From Dictyostelium discoideum (lineage: Eukaryota): 64,000 bases of DNA. Position 1 is the stretch's first letter, and each line of letters opens with the position of its first letter. The translations under genes and the position numbers were made by a program. The stretch covers positions 1,856,001-1,920,000 of the forward strand of contig CM000154.2 of the NCBI GenBank assembly GCA_000004695.1, written 5' to 3'. The notes below the pieces were generated by a model. That model worked only from the letters and a program-made list of their open reading frames with translations. It did no database searches and was not told the DNA's origin. This document shows positions 1-64,000 of the stretch, one piece after another.

Positions 1-21
1 AAAATAATTTTTTATTTTATT

Positions 22-2627
22 TTAAACAAACAAAATAATTAAAATTAAAAATAAAACAAGAGAAAATAATTGGCAAAATTTAAAATTATTAGAGTGATTA
101 TTTTCATCATTTTCGGAATGATTATTATTATTGGTATTGGTTTTATTATTACCATTTGGAATTGGAGTTGTTGATTTTGGATTTACAGAGGGAGATGGAG
201 ATTTAGAAATAAATGGAGACAAAGATGGAGATAAAGATGGAGATAAAGATGGTGATAAAGATGGAGATAAAGATGGTGATAAAGATGCAGACAAAGATGG
301 TGATGGAGAAATTGTTTCAAACGGTGTTTCAGTTTCTGGTGGACTCCATTCAAAAATTGTATCACCAACAGATTGGCCATTTATAGTTACGTTTATGAAT
401 GACTTTGGTTTATCACTTGTAATGGTATCATTTGTTACAATTAATGGTTCTAAAAAACATTCAAGTTTATTAGAATCGAAAACAACTATATCACCACAGT
501 TTCTAGAATCAATTGTAATACTGTTTAATTCATTCTCTGCAAAATTGGTTCCAGTTATTGTAACATTACCACCTTTAATTTGGTCAACTTTTGTAGTGGA
601 TAAAATAGTTGGTGGATTGTATGAAAGGGTTAATGGAGATGGGAGTTGTACATCGTCTACAATTAATATAACTAGATTATTTTTTCCACTACCTTTTGGT
701 GCCATACATTCTAATGTTGTTGGACTGGATATAGAAACAGAGTCACATGACTTTTCACCAACCATTATAGTAATTGTTGATTTACTATCAAAGAAAGAAC
801 CAACAATTGAAACACTACCGCCATCTGTATTTATAGAAGAGATTGATTTGCAAATTGGAAGAATTGAAATTTTGAAACCATTAGAATCACTAGATAAACC
901 ATCAACAACAATAATGGCATTGTTATCAAATTTAGCTGTTTCTGGAAGTGTGAATGATGCTACACCATTTTCAAGTGAATCTGCTTTAATAGCGCCATTG
1001 TTTAAAGTTAATTCCACAAGTGATGCATCAGAACCAAGGTTTCTACCCTTAATCTCTAAAATATTTTCTTTTTGGGTTGGTTCAAGTTCAAATGGTGGTT
1101 GATAACTAAAAGCAATTCTATATGGTTTATGAGTACCAAAAGTTACAACGGCAACCATTTTATTACCAGTACCAGAAGAAAGAGTACATGAAAGTTTTGA
1201 AACATCAATAATTACATCTGTACATTCAATTGGATTGGTTTTACCTGTATTTTCAATTTGAATACTTGGTTTAACACCTGATGGATTCAAATAAAATCCA
1301 GATATTTCAAATGGTCCACCTTCCGTTGGGGCAAGTGTTAATGGTTCAGTTAAAACTGGAGTTGTGGTAAAATCAAGTTTATTTGAAATATCTTTATTAT
1401 TAGAAACAACAAAACTGCCACTGAAAATTTTTGAAGGTAGGGTAAATACCAAAACATTCTGAGCATTATCATCATCAGTTGGACTAATGGTGTTTTCTTG
1501 ATTTTTTTGATCAGTGATAATAATTTTTGAAGTACCCATCGTACCAAGACTTGTTCCTTCAATTGTAAAGTTAGTACCAGTTTGCTTAATATTTAAAATT
1601 TTTGGAATACCATAGGAATATTCTAAAACATTGGAATTGGAAATATTATCAATATTAATTGAAACCTTCAATTTTTTTATTCCACCTTTTGCAGTAGAGT
1701 GTGGTAATTTACAAATAATTTCACTTGAAATTTGGCTAATAATATCACAATGATAAGATCCAATGGTAATAGAGGTTTTTGATGTATCACCTGATGCACC
1801 CTTTAAGCATTTACCAGTTATTGTTACAACACCACCAATCACTGGAACGGAATTTATTGATAAAGGTAAAGGAGTAAACTTTAGTTGAGAAAGAGATGAA
1901 GATAAACCATTCACATCAACTTTAACAGATAAGGATTGGGTTAATTTTGGTTCATAATTAAATACAATTAAATCATTATTAACTGATACAATTGATGAAG
2001 CTGTTAATACTTGACTTCCCAACTCAATCTTTATTAATCTTTTATCAGTGTAAAAATTAGAACCACTTATTTTAAATTGACCATTTGATGATGATTCAAT
2101 TTTATGGATAGACGGGGCAGCAAAATTTAATTTGAAGGTTGAAGTTCCCAATTGAACACTGAATGAACCAGATCCACCCAAGTTTTTAACATTAAATTTA
2201 GTTGCATCTTTTGGAATTGGTGGATCTAAATTTAATTTTTTGGTTTTACCACCAATAATTACATTTAAAGTTTTTACATCATACCCAAATCTCAAAAAAT
2301 TACCAGTTACCAATGATAACCCAGGTTCAGTTGATGGTGTAAATTTCAAATCTCTTGGCGGAGGTATTGGCAAACCAATCATTGGATGCTCAGTTGTTTT
2401 ATCTTTTCCATCCATATATTTCCCATTGAATGTAAGAGTTGAACCAATTAATTTTGTAAAATCTAAATCTTTTGATTTACAAATACAACCATCTTTACCC
2501 TTTCTAGTACATGTAAACAATATTTTTACAGTTGGACAACTCTTATCTGTCAATATAATATTTGTTAAGAATTTATCAACTTTACTTCCAACATATACTA
2601 ATTTCTTTCCTTCAACAGAAACATTAA
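22..2627 (-). CDS. IPT/TIG-repeat cell-surface glycoprotein (Tgr/tiger-like), exon 2 of 2. Ends with a (SPSLSP)n stalk and a hydrophobic C-terminal tail (GPI/TM-like).
   Basis: Long minus ORF with several TIG-like repeats (GxxxTITGxxLxG...SxExxCxLP). Acceptor ...attattag|TT maps at 2628-2629, phase 1. It is a paralogue of the ORF at 3437-5925 (aligned: VSVEGKKLVYVGSKVDKF vs LSVKGKKLIYTGANVDFK). The ORF-track 'M' at 2553 is a TTG. Confidence 0.75.
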
Positions 2628-2717
2628 CTAATAATTTTGAAAAAAAAAAAAAAAAAAATAAATAAATAATTAAATTTACAATAATACTTTAAAATTTAAT
2701 TTACAACAATAACTTAC

Positions 2718-2775
2718 ATCCAGCCTTAATTAAATTAAAAAAAGATATAATTACCAATAAATATAGTATTTTCAT
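2718..2775 (-). CDS. Exon 1 (signal peptide MKILYLLVIISFFNLIKAG) of the IPT/TIG glycoprotein gene at 22-2627.
   Basis: ATG at 2775-2773, a hydrophobic leader, then donor GTAAGT at 2717-2712 (phase 1). It joins in frame to the acceptor at 2628-2629 and gives ...AG|F|NVSVEGKK. Confidence 0.6.
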
Positions 2776-3436
2776 TTTATTAATTAAAAAAAAAAAAAAA
2801 AAAAAATTAAATTCTATAAATATAAAAATTTTCATGTACACCAATTTTTTTTTTTTAAAAATTAATAAAGTAATATTAAATAAAATAAAATAAAATTTAA
2901 TAAAATAAAATATTTGATAGATTTAAGGATTGGTTTAAAAAAATACTTGGTAGAAATTAAAGACGAATTGTCCGTTTATTATTTGATATCTTTCTATTGC
3001 CATTTTCAATTTATCATATTAAATTTTAAAATATAAACAAATTCTGCATTTTTCTGAAAAATAATATGTTTACCTCATCTTTTATTCATTTATTATTGTC
3101 AAAAAAAAAAAAAAAAAATAAAAAAAAATAAAAAAAAAAAACTACCACTAACCACTAATTAAAGAAATATTTTTTTTCATAATCTTAATTAAGATTATAT
3201 GAGTTTTTATTTATTTACATCTTTATATAATATTTTATAATATCATTTTATATATATATATTTTATTATTATCATTATCATTATTATTATTTTTATTATT
3301 ATTATTATTTTTTTTTTTTATTTTTTTTTTTATTTTTTATTTTTTTATTATTATTATCTTTATTATTATTGTTAGATTTTTTTTTTATTTTTTTTTTTTT
3401 TTTTATTTTTTTTTTTATTTTTTTTTTTGGTTATTT

Positions 3437-5925
3437 TTAAATTATTTGGATTAGTAATAATAATGAGAAAATTAAAATTAATGAATTAGAAATTTTAGAA
3501 GAACTATTTTCAATGTGTTTATCTATTGGAGATGTTGTTGGTTTTTCAGTTGGTTTTTCAGTTGGTTTTTCAGTTGGTTTTATAGTTGGTGCTAATGTTG
3601 GTTTAGGAGTTTCAGTATTGAGTGCTTCATTATCATATTCAAATACTTCACCATTAGCAGATTGACCATTTACAGTAACATTTACGGCCAATTTCTTATT
3701 TGTTAATGAAGGATCTATTGTTGATTTTGAAATTGAACAAGTAAGTTTGGTTGAATCTATTACAGAAACATCTTCACATGATTTACTTCCAACATTTACT
3801 GTAATCAAAGTATTTTCAAAATTGGTACCATAAATAGTAACTTGACCACCTTCAACTTGTTTTACACTTGTTGATGACATAATGGTTGGTGGACTATAAT
3901 CTAAAAACAATGGTGGTGATAATTTTGATTCAGCATCTTTAACCATGAATGAAACAGCATTTTTAATACCACTTCCTGGTGGAGCAGAGCAAGTAAGTGT
4001 TTGGGTATCTACAATAGTCAAAGAATCACATGAATGATTTCCAACCATAATTTTCAAACCAGTGTCCTTTTTATTAAAGAATGAACCTTTAATTGTCACA
4101 GTTGATCCAGAGGTTTGTGATTGAGTAATTGATTTGACAACTGGTTGAAGCTCGACATCAAGTTGGTCAGAGTCTGAGTTTTTAATACCATCAACTGAAA
4201 TGGTGGCATATGAATCACTCAATAATGTACTTGGCAAATCGAATGAAACAGTACCATTTTCAAGAGAGGAAGCTAACAGTTCGTTTCCGTTCATGTCTAA
4301 CTTTATATATTTTGAATTTGGACCAAGGTTTTTGCCACTAATTTGTAATTTATTATCAGACATTTGTTTTGCGACTAAAGAACTTGGGGATTGGTAGTTA
4401 AAATCTAGTGGAATTGAGTTTTCACCAATAACAATTGTAGATTTAATTGAACCACATCCTGGTGCAAGTTTACAAGTAGCAGATGATGAATCTGGACTAA
4501 TTAAGAAATCTGAACAATCAACACTTTGATTTCTTGCATCCAAAAGGGAAATAGTTGCTTTTGCTTTTGAATCAAGATAACCACCGATGAAATTAATTTC
4601 TTGACCATCTGTTGATGGGAGAGCTTTTAAATTAGAAATAAATGGTGTTGGTGTGACATCAAAATTATTTGAAGTATCTTGACCATCATAGACTGTAACT
4701 GCACTCTTTGATGAGTTTGTTGGTAAGTTAAATGTTAAATAAGATTCCTTTTCATCATCAAAACCTACAACAGAAAGGTCAAATGGGGTTGGAGAGCCAC
4801 CTGTTGCAACACGAATAACTGAATCGGTTTTACCCAAGTTTGAACCGGTAATAGTGAATAAAGATGCTCCTGGTTTTTGGTCAATTTTGGTAATTTGTGG
4901 TATTCCATAAGAGTATAATAATTGATTGGTATTTTTAATACCATCTATAGTAATAACAACTTTTAGATCCTTTGAACCATTCTCTTTTGAAGCAGGTGGT
5001 AATTGACACATTATTTCTGTTGATATTTGAGCACCAACAACAGCACATGTGTATGCACCTACTAAAACAGATGTAACAGATGGACCAGATCCTTTTAAGC
5101 ATTTACCAGAGATAGTGATTAGACCACCAGTTCCTTTAGAAACAGATTTATCAATTGCTTGAGGATATGAAGGGATTGTAACATAATAAGCAGCAGTTTG
5201 GGAATTACCACCGACAGTAATAAGTAACGATGAGTTTGAAGAATATTTTGAATCATAGTCAATTAAAATTTTTGATGTATCACTTGAAGTAATTGAAGCA
5301 CTAAGATCATCCTCACCCAATTTTACACTGATAACCTTTTTATCGATCCAAAAGTTTTGACCACTGATTGAAATTTGATTATTTGTAATTGCCACTGCGG
5401 AAACAACTGGTCTAGAAAAGTTTACCGGAAAACTCATAGAACCAAATGTAACTTTCATTGAACCATAACCACCTGGACTTTTAACCATTATTTTGGTTGC
5501 GTCAGTATTTGATGAAACACCCAATGACACTGGTTTTGAATTGTAAACACCAGGAAGAGTTGTAACATCTTCACCAAATAATAAGAAATCTCCAGTCATA
5601 AGAGCAGCTGTACCAGCCATTGTTGGTGGTTCCCATTTAACCTCAGTTGGTAATGGTAGTGGAATTTGATTGGCTTTAATATCATAGGCAATTACTATAT
5701 TTGGGGTTTTTAAATTTGCTCCCCTTAGAGTTAATTTTCCAGCTAATTTTGTAAAGTCCATATCCATACTCGTACAAACAGGGCTATTGGCAGATGGAAT
5801 TTCACAAGTGAATGTAATTGAGTAATCTGGTAATATTTTTTGGGAAGTTAACAAAATTTCAGTAATTTTGAAATCTACATTGGCACCAGTATATATTAAC
5901 TTTTTTCCTTTAACAGATAAAGTAT
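3437..5925 (-). CDS. IPT/TIG-repeat cell-surface glycoprotein (Tgr/tiger-like paralogue), exon 2 of 2. Has a (PTEK)n stalk and a hydrophobic C-terminal tail.
   Basis: Minus ORF with classic TIG repeats (e.g. GGLITISGKCLKG...YTCAVV...STEIMCQLPP). The open frame extends upstream of the TTG shown as 'M' at 5854, to acceptor aaaaaaag|AT at 5926-5927. Confidence 0.75.
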
Positions 5926-6080
5926 CTTTTTTTAAATGTTTAAAAAATATATTAAAAAAAAAAAAAAAAAAATTATTAGTAATCTATTTTTAATCTATTT
6001 TTTTTTTTTTTTTTTATTATTATATTTAAATTTTTTTATTTATTTTATTTTTTAATATTATTTTTTGATTTAAAACTTAC

Positions 6081-6153
6081 AACCAGCATCAACAATATTA
6101 AATATTGTTAGTGATAGAATAAAAAATAAAAATAAAATTTTATTTATTAACAT
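6081..6153 (-). CDS. Exon 1 (signal peptide MLINKILFLFFILSLTIFNIVDAG) of the IPT/TIG glycoprotein gene at 3437-5925.
   Basis: ATG at 6153, a hydrophobic leader, then donor GTAAGT at 6080-6075 (phase 1). It joins the acceptor at 5926-5927 and gives ...DAG|Y|TLSVKGKK, parallel to its paralogue. Confidence 0.6.
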
Positions 6154-6302
6154 TTTTTTAAATTAAAAAAATATATATTAGTAAAAGTAATATATATATT
6201 ATATATTATATATTATTAATTTTAATAAAATGAAAAATATATAATGAAATTATAATATAATAACTTTTTTTTTATTCTTTTTTTTTTTTTTTTATTTTTT
6301 TT

Positions 6303-6333
<31 letters not shown>

Positions 6334-7380
6334 TTATTATTATTATTTTTATTTATTTTTTTATTTATTTTTATTTTTATTTTAATAAAATTGAAAATAA
6401 TTATTATTCTAACTGCTATAAATGATTTTGTATTATTTTTTATATGAACTGAGGATTCAAAAAACCCATTAAACACACAGCATACAAACTCTATCAAACA
6501 GCATGCATTTACACCCACTTTCAAACAAATACAAATATATTTTTTTACCACAAAAAAAAAAAAACACATTATATTAATCTAGATTTATATGGTATTCAAA
6601 AACAACATTATTTTTTTTTTCTATTTTAGGAATCTATCTTAATGTTGTCAAATTTTTTAATTGAATATTGTTCTATTTTTGTCTCCAAAAAAAAAAAAAT
6701 AAAAAAAATAAAATAAAAAAAAAAAAAACAACACAAAACATGATTACTTTACTTTTTTTTTTTTTTTTTCTCCAAACACTACAAATCAAAAAAAAAAAAA
6801 AAAATAAATAAAAATAAAAAAAAATTAAAAATACTTGAAAATAACACATACCAAAAAAAGACATTGAAAAAAAAAAATTATGTGTGGAGAGAGCGTTAAA
6901 ATAATTAAAATATTGATTATTTGAATAACTGACCACCACACTCACCACCACACCATTGGTTAATATTAAAAAAAAAAAATTCTCCATTGTTTGGATAAAA
7001 AAAAACAACCGCCAAATTAATTTTTTGAAATTAAGTAAAAGTAAATAAAAACATAAAAAAGAGATAATTACCAAAAATTAATTTTATCTGAACATTTCTA
7101 TTATTTAATTAATATTTAGCACCCAAACCAATTTAAAAATTTTAATTAATAATTAAATATTTGAAAAATTTGTTATTTTATTTAAAATTTTAAAAAGAAT
7201 TGTAATTTTTAAAATAATTTTAAAATTAATTATTTAATTAATTATTATTTTAATTTTTTGATTATAATAAATATTCTCCAACCAATAATTAAATATTATT
7301 TAAATAATTTTTTAAATGATAATTAATAGTAATAAAAAAAAAATTCAGATTCCCTATAAATCTTTTTTTTTAATAATTTA

Positions 7381-7410
7381 AGTTCATTGGACTTAAATTT
7401 ACTATGTTTG
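7381..7410 (+). promoter_or_regulatory. Conserved motif (GGACTT)AAATTTACTATGTTTG, about 210 bp upstream of the ATG at 7605. It recurs at 8701-8730 (222 bp upstream of the ATG at 8937) and at 56681-56705 (230 bp upstream of the ATG at 56921).
   Basis: Exact 14-mer ATTTACTATGTTTG seen 3 times, always on the + strand and at a near-constant distance from a + strand start codon. Confidence 0.35.
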
Positions 7411-7604
7411 AAAAAAATGATGACGGTGTACCCCCAAAGATAAAAATAAAAATAAATATTTATTTTTATTTTTATATTTTTATTTTTAATTTTTTTTTTA
7501 TTTATTTTATTACTATAATTATTATAATTATTATTATTATTATTATTATAAATTAATTATTATTACTATTATTAATTATATAGTAAATATTATTCTTTGG
7601 AAAA

Positions 7605-7994
7605 ATGGGTGTAGGTGATAATGAAAATCCAATTGTTAGTTTTAAGTTTATTGTAACATCATTATTAACAAAATTAATTGGTAGATACTTTAAAGAATTT
7701 GGTTATACTGAATTTATTTACTATTCAATTTTTTTTTTTGGTCAAAAGATAAAATATTTTCAAAGGGATCCCGATGAAAAACCATCAATTTTAAAGATGA
7801 TACTTCCACTAATCTTTATGATTTTAAATGTGATTTTTGCAGTTTATTATTTCAATGAAGATTGTAAAGAAATTATTTCAAAAAATAATGACCCCAATTT
7901 ATTTATTGGATTAATATTACTTAAATATTTATTTCATAATAATAATATTACACATGTTATGATTCATATTACTGATATTTATTTAAATGCTATT
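7605..7994 (+). CDS. Small multi-pass membrane protein, copy 1, exon 1 (hydrophobic segments).
   Basis: ORF MGVGDNENPIVSF... ends at codon ...NAI followed by GTAAAT (phase 0). The paralogue at 8937 has GTAAGT at the same position. Confidence 0.6.
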
Positions 7995-8117
7995 GTAAAT
8001 ATAATATAATTTTTTTTTTTTCAAAAAAAAAAAAAAAAAAAAAAAAACACAAAAACACAAAAAAACAAAAACACAAAAACAAAAAAACTTATAATTCTTT
8101 ATTATTTAATTATTTAG

Positions 8118-8336
8118 AAATTTATTGAAATTATAAAACTAATGATAAAAGAAATAATACTAAATTATTATGCAAAAATGAATAAACAATTAACAAAAAA
8201 ACCATTTGAAAATTTAGATGGTGCTGGTGGAGATGATAGTGGTGAAGATGACTATTTTGAAGAAATAATGTGTGTAAACAAAGGTGAAAAAGAAGAATAT
8301 TATGAAAGTAGAAAATTAAAACAAAAAATAAATTAA
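8118..8336 (+). CDS. Small membrane protein, copy 1, exon 2 (acidic tail ...DGAGGDDSGEDDYFEEIMCVNKGEKEEYYESRKLKQKIN).
   Basis: Acceptor tatttag at 8116-8117, phase 0, in frame with exon 1. The exon is nearly identical to 9402-9623 at the protein level. Confidence 0.55.
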   Translation, partial: KFIEIIKLMIKEIILNYYAKMNKQLTKKPFENLDGAGGDDSGEDDYFEEIMCVNKGEKEEYYESRKLKQKIN

Positions 8337-8936
8337 TAAACTTTTTAAAAAAAAAAAATTTTAAAAATTAAACTATCCATAAATTCAAAAAAAAAAACTC
8401 TCGATTGTTTGAATAATAAAAAAAAAAACAGCCGCCAATTTAAATGTTTGCCATTAAGTAAAAAGTAAAAAATTAATTATTATTTGATAATAAATATTGT
8501 TTAAACTATTATTATTTTTTTTTTAAAATGAAAAAAAATATCATATATTAAAATGTAAATAGCCCAAGTTGGCCCATTTTTTGTAAAAGATATTTTTAAA
8601 TGGGAATTCATAAAAAAATAATTTAATAATTTTTAAATTTAAAAAAGTGCGCAAACTCGGACGATTTGTAATAAAATCTTTTTTTTTAAAAAATTTAAGT
8701 TCATTGGACTTAAATTTACTATGTTTGAAAATAAATTATGACCGTGTAATACCAAAAAAATTAAAATATAAAAATAAAATTTTATTTTTATATTTTAATT
8801 TTTTTTTTTTTTTTTTTTTTTTTTTGTAATTATTTTAATTATTTTTGTTATTACTATTATAATTATTATTATTATTTTAAATTTATTATTATAAATTTAT
8901 TATTAAATTATTAATTAAATATTATTTTTTTGAAAA

Positions 8937-9326
8937 ATGGTTCTAGGGGATAATGAAAACACAATTGTTAGTTCCAAGCTAATTTTAACAACATTGACAA
9001 CAAAATTAATTAGTAGATACTTTAAGAAAGAATTTAAATTTAGTTATTTTATTTACTGTTTAGTTTATATTATTGGTAAAAATATAAAATTTTTTAGAAG
9101 GGATCCAGATAAAAAACCATCAATTTTAAAGATGAATTTTCTACTATTGTTTGTCTTTTCAAATGTGCTCTCTGGGGTTTATTATTTGTATCAAGATTGT
9201 AATGAAATTTTTTCAAAAAACAATGACCCTGATTTATATTTAATTGGATTGATATTACTTATTTTTCAAGATGATAGTTTTCCACATGTTTTTATTCATA
9301 TTACTGATCTTTATTTAAATATTACT
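8937..9326 (+). CDS. Small multi-pass membrane protein, copy 2, exon 1.
   Basis: ORF MVLGDNENTIVSSKLILTT... is paralogous to 7605-7994. Donor ...NIT|GTAAGT. Confidence 0.6.
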
Positions 9327-9401
9327 GTAAGTATAATATAAAAAAAAAAAAAAAAAAAAAAAAAAACACAAAAACTAATAATTCTTTATTATTATATTTA
9401 G

Positions 9402-9623
9402 AAATTTATTGAAATTAGAAAACAAAGAAAAAAAGAAAAAAAATTAAATAAAAAGGCAGAGATGCACAAAAAATTACAAAAAAAACCATTTGAAAAAGAT
9501 TTGGACGGTGCTGGTGGAGATGATAGTGGTGAAGATGACTATTTTGAAGAAATAATGTGTGTAAATAAAGGTGAAAAAGAAGAATATTATGAAAGTAGAA
9601 AATTAAAACAAAAAAAAAATTAA
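9402..9623 (+). CDS. Small membrane protein, copy 2, exon 2 (acidic tail).
   Basis: Acceptor ttag at 9400-9401. Reads KFIEIRKQRKK...KKPFEKDLDGAGGDDSGEDDYFEEIMCVNKGEKEEYYESRKLKQKKN*. Confidence 0.55.
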   Translation, partial: KFIEIRKQRKKEKKLNKKAEMHKKLQKKPFEKDLDGAGGDDSGEDDYFEEIMCVNKGEKEEYYESRKLKQKKN

Positions 9624-9757
9624 TAAACTTTTTAAAAAAAAAAAGAAAAAATATATTAAAAAATTAAATTGTCGGTCAATTAAATAAAAAATTCTAAAGG
9701 GAATCTATTTTAATTTTCAAAAAAAAAAAAAAAAAAAAAATATTATAAAAATGATTT

Positions 9758-9794
<37 letters not shown>

Positions 9795-9899
9795 CAAACC
9801 GTCATATAAATAGATTTTTAATTTTAATTTTTTTTTTTTTTTGATTAGTTTGTTTTTTTTTTTTTTTCTTTTGGAAAATATTAAAAAAAAAGATAAAAA

Positions 9900-10424
9900 A
9901 TGCCATTACATATTGTTGATAAACATAAAAGTTTATATGATAACTATGTTCAATCAGCAACAACCGAAGAGATAGCAAAATTTAAACTTGCTGATGATCC
10001 AAATGAACCAGAAACAATTAAAAAACTAATAATGGATGAATTATTATTGGATGGTAATTCTAAACAAAATTTAGCAACATTTTGTCAAACTGATCTCGAC
10101 AAAAACATTCATTCAATTATGGATAAATGTATAGATAAGAATATGATCGATAAGGATGAATATCCACAAAGTGCTGAAATTGAAAATCGTTGCCTTCATA
10201 TTTTAGCAGATTTATGGAATGCTCCAGATAGCTCAGACACTATTGGTTGTTCAACAACTGGTTCAAGTGAAGCTGCAATGTTAGGAGGTTTAGCATTAAA
10301 ATGGAATTGGAGAGAAAATAGAAAAAAACTTGGTTTACCTTATGATAAACCAAATATTGTTACTGGTCCAGTTCAAATTTGTTGGCATAAATTTGCTTTA
10401 TATTTTGATATTGAAATTAGAGAA
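9900..10424 (+). CDS. gad: Glutamate decarboxylase (PLP-dependent, group II), exon 1.
   Basis: Strong similarity to bacterial GadA/GadB (..[50 protein letters not shown]). Donor GTAATT after ...IRE at 10425. Confidence 0.85.
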
Positions 10425-10520
10425 GTAATTATTAATAATTATTTAATTTAATATTTAATATATTTAAAAACTCATATTAATATATATATATTTTATTTTT
10501 TATCTTATTTTTTTAAAAAG

Positions 10521-11387
10521 ATTCCAATGGAAAATGGTCGTTATGTTATGAATTCAGAAGAAGTTTTGAAAAGAGTCGATGAAAACACAATTGGTGTGAT
10601 TCCAACTCTTGGTGTAACATTTACATTACAATATGAAGATGTTTTTTCTATTAGTAATGCACTTGATAAATTTGAAAAAGAAAGTGGTATTAATATTCCA
10701 ATTCATGTTGATGCAGCAAGTGGTGGATTTGTAGCACCATTTATTCAACAAGAGATTATATGGGATTTTAGATTACCACGTGTTAAATCAATTAATGCAT
10801 CAGGACACAAATTTGGTTTATCACCATTGGGTGTTGGTTGGGTGGTATGGAGAGAAAAGAAAGATCTTCATAAGGATTTAGTATTCAATGTGAATTATTT
10901 GGGTGGTAATATGTCAACATTTTCATTGAATTTCTCACGTCCAGGTGGGCAAATAATAGCGCAATATTATAATTTTTTACGTCATGGTCGTAATGGGTAT
11001 ACATTAATTCAAGATGCTTGTGCACAGCAAGGTATTTTCATCGGCAAAGAGTTAAAGAAAATGGGAATTTTTGATTTAATTTATGATGGTACTGGTGCAC
11101 TCCCAGGTGTTTGTTGGACAATTAGTAAGAATTTACCCTCTGAACCATTATTTAATCTTTATGATTTATCTGAAAAGTTAAGAAGTAGAGGTTGGCAAGT
11201 TGCATCTTATTCTTTACCATCATCAATGAATGATGTAGTTGTATCACGTGTTGTAATTCGTCATGGTTTCTCTAGAGATTTATCTTCATTATTCGTTAAA
11301 GATGTTCAAAATGCAATTGAATACTTCCAAAAACATCCAATTTTAAGAAGTTTAGAAAAAGATGAAGGTGAAAATTTCCATCATTAA
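10521..11387 (+). CDS. gad: Glutamate decarboxylase, exon 2.
   Basis: Acceptor ...aaaaag|ATT CCA ATG... Continues [42 protein letters not shown] (HK is the PLP-lysine motif), collinear with E. coli GadB. Confidence 0.85.
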
Positions 11388-11635
11388 AAATAATATTATT
11401 ATATATTTATTAATAATATAAGAAATAAATATAAATTTATATTATTAAATTAATTTTTTTTTTTTTTATTAATTCTTTTTTTTATTTTTTTTTTTTATTT
11501 TTTTTATTTTTTTACTATTTCAATATGAATTAACTATAATAAAATGAAAATGAAAAATGAAAATAATAATATAAAAATAGTAATTATTATTATTATTTTT
11601 TTTTTTTCCACTATATCTTATTTTTTTAAAAAAAT

Positions 11636-23263: not shown

Positions 23264-24175
23264 TTATTTTTTTTTATTTGAAAAATATTGATCAATTAGA
23301 GTTTGTTTAAAAGATTGGCCTTTAGAAAACTTCCTTTCTATTTTTAAATTATTTTTTTTAACATTTTTTTGATCATCCAGAGAAGATTTTCGTTGTTGCT
23401 GTTGTAGTTTTTGTTGTTGTTGTTGTTTTTGAGAATTTAATAATTTTGGATTAAATGAACTTTGAATACCTAAAAATTTATTCATAATTGACCAAATATT
23501 TGATGGCATCCAAGGAAAATTTGATTTTAATTCAGTTTCTTTTGAAAATAATAAAAAATTCAATGGTTTCCAAGTTAAAAGTAATTGAGAGATGAATGGA
23601 TTAAAACCTGGTATTTTTGATAAAAACCTTTCATGTTTTGATTCAACTTCTAATAACCATTTTCTATCGGACCATTGTTCTAATGAGTGATTCCAAATCT
23701 CGCTACTCTTTGGAATATTTTCACAAATTGATCTAATTATATATCCTGATTGATTTGGTGACCAACTATAAAGGAATTGAATTTTATTTATCTGATCTTT
23801 CATTAAAAAATTACATTGAATAATTAAATTTTGAGAAAATTTAATACTATTAACATCCATAAAAGATATTGACGATGATGATGATTCAATTATTATCCAA
23901 CATTTTTCAAATTGAAAACTAGTAATAATAATTGATTCTATTAATGTTTCAATGTTTTTTTGATTCTTTTCACTATCGTTGCTACCAATATTCTTTACTA
24001 AAAATAAACAATTTCTTTCATCAATTATTAAATCTAAATAATTCTTTAATGTTCTTTCAATTAATTTAATATTGAAATCTTTGTTTAAAGTTTCAATTAA
24101 ATTTCTATTTTGTAAAAAATTTTCACCACAAATTAAATTAATTTCAATTGATAATCTATGATTTAAATTATTTGT

Positions 24176-24270
<95 letters not shown>

Positions 24271-25089
24271 GCTGCTGATGTATTTGAAAGTTATTTTTAA
24301 AATTTAATTTATTTTGAAATGGATTATTTAATCTTTGAAATTGATTTAATCTTTTCAAATTTATAGAAAACTGTTGTGGTGATTGTTTAAATGAAGAAAA
24401 AGAACTTAAAGAAGAAGTTGATGAAGAAGGAGAACTAAATGAAGAAGATGAAGATTGTAAATTATTTAATATTAAAAGTTTTTCATTAAACTCTTTTTTA
24501 TTATATTGATCTAAATACTCGAAAATTAAATCCATTTCATTAAATTTAATTGGTTTAAATATTATAAATTTTGATGTTGTCATATTTAAAAATAATGTTG
24601 AAAATAATAAATTATCTTGTTGTTGTTGTTGCATTTGAAATTTTAATTGATTATTATCATTATTATTTATATGATCATCTAAAATATTATGATATAAATC
24701 ATATTTGATAATAATTGAAAATTGTTTTGATTCTAAAATCTTTAAGGATTGTATTAAATTTTTAAATGATATTATTATACAATTATTTTGTTGGTAATTG
24801 ATTGAATTTATTTGATCTAATAAAATTGGTGATAATATTTTAAATGGTTTTATAAATTTTATATTTTTTATTAAACTATTATAAACTTCATCAATAATTA
24901 AATTATCACTTGTAACTATTAAAACTTTAAAAAATATTGGTAATTTTTGTTGATTAATTTGACAAAAGATATTTAATTGATCATTTAAATATTTAATTAA
25001 TATTGATAATTTATTTATATCATTTATTATACCTGCTTCAACTTCATTATTTAAATTTGTTAATTTTTTAAAGATTTCTTTGAAATGTA
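23264..25089 (-). CDS. Orphan low-complexity (Q/N/S-rich) protein of about 1165 aa, exon 2.
   Basis: The open frame continues upstream of the ATG annotated at 24634, as far as acceptor tttttttag|TA at 25090-25091. Contains a (CAA)n poly-Gln run. Confidence 0.55.
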
Positions 25090-25122
25090 CTAAAAAAATT
25101 TAAAAGAATTAGAATATTAGTT

Positions 25123-25181
<59 letters not shown>

Positions 25182-25197
25182 TTAAACTAAAACTTAC

Positions 25198-26869
<1,672 letters not shown>

Positions 26870-27325
26870 TTGTTTATTTATTTTTTAAAAAAAAAAATAA
26901 AATAACTTTATGTGTGAACATCTTTTATTTAATTTTAACTAAATTTTTTAATTTTTAATTTATTTTATAATAATTATAATTATTTATTTATTTTTTATTT
27001 AATTCCAAATTAATTAATTTAATATTAATATTGAAAAAAAAAAAAAAAAAAAAAAAATAATAAAATTGCCATTATTGTCTTTTTTTTTTTTTTTTTTATT
27101 TTTGTTTTTTTTTGGTTTAAATTTTATTAAATTTATAACCTTATTTATACTTGTATTATTGTTAAATTAAATTACCAAAATAATTCATAATTTATTTAAT
27201 TTTAATTAATTGGGAATAAATATCTTTATCTAGATAGGTTGGCTGATTAAAAATGGAAAAAAAAGAAAAAATAATTTAAAAAAAAAAAAAAAAAAAATAT
27301 ATTTTTTGATTTTTTTTTTTTTTTT

Positions 27326-27361
<36 letters not shown>

Positions 27362-27550
27362 TTTTTATATTTACATTATACAATTCCATACAGCGAAACT
27401 CACCACACAATACTGAGGGTGATAAAAAAAATAATAAAAAATCAAAAACTATACGCGCGCATATAATAAAACTAAATATATAGTATATAATATTCTATAT
27501 CTTAAAAAAAAATATAAATAAAAAATAATAAAAATAAATAAAAATAAATA

Positions 27551-27687
27551 ATGACAAATTGTAATAGAAGTAATGCTGCTATAGCACCAAAATTAATGAA
27601 ACAAGTTCAAGTCAAATTAAAAGAAGTACAACAATTATTCCCAATAACTACAAACTCTTTAATCATTGATAAAAATGGGGAAATAAT
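27551..27687 (+). CDS. Small roadblock/LC7-like (LAMTOR-like?) protein, exon 1. Missed by the ORF track.
   Basis: ATG at 27551 (MTNCNRSNAAIAPKLMKQVQVKLKEVQQLFPITTNSLIIDKNGEI). Donor AT|GTATTG, phase 2. Confidence 0.4.
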
Positions 27688-27766
27688 GTATTGTATCATT
27701 TAAAATGTTATGTTATTTTAGTAAACTTATCTTTGTATATACAAAACTAATATATTTATATATATA

Positions 27767-27803
<37 letters not shown>

Positions 27804-27806
27804 TAG

Positions 27807-27978
27807 TGTCGAAACATCACAAAACAATTTAGGACAAAAAGAACTTTCAAATACAATTCATCAATTAAAAACTTATGCAATTTCATTTGTTTCAACATTA
27901 CAAGAAAAAGATGATTGCTCTCATATTCATATTAGAGGAGAAAAAAATATGTTTTCATTTTATATAGTTAGAGACTCT
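27807..27978 (+). CDS. Small roadblock-like protein, exon 2.
   Basis: Acceptor acttag at 27805-27806. Reads (I)VETSQNNLGQKELSNTIHQLKTYAISFVSTLQEKDDCSHIHIRGEKNMFSFYIVRDS. Donor GTAAGT at 27979. Confidence 0.4.
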
Positions 27979-28069
27979 GTAAGTAAATATAGAGAAGAAC
28001 CATTATTCAATTTAGTTGTTTGATTCATTTATTTATTTTCAATCCTATATATTTAAAACTATAATTTAG

Positions 28070-28195
28070 ATTTTAGCATTTTTCACTCAAATGGATTTTG
28101 AAGCTGGTAAAAAGTTCAATTTTCAACAAGCAGATGATAAAGTAAAATTAATTTGTCAAGATCTTCTCCATTTACTCGCAAATACAAAGATTTAA
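28070..28195 (+). CDS. Small roadblock-like protein, exon 3.
   Basis: Acceptor aatttag at 28068-28069. Reads ILAFFTQMDFEAGKKFNFQQADDKVKLICQDLLHLLANTKI*. Confidence 0.4.
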   Translation: MLAFFTQMDFEAGKKFNFQQADDKVKLICQDLLHLLANTKI

Positions 28196-28205
28196 ATAAT
28201 ATTTT

Positions 28206-28250
<45 letters not shown>

Positions 28251-29784
28251 AAAATCAAAAAAAAAACACTATCCAACAACTAATCAACAATTAAATAATC
28301 AATAATCAAATAACAAATATTTGTACTTAATATTGTATATATATTATATCATTGTACCATATATATAAACTTTTTATTATTTTATTTTTTTTTTTTATAT
28401 AAACACTTTTTTTTATTTTTTTATTTATTATCTTAAAATATAAAATAAAATTTATTGATATGTTTTAATTTATTTTTATATTTTTTTTATATTTTATTTT
28501 CACCCCATAACATCACACACAAGCGAGATCAACAAAACTTTTTTTTTTATTTTTTTTTTTTTTTAATTTTTTATTTTTTTTTTTTGTAAATTGTGATCAA
28601 CTTTTACAAATAAATTAAAATTAATTTAAAAAAAAAAAAAAATATAAATAAAAATAGAAAATAAAAAAAATATTTGGAAATAATTTATTATTAAAATACC
28701 ATTTACAATAAAACTAAAATCATTAGTGTAAAGTAAAATATTATTTTCATTTTTTATTTGTTTAAAATCTCTTTTTTTTTTATTTTATTTTATTTATTTT
28801 TTTTATTCTTTTTTTTTTTTTTTTTTTTTTTTATTTTTTTTTATTTTATTTTATTTATTTTTTTTATTCTTTTTTTTTTCCTCTACACTTTAATTTTTTT
28901 TATCTTTACAATTTATTTTTTTTTTTTTTTTTTATAATTTTTATTTTTTCATTTTTATTTTTTTTTTTTTCTATATTTTTTTTTTTTTTTTTTTGAATTT
29001 TATGTTATATTTTTATTGCCATAATCACACACTAACACATTGTTGTATGTTGTATGTATATCATAAAGATAGTTTAATTTAACCACACACAACATTTTTT
29101 TTCAAATTTATTATTAATTTTTTAATTTTTTATTTTTGTTTTTTTTTTTTTTTTTTATAAAATTTTTTTTATTTTTTATTTTTTTTTTTTTTATAATTTT
29201 TTTGTTTTTTTATTTCTTTTTCACTCTTTATAATAATAATTAAAAAAAAAAAAAAAAAAAAATTATTTCGCACACATAAAAAATACATATTTATAAAATT
29301 GGTAATATATTAAAGAAATTTTGATTTGTTTATAATCATATTTTCTATTAAAATTTTAACTATAATAAAATATCCATATTAAAAACATTTTTTACCTTTT
29401 TTTTTTACCTTTTTTTTTTTTTTATTTTTTTTTTTGGATTTTTTTTTTTTTTATCTTTAATATTATTATTTTTTTTTTTTTTTTTTTTTTTTTTTATTAC
29501 TCACTCGATCATTAATTAATTTAACATATTAAAATTTAATTACTAATTTTAAAATTTTTACTTTTTTTTTTATTTTATTTTTTTTTTTTTTTTAAGAAAT
29601 ACAAATACTCTTAATTGTACATAAAGAAGAAGAAAAAAAAAAAAAGGGTTGTTGTATAATAGTAGTAATAATAAATAAAATAAAATAAAACAAAATAAAA
29701 CAAAATAAAATAAAATAAAATAAAATAAAATAAAATAAAATCAAATATATATATTAAAAAAAGAAAAAAAAAAAAAGAAGAAAA

Positions 29785-30192
29785 ATGGAGAAATATTCAA
29801 AAATTGAAAAATTAGGAGAAGGTACATATGGTATTGTATATAAAGCAAAGAATCGTGAAACAGGTGAAATTGTAGCTTTAAAAAGAATAAGATTAGACTC
29901 TGAAGATGAAGGTGTACCATGTACAGCAATTAGAGAGATTTCTTTATTAAAAGAGTTAAAACATCCAAATATTGTTAGATTACATGATGTAATTCATACA
30001 GAAAGAAAACTTACATTGGTATTTGAATATCTAGATCAAGATTTAAAGAAATATTTAGATGAATGTGGTGGTGAAATTTCAAAACCAACAATTAAATCAT
30101 TTATGTATCAATTATTAAAAGGTGTTGCATTTTGTCATGATCATAGAGTTTTACATAGAGATTTAAAACCACAAAATCTTTTAATTAATAGA
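29785..30192 (+). CDS. cdk5: Cyclin-dependent kinase 5-like, exon 1.
   Basis: [61 protein letters not shown]. Donor GTATGT at 30193. Confidence 0.85.
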
Positions 30193-30197
30193 GTATG

Positions 30198-30233
<36 letters not shown>

Positions 30234-30299
30234 CTTCAATATAAATGTAAATATATAAATATTAATTTTTTTTTTTTTATTTTTTTTCTTTAAAAAAAG

Positions 30300-30770
30300 A
30301 AAGGTGAATTAAAATTAGCGGATTTTGGTTTAGCAAGAGCATTTGGTATACCAGTTAGAACATATTCACATGAAGTAGTAACATTATGGTATAGAGCACC
30401 AGATGTGTTGATGGGATCAAGAAAGTATTCAACTCCAATTGATATCTGGTCAGCAGGTTGTATTTTTGCAGAGATGGCATCAGGTAGACCATTATTCCCT
30501 GGTTCAGGAACAAGTGATCAATTGTTTAGAATATTTAAGATATTGGGAACTCCAAATGAAGAGAGTTGGCCATCAATTACTGAATTACCAGAATATAAAA
30601 CTGATTTCCCTGTACATCCTGCTCATCAATTATCATCAATCGTACATGGTCTCGATGAAAAAGGTTTAAATTTACTTTCAAAAATGTTACAATATGATCC
30701 AAATCAAAGAATTACTGCTGCTGCTGCTTTAAAACATCCTTATTTCGATGGTTTAGAACCTATTAATTAA
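30300..30770 (+). CDS. cdk5: Cyclin-dependent kinase 5-like, exon 2.
   Basis: Acceptor aaaaaaag at 30298-30299. Reads [35 protein letters not shown].. to the stop at 30770. Confidence 0.85.
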
Positions 30771-30775
30771 ATTAA

Positions 30776-30823
<48 letters not shown>

Positions 30824-31041
30824 AACCAAAAAAAAAAAAAAATAATATATATTTATCTCTTTTTTTTATTTTTATTATTTTAATTTTAATTCTATTTTTT
30901 TTATTTTTTTTATTTCAAATTTTAATTTTTTAAAAAAAAAATAATAAACAACACTATATAGCTTTATATATATTCTATTCTAATAATTATCTACTTTTTT
31001 TTTTTTTTGTTTTTTTTGTTTTTTTGTTTTTTTTTTTTATT

Positions 31042-32100
31042 TTAAAATTTATTATTTATTATAATTTTACCATTTGAATTTGAATTTTCAAAACAAGTAT
31101 AAGCATCTTTAATTTGATTTAAATTAAATTGTTTATCAATATTTGGAATTAAAATATTATTTTCATAAAGTTTTGAAATTTGTTTTAAAGTTGAACCAGA
31201 TGGTGAAAAGATTGCATAATCTAAATGAACATTTTTTGAATATTGTTTTTTAATTCTTTCAGAAGAGTTTAATTGATTCATCATACCCATTGGTAAACCA
31301 GATAAAACACCATCTTTATCACTAAATTTAACTAATGGACCATTGAAACCAATTAAATTACCACCATCTTTTAAAGCATCAATACATTTCTTTTCATTTT
31401 CATTTTGATTTTTACCACCATCATAACAATTGAAAATTAAATCAAATTTATTATTATCATTATCATTAATTTTCAAATTATTATAATCTATAGTTTCATT
31501 TACTAGAGTTAATTTTTTTAATTTTTCAAAATGTTTTATATTACAGGTTGTTGAAACTTGATTTACATTTAAATGTTTCTTTAATAATTGTAGGATGAAG
31601 AAACCAACACTACCATTACCACCATTGACTAGGATTTTAGTATTGGTTGTAATCTTTTTATTTGTTGGTAAAACATTGTAAATTGCATTCCATGCTGTTA
31701 GAGATGCAAATGGAATTGATGCAGATTGTTGGTGTGTTAAGTTCTTTGGTTTTAATGATATTTCACTCTCGTCAACTGTAATGTATTCACAATGTGATCC
31801 CATTGAAAATGGTGGTGATGCACTCCAAACTTGATCACCAATTTCGTAATCCCAAACACTGTCACCGATTTCTACGATTTCACCACTACATTCTCTACCT
31901 AAAATAATTGGTAATTTTAATTTCAAATCTACAATACTTGATGCATATCCTTTTCTCATTACATTATCTAATGGATTAATTGATGTTGAATGTATCTTTA
32001 TTAAAACTTGTGATTTAATTGGTTTTGGTACTGGTAAATCAGTTTTATATTCTAATAAATCTAATGATTCACCATATCCATTTAATAAAATACCTTTCAT
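31042..32100 (-). CDS. Zinc-type alcohol dehydrogenase-like / quinone oxidoreductase (MDR superfamily, RTN4IP1-like).
   Basis: A 352 aa ORF with the GroES-like N-terminus and a Rossmann motif (ILVNGGNGSVGFFILQLLK). Confidence 0.6.
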   Translation of the reverse strand: MKGILLNGYGESLDLLEYKTDLPVPKPIKSQVLIKIHSTSINPLDNVMRKGYASSIVDLKLKLPIILGRECSGEIVEIGDSVWDYEIGDQVWSASPPFSMGSHCEYITVDESEISLKPKNLTHQQSASIPFASLTAWNAIYNVLPTNKKITTNTKILVNGGNGSVGFFILQLLKKHLNVNQVSTTCNIKHFEKLKKLTLVNETIDYNNLKINDNDNNKFDLIFNCYDGGKNQNENEKKCIDALKDGGNLIGFNGPLVKFSDKDGVLSGLPMGMMNQLNSSERIKKQYSKNVHLDYAIFSPSGSTLKQISKLYENNILIPNIDKQFNLNQIKDAYTCFENSNSNGKIIINNKF

Positions 32101-32305
32101 TTTAATTCCATTTATAAAATTTTCATTTTTTGGTGCTTTTTTTATTTTAAAAAAAAATATATATATTTGAAAAAGAAATTATTAATATATGTTTATTTAT
32201 ATATATATATATAAAAATAAAAATAAAAAAAATAAAATAAAATAAAAATTAATTTTTGTTCAGGTTTAATAAGATTATATTATAAAAAATTGATTTTATA
32301 AAATT

Positions 32306-32341
<36 letters not shown>

Positions 32342-32628
32342 ATTTTAAATTAAGTTTTAAAAAATATTATTAGAATAATCTTGGTTTTTTTTTTTTTTTT
32401 ATTTTTTTTTAAAAGCTATTTTTAAATTATTGGTTTTTTACCTCTTATGAAACTTGTTAACAAATTGATTGAAGTTTTTTGGTTCATTGTTTCCAAAACA
32501 ATTCGACCCAATTTTTTTTTTTGAAAATAATAAATTGCTATTTTTTTTTTTTTTATTTATTTTTTAATTTTTTTTTTTTTTTTTTATTTTTTTTTTTATT
32601 TTTTAAAAAATATCTTTGCAAACCCAAC

Positions 32629-32659
<31 letters not shown>

Positions 32660-32713
32660 CATTCATATTCGTTAACGGATAAAACTAATAAATACATATA
32701 CATACAATATACA

Positions 32714-32735
32714 ATGAGTAATAATATAAATTATA

Positions 32736-32768
<33 letters not shown>

Positions 32769-33369
32769 TTGATATACTGCCACCACTACCACCAACAGAA
32801 ACATTATTACCACCATATCCACACCCACTTTCACCTCCTCCACCAACACCACCATCAACAGAAACATTATTACCACCATATCCACACACACATTCACTTT
32901 CATCTCCACCACCTCCACCTCCACCACCACCACCACCACCACCACCAAGACATAGTTATATAAATTATCATGGATCATTTTCAAGGGGAGGTGCATTTAA
33001 AACCAAAGGATTTGTTGATCCTTCATTTTATAGTAGTAGTGTTTTAGTACCAATTAATAGGAATAGTCAATTCTCATTACATATTACATCAACTGAAACA
33101 GTTGTACAAAGAAAGAAATCATATACAGTATATGTAATTAGAGTTAAAAGTGATCAACATCAATGGGAAGTCGTTAGAAGATATAAACATTTTAGAGTAT
33201 TTTCAATTCAAATTAATAATGAGGTTTTTAATTCAAATTCATCCTCATCAACACCTTCTTCCACTTGTCCACCTTCTTCATCAACATCTTCACTTGGTAG
33301 TAGTAATAATAATATTAATAATACTAATACTACCAATAATAATCCCAATAATAATAATGCGAATATATT

Positions 33370-33434
<65 letters not shown>

Positions 33435-34033
33435 TAAATTTATCAACACAATTATCATTAACAAATTCAATACAATCATTTGAATTTCCATCAAAGAAAT
33501 TAATTGGTAATATGAATCCAAACTTTATAAAGAATCGTAAAGAACAATTGGAAAAGTTTTTACAATTGATAGCATCATCACAAGTTGCAAAGTTGTCTAG
33601 GAATTTAAAGGTATTCTTAGACCCAAACTTTTCACCATCATTACGTACACTCGTTAACCCATCTAAAGAAGGTTTCTTATACTTGTTAAAACCACAGAGT
33701 AAATATAGTTCATTATTAAATTCAAAGAAACAATGGATTAAAGTTTATTGTATTGCAACCAATTCGAATTTATTCTATTGGAAAAATAGAGAACAACCAT
33801 ATGCTGAAGCTAGAGGTGTAATTCAACTATGTCATTGTTCAACTAGAATTATGACAAAACAAGATAAAAAATGTATACAATTAAATGAAAATAGTAATAA
33901 TACTTCAAACAGTGGTGATAATTCAAAATATTTATTAACAAATTCAAAAGGTCATAAATCATTTAGTCATAAAATTAATCCAAATGATATTTATAATAAT
34001 ATAAATAATGTAAATAATAACAATAATAGCGCA

Positions 34034-34070
<37 letters not shown>

Positions 34071-34290
34071 TTGATAGTAATGAAGTATATTATTTATCAG
34101 CAGATTCTGATGTAATTTTAGAACAATGGGTTGAAACTATTGAAAAAGAAACTTTTAGATACCAAAAAGATATACAACAACAACAATCAGTATTAAATAA
34201 TAATACTCCACCACAAGCATTACAAGAACAATATCAACAACAAAAATATGATTCTAGTATTTTAAATATTGAAAATGATTATATAAATGC

Positions 34291-34373
<83 letters not shown>

Positions 34374-36397
34374 CTAATAAATTAAATGTTAGAAAATCAA
34401 TTAAAAAACTATATAAAGATGATGATATAATTGAAGAGATTGAAGAAGAATTTAAAAATAATGATAGTGAAACAAGTAAAGAATATAAATTATTAGAATC
34501 TGTACTTACAAATTCAAAATGTAAAGATTTATTAATTGATCCAAATTATGTAAATGATGATTCTTTTTCTTCCTCTTCAACTTGTTCAACTCCTTCTGCT
34601 TCAATTTTAAATTTAACAAAATCTTTAAATTTAAATACAAATTTACCAACTACTAGACCAAATACAAATACTACTACTACTACTACTACTGCAACTAGTA
34701 CGACTACAACGAATAAAAAGAAAATTAATAATGATGAAATTAGTTCAATTGAATTATTACATTCTGAAGAGATGACATATTTTGCAGAAAGGATTATACA
34801 TATGCATCAAAATACTGGTACTATTGGTAGTATAACCATTACAAATTATAGATTTTATTTTTCAGCGACGGTTGGTGATAAGATTATATCAATACCATTG
34901 ACAACCATTTCAAAGATATTTAAATGTGTTGGTTTCACATTGGATAAAGTTAAATATTATGCATTTGAATTGACTTGTAAAGATTTCAATCGAGCTCGAT
35001 TCATGCATTTACCAGGCTCATCACAACAAAAGGCGAATTCAAGATTGTTTGAGATATTGGAATCACTGATTTTCAAACAGAAACAACAGTATCATCAATT
35101 GTTTTGTTTCAAGAATGAGGAGATATTGGGCGGTTACGATGGTTGGAACATTTATCAAGCGTTGAAAGAATTTGCAAGACAGTCTATCCCTAACGAGGAT
35201 TGGAGGGTGTCGCATTACAATAACGATTACCAATTCTCGCCAACCTATCCAAACCTATTGATTGTGCCAAAGAGAATCACTGATCAGGAATTAATAAATA
35301 CCACTTCGTTTAGATCAAAAGGTAGAATACCAACATTGGTTTGGAAAAGTCCAAATTCAAATTCTGTAATAACAAGATGTAGTCAACCTGTAATTGGTGT
35401 AACAAAGAAACGTTCCCTAGATGATGAAAAATTAATCGAGTCAATACTTTTAGCGAATCCACAATCTGAAAAAGTTTACATTATGGATGCTAGACCTCAA
35501 CTAAATGCCGTTGCAAATCAAATGATGGGTTTAGGTTATGAAGATACAAATAATCAATCTTATAATAATTGTATTTTAAAATTTTTAAATATTGAAAATA
35601 TTCATAAAATGAGACATTCACAAAAGAAATTATTTAAATCAATTATGTCTGATTCTGTAATTTATGGTGAAAATAATAATAATAATATTAATAATAATAA
35701 TAGTAATAATGGTAGTGGTGGTAATGGTAATAATAATAATTTAAATTCAATTAATATTTTAAATTTAGAAGAATCAACTAGAGATTGGTTAGAACATATA
35801 AAGTCAATTTTAATTGGTACATTAGATATTGTTGATATTATTCAATTTTATAAATCATCAGTTGTAGTTCATTGTAGTGATGGTTGGGATAGAACAAGTC
35901 AATTATGTTCATTGGCTCAACTATTATTGGATCCTTATTATAGAACAGTGATTGGATTTCAAGTTTTAATTGAAAAGGAATGGTGTTCATTTGGTCATAA
36001 ATTTGAATCTAGAATTGGTCATACTGGTAAAAATGAAAAAAAGAGTGACGAATTGTCACCGATATTTTTACAATTTATCGATTGTGTTTGGCAAATTATG
36101 CAACAGAATCCAACGAGTTTTCAATTCAATTCAAAGTATTTATTAGAGATTATTCATCATTTATATAGTTGTCGTTTTGGTACTTTTCTATTCGATTGCC
36201 AAGAAAAACGTGTCTCTGCTAATCTTATGTCAAAAACTACAAGTATTTGGTCCTATATCAATCAAAATCATTCTCCATATTTCAATAAAAATTATATTTA
36301 TAATTCAAATGAACCACCAATAAGAATTGATACCTCTGAACTATCTTTATGGTCTGAATATTATTTACATTGGAGAAATTTTTATTTATCGAATTAA
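32714..36397 (+). CDS. Myotubularin-family PI3P phosphatase with N-terminal PX and PH domains (PX-PH-GRAM-PTP).
   Basis: Active site VVHCSDGWDRTSQ (CX5R). A GRAM segment lies upstream. The PX motif is (..RRYKHFRVF...FPSKKLIGN..FIKNRKEQLEKFLQ). The PH-like segment is (EGFLYLLKP..KQWIKVYCI..LFYWK). Long poly-Ser and poly-Asn runs. Confidence 0.8.
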
Positions 36398-36506
36398 AAA
36401 AAACTTTATATATATATATATATATATTAAAATTTAAATAAAAATAAAAAAAATAAATAAATAAATAAATAAAAGAAAAATTAAAAAAAAATATTTATTT
36501 TTTAAT

Positions 36507-36750
36507 TTGTGTGTTGTTTTTTTTGTGTGTGTGTTTGTGTGTATTATTTTTATTTTTATTTTTATTATTATTTTTTTATTTAAAATAATAAGTGTATTAT
36601 TTATAGCAACACTTATTATTTTAAATAAAAAGAAAAAAATTGTGTTTGTGTGTATTATTTTTATTTTTATTTTTATTTTTATTTTTATTTAAAATAATAA
36701 GTGTATTATTTATAGCAACACTTATTATTTTAAATAAAAAGAAAAAAAAT
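36507..36750. repeat. Two tandem about 120 bp repeats. Each contains a (TG)n-like stretch and a perfect 11 bp-stem hairpin (aataataagtg...cacttattatt).
   Basis: Read directly. Units at about 36507-36638 and about 36640-36750. Confidence 0.7.
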
Positions 36751-36915
36751 TTTTGTTGTGCAACCATTTGTAAATTGGTATAAAACAATGAAAAAAATAT
36801 ATTGTTTGTTTTTTTTTTTGAAAGGAGTTTTTCACTATAAATTGTTTTTATTTTTAATTTTTATTTTCTTTTTATTATATTTAATAAACTAATAGTTTAA
36901 AACTAAAATATCAAG

Positions 36916-37557
36916 ATGCATGTGTTAAATTTATTATTTTTAATAGTAATAATTAATATTTTAATTTTTTCTGTACAATCATATACCTTGAAAAAGTATG
37001 ATTATGGTCAGTTTTTAGTTATCGCCAGTGGGCCAGTAATTAATAAAAAATTTAATGTTGCAAATCACCAGGTATCAAACTTTTTACTAACAAAAGATGA
37101 AAATGATTCTAATTCAGTGCAGCTTCGTATCACTTCTGATGGAGCACCAGAATTTTTAATCTTTTACAGTACTTTTAGTGATGAAATTGCAAGTGAAAAA
37201 AATTCAAACAAAACAAATATTACCACTCCATTGGAAGGCTCAATGTGTATCTCTAGTGTCTATTCTTTTTCAATCAAAATGAACAATTACCTCTTGGGTG
37301 GTGATTACATTATCTCAATTCTAGGTAACTCTGATGTTTCAAAATGCTACAAGCATGTCCCAGTAAACCAAGCTAACCAAGAACCTGAAAGTATTGTATT
37401 ACTTTCAACATCTTCTGAACAACTTGTTTTACAATCTGATGGTGAAACAGTCGTTCAAAAAAATATAGAGAATCAAAAATCTACTGCTTCAACACCACTA
37501 GTCAATGGAGTTTTAATTTTTTCAACAGTTCTTTTATTTTTACAATTAATAATCTAA
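36916..37557 (+). CDS. Small secreted/GPI-anchored-type protein (N-terminal signal peptide and C-terminal hydrophobic tail).
   Basis: MHVLNLLFLIVIINILIFSVQS... leader, and the terminal ..LIFSTVLLFLQLII*. Confidence 0.5.
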   Translation: MHVLNLLFLIVIINILIFSVQSYTLKKYDYGQFLVIASGPVINKKFNVANHQVSNFLLTKDENDSNSVQLRITSDGAPEFLIFYSTFSDEIASEKNSNKTNITTPLEGSMCISSVYSFSIKMNNYLLGGDYIISILGNSDVSKCYKHVPVNQANQEPESIVLLSTSSEQLVLQSDGETVVQKNIENQKSTASTPLVNGVLIFSTVLLFLQLII

Positions 37558-38163
37558 AACGTTTTAACAAAAACTCTCTTTTTTTTTAAAAAAAAAAATA
37601 AATAAAAAAAATGTTTTCAAATATATTTGAAAATATTAATCTTTTCTACAGTTTCTTTATTATTCTCTTTTTTATATTATCATAAATAAATAAAATTTAT
37701 TAATTTAAATAAAAAACATATCTCCATAGTTTATATTTATAAATAATACATTTAATAAGATTAGATATTGGGGAAATTAAAATATCAATTGGTTTTTAAT
37801 ATCCCCCAATTGGTTTGATACTGAAAATGAAATTGATTTAATATAAATTTTAAAAAGAAGTATAGAAAATGAGATACCCCACTTAATTTGGTGGTAAAAA
37901 ATTTAAATTACAAATTTAATTTATTTTTATTTTTAAATTGTTATTTAGTATTAATCTAAACAAAAGCAACAATTTAATATGCATAAATATATCAAAACCA
38001 TTTCTTAGTAGTAATTAATAAAAATAAAAATAATAAATAAATAAAAAAAACAATTAATAATAATAATAAAATAAAATTCCTATGTTTATTAATTTTTAAA
38101 TTTTATTTATTTTATTTTATTTTGCTTGTTTTTTTTTTTTATTTTAATGATTATTCTTAAATC

Positions 38164-51464: not shown

Positions 51465-51509
<45 letters not shown>

Positions 51510-52187
51510 CAACCATCAAATTTTTCATTATCTTCACCAACAACATCACCAACTAATTCACCATCACAAACCCCATCACCTTGTACAACACCAAATATTT
51601 TTCCAACATCAGTCCCACCATTTTCAATTGCGATTTCAGTAACACCTCCATCTACTCGCCCTGCACCAGTGATTCCAAAAGAAAATACTACACCACCAAC
51701 AGAACCACAATGTCTTACTGTTGAATCAGTAAGAGTTTATAGGTACACTCAATCTCAATATCCAATTTCAACATTAGAATTTGAATTGAAACTTGCAAAA
51801 CTCTCTAAACGTTTATGTGTTGCAGTGGCAGCCTCAACTAGAGATGGAGTTATTTATGATGGTAGAACTGTAGAGTTTTTCGCTCACAATAATGGAAAAC
51901 ATAATGCAACTCCAACCTATAAGGGTTGTAAAACTGCAATTTCAAATGCTAGAACAAAATCACCATACTCTTCACCTTCTTCCTCTTCTACTTCCACTTC
52001 CTCCAACTCCACCTCCTCCTCTTCTCCAAATCCATCAAATTCAATTGTACCTGTTGGTAATCTTATCTCTGTGAAATCTGAAAAGAAAAAACCTAGAACT
52101 AGTTCAAATAGTCCAACTACAAGTCCAAATATTAAAAAATCTCAATTAACTAATAAAAATAATAACAATAATAACTGTAATTCTCAC

Positions 52188-52251
<64 letters not shown>

Positions 52252-52274
52252 GTAATAACAACAATAATAATAAT

Positions 52275-52341
<67 letters not shown>

Positions 52342-52401
52342 GTAATAGTAGTAATAACAACAATAATAACAATAATAGTAATAGTAATAATAGTAATAGT
52401 A

Positions 52402-52472
<71 letters not shown>

Positions 52473-52524
52473 TTTCAAAACAATTTTAATCCAAGTAATA
52501 ACTTGATTTCAAACAATTATAATC

Positions 52525-52567
<43 letters not shown>

Positions 52568-52946
52568 AAACCAAGGTAATAATCAAATGAACCATTCATC
52601 TTCTCCAATACCTTTACCTTCAATACCACCCCACATGTCATCAGATTACCAAGAAAACAATCAAATATGGCAAAATAATTATTCTTCCTCTTCTTATATT
52701 AATGAAATACAATCCCATTGGATTCAAGAACAACAAACTAACTTACTTCCACACCCTATGTATATGTCAAATCAATCACATCATCAATTACCTTTTAATA
52801 ATAATAATAATAATAATAACAATATTCATCAACAAACTCATCAGTTACAAAACTTGCACCCACCAATGAATCATCAACAACAAATTCCTTTTCACCAATA
52901 TACTAGTGGGCAACATCATATGAATAATCAAGAAAGTGATTCCTAA
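49500..52946 (+). CDS. N/Q/S/T-rich putative nuclear protein with two conserved globular islands (about 50520-50860 and about 51640-51960).
   Basis: An 1148 aa ORF. Long (AAT)n/(AAC)n tracts are separated by non-repetitive segments (..GPCGIGCVGSGNVFAVVNKIPQLFTP..GVRIDLYHKPRGSKGTWMPILKGDHIRV.. and ..CLTVESVRVYRYTQSQYPISTLEFELKLAKLSKRLCVAVAASTRDGVIYDGRTVEFFAHNNG..). Confidence 0.6.
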
Positions 52947-53292
52947 AAATAAATAATAAAGAAATAAAATAAATACAACCTTAATTGTAAAAAAAAAAGC
53001 TTTTTTCCAAGAAAATAAAAAAGCCTTTTTTTTTTTTTTTTTTTTTTTCCCATGTAAATAAAAGAAATTATTTATTTCTATTTTTATAAAGAGTTTTTTG
53101 TTTTTTTTTATATTTTTATTTAAAATTATTATTTGAGTTTTTATATTTATTTTTTTTTTTTTTTTTTCTTTTTATTTTTTTATAGTTATTTTTGTTGGAA
53201 TTATTGATAAAACTTTGATGTGTTTGAGAAAAAATTATTTAATTGATTTTTTTTTTCTTTTTTTTTTTTTTTTTTTTTTTTTTTTGTTCTGT

Positions 53293-54102
53293 TTACATAT
53301 TTGCACCTTGTAAAGAATCTCTATTATTTATACTACCAAAAGCTTCTCTACTATTTATACTACCAAAGGCATCTCTACTGTTTACACTACCAAAGGCATC
53401 TCTCATGGCATCAAAATTACGATAAGTGTAACCAATGAAAGGGATATCGAAAGAAGTGATCTTTCTTCTTGATTTTGATTGAACTGGTTGCATTGGTTCA
53501 GGTTGTTGTTCCTCTTCATAGTGATCAAAATTTGAAGTATCGGTTGGTGAAGAGAGTTGTGGAATGATTGGAGGTCTGGTTTCCCTTAGTCTTCTCCAAT
53601 CGACACCTTTAAAGAATGGATGAGATTGAATCTCCTCGACACCATTAAAACCAATACGAGTCATTGGATCGGTGAGGAAACGTTCAATGAGATCTTGTGC
53701 TTCTGGACTTAAGTTTACTTCTGCTTTTGCTTCTTCCATGATTTTTGGTAATGTTTGTTTCCAATTCATAATCTTATGATAGGTTTCTCTAATTGATTCT
53801 GAACAAAATGGTGGATAACCAACCAACATTTCAAACATAATAACACCAACACTCCACCAATCACACTCTGCACTGTAACCATCTTTCATCAATACTTCTG
53901 GTGCAGTATAGTCTGGTGTTCCAACGTTTGAATATGCTAATACTCTTCTCTGTCTTTTCCATGAATCAAATCTAGCTGATCTACTTTGTGGTGTTTGATC
54001 CTCTTCTCTAATATTATTATCACCTTCATATTTTTTATAAATTTCTGCTAATGTTGGTACTCTATTTGTTTGTAAACCTGTACATAATCCAAAATCACTA
54101 AC
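53293..54102 (-). CDS. NDR/LATS-family AGC kinase, exon 5 (activation segment, insert, kinase C-lobe and the hydrophobic motif FIGYTYRNF).
   Basis: ..VSDFGLCTG...[39 protein letters not shown].. Acceptor aaaaaaaaag|GTT at 54103-54104. Confidence 0.8.
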
Positions 54103-54200
54103 CTTTTTTTTTATTTAAAAAAAATAAATAAATAAAAAAAATTTTAAAAAAATTAATATTTTAAAAATAAAACTAATAATTAAAAATTTCTAGTATTTTA

Positions 54201-54431
<231 letters not shown>

Positions 54432-54434
54432 CTA

Positions 54435-54470
<36 letters not shown>

Positions 54471-54530
54471 AATATATTAATAAAATTATTAATATATTTT
54501 ATTTATATTTTTTTTTTAAAATATACTTAC

Positions 54531-54626
54531 TTGGAATGAATAATATAAACTAACAATCCATGGATTACTTCCATGAATATTATTACTATCAGCTAAAATA
54601 TCACGTTCACTTCTTACATGTATTGT
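54531..54626 (-). CDS. NDR/LATS-family kinase, exon 3.
   Basis: TIHVRSERDILADSNNIHGSNPWIVSLYYSFQ. Acceptor atatcaag, donor CAA|GTAAGT. Confidence 0.75.
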
Positions 54627-54630
54627 CTTG

Positions 54631-54677
<47 letters not shown>

Positions 54678-55195
54678 AAAGTTGAAGGTTAGCAAATTGG
54701 TTTTTTGATGGAAAAAACTGGTAAAAAAAAAAAAAAGAAAAGAGGGGATTTTTTTTTTTTTTAGAATTTTAATTTTTGATTCGTCAAAAAAAAAAAAAAA
54801 AAAAAAAAAAAGAAAACCCCAAATTTAAAATTCAAAGATTTTGTGTCTTTTCTGAACAAAACGTGCACTGGTGGTTTTTATGATAAATGATTTGATTTTT
54901 TTTTTTTTTTTTTTTGTTATAAGCAAGAAAAGATAAAAAAAAAGCTCGCCAAATAAAACAATAACGATTATTTTTATCCACCTCCTCAAAGTTTCACGAT
55001 TACTAAAAATAATTATGATTACCGAGGAGTGTGATACTATTATTATTTTTTTTTTTTTTTTTTTTTTTTTACTATTGAGTTGAAACTGCAAAAAAAAATA
55101 AAAAATTAAAAAATAAAAAAAAAAAAAATAAAAAAAAAAAGAAATAATAATAATAATAATAATATATAAATGAGGTTAATTATTATTATACATAC

Positions 55196-55440
55196 TTGAT
55201 GCTTTTCAATCATTTTTGATTTATCCAACTTTTTCATTGCGAAAAATTTGTTATTCTTTTTCATCTTTACCAATCTGACCTCACCAAAAGCACCTCTACC
55301 AATGATTCTGATTGATTCAAAAGAGTGACCAGTGAGTCTGATTCTTCTTGATTTAATATACTCTGTTTCTTTTTTATCCAATTCTCTTCTCTTTACTGAT
55401 TTTTGTTCTTCTCTTAAATTTAATTCTTCCATTTTTTTCT
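55196..55440 (-). CDS. NDR/LATS-family kinase, exon 2. The start of this exon is ambiguous.
   Basis: MEELNLREEQKSVKRRELDKKETEYIKSRRIRLTGHSFESIRIIGRGAFGEVRLVKMKKNNKFFAMKKLDKSKMIEKHQ. Donor CAA|GTATGT at 55195. The upstream acceptor (ctttttag at 55441-55442) is 1 nt out of phase with exon 1 (see findings). Confidence 0.6.
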
Positions 55441-55608
55441 CTAAAAAGCATCGTCTATTTTATTATCAATATTTTGGTTGTTTTTTTTTTATTTGTTTCA
55501 AAAAAAGGAAAAAAAAAAAAAAAAAAGAAAAAGAACAAAAAAAAAAAAAATAGAATTATTAATATAATTATAAAAATTATTATTTTAAAACAAATATTAA
55601 ATAATTAC

Positions 55609-55862
55609 CTATCATCTCTTTCTTTTAATGATTTAAAAAGTGATGTATAATATTGTTCAATTGAAACTTTGGTTGCCATGGCAGCCTCTAATGTTTCTTT
55701 TGAAAAGTTTATATCTTCCTCTTCTTCTTCATATTCCTCTTCATCATATTCTTCTTCTTCCTCATCTTCAACTCCTTGATTTGGCTGTTCGCTTTCATCT
55801 TGTTGTTCTTCTTGTTGTTGCTGTTGAAGACTTAAAGATTCTAACTTCCTCTCCACATTCAT
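55609..55862 (-). CDS. NDR/LATS-family kinase, exon 1 (N-terminal regulatory region ..ETLEAAMATKVSIEQYYTSLFKSLKERDD..).
   Basis: Matches the conserved NDR N-terminus (human ..ERVTMTKVTLENFYSNLIAQHEERE). Donor ..GAT AG|GTAATT at 55608. Confidence 0.7.
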
Positions 55863-55970
55863 ATTGAAATATTGACTATTCTTTTTTTTTTTTTTTTTTT
55901 TTTTGACTATTATAATATAGATTTTTTTTTTTTTTTATGATGTTATATTATTATTTTTTTATATTATTTT

Positions 55971-56005
<35 letters not shown>

Positions 56006-56701
56006 GATTATGGTTGATTATACAAAAATAGAAATACAAAAGGAATAAAAAAAGTCTGTTTTTTTTTTTATTTTTTTATTTTTTTTTTTTTTTTTTTAAT
56101 TATAATACAAAATAAAATAAATATGTACAATAGTTGGTTTCTTATTAATTAAATTATAAAAAAAAAAAAAAAAAAAAAAATTTTATTTTTTTTTTTTTAA
56201 AAAAAGAAAAAAAAAAAAAAAAAATCAAAAAAAAAAAAAAAAAAAAAAAAAATAAAAATAAAAAAAATAAAAATAAAAAAAGTAATTTATCATTTTTAAA
56301 GTGTAAATTTTTATAATAATAATCTTTTTTTATATAAATATGAAATATCGAATCTTTGAAATTCAACATCGATTGCATTATTCTTATTTTCTATAATTAA
56401 AAAAATAAAAAAATAAAAAAATAAAAAAATAAAAAAATAAAAAAAATAAATAAAAAAAAAATAAAAAAAATAAAAAAAAATAAAATAAAAAAAAAAAAAA
56501 AATTACAACTATTTAAATCCATTTATTTATAACTAAATAAGTATTTTTTTTTTTTTTTTTTAATCTATTTTTTAATTATCATTATTTATTTTTTTTTTTT
56601 TTTTTTCAAATTATTTTATTTGGGTAATTTTAAAAAAATAAAATTAAAAAAAAAAAAAAATCAACATTTACCATATTTACAAAGGATTTACTATGTTTGG
56701 G

Positions 56702-56738
<37 letters not shown>

Positions 56739-56920
56739 TAATATATTATTATTCAAAAATTTTTTTCATTTTATTTTTTTATTTTTTTTAATTTTTTTAT
56801 TTTTTTTTTGAAATTTTTTTTTTTTTGAAATTTTTAAATTTTCAATTCAAGTGGTGGAGAGAAATAATAATTCAAATAAAATATATTATATGTAAATAAT
56901 TAAAAAAAAAAATAAAAAAA

Positions 56921-58587
56921 ATGTCAGATGTAAGAGATATTTTAGTTGGAGTATCTAGTGCAGTTGGTAATAAAGTTGATAATACATCAACAGCAGTTGA
57001 ATCAATTTTAACAAATTCAAATACAACACCAAAACGACCACCTAAAGATACACCAAAGACAACAATGGAGAAATTACAACAAACTTTAAAGAATTTAGAG
57101 GGAGAAACATTAACATTTGCTCCATCGACTTTAACCAAATCAGGATTAAAAGAAAAAAGAAAAATTAAAACCAATTGGGATAGAAAAGGATTTAGAAACA
57201 ATTCAAGACCAAACAATGATGGTTTAGTATTATATCATTGGGTTAAATCTACAGCCAATGAAAAGGCAACATCAATCGATTATAAATTTTCAAAATTCAA
57301 TAAAAAAATGGAGATATTATTCTATAATGAAGAAGAGTATGATTTATATTTACGTGATGAAAAGTGGTCCAGAGAAGATACTGATCAATTATTAGAATTA
57401 TGTAAAAGATATGATACAAGATTCATTATTATAGCTGATAGATTTGGTGAAAATAATATAAATAATAATAATAACAATACATCAAAAAAAACAGTTGAAG
57501 AATTAAAAGAAAGATATTATAGAATTCAATCTAAATTAATTGAACTTCGTACAAAAGCAGAGGAAGATCCATTTCAAAATCCTTTAACAACTTATATATT
57601 CAATAAAGTTTATGAAACTGAAAGAAAAATACAAAGTGATAAACTTTTTCATCTCTCAAAAGAAGAGGTTGCAGAGGAGGAACAATTGGTTGAAAAATAT
57701 AATAGTATTGAAAATCATCTTTTAAAACATAGTAAAGAGAGTAAATCAATTTTAAAAATATCTCAAATTGCAACTTCAAATGGTCCTTTAAAACATTATT
57801 CACCAAATGATTTATTAAGAGGTAATAATCAATCTTCAAATACAATTTCATCTTCAAATAGTATAAATTCATCTTCTTCATCATCGTCATCATCATCTTT
57901 AAATAAAAAGAATAAAAGAAAACATTCAGAAATTGAAATAACAGAATCAAATAAAGATAAAATAGAATTAAATAATAATAATAATAATGATAGTAATAAT
58001 AGTAATGGTATTGGTGGTAATGAGGAGAATGCACAAATTACAATGAATTCTAGACAAGGTGCTAGAATTGAATCAACATTATTTGATCTTCATATTGGCA
58101 GACCACAAAATAATTTCTCAAAGTTATATTATAATGATTTGAAAGAGGATATTTTAATTTTATTAGATCTTCAAAAATATTTTATGGAAAAACGTTATCA
58201 TTGTGAAATTTTAAAATCACAAAAAGAACATTTAGAGAAAGAAATTGAGGCATTAACTTTAACTATACCTGCTGAAGCTTTAGCATTACATGTTGATGAA
58301 GAAAATGAAACAATTCAAAATAATACAGATTCTGAAACTAGTAGTTCTTCATCAAGTCGTCATCATCATCATTCTTCTTCATCATCATCTTCTTCAAATC
58401 GTCATAATCATCATAGTTATTCACATCATCAAACTCATAGTCATAATAATAATATTATTAATAACAATAATAATAATAATAATATTAATAATAATATTAA
58501 TAATAATAATAATAACAATAATATTAATATTAATAATATTAATAATAATACAATAACGCACCATAATTCAGATAAATCATTATCAGG

Positions 58588-58618
<31 letters not shown>

Positions 58619-60049
58619 TCATCAACAACAACAACAACAACAACAACAACACCATTTCAAATTTATAGTGGATCATTCCCAGAGAAATCAAAAGAAACAA
58701 TTACACCATCAACAGAGAAACCATCATCAAAATCACATAAGAAATCACATAGTGGTGGTGGTAGTCATTCAACAACACCAACCACACCTTCATCAAATAG
58801 TGGTGGTAGTACCACTAATAATACTACTACTATTACAAATATAACTACACCAATAATGAAATCAGTTAATATTGGACCACAATCAAATAATTCACATACA
58901 CCAAATATTATTGCATCACCAATGGGTAGTGTTGGAATTACTTCACCACCAATTGGTGGTAATAGTATTGTTGGAATTAATTCACCACAAATAATACCAA
59001 ATTTATCATCACCACCACCATCATCATCATCATCAATTACATCAGTCTCATCAACTTCACCAACCACTTTAGCTATTAATTCTGAAAAGAAACCAGAAGG
59101 TACAAGTGGAGTTGGAGCATTTGGTAATTTAGATAGTTTTATAACTCAAAGTTTAAATAACTCAATTATTCAACAAAAAGAATTGACAAAGAAATTAGCA
59201 AAAGAGAAAAGACAACAAGAGAAATTAGATAAAAAAGCAGCTGCTAATAGTAAAAAAGAAAAAAAAGAAAAAAAATCATCATCATCATCGTCATCAACAA
59301 CATCTTCAACACCTGCAACACCATCATCAACTTTATCAACTTCAACTCAATTTACTACACCACTTCCACCAACTATGAATATAAATTCACCCCCAATCAA
59401 TTCAATCACTACTGCTGTTACTATACCCACTACAAATAATACTACTACCACCACCACCACCACATTATCTTCACCCACAACAGGTACTGCTGGAACATCA
59501 CCAACAAGTAGTAGTAAAAAAGAGAAAAAACAAACACCAACAAAAGAGAAAAAAGAAAAAAAAGAAAAAAAAGAAAAAGAACCAAAAGAAAAGAAAGAAA
59601 GAAAGAAAAGAGAACCAAAAGCTTCAAAAACTACAACAACAACAACAACACCAACACCAACAGTAAATACACCTATAACAGCATCAACTTTAACACCAAA
59701 CTTATCAACACCACAACAAATTTCAATTACAACACCAATTACAGCATCACCAATGCCAACTCAAATGTTAACACAAGTACCAATGATAGCACCAATTTCA
59801 ATGTCACCAGTTATGACAAGTCCACAATTTACACCACAAATGCAACAACTTTATTTACAACAACAAGCTCAACAACAAGCTCAATTTGTTCAACAACAAC
59901 AATTTTTAATTCAACAACAACAACAACAACTTTTACAACAATCTCAACAACAAGCTCAACAACTTTTACAACAACAACAACAAGCTCAACAACAATTACA
60001 ACAACAACAACAAATTCAATCACCTCAACCTCCTCAACCACCAAATTAA
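56921..60049 (+). CDS. DMAP1/SWC4-family protein (SANT/Myb-like domain). Long low-complexity Ser/Thr/Asn/Gln C-terminal region.
   Basis: Conserved SANT core ..WSREDTDQLLELCKRYDTRFIIIADRF.. and the ..TVEELKERYYRIQSKLIE.. segment typical of DMAP1/Swc4. Confidence 0.75.
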
Positions 60050-60079
60050 TTAAATAAAATCTTTTCTTTTTTCTCTTTT

Positions 60080-61777
60080 TTATTTATAATTTTTATAAAA
60101 AATATTTTTAAAATGATTAAAAATTAAAGTTGAATTTATATTTGATTTTAATTTTGAACAAACTAAATAACAACCAGATAATTTACGATGTAATGAATAA
60201 GTTTCTTCTGGAGGTGGTTTTAATCTATTTTTTAACATTGTTGGTATAAGTTGACTAATTCTTTTTGCAATTTGTTTTTCATTAAATGGATAAGTTTTTA
60301 AATTATTTTCTTTATAATATAATTTTGAAAAAGGTTCAGATAAAATTAAAATTGATTTAGCTTGAGCATCATTCATTTGTTTATTTTCATCACCAGTTAA
60401 ATAACCCAATTTTAAAGAGTATTCTAAAATTTGATTTATATCTCTATTAACACCACCTTCAATTGATTTTAAATAGTTGAATAAAAATTCAGATTTATAA
60501 TTTCTACATGCTCCAAAATCTAGTAAATTAATTCTCTTATTTTCAAAATCAACTACGAAATTGGTCCAATTAGGATCGACTTGCATAAAATTAAATTCAA
60601 ATAATTCTGCTAAACAAAGTGATAAAATATTTTTTGATATCCAATCACGAGTTTCTTGATTATGATTTTCTATTGTAATTTTATCAATTGAAGTACCATG
60701 TACAAATTCTGTAGTTAAAATACGTTTAGTCGTTAATTCCATGATTACATTTGGTACATATAAATCTTTTAAATATTTAAAACTACCATTGGTGCCACTA
60801 TTGATGCTACTCTCTAAAAGTGATTTAAATTTTAATTGATTTGAAGCTTCATTTAAGTAATCAGTTTCTAATAATAATTCAGATCTTGCAGATTCTAATG
60901 ATTTTTCAATGTATGCTGTTTCTGGTACAATCATTTTTAAAAGTGATGATAGATTTTTAATATCACTTGTGATTGAATCGGCTACACCTGGATATTGAAC
61001 TTTGACAGCCACTTCTTTACCATCCAATGTAATGGCTCTATGTACTTGGCCAATTGATGCTGCTGCAATTGGATCATCTTGAAAGAGTTGGAATTTACTA
61101 CGCCAATTCTCACCCAATTCATTTGACATTGTATTATATAATTGTTCTAATGGTATTGGATTTGCATTCTTTCTAACACGATCTAATATCTCTACAAATT
61201 TTGGTGGTAAAAATGATTCATCTTGTATACTTAACACTTGTCCAATCTTTAATGCTGCTCCTCTCATTCTTGAAAATGATTCTGCCATTCTTTCTGCATT
61301 TGTATCTGTAAATATTGCACTATATGATGATGATGGTGATGATGATGACGATGAAGAGTCAATTGTTCTTTTTGTTTTTTCACCTAAAAATCCAGCTCCA
61401 ACACCAACTGCTAATTTTGTAAATTCCCAAAATCTTGATGTTTGACTTGATGGAATCTTATGACCTTTTGATTTTATATAATTTAATTCTGGATTTTTAT
61501 TTTCATTTAAAAAATCTTTTTTTTCATCAAATATTAAATTATCTTCATCATCATCATCATTATCATTATTAATCTTTTTTTCATTTAAATTATCTTTTAA
61601 ATCTTTTAAATCTTTAAATTTATCTTTTAATGATATATTATTATTATTATTATTTAAACTATTTAAATTATTTATAAAAACTGATGATGTTTGTCTAGTT
61701 TTATTTTTCATCATTGATAAAATTACATTTTTACCACCATATGCAACTTGAATTAAATCATTTAATCTTCCTCCCAT
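60080..61777 (-). CDS. COQ8/ADCK (ABC1/aarF-domain) atypical kinase. Probably mitochondrial.
   Basis: ABC1 signatures (..[25 protein letters not shown].. and ..[26 protein letters not shown]..). The likely true start is MGGRLNDL at 61777, because the 5' ORF extension translates a T/A homopolymer as Phe. Confidence 0.8.
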
Positions 61778-62594
61778 CTTTTTATTTTTAATTTCACTTT
61801 TGAAAAAGAAAAAATAAAAAATATAAAAAAAAATAAAAAAAAATGAAAAAAACAAAAAAAACAAAAAAAATAAAAAATGCAAAACCAGATTTTTAATTTT
61901 AATTATTTATTTTAATTTTTTATTTTAATCCTATTTTGGTTTTGATTTTTTTTTTTATTAAACTCAATATTGTAAATTGGAGATAAAAATTTCTTTGATT
62001 TAAATTTTTAATCTTTTAAATAGCAGATGAAAATATATCGTAATTTAGATTCCCCAACCCCACTTTTGTTTTTGAAAATATTAATATTTTTTTTATTTTT
62101 ATTTTTATTTTTATTTTTATTTACTATTTGAATATAAATAAAATCTCTTTTTTTAATATTTATTAAACTTCAATTAGATGATGTTTTTGATTTTTTTTTT
62201 TTTTGTTCTAAAAATAATATCCAATTTCTTATTAAATTATTTATTTTTTTTTTTCTTTAATCACTATTATTATTTTCTTAAATCACTTTTTTTTATTTTT
62301 TTTATTCTATTTTCAAATAATAATAAAAAAAAAAAAAAAAAAAAAAATACTTAACTTTGGTTCTTTTGCCACTAAATTTTAAAAAAGGCCAATATACCGT
62401 TGTAATCAGGAGAGTTTTTTATTATTCATCATTATTTTATACTAGACACCCTACTCTATTGTATACTACAAAACCAATATTGAATATCATTATTGAAAAT
62501 CTGACAACGGTGAATGATCAAAAGTTTAAATTTAAAAATTGATTTTATTCTCAAAAAAAAAAAAAAAAAAAAATTTGTTGGAAATAGCAATCTA

Positions 62595-62658
<64 letters not shown>

Positions 62659-62757
62659 CAAAAAAACTCTTTTTATTTATTTTAATTTATTTTAATTTTT
62701 TTTTTTCACCCAATCTCTAATTTTACAATGTTAAATATTAAATAAATAATTAAACAA

Positions 62758-62791
<34 letters not shown>

Positions 62792-62991
62792 AAGGAAAAA
62801 TCTTTCTCATATACATTGTTAACAATAAAAAAAAAAAAAAAACAATCATTACAAACAACAAAGTTAACTATAATAATATTTTTAGGATCTGTCGTTAGGG
62901 TAAGATCAACAATATAAATATAAAAAATTAAATGTGTGGGGTAATTTGGAATACCACCCACACCTTTTCATTAAAATCAAAAAAACTCTCA

Positions 62992-63023
<32 letters not shown>

Positions 63024-63241
63024 CATATTTGCAGTCTTTTATTGAACTAATATTTCATAAAAATAAAAAACAAAAATAAAATAAAATAAAAAAATAAATA
63101 TATCTTGTTGCTAATTAAAAAAAAAAAAAATTAAAAATTAAAAATAAAAATAAATTAATATTATAAAAAAAAATAAAAATAAAAAATAATAATGATCATT
63201 AATAAATTCATTGTTTTTATTTAAAATTATTTCCATTTTTT

Positions 63242-63273
<32 letters not shown>

Positions 63274-63696
63274 TTTTTCTTTCATTTCCAAAATAAAAGG
63301 TTAGTTTCCCTCTTTTTTAATATTAAATAACTAAAAACATTTTAAAGGCTCAATAAATTTTTTTTTTTTTGATATCAAAAATTAGGTTTCATAATCAAAA
63401 ATTTTTTATTTTTATATTTATTTTTTTTAATTTTTTGAAAAAAAAAAAAAAAAAAAAATTAGAGAAAAACAGATTAGGTGTGATTCAATCTCTCTTATTT
63501 AGATTTATTTTTTTTTTTTTTTTTTTTATTTTTTATTTTTTTTTATTTTTTTTTTTTTTTGTTAGTTAATTAGCAATAATAATAATAATAACAATAATAT
63601 ATTTTTTATTTTAGTTAATTATTATTATTTTTAATTTTTTTTTTATTGTTTTTTTTTTTTTTTTTTCTTTTAATATGAAATTAAAAATAACAACAA

Positions 63697-63714
63697 ACAC
63701 ACACACACACACAA
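63697..63714. repeat. (CA)n microsatellite.
   Basis: acacacacacacacacaa. Confidence 0.8.
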
Positions 63715-63916
63715 TAATTTAATTAAATTTCTAAATTAGTGTAATTTCAAATATATGTTTAAATTCTATATGCATATAATTTAATAATAAAAAAGTATTA
63801 TCGCTCATATAATCACCCCAGAAAAAAAAAGAAAAGAAAAAAAAACACAATTATTTTCATAAAAAAAATTATCAATAAATCCTATTATAGTATATTATTT
63901 GAATTCAATTTAAATT

Positions 63917-63959
<43 letters not shown>

Positions 63960-64000
63960 TAACTGTCACTGTGGGTTTTCTACACAATAATAATGTATAT

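Follow-up and report, generated by a model that had tools for sequence, protein, structure and literature searches.

A tandem pair of TIG-repeat surface-protein genes adjoining gadB on chromosome 5 of Dictyostelium discoideum

Gene models and splice structure

The window, meaning the whole stretch of 64,000 nucleotides that was analysed, comes from the AX4-type chromosome 5 of D. discoideum and carries two neighbouring minus-strand genes, here called A and B, adjoining gadB (DDB_G0288715; supplement of PMC6198379). Three neighbouring ORFs are identical to the AX4 proteins Q54II4, DDB_G0288745 and DDB_G0288735. Spliced from sequence, gene A (22-2775, ATG at 2775) yields a product of 887 aa and gene B (3437-6153, ATG at 6153) one of 853 aa, and 660 bp lie between the gene B stop, which is upstream, and the gene A start. 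The products are 38% identical across 839 aa (E = 2e-153). The original prediction of two same-strand paralogous genes encoding roughly 850-890 aa is confirmed. Their exons and introns are as follows.

2718..2775, minus strand: gene A exon 1, 58 nt, with the start codon, the predicted signal peptide MKILYLLVIISFFNLIKAG and the first base of codon 20
2628..2717, minus strand: gene A intron, 90 nt, phase 1, GTAAGT...TTATTAG, 9% GC, donor at 2717
22..2627, minus strand: gene A exon 2, ending in the stop codon at 22..24
6081..6153, minus strand: gene B exon 1, 73 nt, with the predicted signal peptide MLINKILFLFFILSLTIFNIVDAG and the first base of codon 25
5926..6080, minus strand: gene B intron, 155 nt, phase 1, GTAAGT...AAAAAAG, 5% GC, donor at 6080
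3437..5925, minus strand: gene B exon 2, ending in the stop codon at 3437..3439

First exons of 58-73 nt encoding only a signal peptide, followed by a phase-1 GTAAGT intron, had been proposed, and the 58- and 73-nt exons listed here agree with that proposal and have conserved junctions. The ORF list holds only 22..2553 and 3437..5854, each beginning at a TTG, and therefore misses both first exons, as had also been pointed out. The A and B ORFs run to more than 800 codons at ~30% GC, compared with ~22% across the whole window, which excludes chance. In gene B, the acceptor used is the sole one that leaves the frame open, and the resulting junction AG/YTLSVKGKK is that of the annotated D. citrinum protein P0003.

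The predicted splice model is backed by conservation besides the consensus signals. The junctions ...AG/F and ...AG/Y recur, respectively, in two annotated orthologous proteins, P0001 of D. firmibasis and P0003 of D. citrinum. In genomic DNA, exon 1 of both gene A orthologues, from D. firmibasis and D. citrinum, measures 61 nt; its length is 73 nt in the gene B orthologues of the same two species and in the D. purpureum gene. All first introns of the orthologues are in phase 1, with GTAAGT, GTACGT or GTATGT donors, lengths of 77-230 nt and unrelated sequences; those of the gene A orthologues (77 and 230 nt) keep the position of the intron, but neither its sequence nor its length. Read heuristically, both proteins begin with the N-terminal signal sequence expected of the Tgr family: the N-terminus is hydrophobic, the -1 residue is A and the -3 residue is I or V, and this pattern is kept in six orthologues.

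The exact spliced A and B proteins had no match in a collection of 15 billion proteins in which the three neighbouring AX4 proteins are present; the AX4 models on deposit may therefore be different, or missing. This result would also be compatible with A and/or B being decaying duplicates, a fate common in a family with pseudogenes at 26 of its 64 AX4 loci (PMC12745789) and weak expression in most of its genes (10.1101/2025.10.22.684067). Nevertheless, the frames are open over 853-887 codons in D. discoideum and open too in D. citrinum and D. firmibasis, the splice sites and phase are conserved, and every pairwise dN/dS is well under 1, making pseudogenes an extremely improbable explanation.

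Ectodomain and family membership

The IPT/TIG repeats proposed for both proteins were recovered when the Pfam HMM check was run, with TIG (PF01833) matching gene A at 2.6e-30 in 5 stretches and gene B at 8.6e-34 in 4 stretches. The main ectodomain features are listed below.

331..2118, minus strand: gene A, seven tandem IPT/TIG-like Ig units, aa 190-785 (Pfam TIG and internal-repeat HMMs)
3620..5413, minus strand: gene B, seven tandem IPT/TIG-like Ig units, aa 196-793 (Pfam TIG and internal-repeat HMMs)
4427..4621, minus strand: gene B, TgrO1-like Ig domain, aa 460-524 (Pfam PF24612 Ig_TgrO1, E = 6.4e-10)

The internal-repeat HMMs resolved the gene A units into five clear and two weak ones. 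An all-beta N-terminal region of ~170 aa (aa 20-190) lies ahead of these units, and the AF2 model of gene A is all-beta with a mean pLDDT of 86.8. In each of the two proteins, the all-beta ectodomain consists of such a ~170-aa region plus seven IPT/TIG-like Ig units, ~nine beta-sandwiches in all. Among solved structures, the closest to the IPT units by sequence profile are those of animal plexins and MET (plexin-A1, 1.8e-14; MET, 1.7e-12), and the best fold matches found with Foldseek are the ectodomains of plexins A1, A4 and A2, at an identity of ~10% overall and 20% to a plexin A1 IPT3-6 fragment. What these proteins have in common with A and B is a surface ectodomain with Ig-like IPT domains in series, but A and B lack the Sema and PSI domains of the animal proteins as well as any kinase or GAP cytoplasmic domain.

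The tandem IPT/TIG, Ig-like E-set repeats that characterize the Tgr family are present in both ectodomains, and homology to named Tgr proteins is indicated by the Ig_TgrO1 profile (PF24612), which scores 39.5 bits in gene B, above the cut-off of 27.9, and a sub-threshold 24.5 bits in gene A; it is matched by 19 of the 29 aligned relatives. Taken together, the Pfam TIG and Ig_TgrO1 matches support the assignment of A and B to the dictyostelid Tgr/TIG-repeat surface-protein family, and the pair represents ordinary, already catalogued biology. No dictyBase or tgr name for either gene emerged from exact look-ups, searches of a word index or the supplements of papers, and tgrN1 was rejected as a candidate name, being DDB_G0272736.

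The architecture of A and B (signal-peptide mini-exon, phase-1 intron, TIG repeats and TgrO1-like Ig domain) is shared with the TgrO1-like/tgrAHIO group, which has the same-strand gene arrangement too and forms the sister of the clade of A, B and the D. purpureum gene in a neighbour-joining (NJ) tree. A representative of this group, P0084, ends in a terminal hydrophobic tail of the same kind with zero cytoplasmic residues. However, sequence identity between the group and A/B is ~22-25%, and the tgrAHIO genes have duplicated prolifically and moved around the genome (PMC12745789), with three copies inside 15 kb at one locus (L004), whereas A and B are each single-copy per lineage and syntenic across species.

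Synteny, duplication history and selection

D. firmibasis and D. citrinum both keep the gene order Sec1, choline-transporter-like, GAD, B, A, in which B and A share a strand, and each gene has 1:1 syntenic orthologues in these species; gene A is 76% identical to D. firmibasis KAK5578986, and gene B shows 80% full-length identity to D. citrinum KAN0024488. The syntenic site of D. purpureum holds a single copy, a co-orthologue of both genes, and a second homologous stretch is absent within 10 kb on either side of it, which places the duplication after that split. In the NJ tree, the topology (Dpur,(A,B)), in which the A and B clades group without the D. purpureum gene, was recovered in 84/100 bootstraps and the grouping of all three in 99/100; no gene-conversion tracts were found between A and B. 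The two genes are thus supported as paralogues from a tandem duplication that occurred after the D. purpureum split and before the radiation of D. discoideum, D. citrinum and D. firmibasis.

The original prediction had derived the duplication from the identical exon structure of the two copies. The duplication itself stands on the tree, but exon structure makes a weak argument for it. Other genes, too, have a separate exon for the signal peptide and then a phase-1 intron: a TgrO1-like gene from another Dictyostelium (exon of 76 nt), a relative found in assembly GCA_000203815 (70 nt) and the D. purpureum gene (73 nt). The feature is therefore ancestral and shared across the family, and provides no specific evidence for the duplication of A and B.

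Both copies have been held in place under purifying selection since the duplication. Between species, dN/dS (NG86) is 0.23-0.28 for A and B, compared with 0.04-0.08 for gadB, and in 100-codon windows it reaches a maximum of 0.37, with none above 0.4.

C-terminal module, anchoring and proposed role

Each protein ends in a repeat-containing stalk followed by a hydrophobic tail, located as follows.

213..304, minus strand: gene A stalk, 12-nt tandem repeat, 7.7 copies, (SLSP)n (TRF and translation)
25..78, minus strand: gene A hydrophobic tail FCQLFSLVLFLILIILFV, zero residues after it, GPI-signal-like (hydropathy and comparison with relatives)
3537..3590, minus strand: gene B stalk, 12-nt tandem repeat, 4.5 copies, (KPTE)3 plus degenerate copies (TRF)
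3440..3484, minus strand: gene B hydrophobic tail SLILIFSLLLLIQII, preceded by ENSSS, zero residues after it, GPI-signal-like

The repeats first described for these stalks need correction in one gene: the (PTEK)3 of gene B agrees with the 12-nt period and the KPTE unit, but the (SPSLSP)6 of gene A is instead the tetrapeptide SLSP in ~7 copies. The stalks of the gene B orthologues in D. citrinum and D. firmibasis carry KPT[ES] repeats, and those of the gene A orthologues are S/P/T-rich without the same repeat pattern.

The predicted hydrophobic tail after the stalk was found in the last 15-18 residues of each protein and, together with the N-terminus, it accounts for the only two hydrophobic segments detected by hydropathy. 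The ends read ...NHSNNFKFCQLFSLVLFLILIILFV in A and ...ENSSSKISNSLILIFSLLLLIQII in B, with small residues upstream, and the pattern is kept in the orthologues; past the tail there are 0 residues in both D. discoideum proteins, 0-2 in P0001, and 0 in P0003, P0004 and P0084. The single-pass transmembrane segment with cytoplasmic tail of the Tgr family is missing from A and B. A KWLIPAI-type helix followed by a basic tail of 10-33 residues (KRHKK pattern) was found in 20 of the 27 relatives examined; with the A/B group and its sister set aside, the count is 19 of 22. Since some family members lack a transmembrane domain, tgrB2 among them (10.1101/2025.10.22.684067), the tail type alone is no bar to membership.

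The hydropathy and the small residues (NSS or HSN) upstream of the tail suggest a GPI-type lipid anchor. In the Dictyostelium adhesion protein csA (contact site A), a C-terminal signal of 25 residues directs a ceramide-based lipid anchor (PMC2119896), and PsA carries O-glycosylated tandem repeats of variable copy number, as indicated by the entry for Gooley 1992 in the reference list of PMC2119896. In the pattern of their sequence, A and B share the C-terminal module of these proteins, an S/T/P-rich repeat-containing stalk and then a terminal hydrophobic signal with small residues upstream and no cytoplasmic residues, although their ectodomains are unrelated, A and B are far larger, and their anchor and glycosylation are putative. 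Alternatively, A and B could be type I membrane proteins that retain the terminal stretch as a transmembrane anchor, with neither a cytoplasmic tail nor GPI, in line with the definition of the family as transmembrane (10.1101/2025.10.22.684067) and with the 15-18 residues of that stretch. We consider this rather unlikely, given that only 0-2 residues follow the stretch, that a basic stop-transfer flank is missing, that the KWLIPAI...KRHKK segment conserved in relatives with true transmembrane segments is lacking, and that the small residues (NSS, HSN) 5-8 positions upstream fit an omega site.

The Tgr family membership originally proposed for the pair is supported, but the kin/allorecognition function attached to it is not. 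That role is documented for tgrB1/tgrC1 only, a head-to-head, hyper-polymorphic and discoideum-clade-restricted pair with one shared promoter (10.1101/2025.10.22.684067; PMC12745789), and TgrC1 spans the membrane once and has a short cytoplasmic tail (PMC4404348; PMC12745789; 10.1101/2025.10.22.684067). Both pairs belong to a broad family of secreted TIG/IPT-repeat surface glycoproteins of ~850-900 aa encoded by adjacent diverged genes. Compared by description, however, A and B differ in being same-strand, conserved, under purifying selection and without a cytoplasmic tail; their tandem minus-strand arrangement recurs in D. citrinum and D. firmibasis, and they are neither lineage-restricted nor subject to rapid turnover.

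The pair could still be imagined as a second ligand-receptor system of the TgrB1/TgrC1 type, binding in trans, with allelic variation setting strain compatibility. In its favour, A and B both belong to the TIG-repeat surface proteins of the Tgr family, they lie side by side and have diverged (38% identity), as is often the case for the partners of tgr pairs (10.1101/2025.10.22.684067), and their non-synonymous evolution proceeds at ~four times the rate of gadB. Even so, such a system appears very unlikely: the genes lie 660 bp apart on the same strand without a shared divergent promoter, 1:1 syntenic orthology is the pattern of the slow single-copy tgr subfamilies and not of tgrBEJ/CDK (PMC12745789), no window exceeds a dN/dS of 0.4 at overall values of 0.23-0.28, and the cytoplasmic domains through which Tgr proteins mediate intracellular signalling (PMC12745789) are absent. 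From sequence, a tgrB1/tgrC1-like kin-recognition role is thus not supported.

Given the established gene models, domain content, paralogy, synteny, duplication timing and selection regime, the locus very probably comprises two intact tandem Tgr/TIG-repeat surface-glycoprotein genes under purifying selection, with products that we infer to be lipid-anchored and adhesive. The signal peptide encoded by its own mini-exon would route the proteins into the secretory pathway, the Ser/Pro/Thr-rich tetrapeptide-repeat stalk is probably O-glycosylated, and the terminal hydrophobic peptide may be swapped for a GPI-type lipid anchor, as in csA. This anchor would contrast with the transmembrane helix and basic cytoplasmic tail of most relatives, TgrC1 included. 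The proteins themselves would neither signal across the membrane nor act as strain-specific kin-recognition determinants, and their most likely role would be a conserved one in multicellular development, either in adhesion between cells or to the matrix or in the display of ligands.

Exon structure of the two genes

Within a window of about 22% GC, rising to about 30% in its coding stretches, the two genes were listed as very long minus-strand ORFs (22..2553 and 3437..5854), each with TTG as its start. Upstream of each, on the same strand, there is an ATG-initiated hydrophobic peptide ending ...AG, followed by one extra base and GTAAGT, which bears out the original prediction that the ORF list had overlooked two first exons. 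Splicing yields the following models.

Exon-intron structure of genes A and B
2775..2718, minus strand: gene A exon 1, 58 nt
between 2718 and 2627, minus strand: gene A intron, 90 nt, 9% GC, phase 1
2627..22, minus strand: gene A exon 2, spliced product of 887 aa
6153..6081, minus strand: gene B exon 1, 73 nt
between 6081 and 5925, minus strand: gene B intron, 155 nt, 5% GC, phase 1
5925..3437, minus strand: gene B exon 2, spliced product of 853 aa

The acceptor chosen for gene B, AAAAAAAG/AT (junction at the slash), is the only one that introduces no in-frame stop. Annotated orthologues begin with MKILYILLVIICILNLVKAGF... and MLINRILVLFFILSLTIFKIVDAGY... and have junctions identical to those of our models. 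In genomic DNA, the A orthologues of D. firmibasis and D. citrinum have an exon 1 of 61 nt, and the B orthologues and the D. purpureum gene have one of 73 nt; the introns that follow are in phase 1 throughout, with lengths of 77-230 nt, unrelated sequences and GTAAGT, GTACGT or GTATGT donors. The predicted signal-peptide exon of 58-73 nt with a phase-1 GTAAGT intron is therefore upheld by the splicing and by the orthologue junctions, as far as can be judged from DNA. The exact spliced proteins were not found in a collection of 15 billion proteins, in which three nearby single-exon ORFs are matched exactly by AX4 proteins (Q54II4, DDB_G0288745, and DDB_G0288735); deposited AX4 models may differ from the present ones, or the entries may be absent or not indexed.

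A TgrO1-like gene in a different Dictyostelium assembly shares the layout of A and B, with a 76-nt exon 1, as does a relative in assembly GCA_000203815, presumably Cavenderia fasciculata, with one of 70 nt; this recurrence indicates that the mini-exon is an old family trait. The layout was absent from the Tieghemostelium lacteum relative examined, for which a transcript contig confirms the spliced form. Shared exon structure had been offered as an argument for duplication; the structure itself stands, but a layout found family-wide supports the gene models without lending specific support to a duplication of A and B. For ORF-based gene finding, the mini-exon represents a family-wide trap. Antisense to the 3' portion of gene A there is a 323-aa ORF (131..1102, plus strand) in which the (SLSP)n repeat reads (DKDG)n; most likely it is no gene and only reflects the strong codon bias of the sense strand.

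Domains, orthologues and age of the duplication

The two proteins align end to end (38% identity, E = 2e-153), and the proposed IPT/TIG-repeat architecture was recovered with Pfam PF01833 in five stretches of A (2.6e-30) and four of B (8.6e-34). The TgrO1-like Ig domain PF24612 reached 39.5 bits in B against a gathering cut-off of 27.9 and a sub-threshold 24.5 bits in A, which together with the TIG matches supports assignment to the Tgr family. Profiles built from the three best-defined units detected seven TIG-like units per protein, located in A at residues 190-271, 271-358, 360-440, 442-528, 536-607, 609-689, and 690-785, the third and fifth being weak. Modeled with AlphaFold2 (residues 21-787, 29-sequence alignment), A is all-beta at a mean pLDDT of 86.8, and its closest solved structures, by fold and by sequence profile, are the IPT regions of plexin A1/A2/A4 and MET (profile matches of 1.8e-14 for plexin-A1 and 1.7e-12 for MET). 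A beta-sandwich fold likewise characterizes the roughly 170-residue N-terminal region; modeled alone, it gave low confidence and matched generic Ig-like folds only.

When 1.84 billion cluster representatives were scanned in full with HMMER, the top matches to A were an 878-aa D. firmibasis protein (KAK5578986, 76% identity), D. citrinum KAN0024488 (40%), and D. purpureum XP_003284698 (35%), all annotated merely as hypothetical or IPT/TIG-domain proteins. KAN0024488 is the B orthologue, with 80% identity to B across its full length. As in the window, the gene order in D. firmibasis and D. citrinum is Sec1, choline-transporter-like, glutamate decarboxylase, B orthologue, and A orthologue, with B and A on one strand. 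In D. purpureum, Sec1 and the choline-transporter-like gene are followed by a single TIG/TgrO1-like gene of 855 aa, and tblastn found no second copy within 10 kb on either side. A neighbor-joining tree of 43 family members has the topology (Dpur,(A clade, B clade)), with bootstraps out of 100 of 97-99 for each of the A and B clades, 84 for A+B, and 99 for A+B+Dpur, which places the duplication after the D. purpureum split and before the divergence of D. discoideum, D. citrinum, and D. firmibasis. Because A and B share no long tracts of high identity, recent gene conversion between them was rejected.

At the D. purpureum locus (GL870969, 7759..10001), no glutamate decarboxylase is annotated between the choline-transporter-like and Tgr genes, while gadB occupies the syntenic position in D. 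discoideum, D. citrinum, and D. firmibasis. At another Dictyostelium sp. locus (GCA_054859235, 1..14645), three TgrO1-like genes encoding 845-855 aa share one strand within 15 kb, with small unrelated genes between them, and illustrate the tgrA/O-type arrays that duplicate prolifically; in the copy examined, the signal-peptide exon measures 76 nt and the tail is GPI-like.

C-termini, selection and possible function

The stalk of B had been described as (PTEK)3, which is right, since a 12-nt repeat of 4.5 copies at 3537..3590 (TRF) encodes (KPTE)n. For A, (SPSLSP)6 should instead read as a tetrapeptide repeat of about seven copies, the TRF period again being 12 nt (7.7 copies at 213..304, encoding (SLSP)n). 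Each protein has only two hydrophobic segments, one at the N-terminus and one formed by the last 15-18 residues, with nothing after it. Of the 27 relatives compared, 20 terminate in a conserved helix of the KWLIPAI type with 10-33 basic residues behind it; outside the A/B group and its sister group, the proportion is 19 of 22. This agrees with the published account of TgrC1 as a single-pass protein whose cytoplasmic tail is short (PMC4404348). In the orthologues of A and B, the gene of D. purpureum, and the TgrO1-like relative P0084, the hydrophobic stretch is itself the C-terminus, and these tail-less proteins carry small residues (NSS, HSN) 5-8 positions upstream of it. The C-termini of A and B thus fit the pattern of a GPI attachment signal, from which we infer a lipid anchor. 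Dictyostelium offers a precedent in the adhesion protein csA, whose lipid anchor is specified by a 25-residue C-terminal sequence (PMC2119896), to which the putative terminal hydrophobic signal of A and B is comparable. Termini of this kind, rather than transmembrane ones, would alter how A and B could signal. A further candidate lipid-anchored surface protein is DDB_G0288745 (36916..37557, plus strand), an exact AX4 match of 213 aa whose N-terminus resembles a signal peptide and whose hydrophobic end (…LIFSTVLLFLQLII) is followed by no cytoplasmic residues.

Pairwise Nei-Gojobori dN/dS was 0.23-0.28 for A and for B in three species pairs, compared with 0.04-0.08 for gadB, indicating that both genes evolve faster than their housekeeping neighbor yet remain under net purifying selection; no 100-codon window exceeded 0.37 between D. 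discoideum and D. citrinum. NG86 values are quoted because YN00 dS was saturated or undefined for several pairs. The rapidly duplicating tgr groups are tgrAHIO, tgrBEJ, and tgrCDK, and a single-copy, syntenic, comparatively static class comprises tgrF, G, L, M, N, P, Q, R, S, and T (PMC12745789). The pattern shown by A and B fits the latter class and not the former groups.

The original prediction implied a kin-recognition role, which our results do not support. The tgrB1 and tgrC1 genes are lineage-restricted and hyper-polymorphic and lie head-to-head around a promoter common to both (10.1101/2025.10.22.684067; PMC12745789), whereas A and B lie on the same strand, are conserved in place under purifying selection, and have no cytoplasmic domain. 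They behave like slow, single-copy, syntenic members, and analogy does not justify treating them as kin-recognition genes. Most likely, A and B would be glycosylated, lipid-anchored Ig-repeat proteins with a conserved role in adhesion or in the display of ligands. A more speculative proposal, which we consider rather unlikely as a whole, is that A, B, the D. purpureum gene, and some TgrO1-like proteins form a conserved lipid-anchored branch of the "transmembrane" Tgr family, in which a glycosylated repeat stalk and GPI signal replaced the ancestral transmembrane helix and basic tail, and in which the paralogues would have been kept adjacent through joint action; they might, for instance, be a heterophilic adhesion pair or membrane-tethered ligands of transmembrane Tgr receptors.

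Gene names and neighboring features

The Tgr family has been surveyed more than once, with the latest catalogue covering 12 genomes (PMC12745789). The window is reference-genome D. discoideum sequence, and A and B are two ordinary genes that had been catalogued before, so that the significance of the finding is small beyond bookkeeping. Searches of literature and supplements identified gadB as DDB_G0288715 and scfd1 as DDB_G0288719, and ruled out tgrN1, which is located elsewhere (DDB_G0272736). Together with the three exact AX4 protein matches, the identity of gadB assigns the window to chromosome 5 of the AX4 type. Naming the pair tgrM1/tgrM2 is a guess, since it derives only from statements that tgrM2 (PMC3188802) or tgrM (PMC12745789) has a D. 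purpureum orthologue.

Just upstream of gadB, a small two-exon gene (MVLGDNENTIV...; 8937..9341 and 9462..9623, plus strand) has a homologue in D. citrinum, a 192-aa gene annotated at the corresponding position (tblastx, 37% over 123 aa); no counterpart is annotated there in D. firmibasis. Long ORFs dominated by poly-Asn/poly-Gln, which are typical of D. discoideum, occur at 49500..52946 (plus strand), 25187..26869 (minus strand), and 23264..24634 (minus strand); a same-strand ORF overlapping the first in another reading frame (51187..51642) was dismissed as a repeat artefact. ARAGORN found no tRNA genes across the whole 64 kb, and the interval from the choline-transporter-like gene to scfd1 contains a U1 spliceosomal snRNA gene at 14152..14314 (minus strand), which matches the full-length Rfam model RF00003 with 76.7 bits (E = 3e-17).

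Follow-up and report, generated by a model that had tools for sequence, protein, structure and literature searches.

A probable tandem duplication of a two-exon gene cassette within a divergence island next to gadB in Dictyostelium discoideum

Gene structure at the locus

The window considered here is a stretch of 64,000 nucleotides from Dictyostelium discoideum, to which all coordinates refer. In strain AX4, a cassette adjoining gadB carries two genes, each encoding a protein of about 200 aa in two exons:

7605-7994, + strand: exon 1 of gene 1 (DDB_G0288713); 130 codons, hydrophobic N-terminal domain
7995-8117, + strand: intron of gene 1, 123 nt, GTAAAT...TTTAG, phase 0; the spliced protein equals the annotated 202-aa product
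8118-8336, + strand: exon 2 of gene 1; amphipathic/basic linker, acidic motif DGAGGDDSGEDDYFEEI and C-terminal KQKIN
8937-9326, + strand: exon 1 of gene 2 (DDB_G0288737); 130 codons
9327-9401, + strand: intron of gene 2, 75 nt, GTAAGT...TTTAG, phase 0
9402-9623, + strand: exon 2 of gene 2; basic linker, acidic motif and C-terminal KQKKN

The spliced products of 202 and 203 aa match DDB_G0288713 (UniProt Q54IJ5, 202 aa) and DDB_G0288737 (Q54IJ4, 203 aa, 'Transmembrane protein') with 100% identity and coverage. The genes in the window are the hypothetical proteins already annotated under these identifiers, and nothing differs from the annotation. A literature search for the identifiers DDB_G0288713 and DDB_G0288737 returned no paper naming either of them.

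Both the splice and the transcription start are predictions, the former based on the reference annotation together with comparative evidence. The phase-0 GTAAAT/GTAAGT introns described in an earlier note on this DNA are present in both genes, and all ten copies read from four species retain the phase-0 GTAA(A/G)T intron after codon 130-134, the acceptor AG and an open exon 2 frame. Alternatively, splicing might not occur at all, in which case the in-frame TAA would close hydrophobic ORFs of 134 aa, with the acidic exon being either a separate small ORF or untranslated. Such a TAA is indeed located four codons past the donor in both window genes, and the exon 2 methionine M151, invariant in all copies, could start a peptide of ~52 aa. 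However, the reference annotation uses the splice, donor, acceptor and phase-0 continuity are kept in 10/10 copies, and the intron lengths of 75-133 nt in the five copies measured include one that is not a multiple of three. Moreover, exon 2 starts with residues (KF.EI or KI..I) that lie upstream of M151 and are conserved as protein. Absence of splicing is considered very improbable.

Tandem units and duplication edges

The head-to-tail duplication of a two-exon gene proposed earlier was recovered at the position noted, both in the repeat families and in the unit alignment, with the spliced products corresponding to the annotated proteins. Within the repeat, start-to-start distances range from 1284 to 1423 nt, varying by block, and unit lengths were set from the duplication edges:

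6958-6983, + strand: 5' edge direct repeat, GGTTAATATT-A12-TTCT, just outside unit 1; matches 9674-9695 and 8379-8401
6984-8401, + strand: tandem unit 1, 1418 nt; upstream region, gene 1 and 3' flank (pairwise unit alignment, repeat families D6-D16)
8379-8401, + strand: duplication junction, ATAAATTC-A11-CTCT; aligns to both edge repeats
8402-9695, + strand: tandem unit 2, 1294 nt; shortened upstream region, gene 2 and 3' flank (alignment)
9674-9695, + strand: 3' edge direct repeat, GGTCAATTAAAT-A6-TTCT; matches the other edge copies and was mistaken earlier for a third unit

The cassette is bounded by A-rich direct repeats of 22-26 nt, with a hybrid copy at the junction. Adjacent copies in the same orientation, flanking direct repeats and a hybrid junction, as expected of a tandem segmental duplication, are thus found together. 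Since an A-rich direct repeat bounds the duplication, unequal crossover is suggested, and the cassette may have been duplicated by this route or by microhomology-mediated repair between the edge repeats. DDB_G0288713 and DDB_G0288737 are best explained as paralogs that originated when a cassette of 1.3-1.4 kb was duplicated locally in tandem, an explanation which, together with the fate of tail and membrane domain described below, is regarded as likely on the whole. The truncated third unit postulated previously has to be abandoned, as the sequence 3' of gene 2 consists of the duplicated 3' flank and the edge repeat. The 18-mer GGAATCTAT occurs at 6629 and 9700 with 2 mismatches (0.03 expected by chance) and was not found at the start of unit 2. 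Sequences related to it were seen by eye on both sides of the single gene in one-copy species. A sigma-70 promoter/terminator scan was set aside as inapplicable to a eukaryote.

Between the two copies, the acidic tail and the start of the 3' UTR (8209-8357 vs. 9496-9644) are 97% identical over 149 nt, in agreement with the near-identity of the tail reported before. The proximal upstream block (7363-7417 vs. 8680-8734) is 95% identical over 55 nt and contains a fully identical stretch of 37 nt (8695-8731 in unit 2), and the distal blocks (6965-7068 vs. 8383-8491) are 74-86% identical. Exon 1 and intron each display 81% nucleotide identity. On the protein level, identity amounts to 81% for exon 2 and to 59% (76/128) for exon 1, for which only about 50% had been estimated. 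Probes of 37 and 54 nt gave two matches each in the 64 kb window, with 0.00 expected in shuffled sequence.

Distribution and synteny of the family

The family is confined to D. discoideum, D. cf. discoideum, D. citrinum and D. dimigraforme. An HMM search of 1.84 billion representative proteins found no relative outside this four-species clade, and the eight family proteins found gave profile E-values of 1e-57 to 1e-104. The only match outside the family, a 1357-aa repeat protein, was rejected, its resemblance being at motif level (acidic motif in six repeats). In the window and in six other genomes, the cassette is invariably flanked by a Tgr (TIG-domain) gene on one side and gadB on the other, and the gene is single-copy in D. 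citrinum and D. dimigraforme.

Upstream blocks

Two groups of conserved non-coding blocks precede each gene:

6985-7045, + strand: distal upstream blocks of unit 1, CCATTGTTTGG, CAACCGCCAAAT and ATTAAGTAAAAGTAAA; 74-86% identical to 8403-8468
8403-8468, + strand: distal upstream blocks of unit 2, CGATTGTTTGAAT, CAGCCGCCAATTT and ATTAAGTAAAAAGTAAA (unit alignment, repeat families)
7375-7447, + strand: proximal upstream block of gene 1, inverted repeat AATTTAAGT-N7-ACTTAAATT and core TGATGACGGTGTACCCCCAAAGATAAAAAT; 37 nt identical to 8695-8731
8692-8767, + strand: proximal upstream block of gene 2, 3' core partly decayed (TATGACCGTGTAATACCAAAAAAATTAAAAT)

Selection on cis-regulatory elements had been suggested for the upstream blocks in general, and this idea is supported for the proximal block, the 3' half of which is kept in D. 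citrinum and D. dimigraforme, but not for the distal ones. CCATTGTT and the GCCAA(A/T)T core of the distal blocks recur in other species. Both distal blocks are missing from the spacer upstream of copy 2 in D. discoideum strain S2 and, by eye, upstream of copy 2 in strain S3, and they thus appear dispensable for copy 2. As the 3' half of the proximal block is conserved in all four species, this part is under selection, and the block is a probable promoter or leader element kept by selection. Two D. citrinum haplotypes agree in it at 100% over ~80 nt, whereas their exon 1 differs by ~20%. Most intergenic DNA around this ~75-nt element (core TGATGAC..ACCC..CAAAGATAAAAAT) aligns poorly across species, and the element is of interest as a candidate regulatory element that is kept across species and directly testable.

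A conserved upstream ORF peptide, MTVYPQR*, is seen in the discoideum clade and D. dimigraforme. It was rejected as the conserved entity, because the reading frame is shifted by a 4-nt indel in D. citrinum although the DNA motif is retained there; for the same reason, the proximal block is taken as a DNA- or RNA-level element. The upstream blocks could, in principle, also be small non-coding RNA genes or structured RNA instead of promoter or leader elements, since a perfect 9-bp inverted repeat (AATTTAAGT-N7-ACTTAAATT) is present in both window copies and conservation of the blocks exceeds that of the coding sequence. Several results render this extremely improbable. An Rfam scan of 5500-10500 at permissive E found no relative for the locus, with no match to the upstream blocks at E up to 5 and only two chance-level matches elsewhere (E = 1.1 and 2). 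RNAalifold gives no consensus pair for nine copies of the proximal block, and inverted repeats are abundant in AT-rich DNA here (1586 pairs in 4 kb). The peptide MTVYPQR likewise is not kept in D. citrinum. A structured RNA at the proximal block was rejected, as the inverted repeat is specific to the discoideum clade, its left arm being missing in D. citrinum and D. dimigraforme, and displays no covariation.

Predicted protein architecture

The hydrophobic N-terminal part and the acidic tail described for these genes earlier are both evident in the spliced translations. Exon 1 encodes a hydrophobic domain of ~130 aa with one strong predicted transmembrane helix and two or three weaker ones, and exon 2 encodes a basic juxtamembrane helix followed by the acidic motif DLDGAGGD-x(2-4)-D-x-[YF]-EE-[IV], whose DLDGAGGD...EE[IV] is invariant in the ten copies read. 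Because a basic juxtamembrane stretch precedes it, the tail is predicted by the positive-inside rule to be cytosolic. The membrane domain may be a weakly constrained anchor, with the tail as the functional part binding conserved cytosolic machinery. An AlphaFold2 model built with an 8-sequence alignment is poor (mean pLDDT 52, pTM 0.24) and unreliable for topology. A Pfam scan gave no match above threshold and a PDB profile search none at E up to 1. Acyl_transf_3 (PF01757) was rejected, its score of 13.3 bits (E = 0.043, one copy only) falling short of the cut-off of 31, and an EF-hand reading of DLDGAGGDDSGE was dropped for want of Pfam support and because key loop positions misfit.

C-terminal dilysine signals (KKXX/KXKXX) on membrane proteins bind COPI and mediate ER retrieval. 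An extended tail ending in K-x-K-x-x or K-K-x-x is limited to the discoideum clade, where 7/7 copies have K at -3 plus K at -4 or -5 although the residues vary (window: KQKIN and KQKKN; other strains: KQKTN and KKKMD). This ending, located after a basic juxtamembrane stretch as in dilysine ER-retrieval proteins, suggests COPI-dependent ER/Golgi retrieval, but it could also arise by chance in a lysine-rich tail. Unlike dilysine-tagged proteins, the copies of D. citrinum and D. dimigraforme lack the motif, and the family has no sequence kinship to known tagged families.

A divergence island centered on the cassette

Orthologous copies of exon 1 differ by 9-10% between D. discoideum strains and by ~19-20% between two D. 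citrinum strains or haplotypes, the latter value being reached likewise by the AX4 paralogs (19%), compared with about 1-3% for neighboring genes between the same strains. Between AX4 and S2, divergence per 200 nt is 12-14.5% in the cassette vs. 0.5-2.5% in gadB and beyond, and two D. citrinum strains show a peak of 20.7% on the cassette vs. 1-3% outside. In each of two independent species pairs, the cassette thus forms a divergence island with sharp limits. The earlier reading had missed that the coding divergence belongs to a cassette-wide island with an exon 1 dN/dS of ~1.

Values of dN/dS for exon 1 are close to 1 (1.05-1.4 in close pairs, which offer few synonymous sites), and for exon 2, seven of nine pairs give 0.4-0.5. 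The dN of exon 1 is 5-16x that of the neighboring Tgr gene; dS and intron divergence of the cassette are raised, too, and the adjoining Tgr gene also has raised dS (0.07-0.15). The tail is kept by purifying selection, as given by the exon 2 ratio, and by gene conversion between the copies. Exon 1, in turn, would drift at dN/dS ~1 inside the island. As this ratio and the raised dS fit more than one cause, the membrane domain is at most a putative weakly constrained anchor.

One such cause could be balancing or diversifying selection. The cassette would then be a polymorphic locus for recognition or conflict, perhaps acting together with the fast-evolving Tgr gene beside it, and the N-terminal membrane domain would be its variable specificity part. 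Consistent with this are the sharp divergence peaks in both species pairs, the high dN and dN/dS of exon 1, and the raised dS and intron divergence, which are expected of old haplotypes. Furthermore, the reading frame and ~20 invariant residues are kept across species and the gene is therefore not dead, and the Tgr family, to which the neighboring gene belongs, is described as rapidly diversifying in a preprint (bioRxiv 10.1101/2025.08.01.668227). On the other hand, dN/dS is not clearly above 1, 37-65% of replacements exchange one hydrophobic residue for another, fitting relaxed constraint on a membrane anchor, the comparison covers two or three haplotypes per species only, and some lineages have lost copy 1 or carry it in broken form. 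Balancing selection is therefore judged unlikely.

Another explanation applies to the 'alleles' of single-copy species, which might be pseudo-alleles derived from an older tandem pair, with strains keeping different copies or chimeras after unequal crossover. In D. citrinum, the diverged segment begins directly behind CCATTGTT and tapers off near ATATTCT, edges that coincide with those of the D. discoideum duplication unit and are ~1.3-1.5 kb apart, and its haplotypes differ in exon 1 as much as the AX4 paralogs do. In addition, deletion can turn a two-copy into a one-copy state, as D. cf. discoideum shows, and an N-terminal dimorphism (MG.GDNEN vs. MVL.(D/E)NEN) is found in more than one species. 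Pseudo-allelism is nevertheless rather doubtful, as the D. citrinum copies cluster together, apart from D. discoideum copy 1 or 2, and as the 9-10% divergence of clear orthologs between AX4 and S2/S3, which have both copies, is left unexplained. An assignment of the D. citrinum haplotypes as trans-specific orthologs of copies 1 and 2 is unsupported by the neighbor-joining tree and by window-wise distances.

Gene conversion and fate of copy 1

Concerted evolution, which had been proposed as well, is documented for the tail. In strain S3, the tail of copy 2 begins with the state of copy 1, a 3-nt deletion and two substitutions, which constitutes a conversion tract. In AX4, a derived GGT is common to the two copies at a site that reads GAT or AAT in every other copy. 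AX4 and S3 have an intact copy 1, and in the S2 assembly this copy contains frameshifts from -1 and -2 indels and a stop, of which the frameshifts may be assembly errors. In D. cf. discoideum, copy-1-type and copy-2-type promoter blocks lie 117 nt apart before a single gene, which points to deletion of the upstream copy. Upstream deletions at this locus differ between strains. Altogether, the locus offers a clean small case of duplicate evolution, comprising birth at short direct repeats, a conversion tract and copy decay or deletion.

Comparison with known systems

The wtf drivers of fission yeast are rapidly evolving tandem genes for multi-pass membrane proteins shaped by gene conversion. 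As a lead only, the cassette resembles them in encoding small multi-helix membrane proteins in tandem, with gene conversion, very fast protein evolution and restriction to one lineage, but it has no sequence similarity to wtf.

Rapid diversification of the Tgr family, the tgrAHIO clade among it, is reported in bioRxiv 10.1101/2025.08.01.668227, the sections consulted of which do not mention DDB_G0288713 or DDB_G0288737. The cassette is similar to the tgrB1/tgrC1 allorecognition locus and the diversifying Tgr families in its local duplication, loss, recombination and gene conversion and in a very high between-strain divergence confined to a small region; it also directly adjoins a Tgr gene. As in a hypervariable locus, the divergence peak is restricted to the cassette and lies well above the flanks. 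In contrast to tgrB1/tgrC1, the cassette proteins are only ~200 aa long, without Ig/TIG domains or a large extracellular part, and they are encoded in a different chromosome region.

The duplication itself is of little weight, as both genes were already annotated and tandem duplicates of lineage-specific genes are common. The divergence island, with an uncharacterized 200-aa membrane protein next to a Tgr gene and a strictly conserved motif predicted to be cytosolic, may merit attention. In a bolder interpretation, which is a long shot when taken as a whole, the cassette could be a small polymorphic module, linked to the neighboring Tgr gene, that acts in self/non-self discrimination or genetic conflict. 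The hypervariable membrane domain would then confer specificity and the invariant acidic cytosolic motif would couple it to conserved machinery, with repeated duplication, conversion and loss generating new alleles, and the invariant Met151 might allow a short soluble acidic isoform.

Gene models and genomic context

Both small genes are already annotated and their duplication is ordinary. What goes beyond the earlier note, whose interpretation was largely right except for a third unit, is a divergence island spanning the whole cassette (upstream blocks, gene and 3' flank) and adjoining a Tgr gene, a conversion tract in the conserved tail, and a proximal upstream element conserved across species; at the level of sequence, these would add slightly to the interest of the locus. 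The window is very AT-rich (13-33% G+C per 2 kb), with long homopolymer runs and short GT-AG introns. Two minus-strand Tgr-type genes are followed by the two small genes and by glutamate decarboxylase (gadB; Pyridoxal_deC domain), which begins at 9900.

22-2553, minus strand: Tgr-type (TIG-domain) gene, ORF reading
3437-5854, minus strand: Tgr-type (TIG-domain) gene, ORF reading, gene span 3132-6150
6958-6983: 5' edge direct repeat, GGTTAATATT-A12-TTCT
6984-8401: unit 1
7605-7994 and 8118-8336, plus strand: exons of gene 1 (DDB_G0288713), 123-nt phase-0 intron GTAAAT...TTTAG
8379-8401: duplication junction, ATAAATTC-A11-CTCT
8402-9695: unit 2
8937-9326 and 9402-9623, plus strand: exons of gene 2 (DDB_G0288737), 75-nt phase-0 intron GTAAGT...TTTAG
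9674-9695: 3' edge direct repeat, GGTCAATTAAAT-A6-TTCT

Once spliced, the two genes encode 202 and 203 aa, and along their entire length these proteins show 100% identity to DDB_G0288713 and DDB_G0288737 (UniProt Q54IJ5 and Q54IJ4) of D. discoideum AX4; together with the neighbouring gadB, this identifies the window as AX4 DNA. Splice models were also checked by comparison of ten copies read from four species, all ten of which retain donor, acceptor AG and phase-0 continuity, supporting the proposed phase-0 GTAAAT/GTAAGT intron between the two exons. Intron lengths were 75, 105, 114, 123 and 133 nt in the five copies measured, and the initial residues of exon 2 are conserved at the protein level among the copies compared. 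Exons contain 21-23% G+C versus 9-15% in introns and flanks. That the 130-codon frame of exon 1 stays open despite 35-43% nucleotide divergence in AT-rich DNA is strong evidence that it is coding. A CA-containing, A-rich repeat, (CACAAAAA)n, at 8040-8090 is longer in the intron of gene 1 than in that of gene 2, and its expansion explains most of the length gap (123 vs 75 nt). Some annotated models at related loci in the newer assemblies are artefacts: the D. cf. discoideum protein (189 aa, L002 6505-6723) has a wrong C-terminus, the genomic reading restoring the conserved tail, and in strain S3 (L006 6305-8781) copy 2 and gadB are merged into one 658-aa model.

Extent and edges of the tandem duplication

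A repeat search returned two-copy families spaced 1284-1423 nt apart across the region, and a gapped alignment of 6940-8400 with 8340-9720 stays collinear all the way between the distal upstream blocks and a point about 40 nt beyond the stop codons, which bears out the head-to-tail repeat of a two-exon gene. Between the copies, identity amounts to 97% over 149 nt comprising the final 117 coding nt and the start of the 3' UTR, 95% over 55 nt of the promoter-proximal block (37 nt identical), 74-86% in the distal blocks, 81% each in exon 1 (nucleotide level) and the intron, and 77% in the first half of exon 2 (nucleotide level). At the protein level, exon 1 is 59% and exon 2 81% identical, the earlier figure of about 50% for exon 1 thus being slightly low. 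As to further occurrences of the upstream blocks, probes for the proximal block and for the tail each match exactly twice within the 64 kb, with none expected from shuffled sequence.

Since the junction aligns to both edge repeats, the units can be delimited as 6984-8401 and 8402-9695. Most simply, the edge repeats would have given rise to the duplication through unequal crossover or microhomology-mediated repair. The sequence after gene 2, formerly taken for a truncated third unit, is the ancestral 3' flank with the edge repeat at 9674-9695. An 18-mer, GGAATCTATCTTAATGTT, at 6629 recurs at 9700 with two mismatches (0.03 expected) and is missing from the start of unit 2; it appears to be older than this duplication and to lie outside it, because related sequences, identified by eye, flank the single gene on both sides in D. 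cf. discoideum, D. citrinum and D. dimigraforme.

Family distribution and history of the copies

When a word-indexed search was followed by a full HMM scan across 1.84 billion representatives, relatives came up in D. discoideum, D. cf. discoideum, D. citrinum (two strains) and D. dimigraforme only. Further family members, which the earlier note proposed to look for, are thus found only within the D. discoideum species group, in synteny at the Tgr-gadB position, all loci having the order Tgr gene, small gene(s), gadB, choline-transporter-like gene and Sec1. Two copies are present in AX4 and in two further D. discoideum strains, S2 (L001) and S3 (L006), and one in D. cf. discoideum, D. citrinum and D. 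dimigraforme. Pfam gave no family above threshold, and zero relatives were found among PDB sequences. The sole match outside the family, a 1357-aa repeat protein (P0008) with six copies of NLDGG(D/N)GDPSGEG(Y/E)Y, matches the tail motif DLDGAGGDDSGEDDY at E = 4e-8; it shares the acidic motif alone, a motif-level resemblance rather than homology. Nanopore and Illumina reads for ten isolates of these species were produced by Holland et al. (bioRxiv 10.1101/2025.08.01.668227), who place some Tgr clades among the fastest-diversifying families; judging from the species set, the assemblies compared here appear to derive from that study.

By exon 1 sequence, copy 1 of AX4 clusters with copy 1 of S2 and S3, and AX4 copy 2 with their copy 2; hence, the duplication is older than the divergence among these strains. 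The single D. cf. discoideum gene lies closer to copy 2 and is preceded by two proximal blocks 117 nt apart, the first of copy-1 type with a shared TATA-like context and the second of copy-2 type (GAAAATAAAT), which is best read as loss of copy 1 by a deletion of about 1.2 kb. Exon 1 of S2 copy 1 (L001 4591-4977) has a -1-nt and a -2-nt indel separated by 57 nt; the resulting out-of-frame stretch contains a stop codon, and the copy is either genuinely a pseudogene or misassembled. S3 copy 1 (P0010; L006 5001-5718) is intact. The NCBI model of S2 copy 1 (158 aa) bypasses the frameshifted stretch by an artificial intron. The spacer upstream of copy 2 also varies by strain: in AX4 it keeps the junction and two distal blocks and has no equivalent of about 7046-7170, and in S2 and S3 it is without junction and distal blocks and retains, by eye, sequence resembling 7140-7215. 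Residues 1-8 are dimorphic, MG[VL]GDNEN versus MVL[GC][DE]NEN (window 7605-7628 and 8937-8960; L004 and L005, the D. citrinum loci, from 6001), which sets the two D. discoideum paralogs apart from each other and likewise the two D. citrinum haplotypes. Elsewhere in exon 1 the copies group according to species; the dimorphism could stem from conversion, parallel change or trans-specific retention.

A divergence island spanning the cassette

Between AX4 and S2, gadB and everything downstream differ mostly by 0.5-3% (5-9% in a few non-coding 200-nt windows), the Tgr gene by 4-6%, intergenic 6332-6931 by 1-3%, and the cassette by 5-22%, with 200-nt peaks of 12.1% and 14.5% in the second half of each exon 1. 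For the pair of D. citrinum strains, the background is 1-3% and the exon 1 window reaches 20.7%; the edges of the raised segment (about L004 5400-6900) nearly coincide with those of the D. discoideum unit.

Synonymous and non-synonymous divergence within species
AX4 vs S2, exon 1 of copy 2: dN 0.11, dS 0.10, dN/dS 1.1
AX4 vs S2, gadB: dS 0.02-0.07
AX4 vs S2, choline-transporter-like gene: dS 0.024-0.029
AX4 vs S2, Tgr gene: dS 0.12, dN/dS 0.21
D. citrinum A vs B, exon 1: dN 0.22, dS 0.21, dN/dS 1.05
D. citrinum A vs B, gadB and Tgr gene: dS 0.02-0.09

Exon 1 shows no net protein-level constraint; hydrophobic-for-hydrophobic swaps make up 37-65% of replacements, and relaxed constraint on the membrane anchor is the simplest reading. 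Introns and 3' flanks within the cassette are 9-13% diverged between AX4 and S2, which, together with the raised dS, indicates that the entire cassette, beyond the protein alone, is unusually diverged. Between AX4 and other discoideum-clade strains, the Tgr gene (3132-6150, minus strand) has a dS of 0.12-0.15 versus 0.02-0.07 for gadB and the choline-transporter-like gene; therefore, the raised divergence starts upstream of the small genes and stops short of gadB. It may reflect old balanced haplotypes, a local recombination or conversion hotspot, or differential retention of old paralogs.

Conserved tail and protein features

Of the nine pairs compared, seven gave an exon 2 dN/dS of 0.4-0.5, the exceptions being AX4 copy 2 versus S2 copy 2 (1.76, from only 11 differing codons) and versus D. 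dimigraforme (0.69). The motif L-D-G-A-(G)-G-D ... D-x-[YF]-E-E-[IV] varies little or not at all among the species. Gene conversion between the copies is visible in the tail: S3 copy 2 matches AX4 copy 2 exactly as far as CCATTTGAAA and then has the copy-1 state for at most about 90 nt (a 3-nt deletion, TTA for TTG, GAT for GAC), and a derived GGT (Gly) is common to both AX4 copies at a codon that reads GAT or AAT in all the others. The concerted evolution proposed earlier is supported by these two observations, and given the exon 2 constraint and the invariant motif, selection and concerted evolution both apply.

A strong hydrophobic segment (residues about 61-84) and weaker ones (about 13-28, 35-49 and 98-111) are followed by a long helix, extremely basic in copy 2, and then by the acidic motif; discoideum-clade proteins continue into an extension that ends in KQKIN, KQKKN, KQKTN or KKKMD. 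Invariant residues are D87, E90 and the HxxxH pair H117/H121. Given the basic loop 52-65 and the basic linker past the last hydrophobic segment, the tail would be cytosolic; the dilysine-type end would then act as a putative COPI retrieval signal, and the invariant acidic motif would dock a conserved partner in the cytosol. All of these assignments are weak, given an AlphaFold model of low reliability (pLDDT 52) and the lack of the dilysine end outside the discoideum clade.

Conserved upstream blocks

Alignment of the proximal block in nine copies from four species gave a core common to all four: (G/A)ACTTAA(A/T)TTT, about 15-20 nt, (A/G)TGA(C/T), ACC(C) and CAAAGAT(A/G)AAAAT, located 137-319 nt 5' of the start codon. 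There is good evidence that it is a non-coding element under purifying selection, because the two D. citrinum haplotypes are identical over about 80 nt here despite differing by about 20% in exon 1. A 9-bp inverted repeat occurs in the discoideum clade only. The nine aligned copies gave no consensus RNA structure, Rfam returned zero family matches for the block, and a short upstream ORF peptide was rejected as not conserved, its frame shifting in D. citrinum; from conservation combined with these negative results, the block is read as a putative promoter or leader element. Its spacing to the start codon is not critical, because an expanded (ATT)n microsatellite of about 150 nt lies between block and ATG in the S2 copy 2 leader (L001 5800-5950), giving 319 nt versus 137-199 nt in the other copies. 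The distal blocks contain CCATTGTT and a CCAAT-like GCCAA(A/T)T core, both of which are met with again in other species, 5' of the only copy or of the first one. Upstream of copy 2 the blocks are dispensable, because they are missing there in S2 and S3. The suggested cis-regulatory selection thus holds for the proximal block, kept across four species, and is not supported for the distal blocks upstream of copy 2.

Three G+C-richer islands (6410-6545, 6576-6609 and 6915-6962), with zero Rfam matches, lie between the Tgr gene and unit 1 and may be shared or Tgr promoter elements. Their counterparts in D. citrinum (L004 about 4895-5110 and 5350-5395) and D. dimigraforme (L003 about 4870-5060 and 5335-5370) are, by eye, conserved far above the small-gene exon 1 (35-43% different). 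A 34-nt element of these islands, AATCTAGATTTATATGGTATTCAAAAACAACATT, is inverted in D. dimigraforme.

What the first reader, a model, noticed from the sequence alone, without database searches (positions are those of the whole stretch)
32714..36397. Myotubularin phosphatase fused to N-terminal PX and PH domains
The 1227 aa ORF has a catalytically intact myotubularin domain (CSDGWDRT) and a GRAM domain. Uniquely, it also has an N-terminal PX-like domain (..VRRYKHFRVF..FPSKKLIGN..FIKNRKEQLEKFLQ..) followed by a PH-like domain. Metazoan MTMRs pair the phosphatase with PH-GRAM, FYVE or DENN domains but not with PX. A PI3P-binding PX on a PI3P phosphatase would couple substrate targeting and hydrolysis in one chain. 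Long (CAT)n poly-Ser and (AAT)n poly-Asn runs separate the domains.
Basis: partly seen in the sequence, partly recalled or inferred. Interest (0 to 1): 0.55.

Follow-up and report, generated by a model that had tools for sequence, protein, structure and literature searches.

The report
Known Dictyostelium PX–PH myotubularin phosphatase gene
This is the already annotated Dictyostelium discoideum gene DDB_G0288731, a lipid phosphatase of the myotubularin family with two extra membrane-binding domains (PX and PH) at its front end; the domain calls hold, but the combination has been published before and its function has never been tested.

Summary
The 1227-aa ORF at 32714-36397 (+) exists and every domain call holds. 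Pfam gives PX (E=2e-12, split by an 85-aa Ser/Asn insert), PH (E=6e-7) and Myotub-related (E=4e-134). A PH-GRAM region aligns to MTMR2, and the P-loop HCSDGWDR is intact. An AlphaFold model of aa 86-490 matches solved PX (SGK3) and PH (AKT, GRP1) folds. All four canonical PI3P-contact residues of PX domains (R156, Y157, K261, R275) are present and invariant across the six-sequence dictyostelid alignment. The His/Tyr of the secondary lipid site is absent, which predicts a PI3P-only PX.

The protein is not new. It is identical to D. discoideum DDB_G0288731 / XP_001134519 (chr5:1888714-1892397, single exon). That sequence is in the dataset of Kerk & Moorhead 2010, who list PX among myotubularin accessory domains. 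The Fig. S6A legend of Li et al. 2022 also lists PX among the domains of the nine Dictyostelium myotubularins.

The architecture is conserved in the dictyostelids sampled and occurs in Archamoebae (Mastigella, Mastigamoeba). None of the 120 best catalytic-domain hits carries a PX domain, and nearly all of those are metazoan.

Most likely function, inferred only: an MTM1/MTMR2-like PI3P/PI(3,5)P2 3-phosphatase recruited to PI3P-positive endosomal membranes, analogous to FYVE-bearing MTMR3/4.

Verdict: observation correct, architecture already known, modest interest.

The parts
32714..36397 (+). Complete single-exon CDS of D. discoideum DDB_G0288731 (1227 aa plus stop)
   Evidence: ORF listed. 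The sequence is identical at the four segments searched (both termini and both PX motifs) to DDB0231579 / XP_001134519, chr5:1888714-1892397. That span has the same length as the ORF.
32714..32968 (+). N-terminal low-complexity region, aa 1-85: poly-Asn, a twice-repeated TETLLPPYPH motif and Pro14. It is not conserved beyond D. discoideum and D. citrinum.
   Evidence: Translation. (CCA)14 at 32906-32947. Orthologue sequences.
32969..33055 (+). Conserved pre-PX motif, aa 86-114 (..SRGG.F..K.FV.PS.YSSSV.VPI). It is invariant in dictyostelids and its role is unknown.
   Evidence: Invariant columns of alignment A1. The AlphaFold model has low confidence here.
33056..33226 (+). PX domain, N-terminal half, aa 115-171: strands beta1-beta3 and helix alpha1. 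Contains R155-R156-Y157.
   Evidence: Matches to the SGK3 PX domain over aa 120-161. Aligned to SGK3 R49-R50-Y51 through the orthologue. Strands and helix in the model.
33227..33481 (+). 85-aa Ser/Asn/Thr low-complexity insert inside the PX domain, between alpha1 and the PPK loop. Includes Ser22 encoded by (TCA)n. Lineage-specific.
   Evidence: Absent from D. purpureum, Tieghemostelium, Heterostelium and Acytostelium, and shorter in D. citrinum. Perfect (ATC)21.7 at 33370-33434. pLDDT below 50 in the model.
33482..33649 (+). PX domain, C-terminal half, aa 257-312: PPK loop (F-P259-S-K261-K) and helices alpha2/alpha3 with R275. Ends in the conserved FLDPNFSP linker.
   Evidence: Best Pfam PX stretch is aa 253-304. 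Aligned to SGK3 P73-A-K75 and R90. Invariant columns.
33662..34162 (+). PH domain, aa 317-483, with a 64-aa Asn-rich insert (aa 393-456, nt 33890-34081) before the last strand and the C-terminal helix.
   Evidence: Pfam PH E=5.8e-7. The model has seven strands plus a C-terminal helix. Foldseek matches to AKT, GRP1 and GRK2 PH domains.
34163..34753 (+). Low-complexity, presumably disordered linker, aa 484-680. Includes Asn30 encoded by (AAT)30.
   Evidence: Composition. (TAA)30 at 34291-34380. No family match.
34754..35104 (+). Myotubularin-type PH-GRAM domain, aa 681-797.
   Evidence: Aligns to the PH-GRAM part of MTMR2 structures 1lw3 and 1zsq. Pfam GRAM is 19.8 bits here (below cutoff) and 27.9 bits in the D. 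purpureum orthologue.
35126..36376 (+). Myotubularin phosphatase domain: Pfam aa 805-1166, homology to MTMR2 continuing to aa 1221. Carries an Asn/Gly-rich insert at aa 980-1016 (nt 35651-35761). The protein ends 6 residues later, so there is no C-terminal coiled coil.
   Evidence: Pfam E=3.9e-134. MTMR2 E=7e-134, aligned up to residue 587 of the chain.
35870..35893 (+). Catalytic P-loop H1053-C1054-S-D-G-W-D-R1060 (the HCSDGWDR signature of active myotubularins).
   Evidence: Position. The signature of active subunits is stated in PMC2927912. Aligned to the MTMR2 P-loop.

Best explanation
The ORF is the annotated single-exon D. discoideum gene DDB_G0288731, one of the nine predicted active myotubularins of this amoeba.

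Shown here:
- It encodes PX - PH - disordered linker - PH-GRAM - myotubularin phosphatase.
- The HCSDGWDR catalytic loop is intact.
- The catalytic half is closest to the animal MTM1/MTMR2 type.
- There is no C-terminal coiled coil.
- The PX domain has the canonical fold and all four side chains that define stereospecific PI3P binding. It lacks the alpha1 His/Tyr of the secondary site that binds di- and tri-phosphoinositides.
- The architecture is conserved across the dictyostelids sampled and is present in Archamoebae.

Inferred:
- The enzyme removes the 3-phosphate from PI3P and PI(3,5)P2, like other active myotubularins, including the paralogue Mtm6.
- The PX domain, helped by the adjacent PH domain and the PH-GRAM, recruits it to PI3P-positive endosomal, macropinosomal or phagosomal membranes.
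- The enzyme therefore reads its own substrate, and its recruitment should fall as PI3P is consumed. This makes it the amoebozoan functional counterpart of FYVE-bearing MTMR3/MTMR4.
For: Identity: the four segments searched, including both termini, match DDB0231579 / XP_001134519, and the genomic span has the same length as the ORF.

Domains: Pfam PX, PH and Myotub-related all exceed their cutoffs. MTMR2, MTMR1, MTMR8 and MTMR6 structures match at E=7e-134 to 3e-94, including the PH-GRAM.

PX domain:
- SGK3 PX 5e-11 and KIF16B PX 2e-8. RRY, P-x-K and R align to SGK3 R49-R50-Y51, K75 and R90.
- SGK3 R50A and R90A do not bind PtdIns3P (PMC4209782).
- The four residues required for PI3P binding are defined in PMC6449406. 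All four are invariant in the six-sequence dictyostelid alignment.
- The position 7 residues after the Tyr is Tyr in SGK3 and His in KIF16B. Here it is Ser or Ala.

Fold: the AlphaFold model has pLDDT 70-84 in its cores. Foldseek target TM-scores are 0.71-0.77 to the SGK3/CISK PX domain and about 0.68-0.77 to AKT and GRP1 PH domains.

Conservation:
- Orthologues with PX plus Myotub (PH also detected in most) occur in D. citrinum, D. purpureum, Tieghemostelium, Heterostelium and Acytostelium.
- Mastigella has PX-PH-Myotub and Mastigamoeba has PX-PH-SH3-Myotub.
- The dictyostelid clade has 100% bootstrap support.

Precedent for activity: immunoprecipitated Dictyostelium Mtm6 hydrolyses PI(3,5)P2 and PI3P (PMC8855053).
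Against: No lipid-binding, localisation or activity data for this protein were found. No paper in the searched library cites the gene id.

Li et al. 2022 GFP-tagged all nine Mtm proteins but reported localisation only for Mtm6. Endosomal targeting of this one is therefore unconfirmed.

PX specificity cannot be read from sequence with certainty. Chandra et al. note exceptions to their rules. The Dictyostelium SnxA PX domain binds PI(3,5)P2.

The D. discoideum PX domain carries an 85-aa insert next to the lipid-binding loop.

The lipid preference of the PH domain could not be assigned.
Confidence: 0.7

Rival explanations
1. The PX-PH cassette targets the phosphatase to a lipid other than PI3P, for example PI(3,5)P2, PI(3,4)P2 or PIP3. 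The enzyme would then be placed by one signal and would erase another. This is how the paralogue Mtm6 is proposed to work: it is recruited by PIP3 and degrades PI(3,5)P2.
For: Mtm6 binds PIP3 and PI(3,4)P2 yet hydrolyses PI(3,5)P2 and PI3P (PMC8855053). Many PX domains bind lipids other than PI3P, and sequence rules have exceptions (PMC6449406). A Dictyostelium PX domain (SnxA) is a PI(3,5)P2 sensor. The specificity of the PH domain is unassigned.
Against: All four canonical PI3P-contact residues are present and invariant. The secondary-site His/Tyr and the flanking basic residues that mediate PIP2 and PIP3 binding are absent, with Ser164 followed by IQINNEV. The nearest solved PX domains, SGK3 and KIF16B, both bind PI3P.
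Confidence: 0.18
2. The PX-PH cassette acts mainly as a regulatory or protein-binding module rather than as a membrane anchor. It could autoinhibit or allosterically activate the phosphatase, or dock onto partner proteins.
For: In SGK3, PI3P binding by the PX domain controls activation of the enzyme as well as its location (PMC4209782). The protein lacks the coiled coil that animal myotubularins use to pair with each other (PMC2927912). Some other interaction surface may therefore be needed. A strictly conserved 29-aa motif of unknown role precedes the PX domain.
Against: Nothing in the data points to a specific partner. Conservation of exactly the lipid-contact residues argues that lipid binding itself is under selection. 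A long disordered linker of about 200 aa separates the cassette from the catalytic half, which fits a tethered anchor better than a rigid regulatory interface.
Confidence: 0.1
3. The architecture is an artefact: either two adjacent genes read through as one ORF, or a chance PX-like match in low-complexity sequence.
For: Dictyostelium coding sequence is extremely AT-rich and full of simple repeats. The PX match is split into two pieces.
Against: The frame is uninterrupted for 1227 codons. The same order of domains occurs in at least seven dictyostelid sequences and in transcriptome-derived Archamoebae sequences. The PX flanks are nearly invariant while the insert varies. The insert-free orthologue gives a single contiguous PX hit.
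Confidence: 0.02

Closest known systems
Human MTM1 / MTMR1 / MTMR2 (active myotubularins, PH-GRAM plus phosphatase)
   Same: They have the closest catalytic half: 46-48% identity over 467 trimmed columns and E=7e-134 to the MTMR2 structures. The PH-GRAM plus phosphatase core is the same and the HCSDGWDR loop is identical.
   Different: This protein has a roughly 680-aa N-terminal extension carrying the PX-PH cassette. It ends right after the phosphatase domain, so it lacks the C-terminal coiled coil and PDZ-binding tail of the animal proteins. It also carries Asn-rich inserts.
Human MTMR3 / MTMR4 (FYVE-containing active myotubularins)
   Same: The logic is the same: an active PI 3-phosphatase carrying, in the same chain, a module of a class that reads PI3P. 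This rests on my own knowledge of the family. FYVE is listed among myotubularin accessory domains in PMC2927912.
   Different: The reader domain is a PX at the N-terminus, not a FYVE at the C-terminus. No FYVE match was found here. The fusion is independent and restricted to a different lineage. The catalytic domain is nearer to MTM1/MTMR2.
PX domains of SGK3/CISK and KIF16B (SNX23)
   Same: They are the nearest solved PX domains by sequence (5e-11 and 2e-8), and SGK3 is also among the nearest by fold. In both, a PX domain places an enzyme or a motor on PI3P endosomes. The four canonical residues are shared.
   Different: SGK3 and KIF16B also have the alpha1 Tyr/His secondary site (group IV in PMC6449406). 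This PX has Ser there, and in D. discoideum it has an 85-aa insert before the PPK loop.
Dictyostelium Mtm6 (PMC8855053)
   Same: It is a paralogue in the same genome and the only Dictyostelium myotubularin studied experimentally. It is active on PI(3,5)P2 and PI3P, and it is placed on membranes by a phosphoinositide.
   Different: It is a different gene: the Mtm6 primers encode MNQQQIVND... and ...SIINDLKDI. Mtm6 is recruited by PIP3 to the leading edge. No PX-dependent mechanism has been described for it.
Amoebozoan PX-PH cassette proteins (e.g. PX-PH-RasGEF of Balamuthia and Pelomyxa); also PLD1/2, which have an N-terminal PX-PH before a lipid-modifying catalytic domain
   Same: They have the same PX-then-PH tandem, with a related linker (FLDPN..P....P.KEG). 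They are the nearest non-myotubularin hits among 1.84 billion representatives. The PLD1/2 comparison is from my own knowledge.
   Different: The effector domain is a RasGEF or a phospholipase D, not a myotubularin phosphatase.

Membership tests
Myotubularin family, catalytically active subgroup | Myotubularin-like phosphatase domain (Pfam PF06602) | tested here: met
   E=3.9e-134, 447 bits against a cutoff of 25, covering 14-351 of 352 profile positions. MTMR2 structure E=7e-134.
Myotubularin family, catalytically active subgroup | Intact catalytic loop HCSDGWDR (His, Cys and Arg all present) | tested here: met
   H1053-C1054-S-D-G-W-D-R1060. The signature is defined in PMC2927912.
Myotubularin family, catalytically active subgroup | PH-GRAM domain immediately N-terminal to the phosphatase domain | tested here: met
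   aa 681-797 align to the PH-GRAM of MTMR2 structures 1lw3 and 1zsq. Pfam GRAM is sub-threshold here (19.8 against 23.6 bits) but passes in the D. purpureum orthologue at 27.9 bits.
Myotubularin family, catalytically active subgroup | 3-phosphatase activity on PI3P and PI(3,5)P2 | not testable with these tools
   This needs an enzyme assay. The only Dictyostelium precedent is Mtm6.
Animal-type MTM1/MTMR2 subgroup | C-terminal coiled coil (and PDZ-binding motif) used for pairing between myotubularins | tested here: not met
   The protein ends at aa 1227, 6 residues after the last position aligned to MTMR2 (residue 587 of the 657-residue 1lw3 chain). No coiled-coil predictor was run. The conclusion follows from there being no sequence left.
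MTMR3/MTMR4 subgroup | C-terminal FYVE domain | tested here: not met
   No FYVE match at E<=10 in Pfam.
PX domain | Profile match above the curated threshold, and the beta-beta-beta plus helices fold | tested here: met
   Pfam PX 47.8 bits against 21.6 here, and 56 bits in the insert-free D. purpureum orthologue. Model secondary structure. Foldseek target TM-score 0.71-0.77 to the SGK3/CISK PX domain.
Canonical PI3P-binding PX domains (groups II/IV of Chandra et al. 2019) | Four side chains: the Arg-Tyr pair at the beta3/alpha1 junction, the Lys of the PPK loop, and the Arg in alpha2 | tested here: met
   R156-Y157, K261 and R275 align to SGK3 R50-Y51, K75 and R90 through the orthologue. They are invariant in alignment A1. 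The definition is in PMC6449406.
PX domains with a secondary PIP2/PIP3 site (groups III/IV) | His or Tyr in helix alpha1 (7 residues after the canonical Tyr/Phe) with nearby basic residues | tested here: not met
   The position is Ser164, and Ser or Ala in the orthologues. SGK3 has Tyr and KIF16B has His at the aligned position. The +7 register comes from SNX1 Y194 and from my own knowledge of the SNX1 and p47phox sequences.
Canonical PI3P-binding PX domains | Measured PI3P binding and endosomal localisation | not testable with these tools
   This needs liposome or ITC assays and live imaging.
PH domain | Profile match above threshold, and a seven-strand sandwich capped by a C-terminal helix | tested here: met
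   Pfam PH 30.4 bits against 25.1. The model has seven strands plus a helix. Foldseek matches to AKT, GRP1 and GRK2 PH domains.
3-phosphoinositide-binding PH domains (AKT/GRP1 type) | Basic signature in beta1-loop-beta2, with the key Arg three residues after the conserved Trp | tested here: inconclusive
   Read by eye against AKT and GRP1 from memory, the sequence is W341-I-K-V, or W-K-K-V in other species, so a Val would sit at the Arg position. No reliable sequence alignment to a solved lipid-bound PH domain was obtained. The beta1-beta2 loop is basic in several orthologues.

The most novel reading that the evidence does not exclude
The PX-PH tandem with its conserved FLDPN..P..KEG linker is an Amoebozoa-wide portable targeting cassette that has been attached to different effectors, including a myotubularin and RasGEFs. 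On the myotubularin it would make a self-extinguishing PI3P timer: the enzyme docks on PI3P-rich macropinosomes or phagosomes through a PI3P-only PX domain and detaches as it consumes its own anchor. This would set the length of the PI3P phase of endosome maturation in professional phagocytes.
Probability: 0.25. Interest if true: 0.4.

Novelty: already known. Interest (0 to 1): 0.2.

Why it matters
The architecture is a neat natural example of a lipid phosphatase that carries a reader domain for its own substrate. Dictyostelium is a tractable model for macropinocytosis and phagosome maturation, where PI3P and PI(3,5)P2 turnover are central.

The gene and its PX domain are already in the databases and in two publications, so the sequence observation adds no new knowledge. 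What remains open is experimental: which lipid the PX-PH cassette binds, where the protein sits in the cell, and what its loss does to PI3P dynamics.

This analysis adds the following:
- A residue-level prediction that the PX domain is PI3P-only.
- The location of the species-specific insert inside the PX domain.
- The occurrence of the same architecture in Archamoebae.
- The observation that the cassette is shared with amoebozoan RasGEFs.

Tried and rejected
- Exact-sequence look-up of the protein in the 15-billion-protein collection found nothing. Identity was established instead from the FASTA supplement of PMC2927912.
- The first full-length homologue search was swamped by low-complexity words and returned only 10 hits. 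I repeated it with the catalytic half alone.
- I checked whether this is the characterised Mtm6. It is not, because the primer-encoded termini differ.
- I checked whether the PX-PX lipid sensor of Li et al. 2022 came from this gene. It did not: its primers encode MNRNNEIYI, and no fetched protein contains that string.
- A literature search for the gene id gave 0 papers.
- A search of the 2010 dataset for other common RR[YF]x[DEQ]F PX motifs gave no hits. This is weak evidence that this protein is the PX-bearing entry in that survey.
- Biopython clade support on the NJ tree gave nonsensical values because of arbitrary rooting. I discarded it and recomputed support as bipartitions.
- A sequence comparison of the PH domain with solved PH domains gave only marginal hits (best E=0.046). 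The PH lipid specificity is left unassigned.
- The tRNA scan of the window found nothing.
- The 103-aa antisense ORF at 32685-32996 is just the complement of the Pro-rich, low-complexity N-terminus. I rejected it as a gene.
- Neighbouring genes are functionally unrelated. As expected for a eukaryote, genomic context was not informative.
Full report
**1. Observation**

The window has about 22% GC with long homopolymer and trinucleotide runs, which is typical of a dictyostelid genome. The ORF at 32714-36397 (+) encodes 1227 aa.

Pfam reports three families above their curated cutoffs:
- Myotub-related: E=3.9e-134, aa 805-1166.
- PX: E=2.1e-12, in two stretches, the best at aa 253-304.
- PH: E=5.8e-7, aa 317-479.

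Against PDB sequences, the C-terminal half matches MTMR2 (E=7e-134), MTMR1, MTMR8 and MTMR6. The MTMR2 alignment starts in the PH-GRAM region (aa 681) and runs to aa 1221. The P-loop is H1053-CSDGWDR-1060, which is the signature of active myotubularins (PMC2927912).

The GRAM call is the softest. The isolated segment scores 19.8 bits against a cutoff of 23.6, but the D. purpureum orthologue passes at 27.9 bits.

(ATC)21.7 at 33370-33434 reads as TCA, giving Ser22. (TAA)30 at 34291-34380 reads as AAT, giving Asn30.

**2. Identity**

The four segments searched (both termini and both PX motifs) match DDB0231579 / DDB_G0288731 / XP_001134519, 'chromosome 5 position 1888714 to 1892397', in Additional file 5 of Kerk & Moorhead 2010. 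That interval is 3684 bp, the same as the ORF. The gene is therefore annotated as a single exon, and the window corresponds to chr5:1856001-1920000.

The 2010 survey states that Dictyostelium has nine active myotubularins and lists PX among the accessory membrane-localisation domains found in myotubularin homologues. Li et al. 2022 named the nine proteins Mtm1-9 and GFP-tagged all of them. Their Fig. S6A legend lists PX among the domains.

Only Mtm6 was characterised, and it is a different gene: its primers encode MNQQQIVND.... No paper in the searched library cites DDB_G0288731 by id.

**3. The PX domain**

In D. discoideum the PX domain is interrupted by an 85-aa Ser/Asn/Thr insert (aa 172-256). 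D. citrinum has a shorter insert. D. purpureum, Tieghemostelium, Heterostelium, Acytostelium and a EukProt species have none.

The insert-free D. purpureum PX domain matches solved PX domains of SGK3 (5e-11), KIF16B (2e-8), SNX14, Vps5-like, nischarin and others.

Chandra et al. 2019 define four strictly required side chains for canonical PtdIns3P binding:
- the Arg-Tyr pair at the beta3/alpha1 junction,
- the Lys of the PPK loop,
- an Arg in alpha2.

Through the alignment, these correspond to SGK3 R50-Y51, K75 and R90. In D. discoideum they are R156-Y157, K261 and R275. SGK3 R50A and R90A do not bind PtdIns3P (PMC4209782). All four positions are invariant in the six-sequence dictyostelid alignment.

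The secondary site that gives binding to di- and tri-phosphoinositides centres on a His or Tyr in alpha1. That position is Tyr in SGK3 and His in KIF16B in the alignment. Here it is Ser164, and Ser or Ala in the orthologues, with no basic cluster after it. By those published rules this is a PI3P-only ('group II') PX domain. That is an inference from sequence, not a measurement.

**4. Fold**

An AlphaFold2 model of aa 86-490, built on a shallow six-sequence alignment, has a mean pLDDT of 53 because of the inserts. The two cores reach 70-84. The secondary structure is three strands plus helices, followed by seven strands plus a C-terminal helix.

Foldseek against the PDB returns SGK3/CISK PX (target TM-score 0.71-0.77), plus SNX25, SNX3 and SNX7 PX domains. 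It also returns AKT, GRP1, GRK2 and Slm1 PH domains at about 0.67-0.77.

The lipid preference of the PH domain could not be assigned. Sequence matches to solved PH domains are marginal. By eye, the key Arg of AKT/GRP1-type domains appears to be replaced by Val.

**5. Distribution**

A profile of the PX-PH module was searched against 1.84 billion representative proteins. Only five hits scored below 1e-30, and all five are sequences of the dictyostelid orthologue family or close relatives. The next hit was at 1e-19.

Among the best 150 hits, only two others also contain a myotubularin domain with CSDGWDR:
- Mastigella eilhardi: PX-PH-Myotub.
- Mastigamoeba balamuthi: PX-PH-SH3-Myotub, in a gene model that lacks part of the PX domain.

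The 120 best hits to the catalytic half are almost all metazoan MTM1/MTMR2, and none carries PX.

I built a neighbour-joining tree of the PH-GRAM plus phosphatase region (467 columns, 500 bootstraps scored as bipartitions):
- Dictyostelid PX-PH myotubularins form a clade with 100% support.
- The two Archamoebae proteins form a clade with 100% support.
- The two groups join with only 53% support.

A shared inter-domain linker, FLDPN(F/I)SP(S/A)L.T..P.KEG(F/Y)L, supports common descent of the cassette. A single ancient fusion is plausible but not demonstrated.

The nearest other bearers of the cassette are PX-PH-RasGEF and related proteins. Every one that carries a species name is from Amoebozoa: Balamuthia, Pelomyxa, Stenamoeba, Acytostelium, Cavostelium and Dracoamoeba.

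**6. Mechanism**

Shown: an intact active-type myotubularin core of the MTM1/MTMR2 kind (46-48% identity). It has no room for a C-terminal coiled coil. It is preceded by a disordered linker of about 200 aa and by a PX-PH cassette whose PX domain has a complete canonical PI3P pocket.

Inferred: the enzyme dephosphorylates PI3P and PI(3,5)P2, as Dictyostelium Mtm6 does in vitro. It is tethered by the PX domain to PI3P-positive endocytic membranes, with the PH domain and PH-GRAM adding avidity or coincidence detection. Because anchor and substrate would be the same lipid, recruitment should be self-limiting. This is the same logic as the FYVE domains of MTMR3/MTMR4 (from my own knowledge of that family).

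Rivals:
- Targeting by a different lipid, as with Mtm6.
- A mainly regulatory or protein-binding role for the cassette.
- An annotation artefact, which the comparative data exclude.

**7. Comparison and novelty**

The protein is a genuine member of the active myotubularin family. It carries genuine PX and PH domains. It is not a member of the FYVE (MTMR3/4) subgroup or of the coiled-coil-bearing animal subgroups.

The domain combination is absent from the metazoan MTM1/MTMR2 sequences that dominate the best catalytic-domain hits. It is restricted, as far as this search could see, to Amoebozoa.

The gene is annotated, and the PX-myotubularin combination has been tabulated or drawn in 2010 and 2022. 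The finding is therefore a correct re-discovery, not something new. The biology of the protein is untouched, which gives it modest experimental interest.

**8. Verdict**

- Observation: confirmed.
- Interpretation: supported at the domain level.
- Functional coupling: plausible but untested.
- Novelty: already known.
- Interest: about 0.2.

Noticed in passing
window 32969-33055 (aa 86-114): A 29-aa motif directly before PX strand beta1 (..SRGG.F..K.FV.PS.YSSSV.VPI) is almost invariant across the dictyostelid orthologues. It matches no domain and is modelled with low confidence. Its role is unknown.
   Followed up: partly
P0133, P0144, P0147 and other hits: The nearest non-myotubularin relatives of the PX-PH module are PX-PH-RasGEF and related proteins. 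Every one with a species name is from Amoebozoa (Balamuthia, Pelomyxa, Stenamoeba, Acytostelium, Cavostelium, Dracoamoeba). They share part of the FLDPN...P.K linker, which suggests a portable PX-PH cassette in this supergroup.
   Followed up: partly
P0148 (Mastigamoeba balamuthi), aa 316-368: The Archamoebae relative has an SH3 domain between the PH domain and the phosphatase half. The D. discoideum protein instead has a Pro14 run and a repeated TETLLPPYPH motif at its N-terminus (window 32714-32968). Whether these are related interaction features is unknown.
   Followed up: no
window 22-2553 (-) and 3437-5854 (-): Two adjacent ORFs of 843 and 805 aa carry IPT/TIG domains. One also matches the TgrO1-like Ig domain. 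They look like tandem members of the Dictyostelium Tgr cell-adhesion/allorecognition-type family.
   Followed up: no
window 36916-37557 (+): A 213-aa ORF just downstream has a hydrophobic N-terminus and a hydrophobic C-terminal tail, which is signal-peptide and GPI-anchor-like. It has no Pfam match.
   Followed up: no
window 49500-52946 (+) and 25187-26869 (-): Two long ORFs of 1148 aa and 560 aa have no Pfam family at E<=0.001.
   Followed up: no
window 10527-19087, 31042-32100 and 39573-61882: The other neighbours are ordinary, unrelated genes or exons: pyridoxal-dependent decarboxylase, choline-transporter-like, Sec1 family, PrpD/MmgE, zinc-type alcohol dehydrogenase (divergent from the myotubularin gene), acyl-CoA oxidase, DMAP1-like SANT protein and ABC1 kinase.
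   Followed up: partly
P0004 and P0011 (same EukProt species); P0012 (Acipenser 'UNVERIFIED_CONTAM'): Some database relatives look like faulty records. P0004 lacks part of the PH domain. P0011 is a 505-aa catalytic-half-only model that clusters inside the dictyostelid PX-PH clade. P0012 carries a contamination flag in its source name, yet it groups with vertebrate MTM1.
   Followed up: partly
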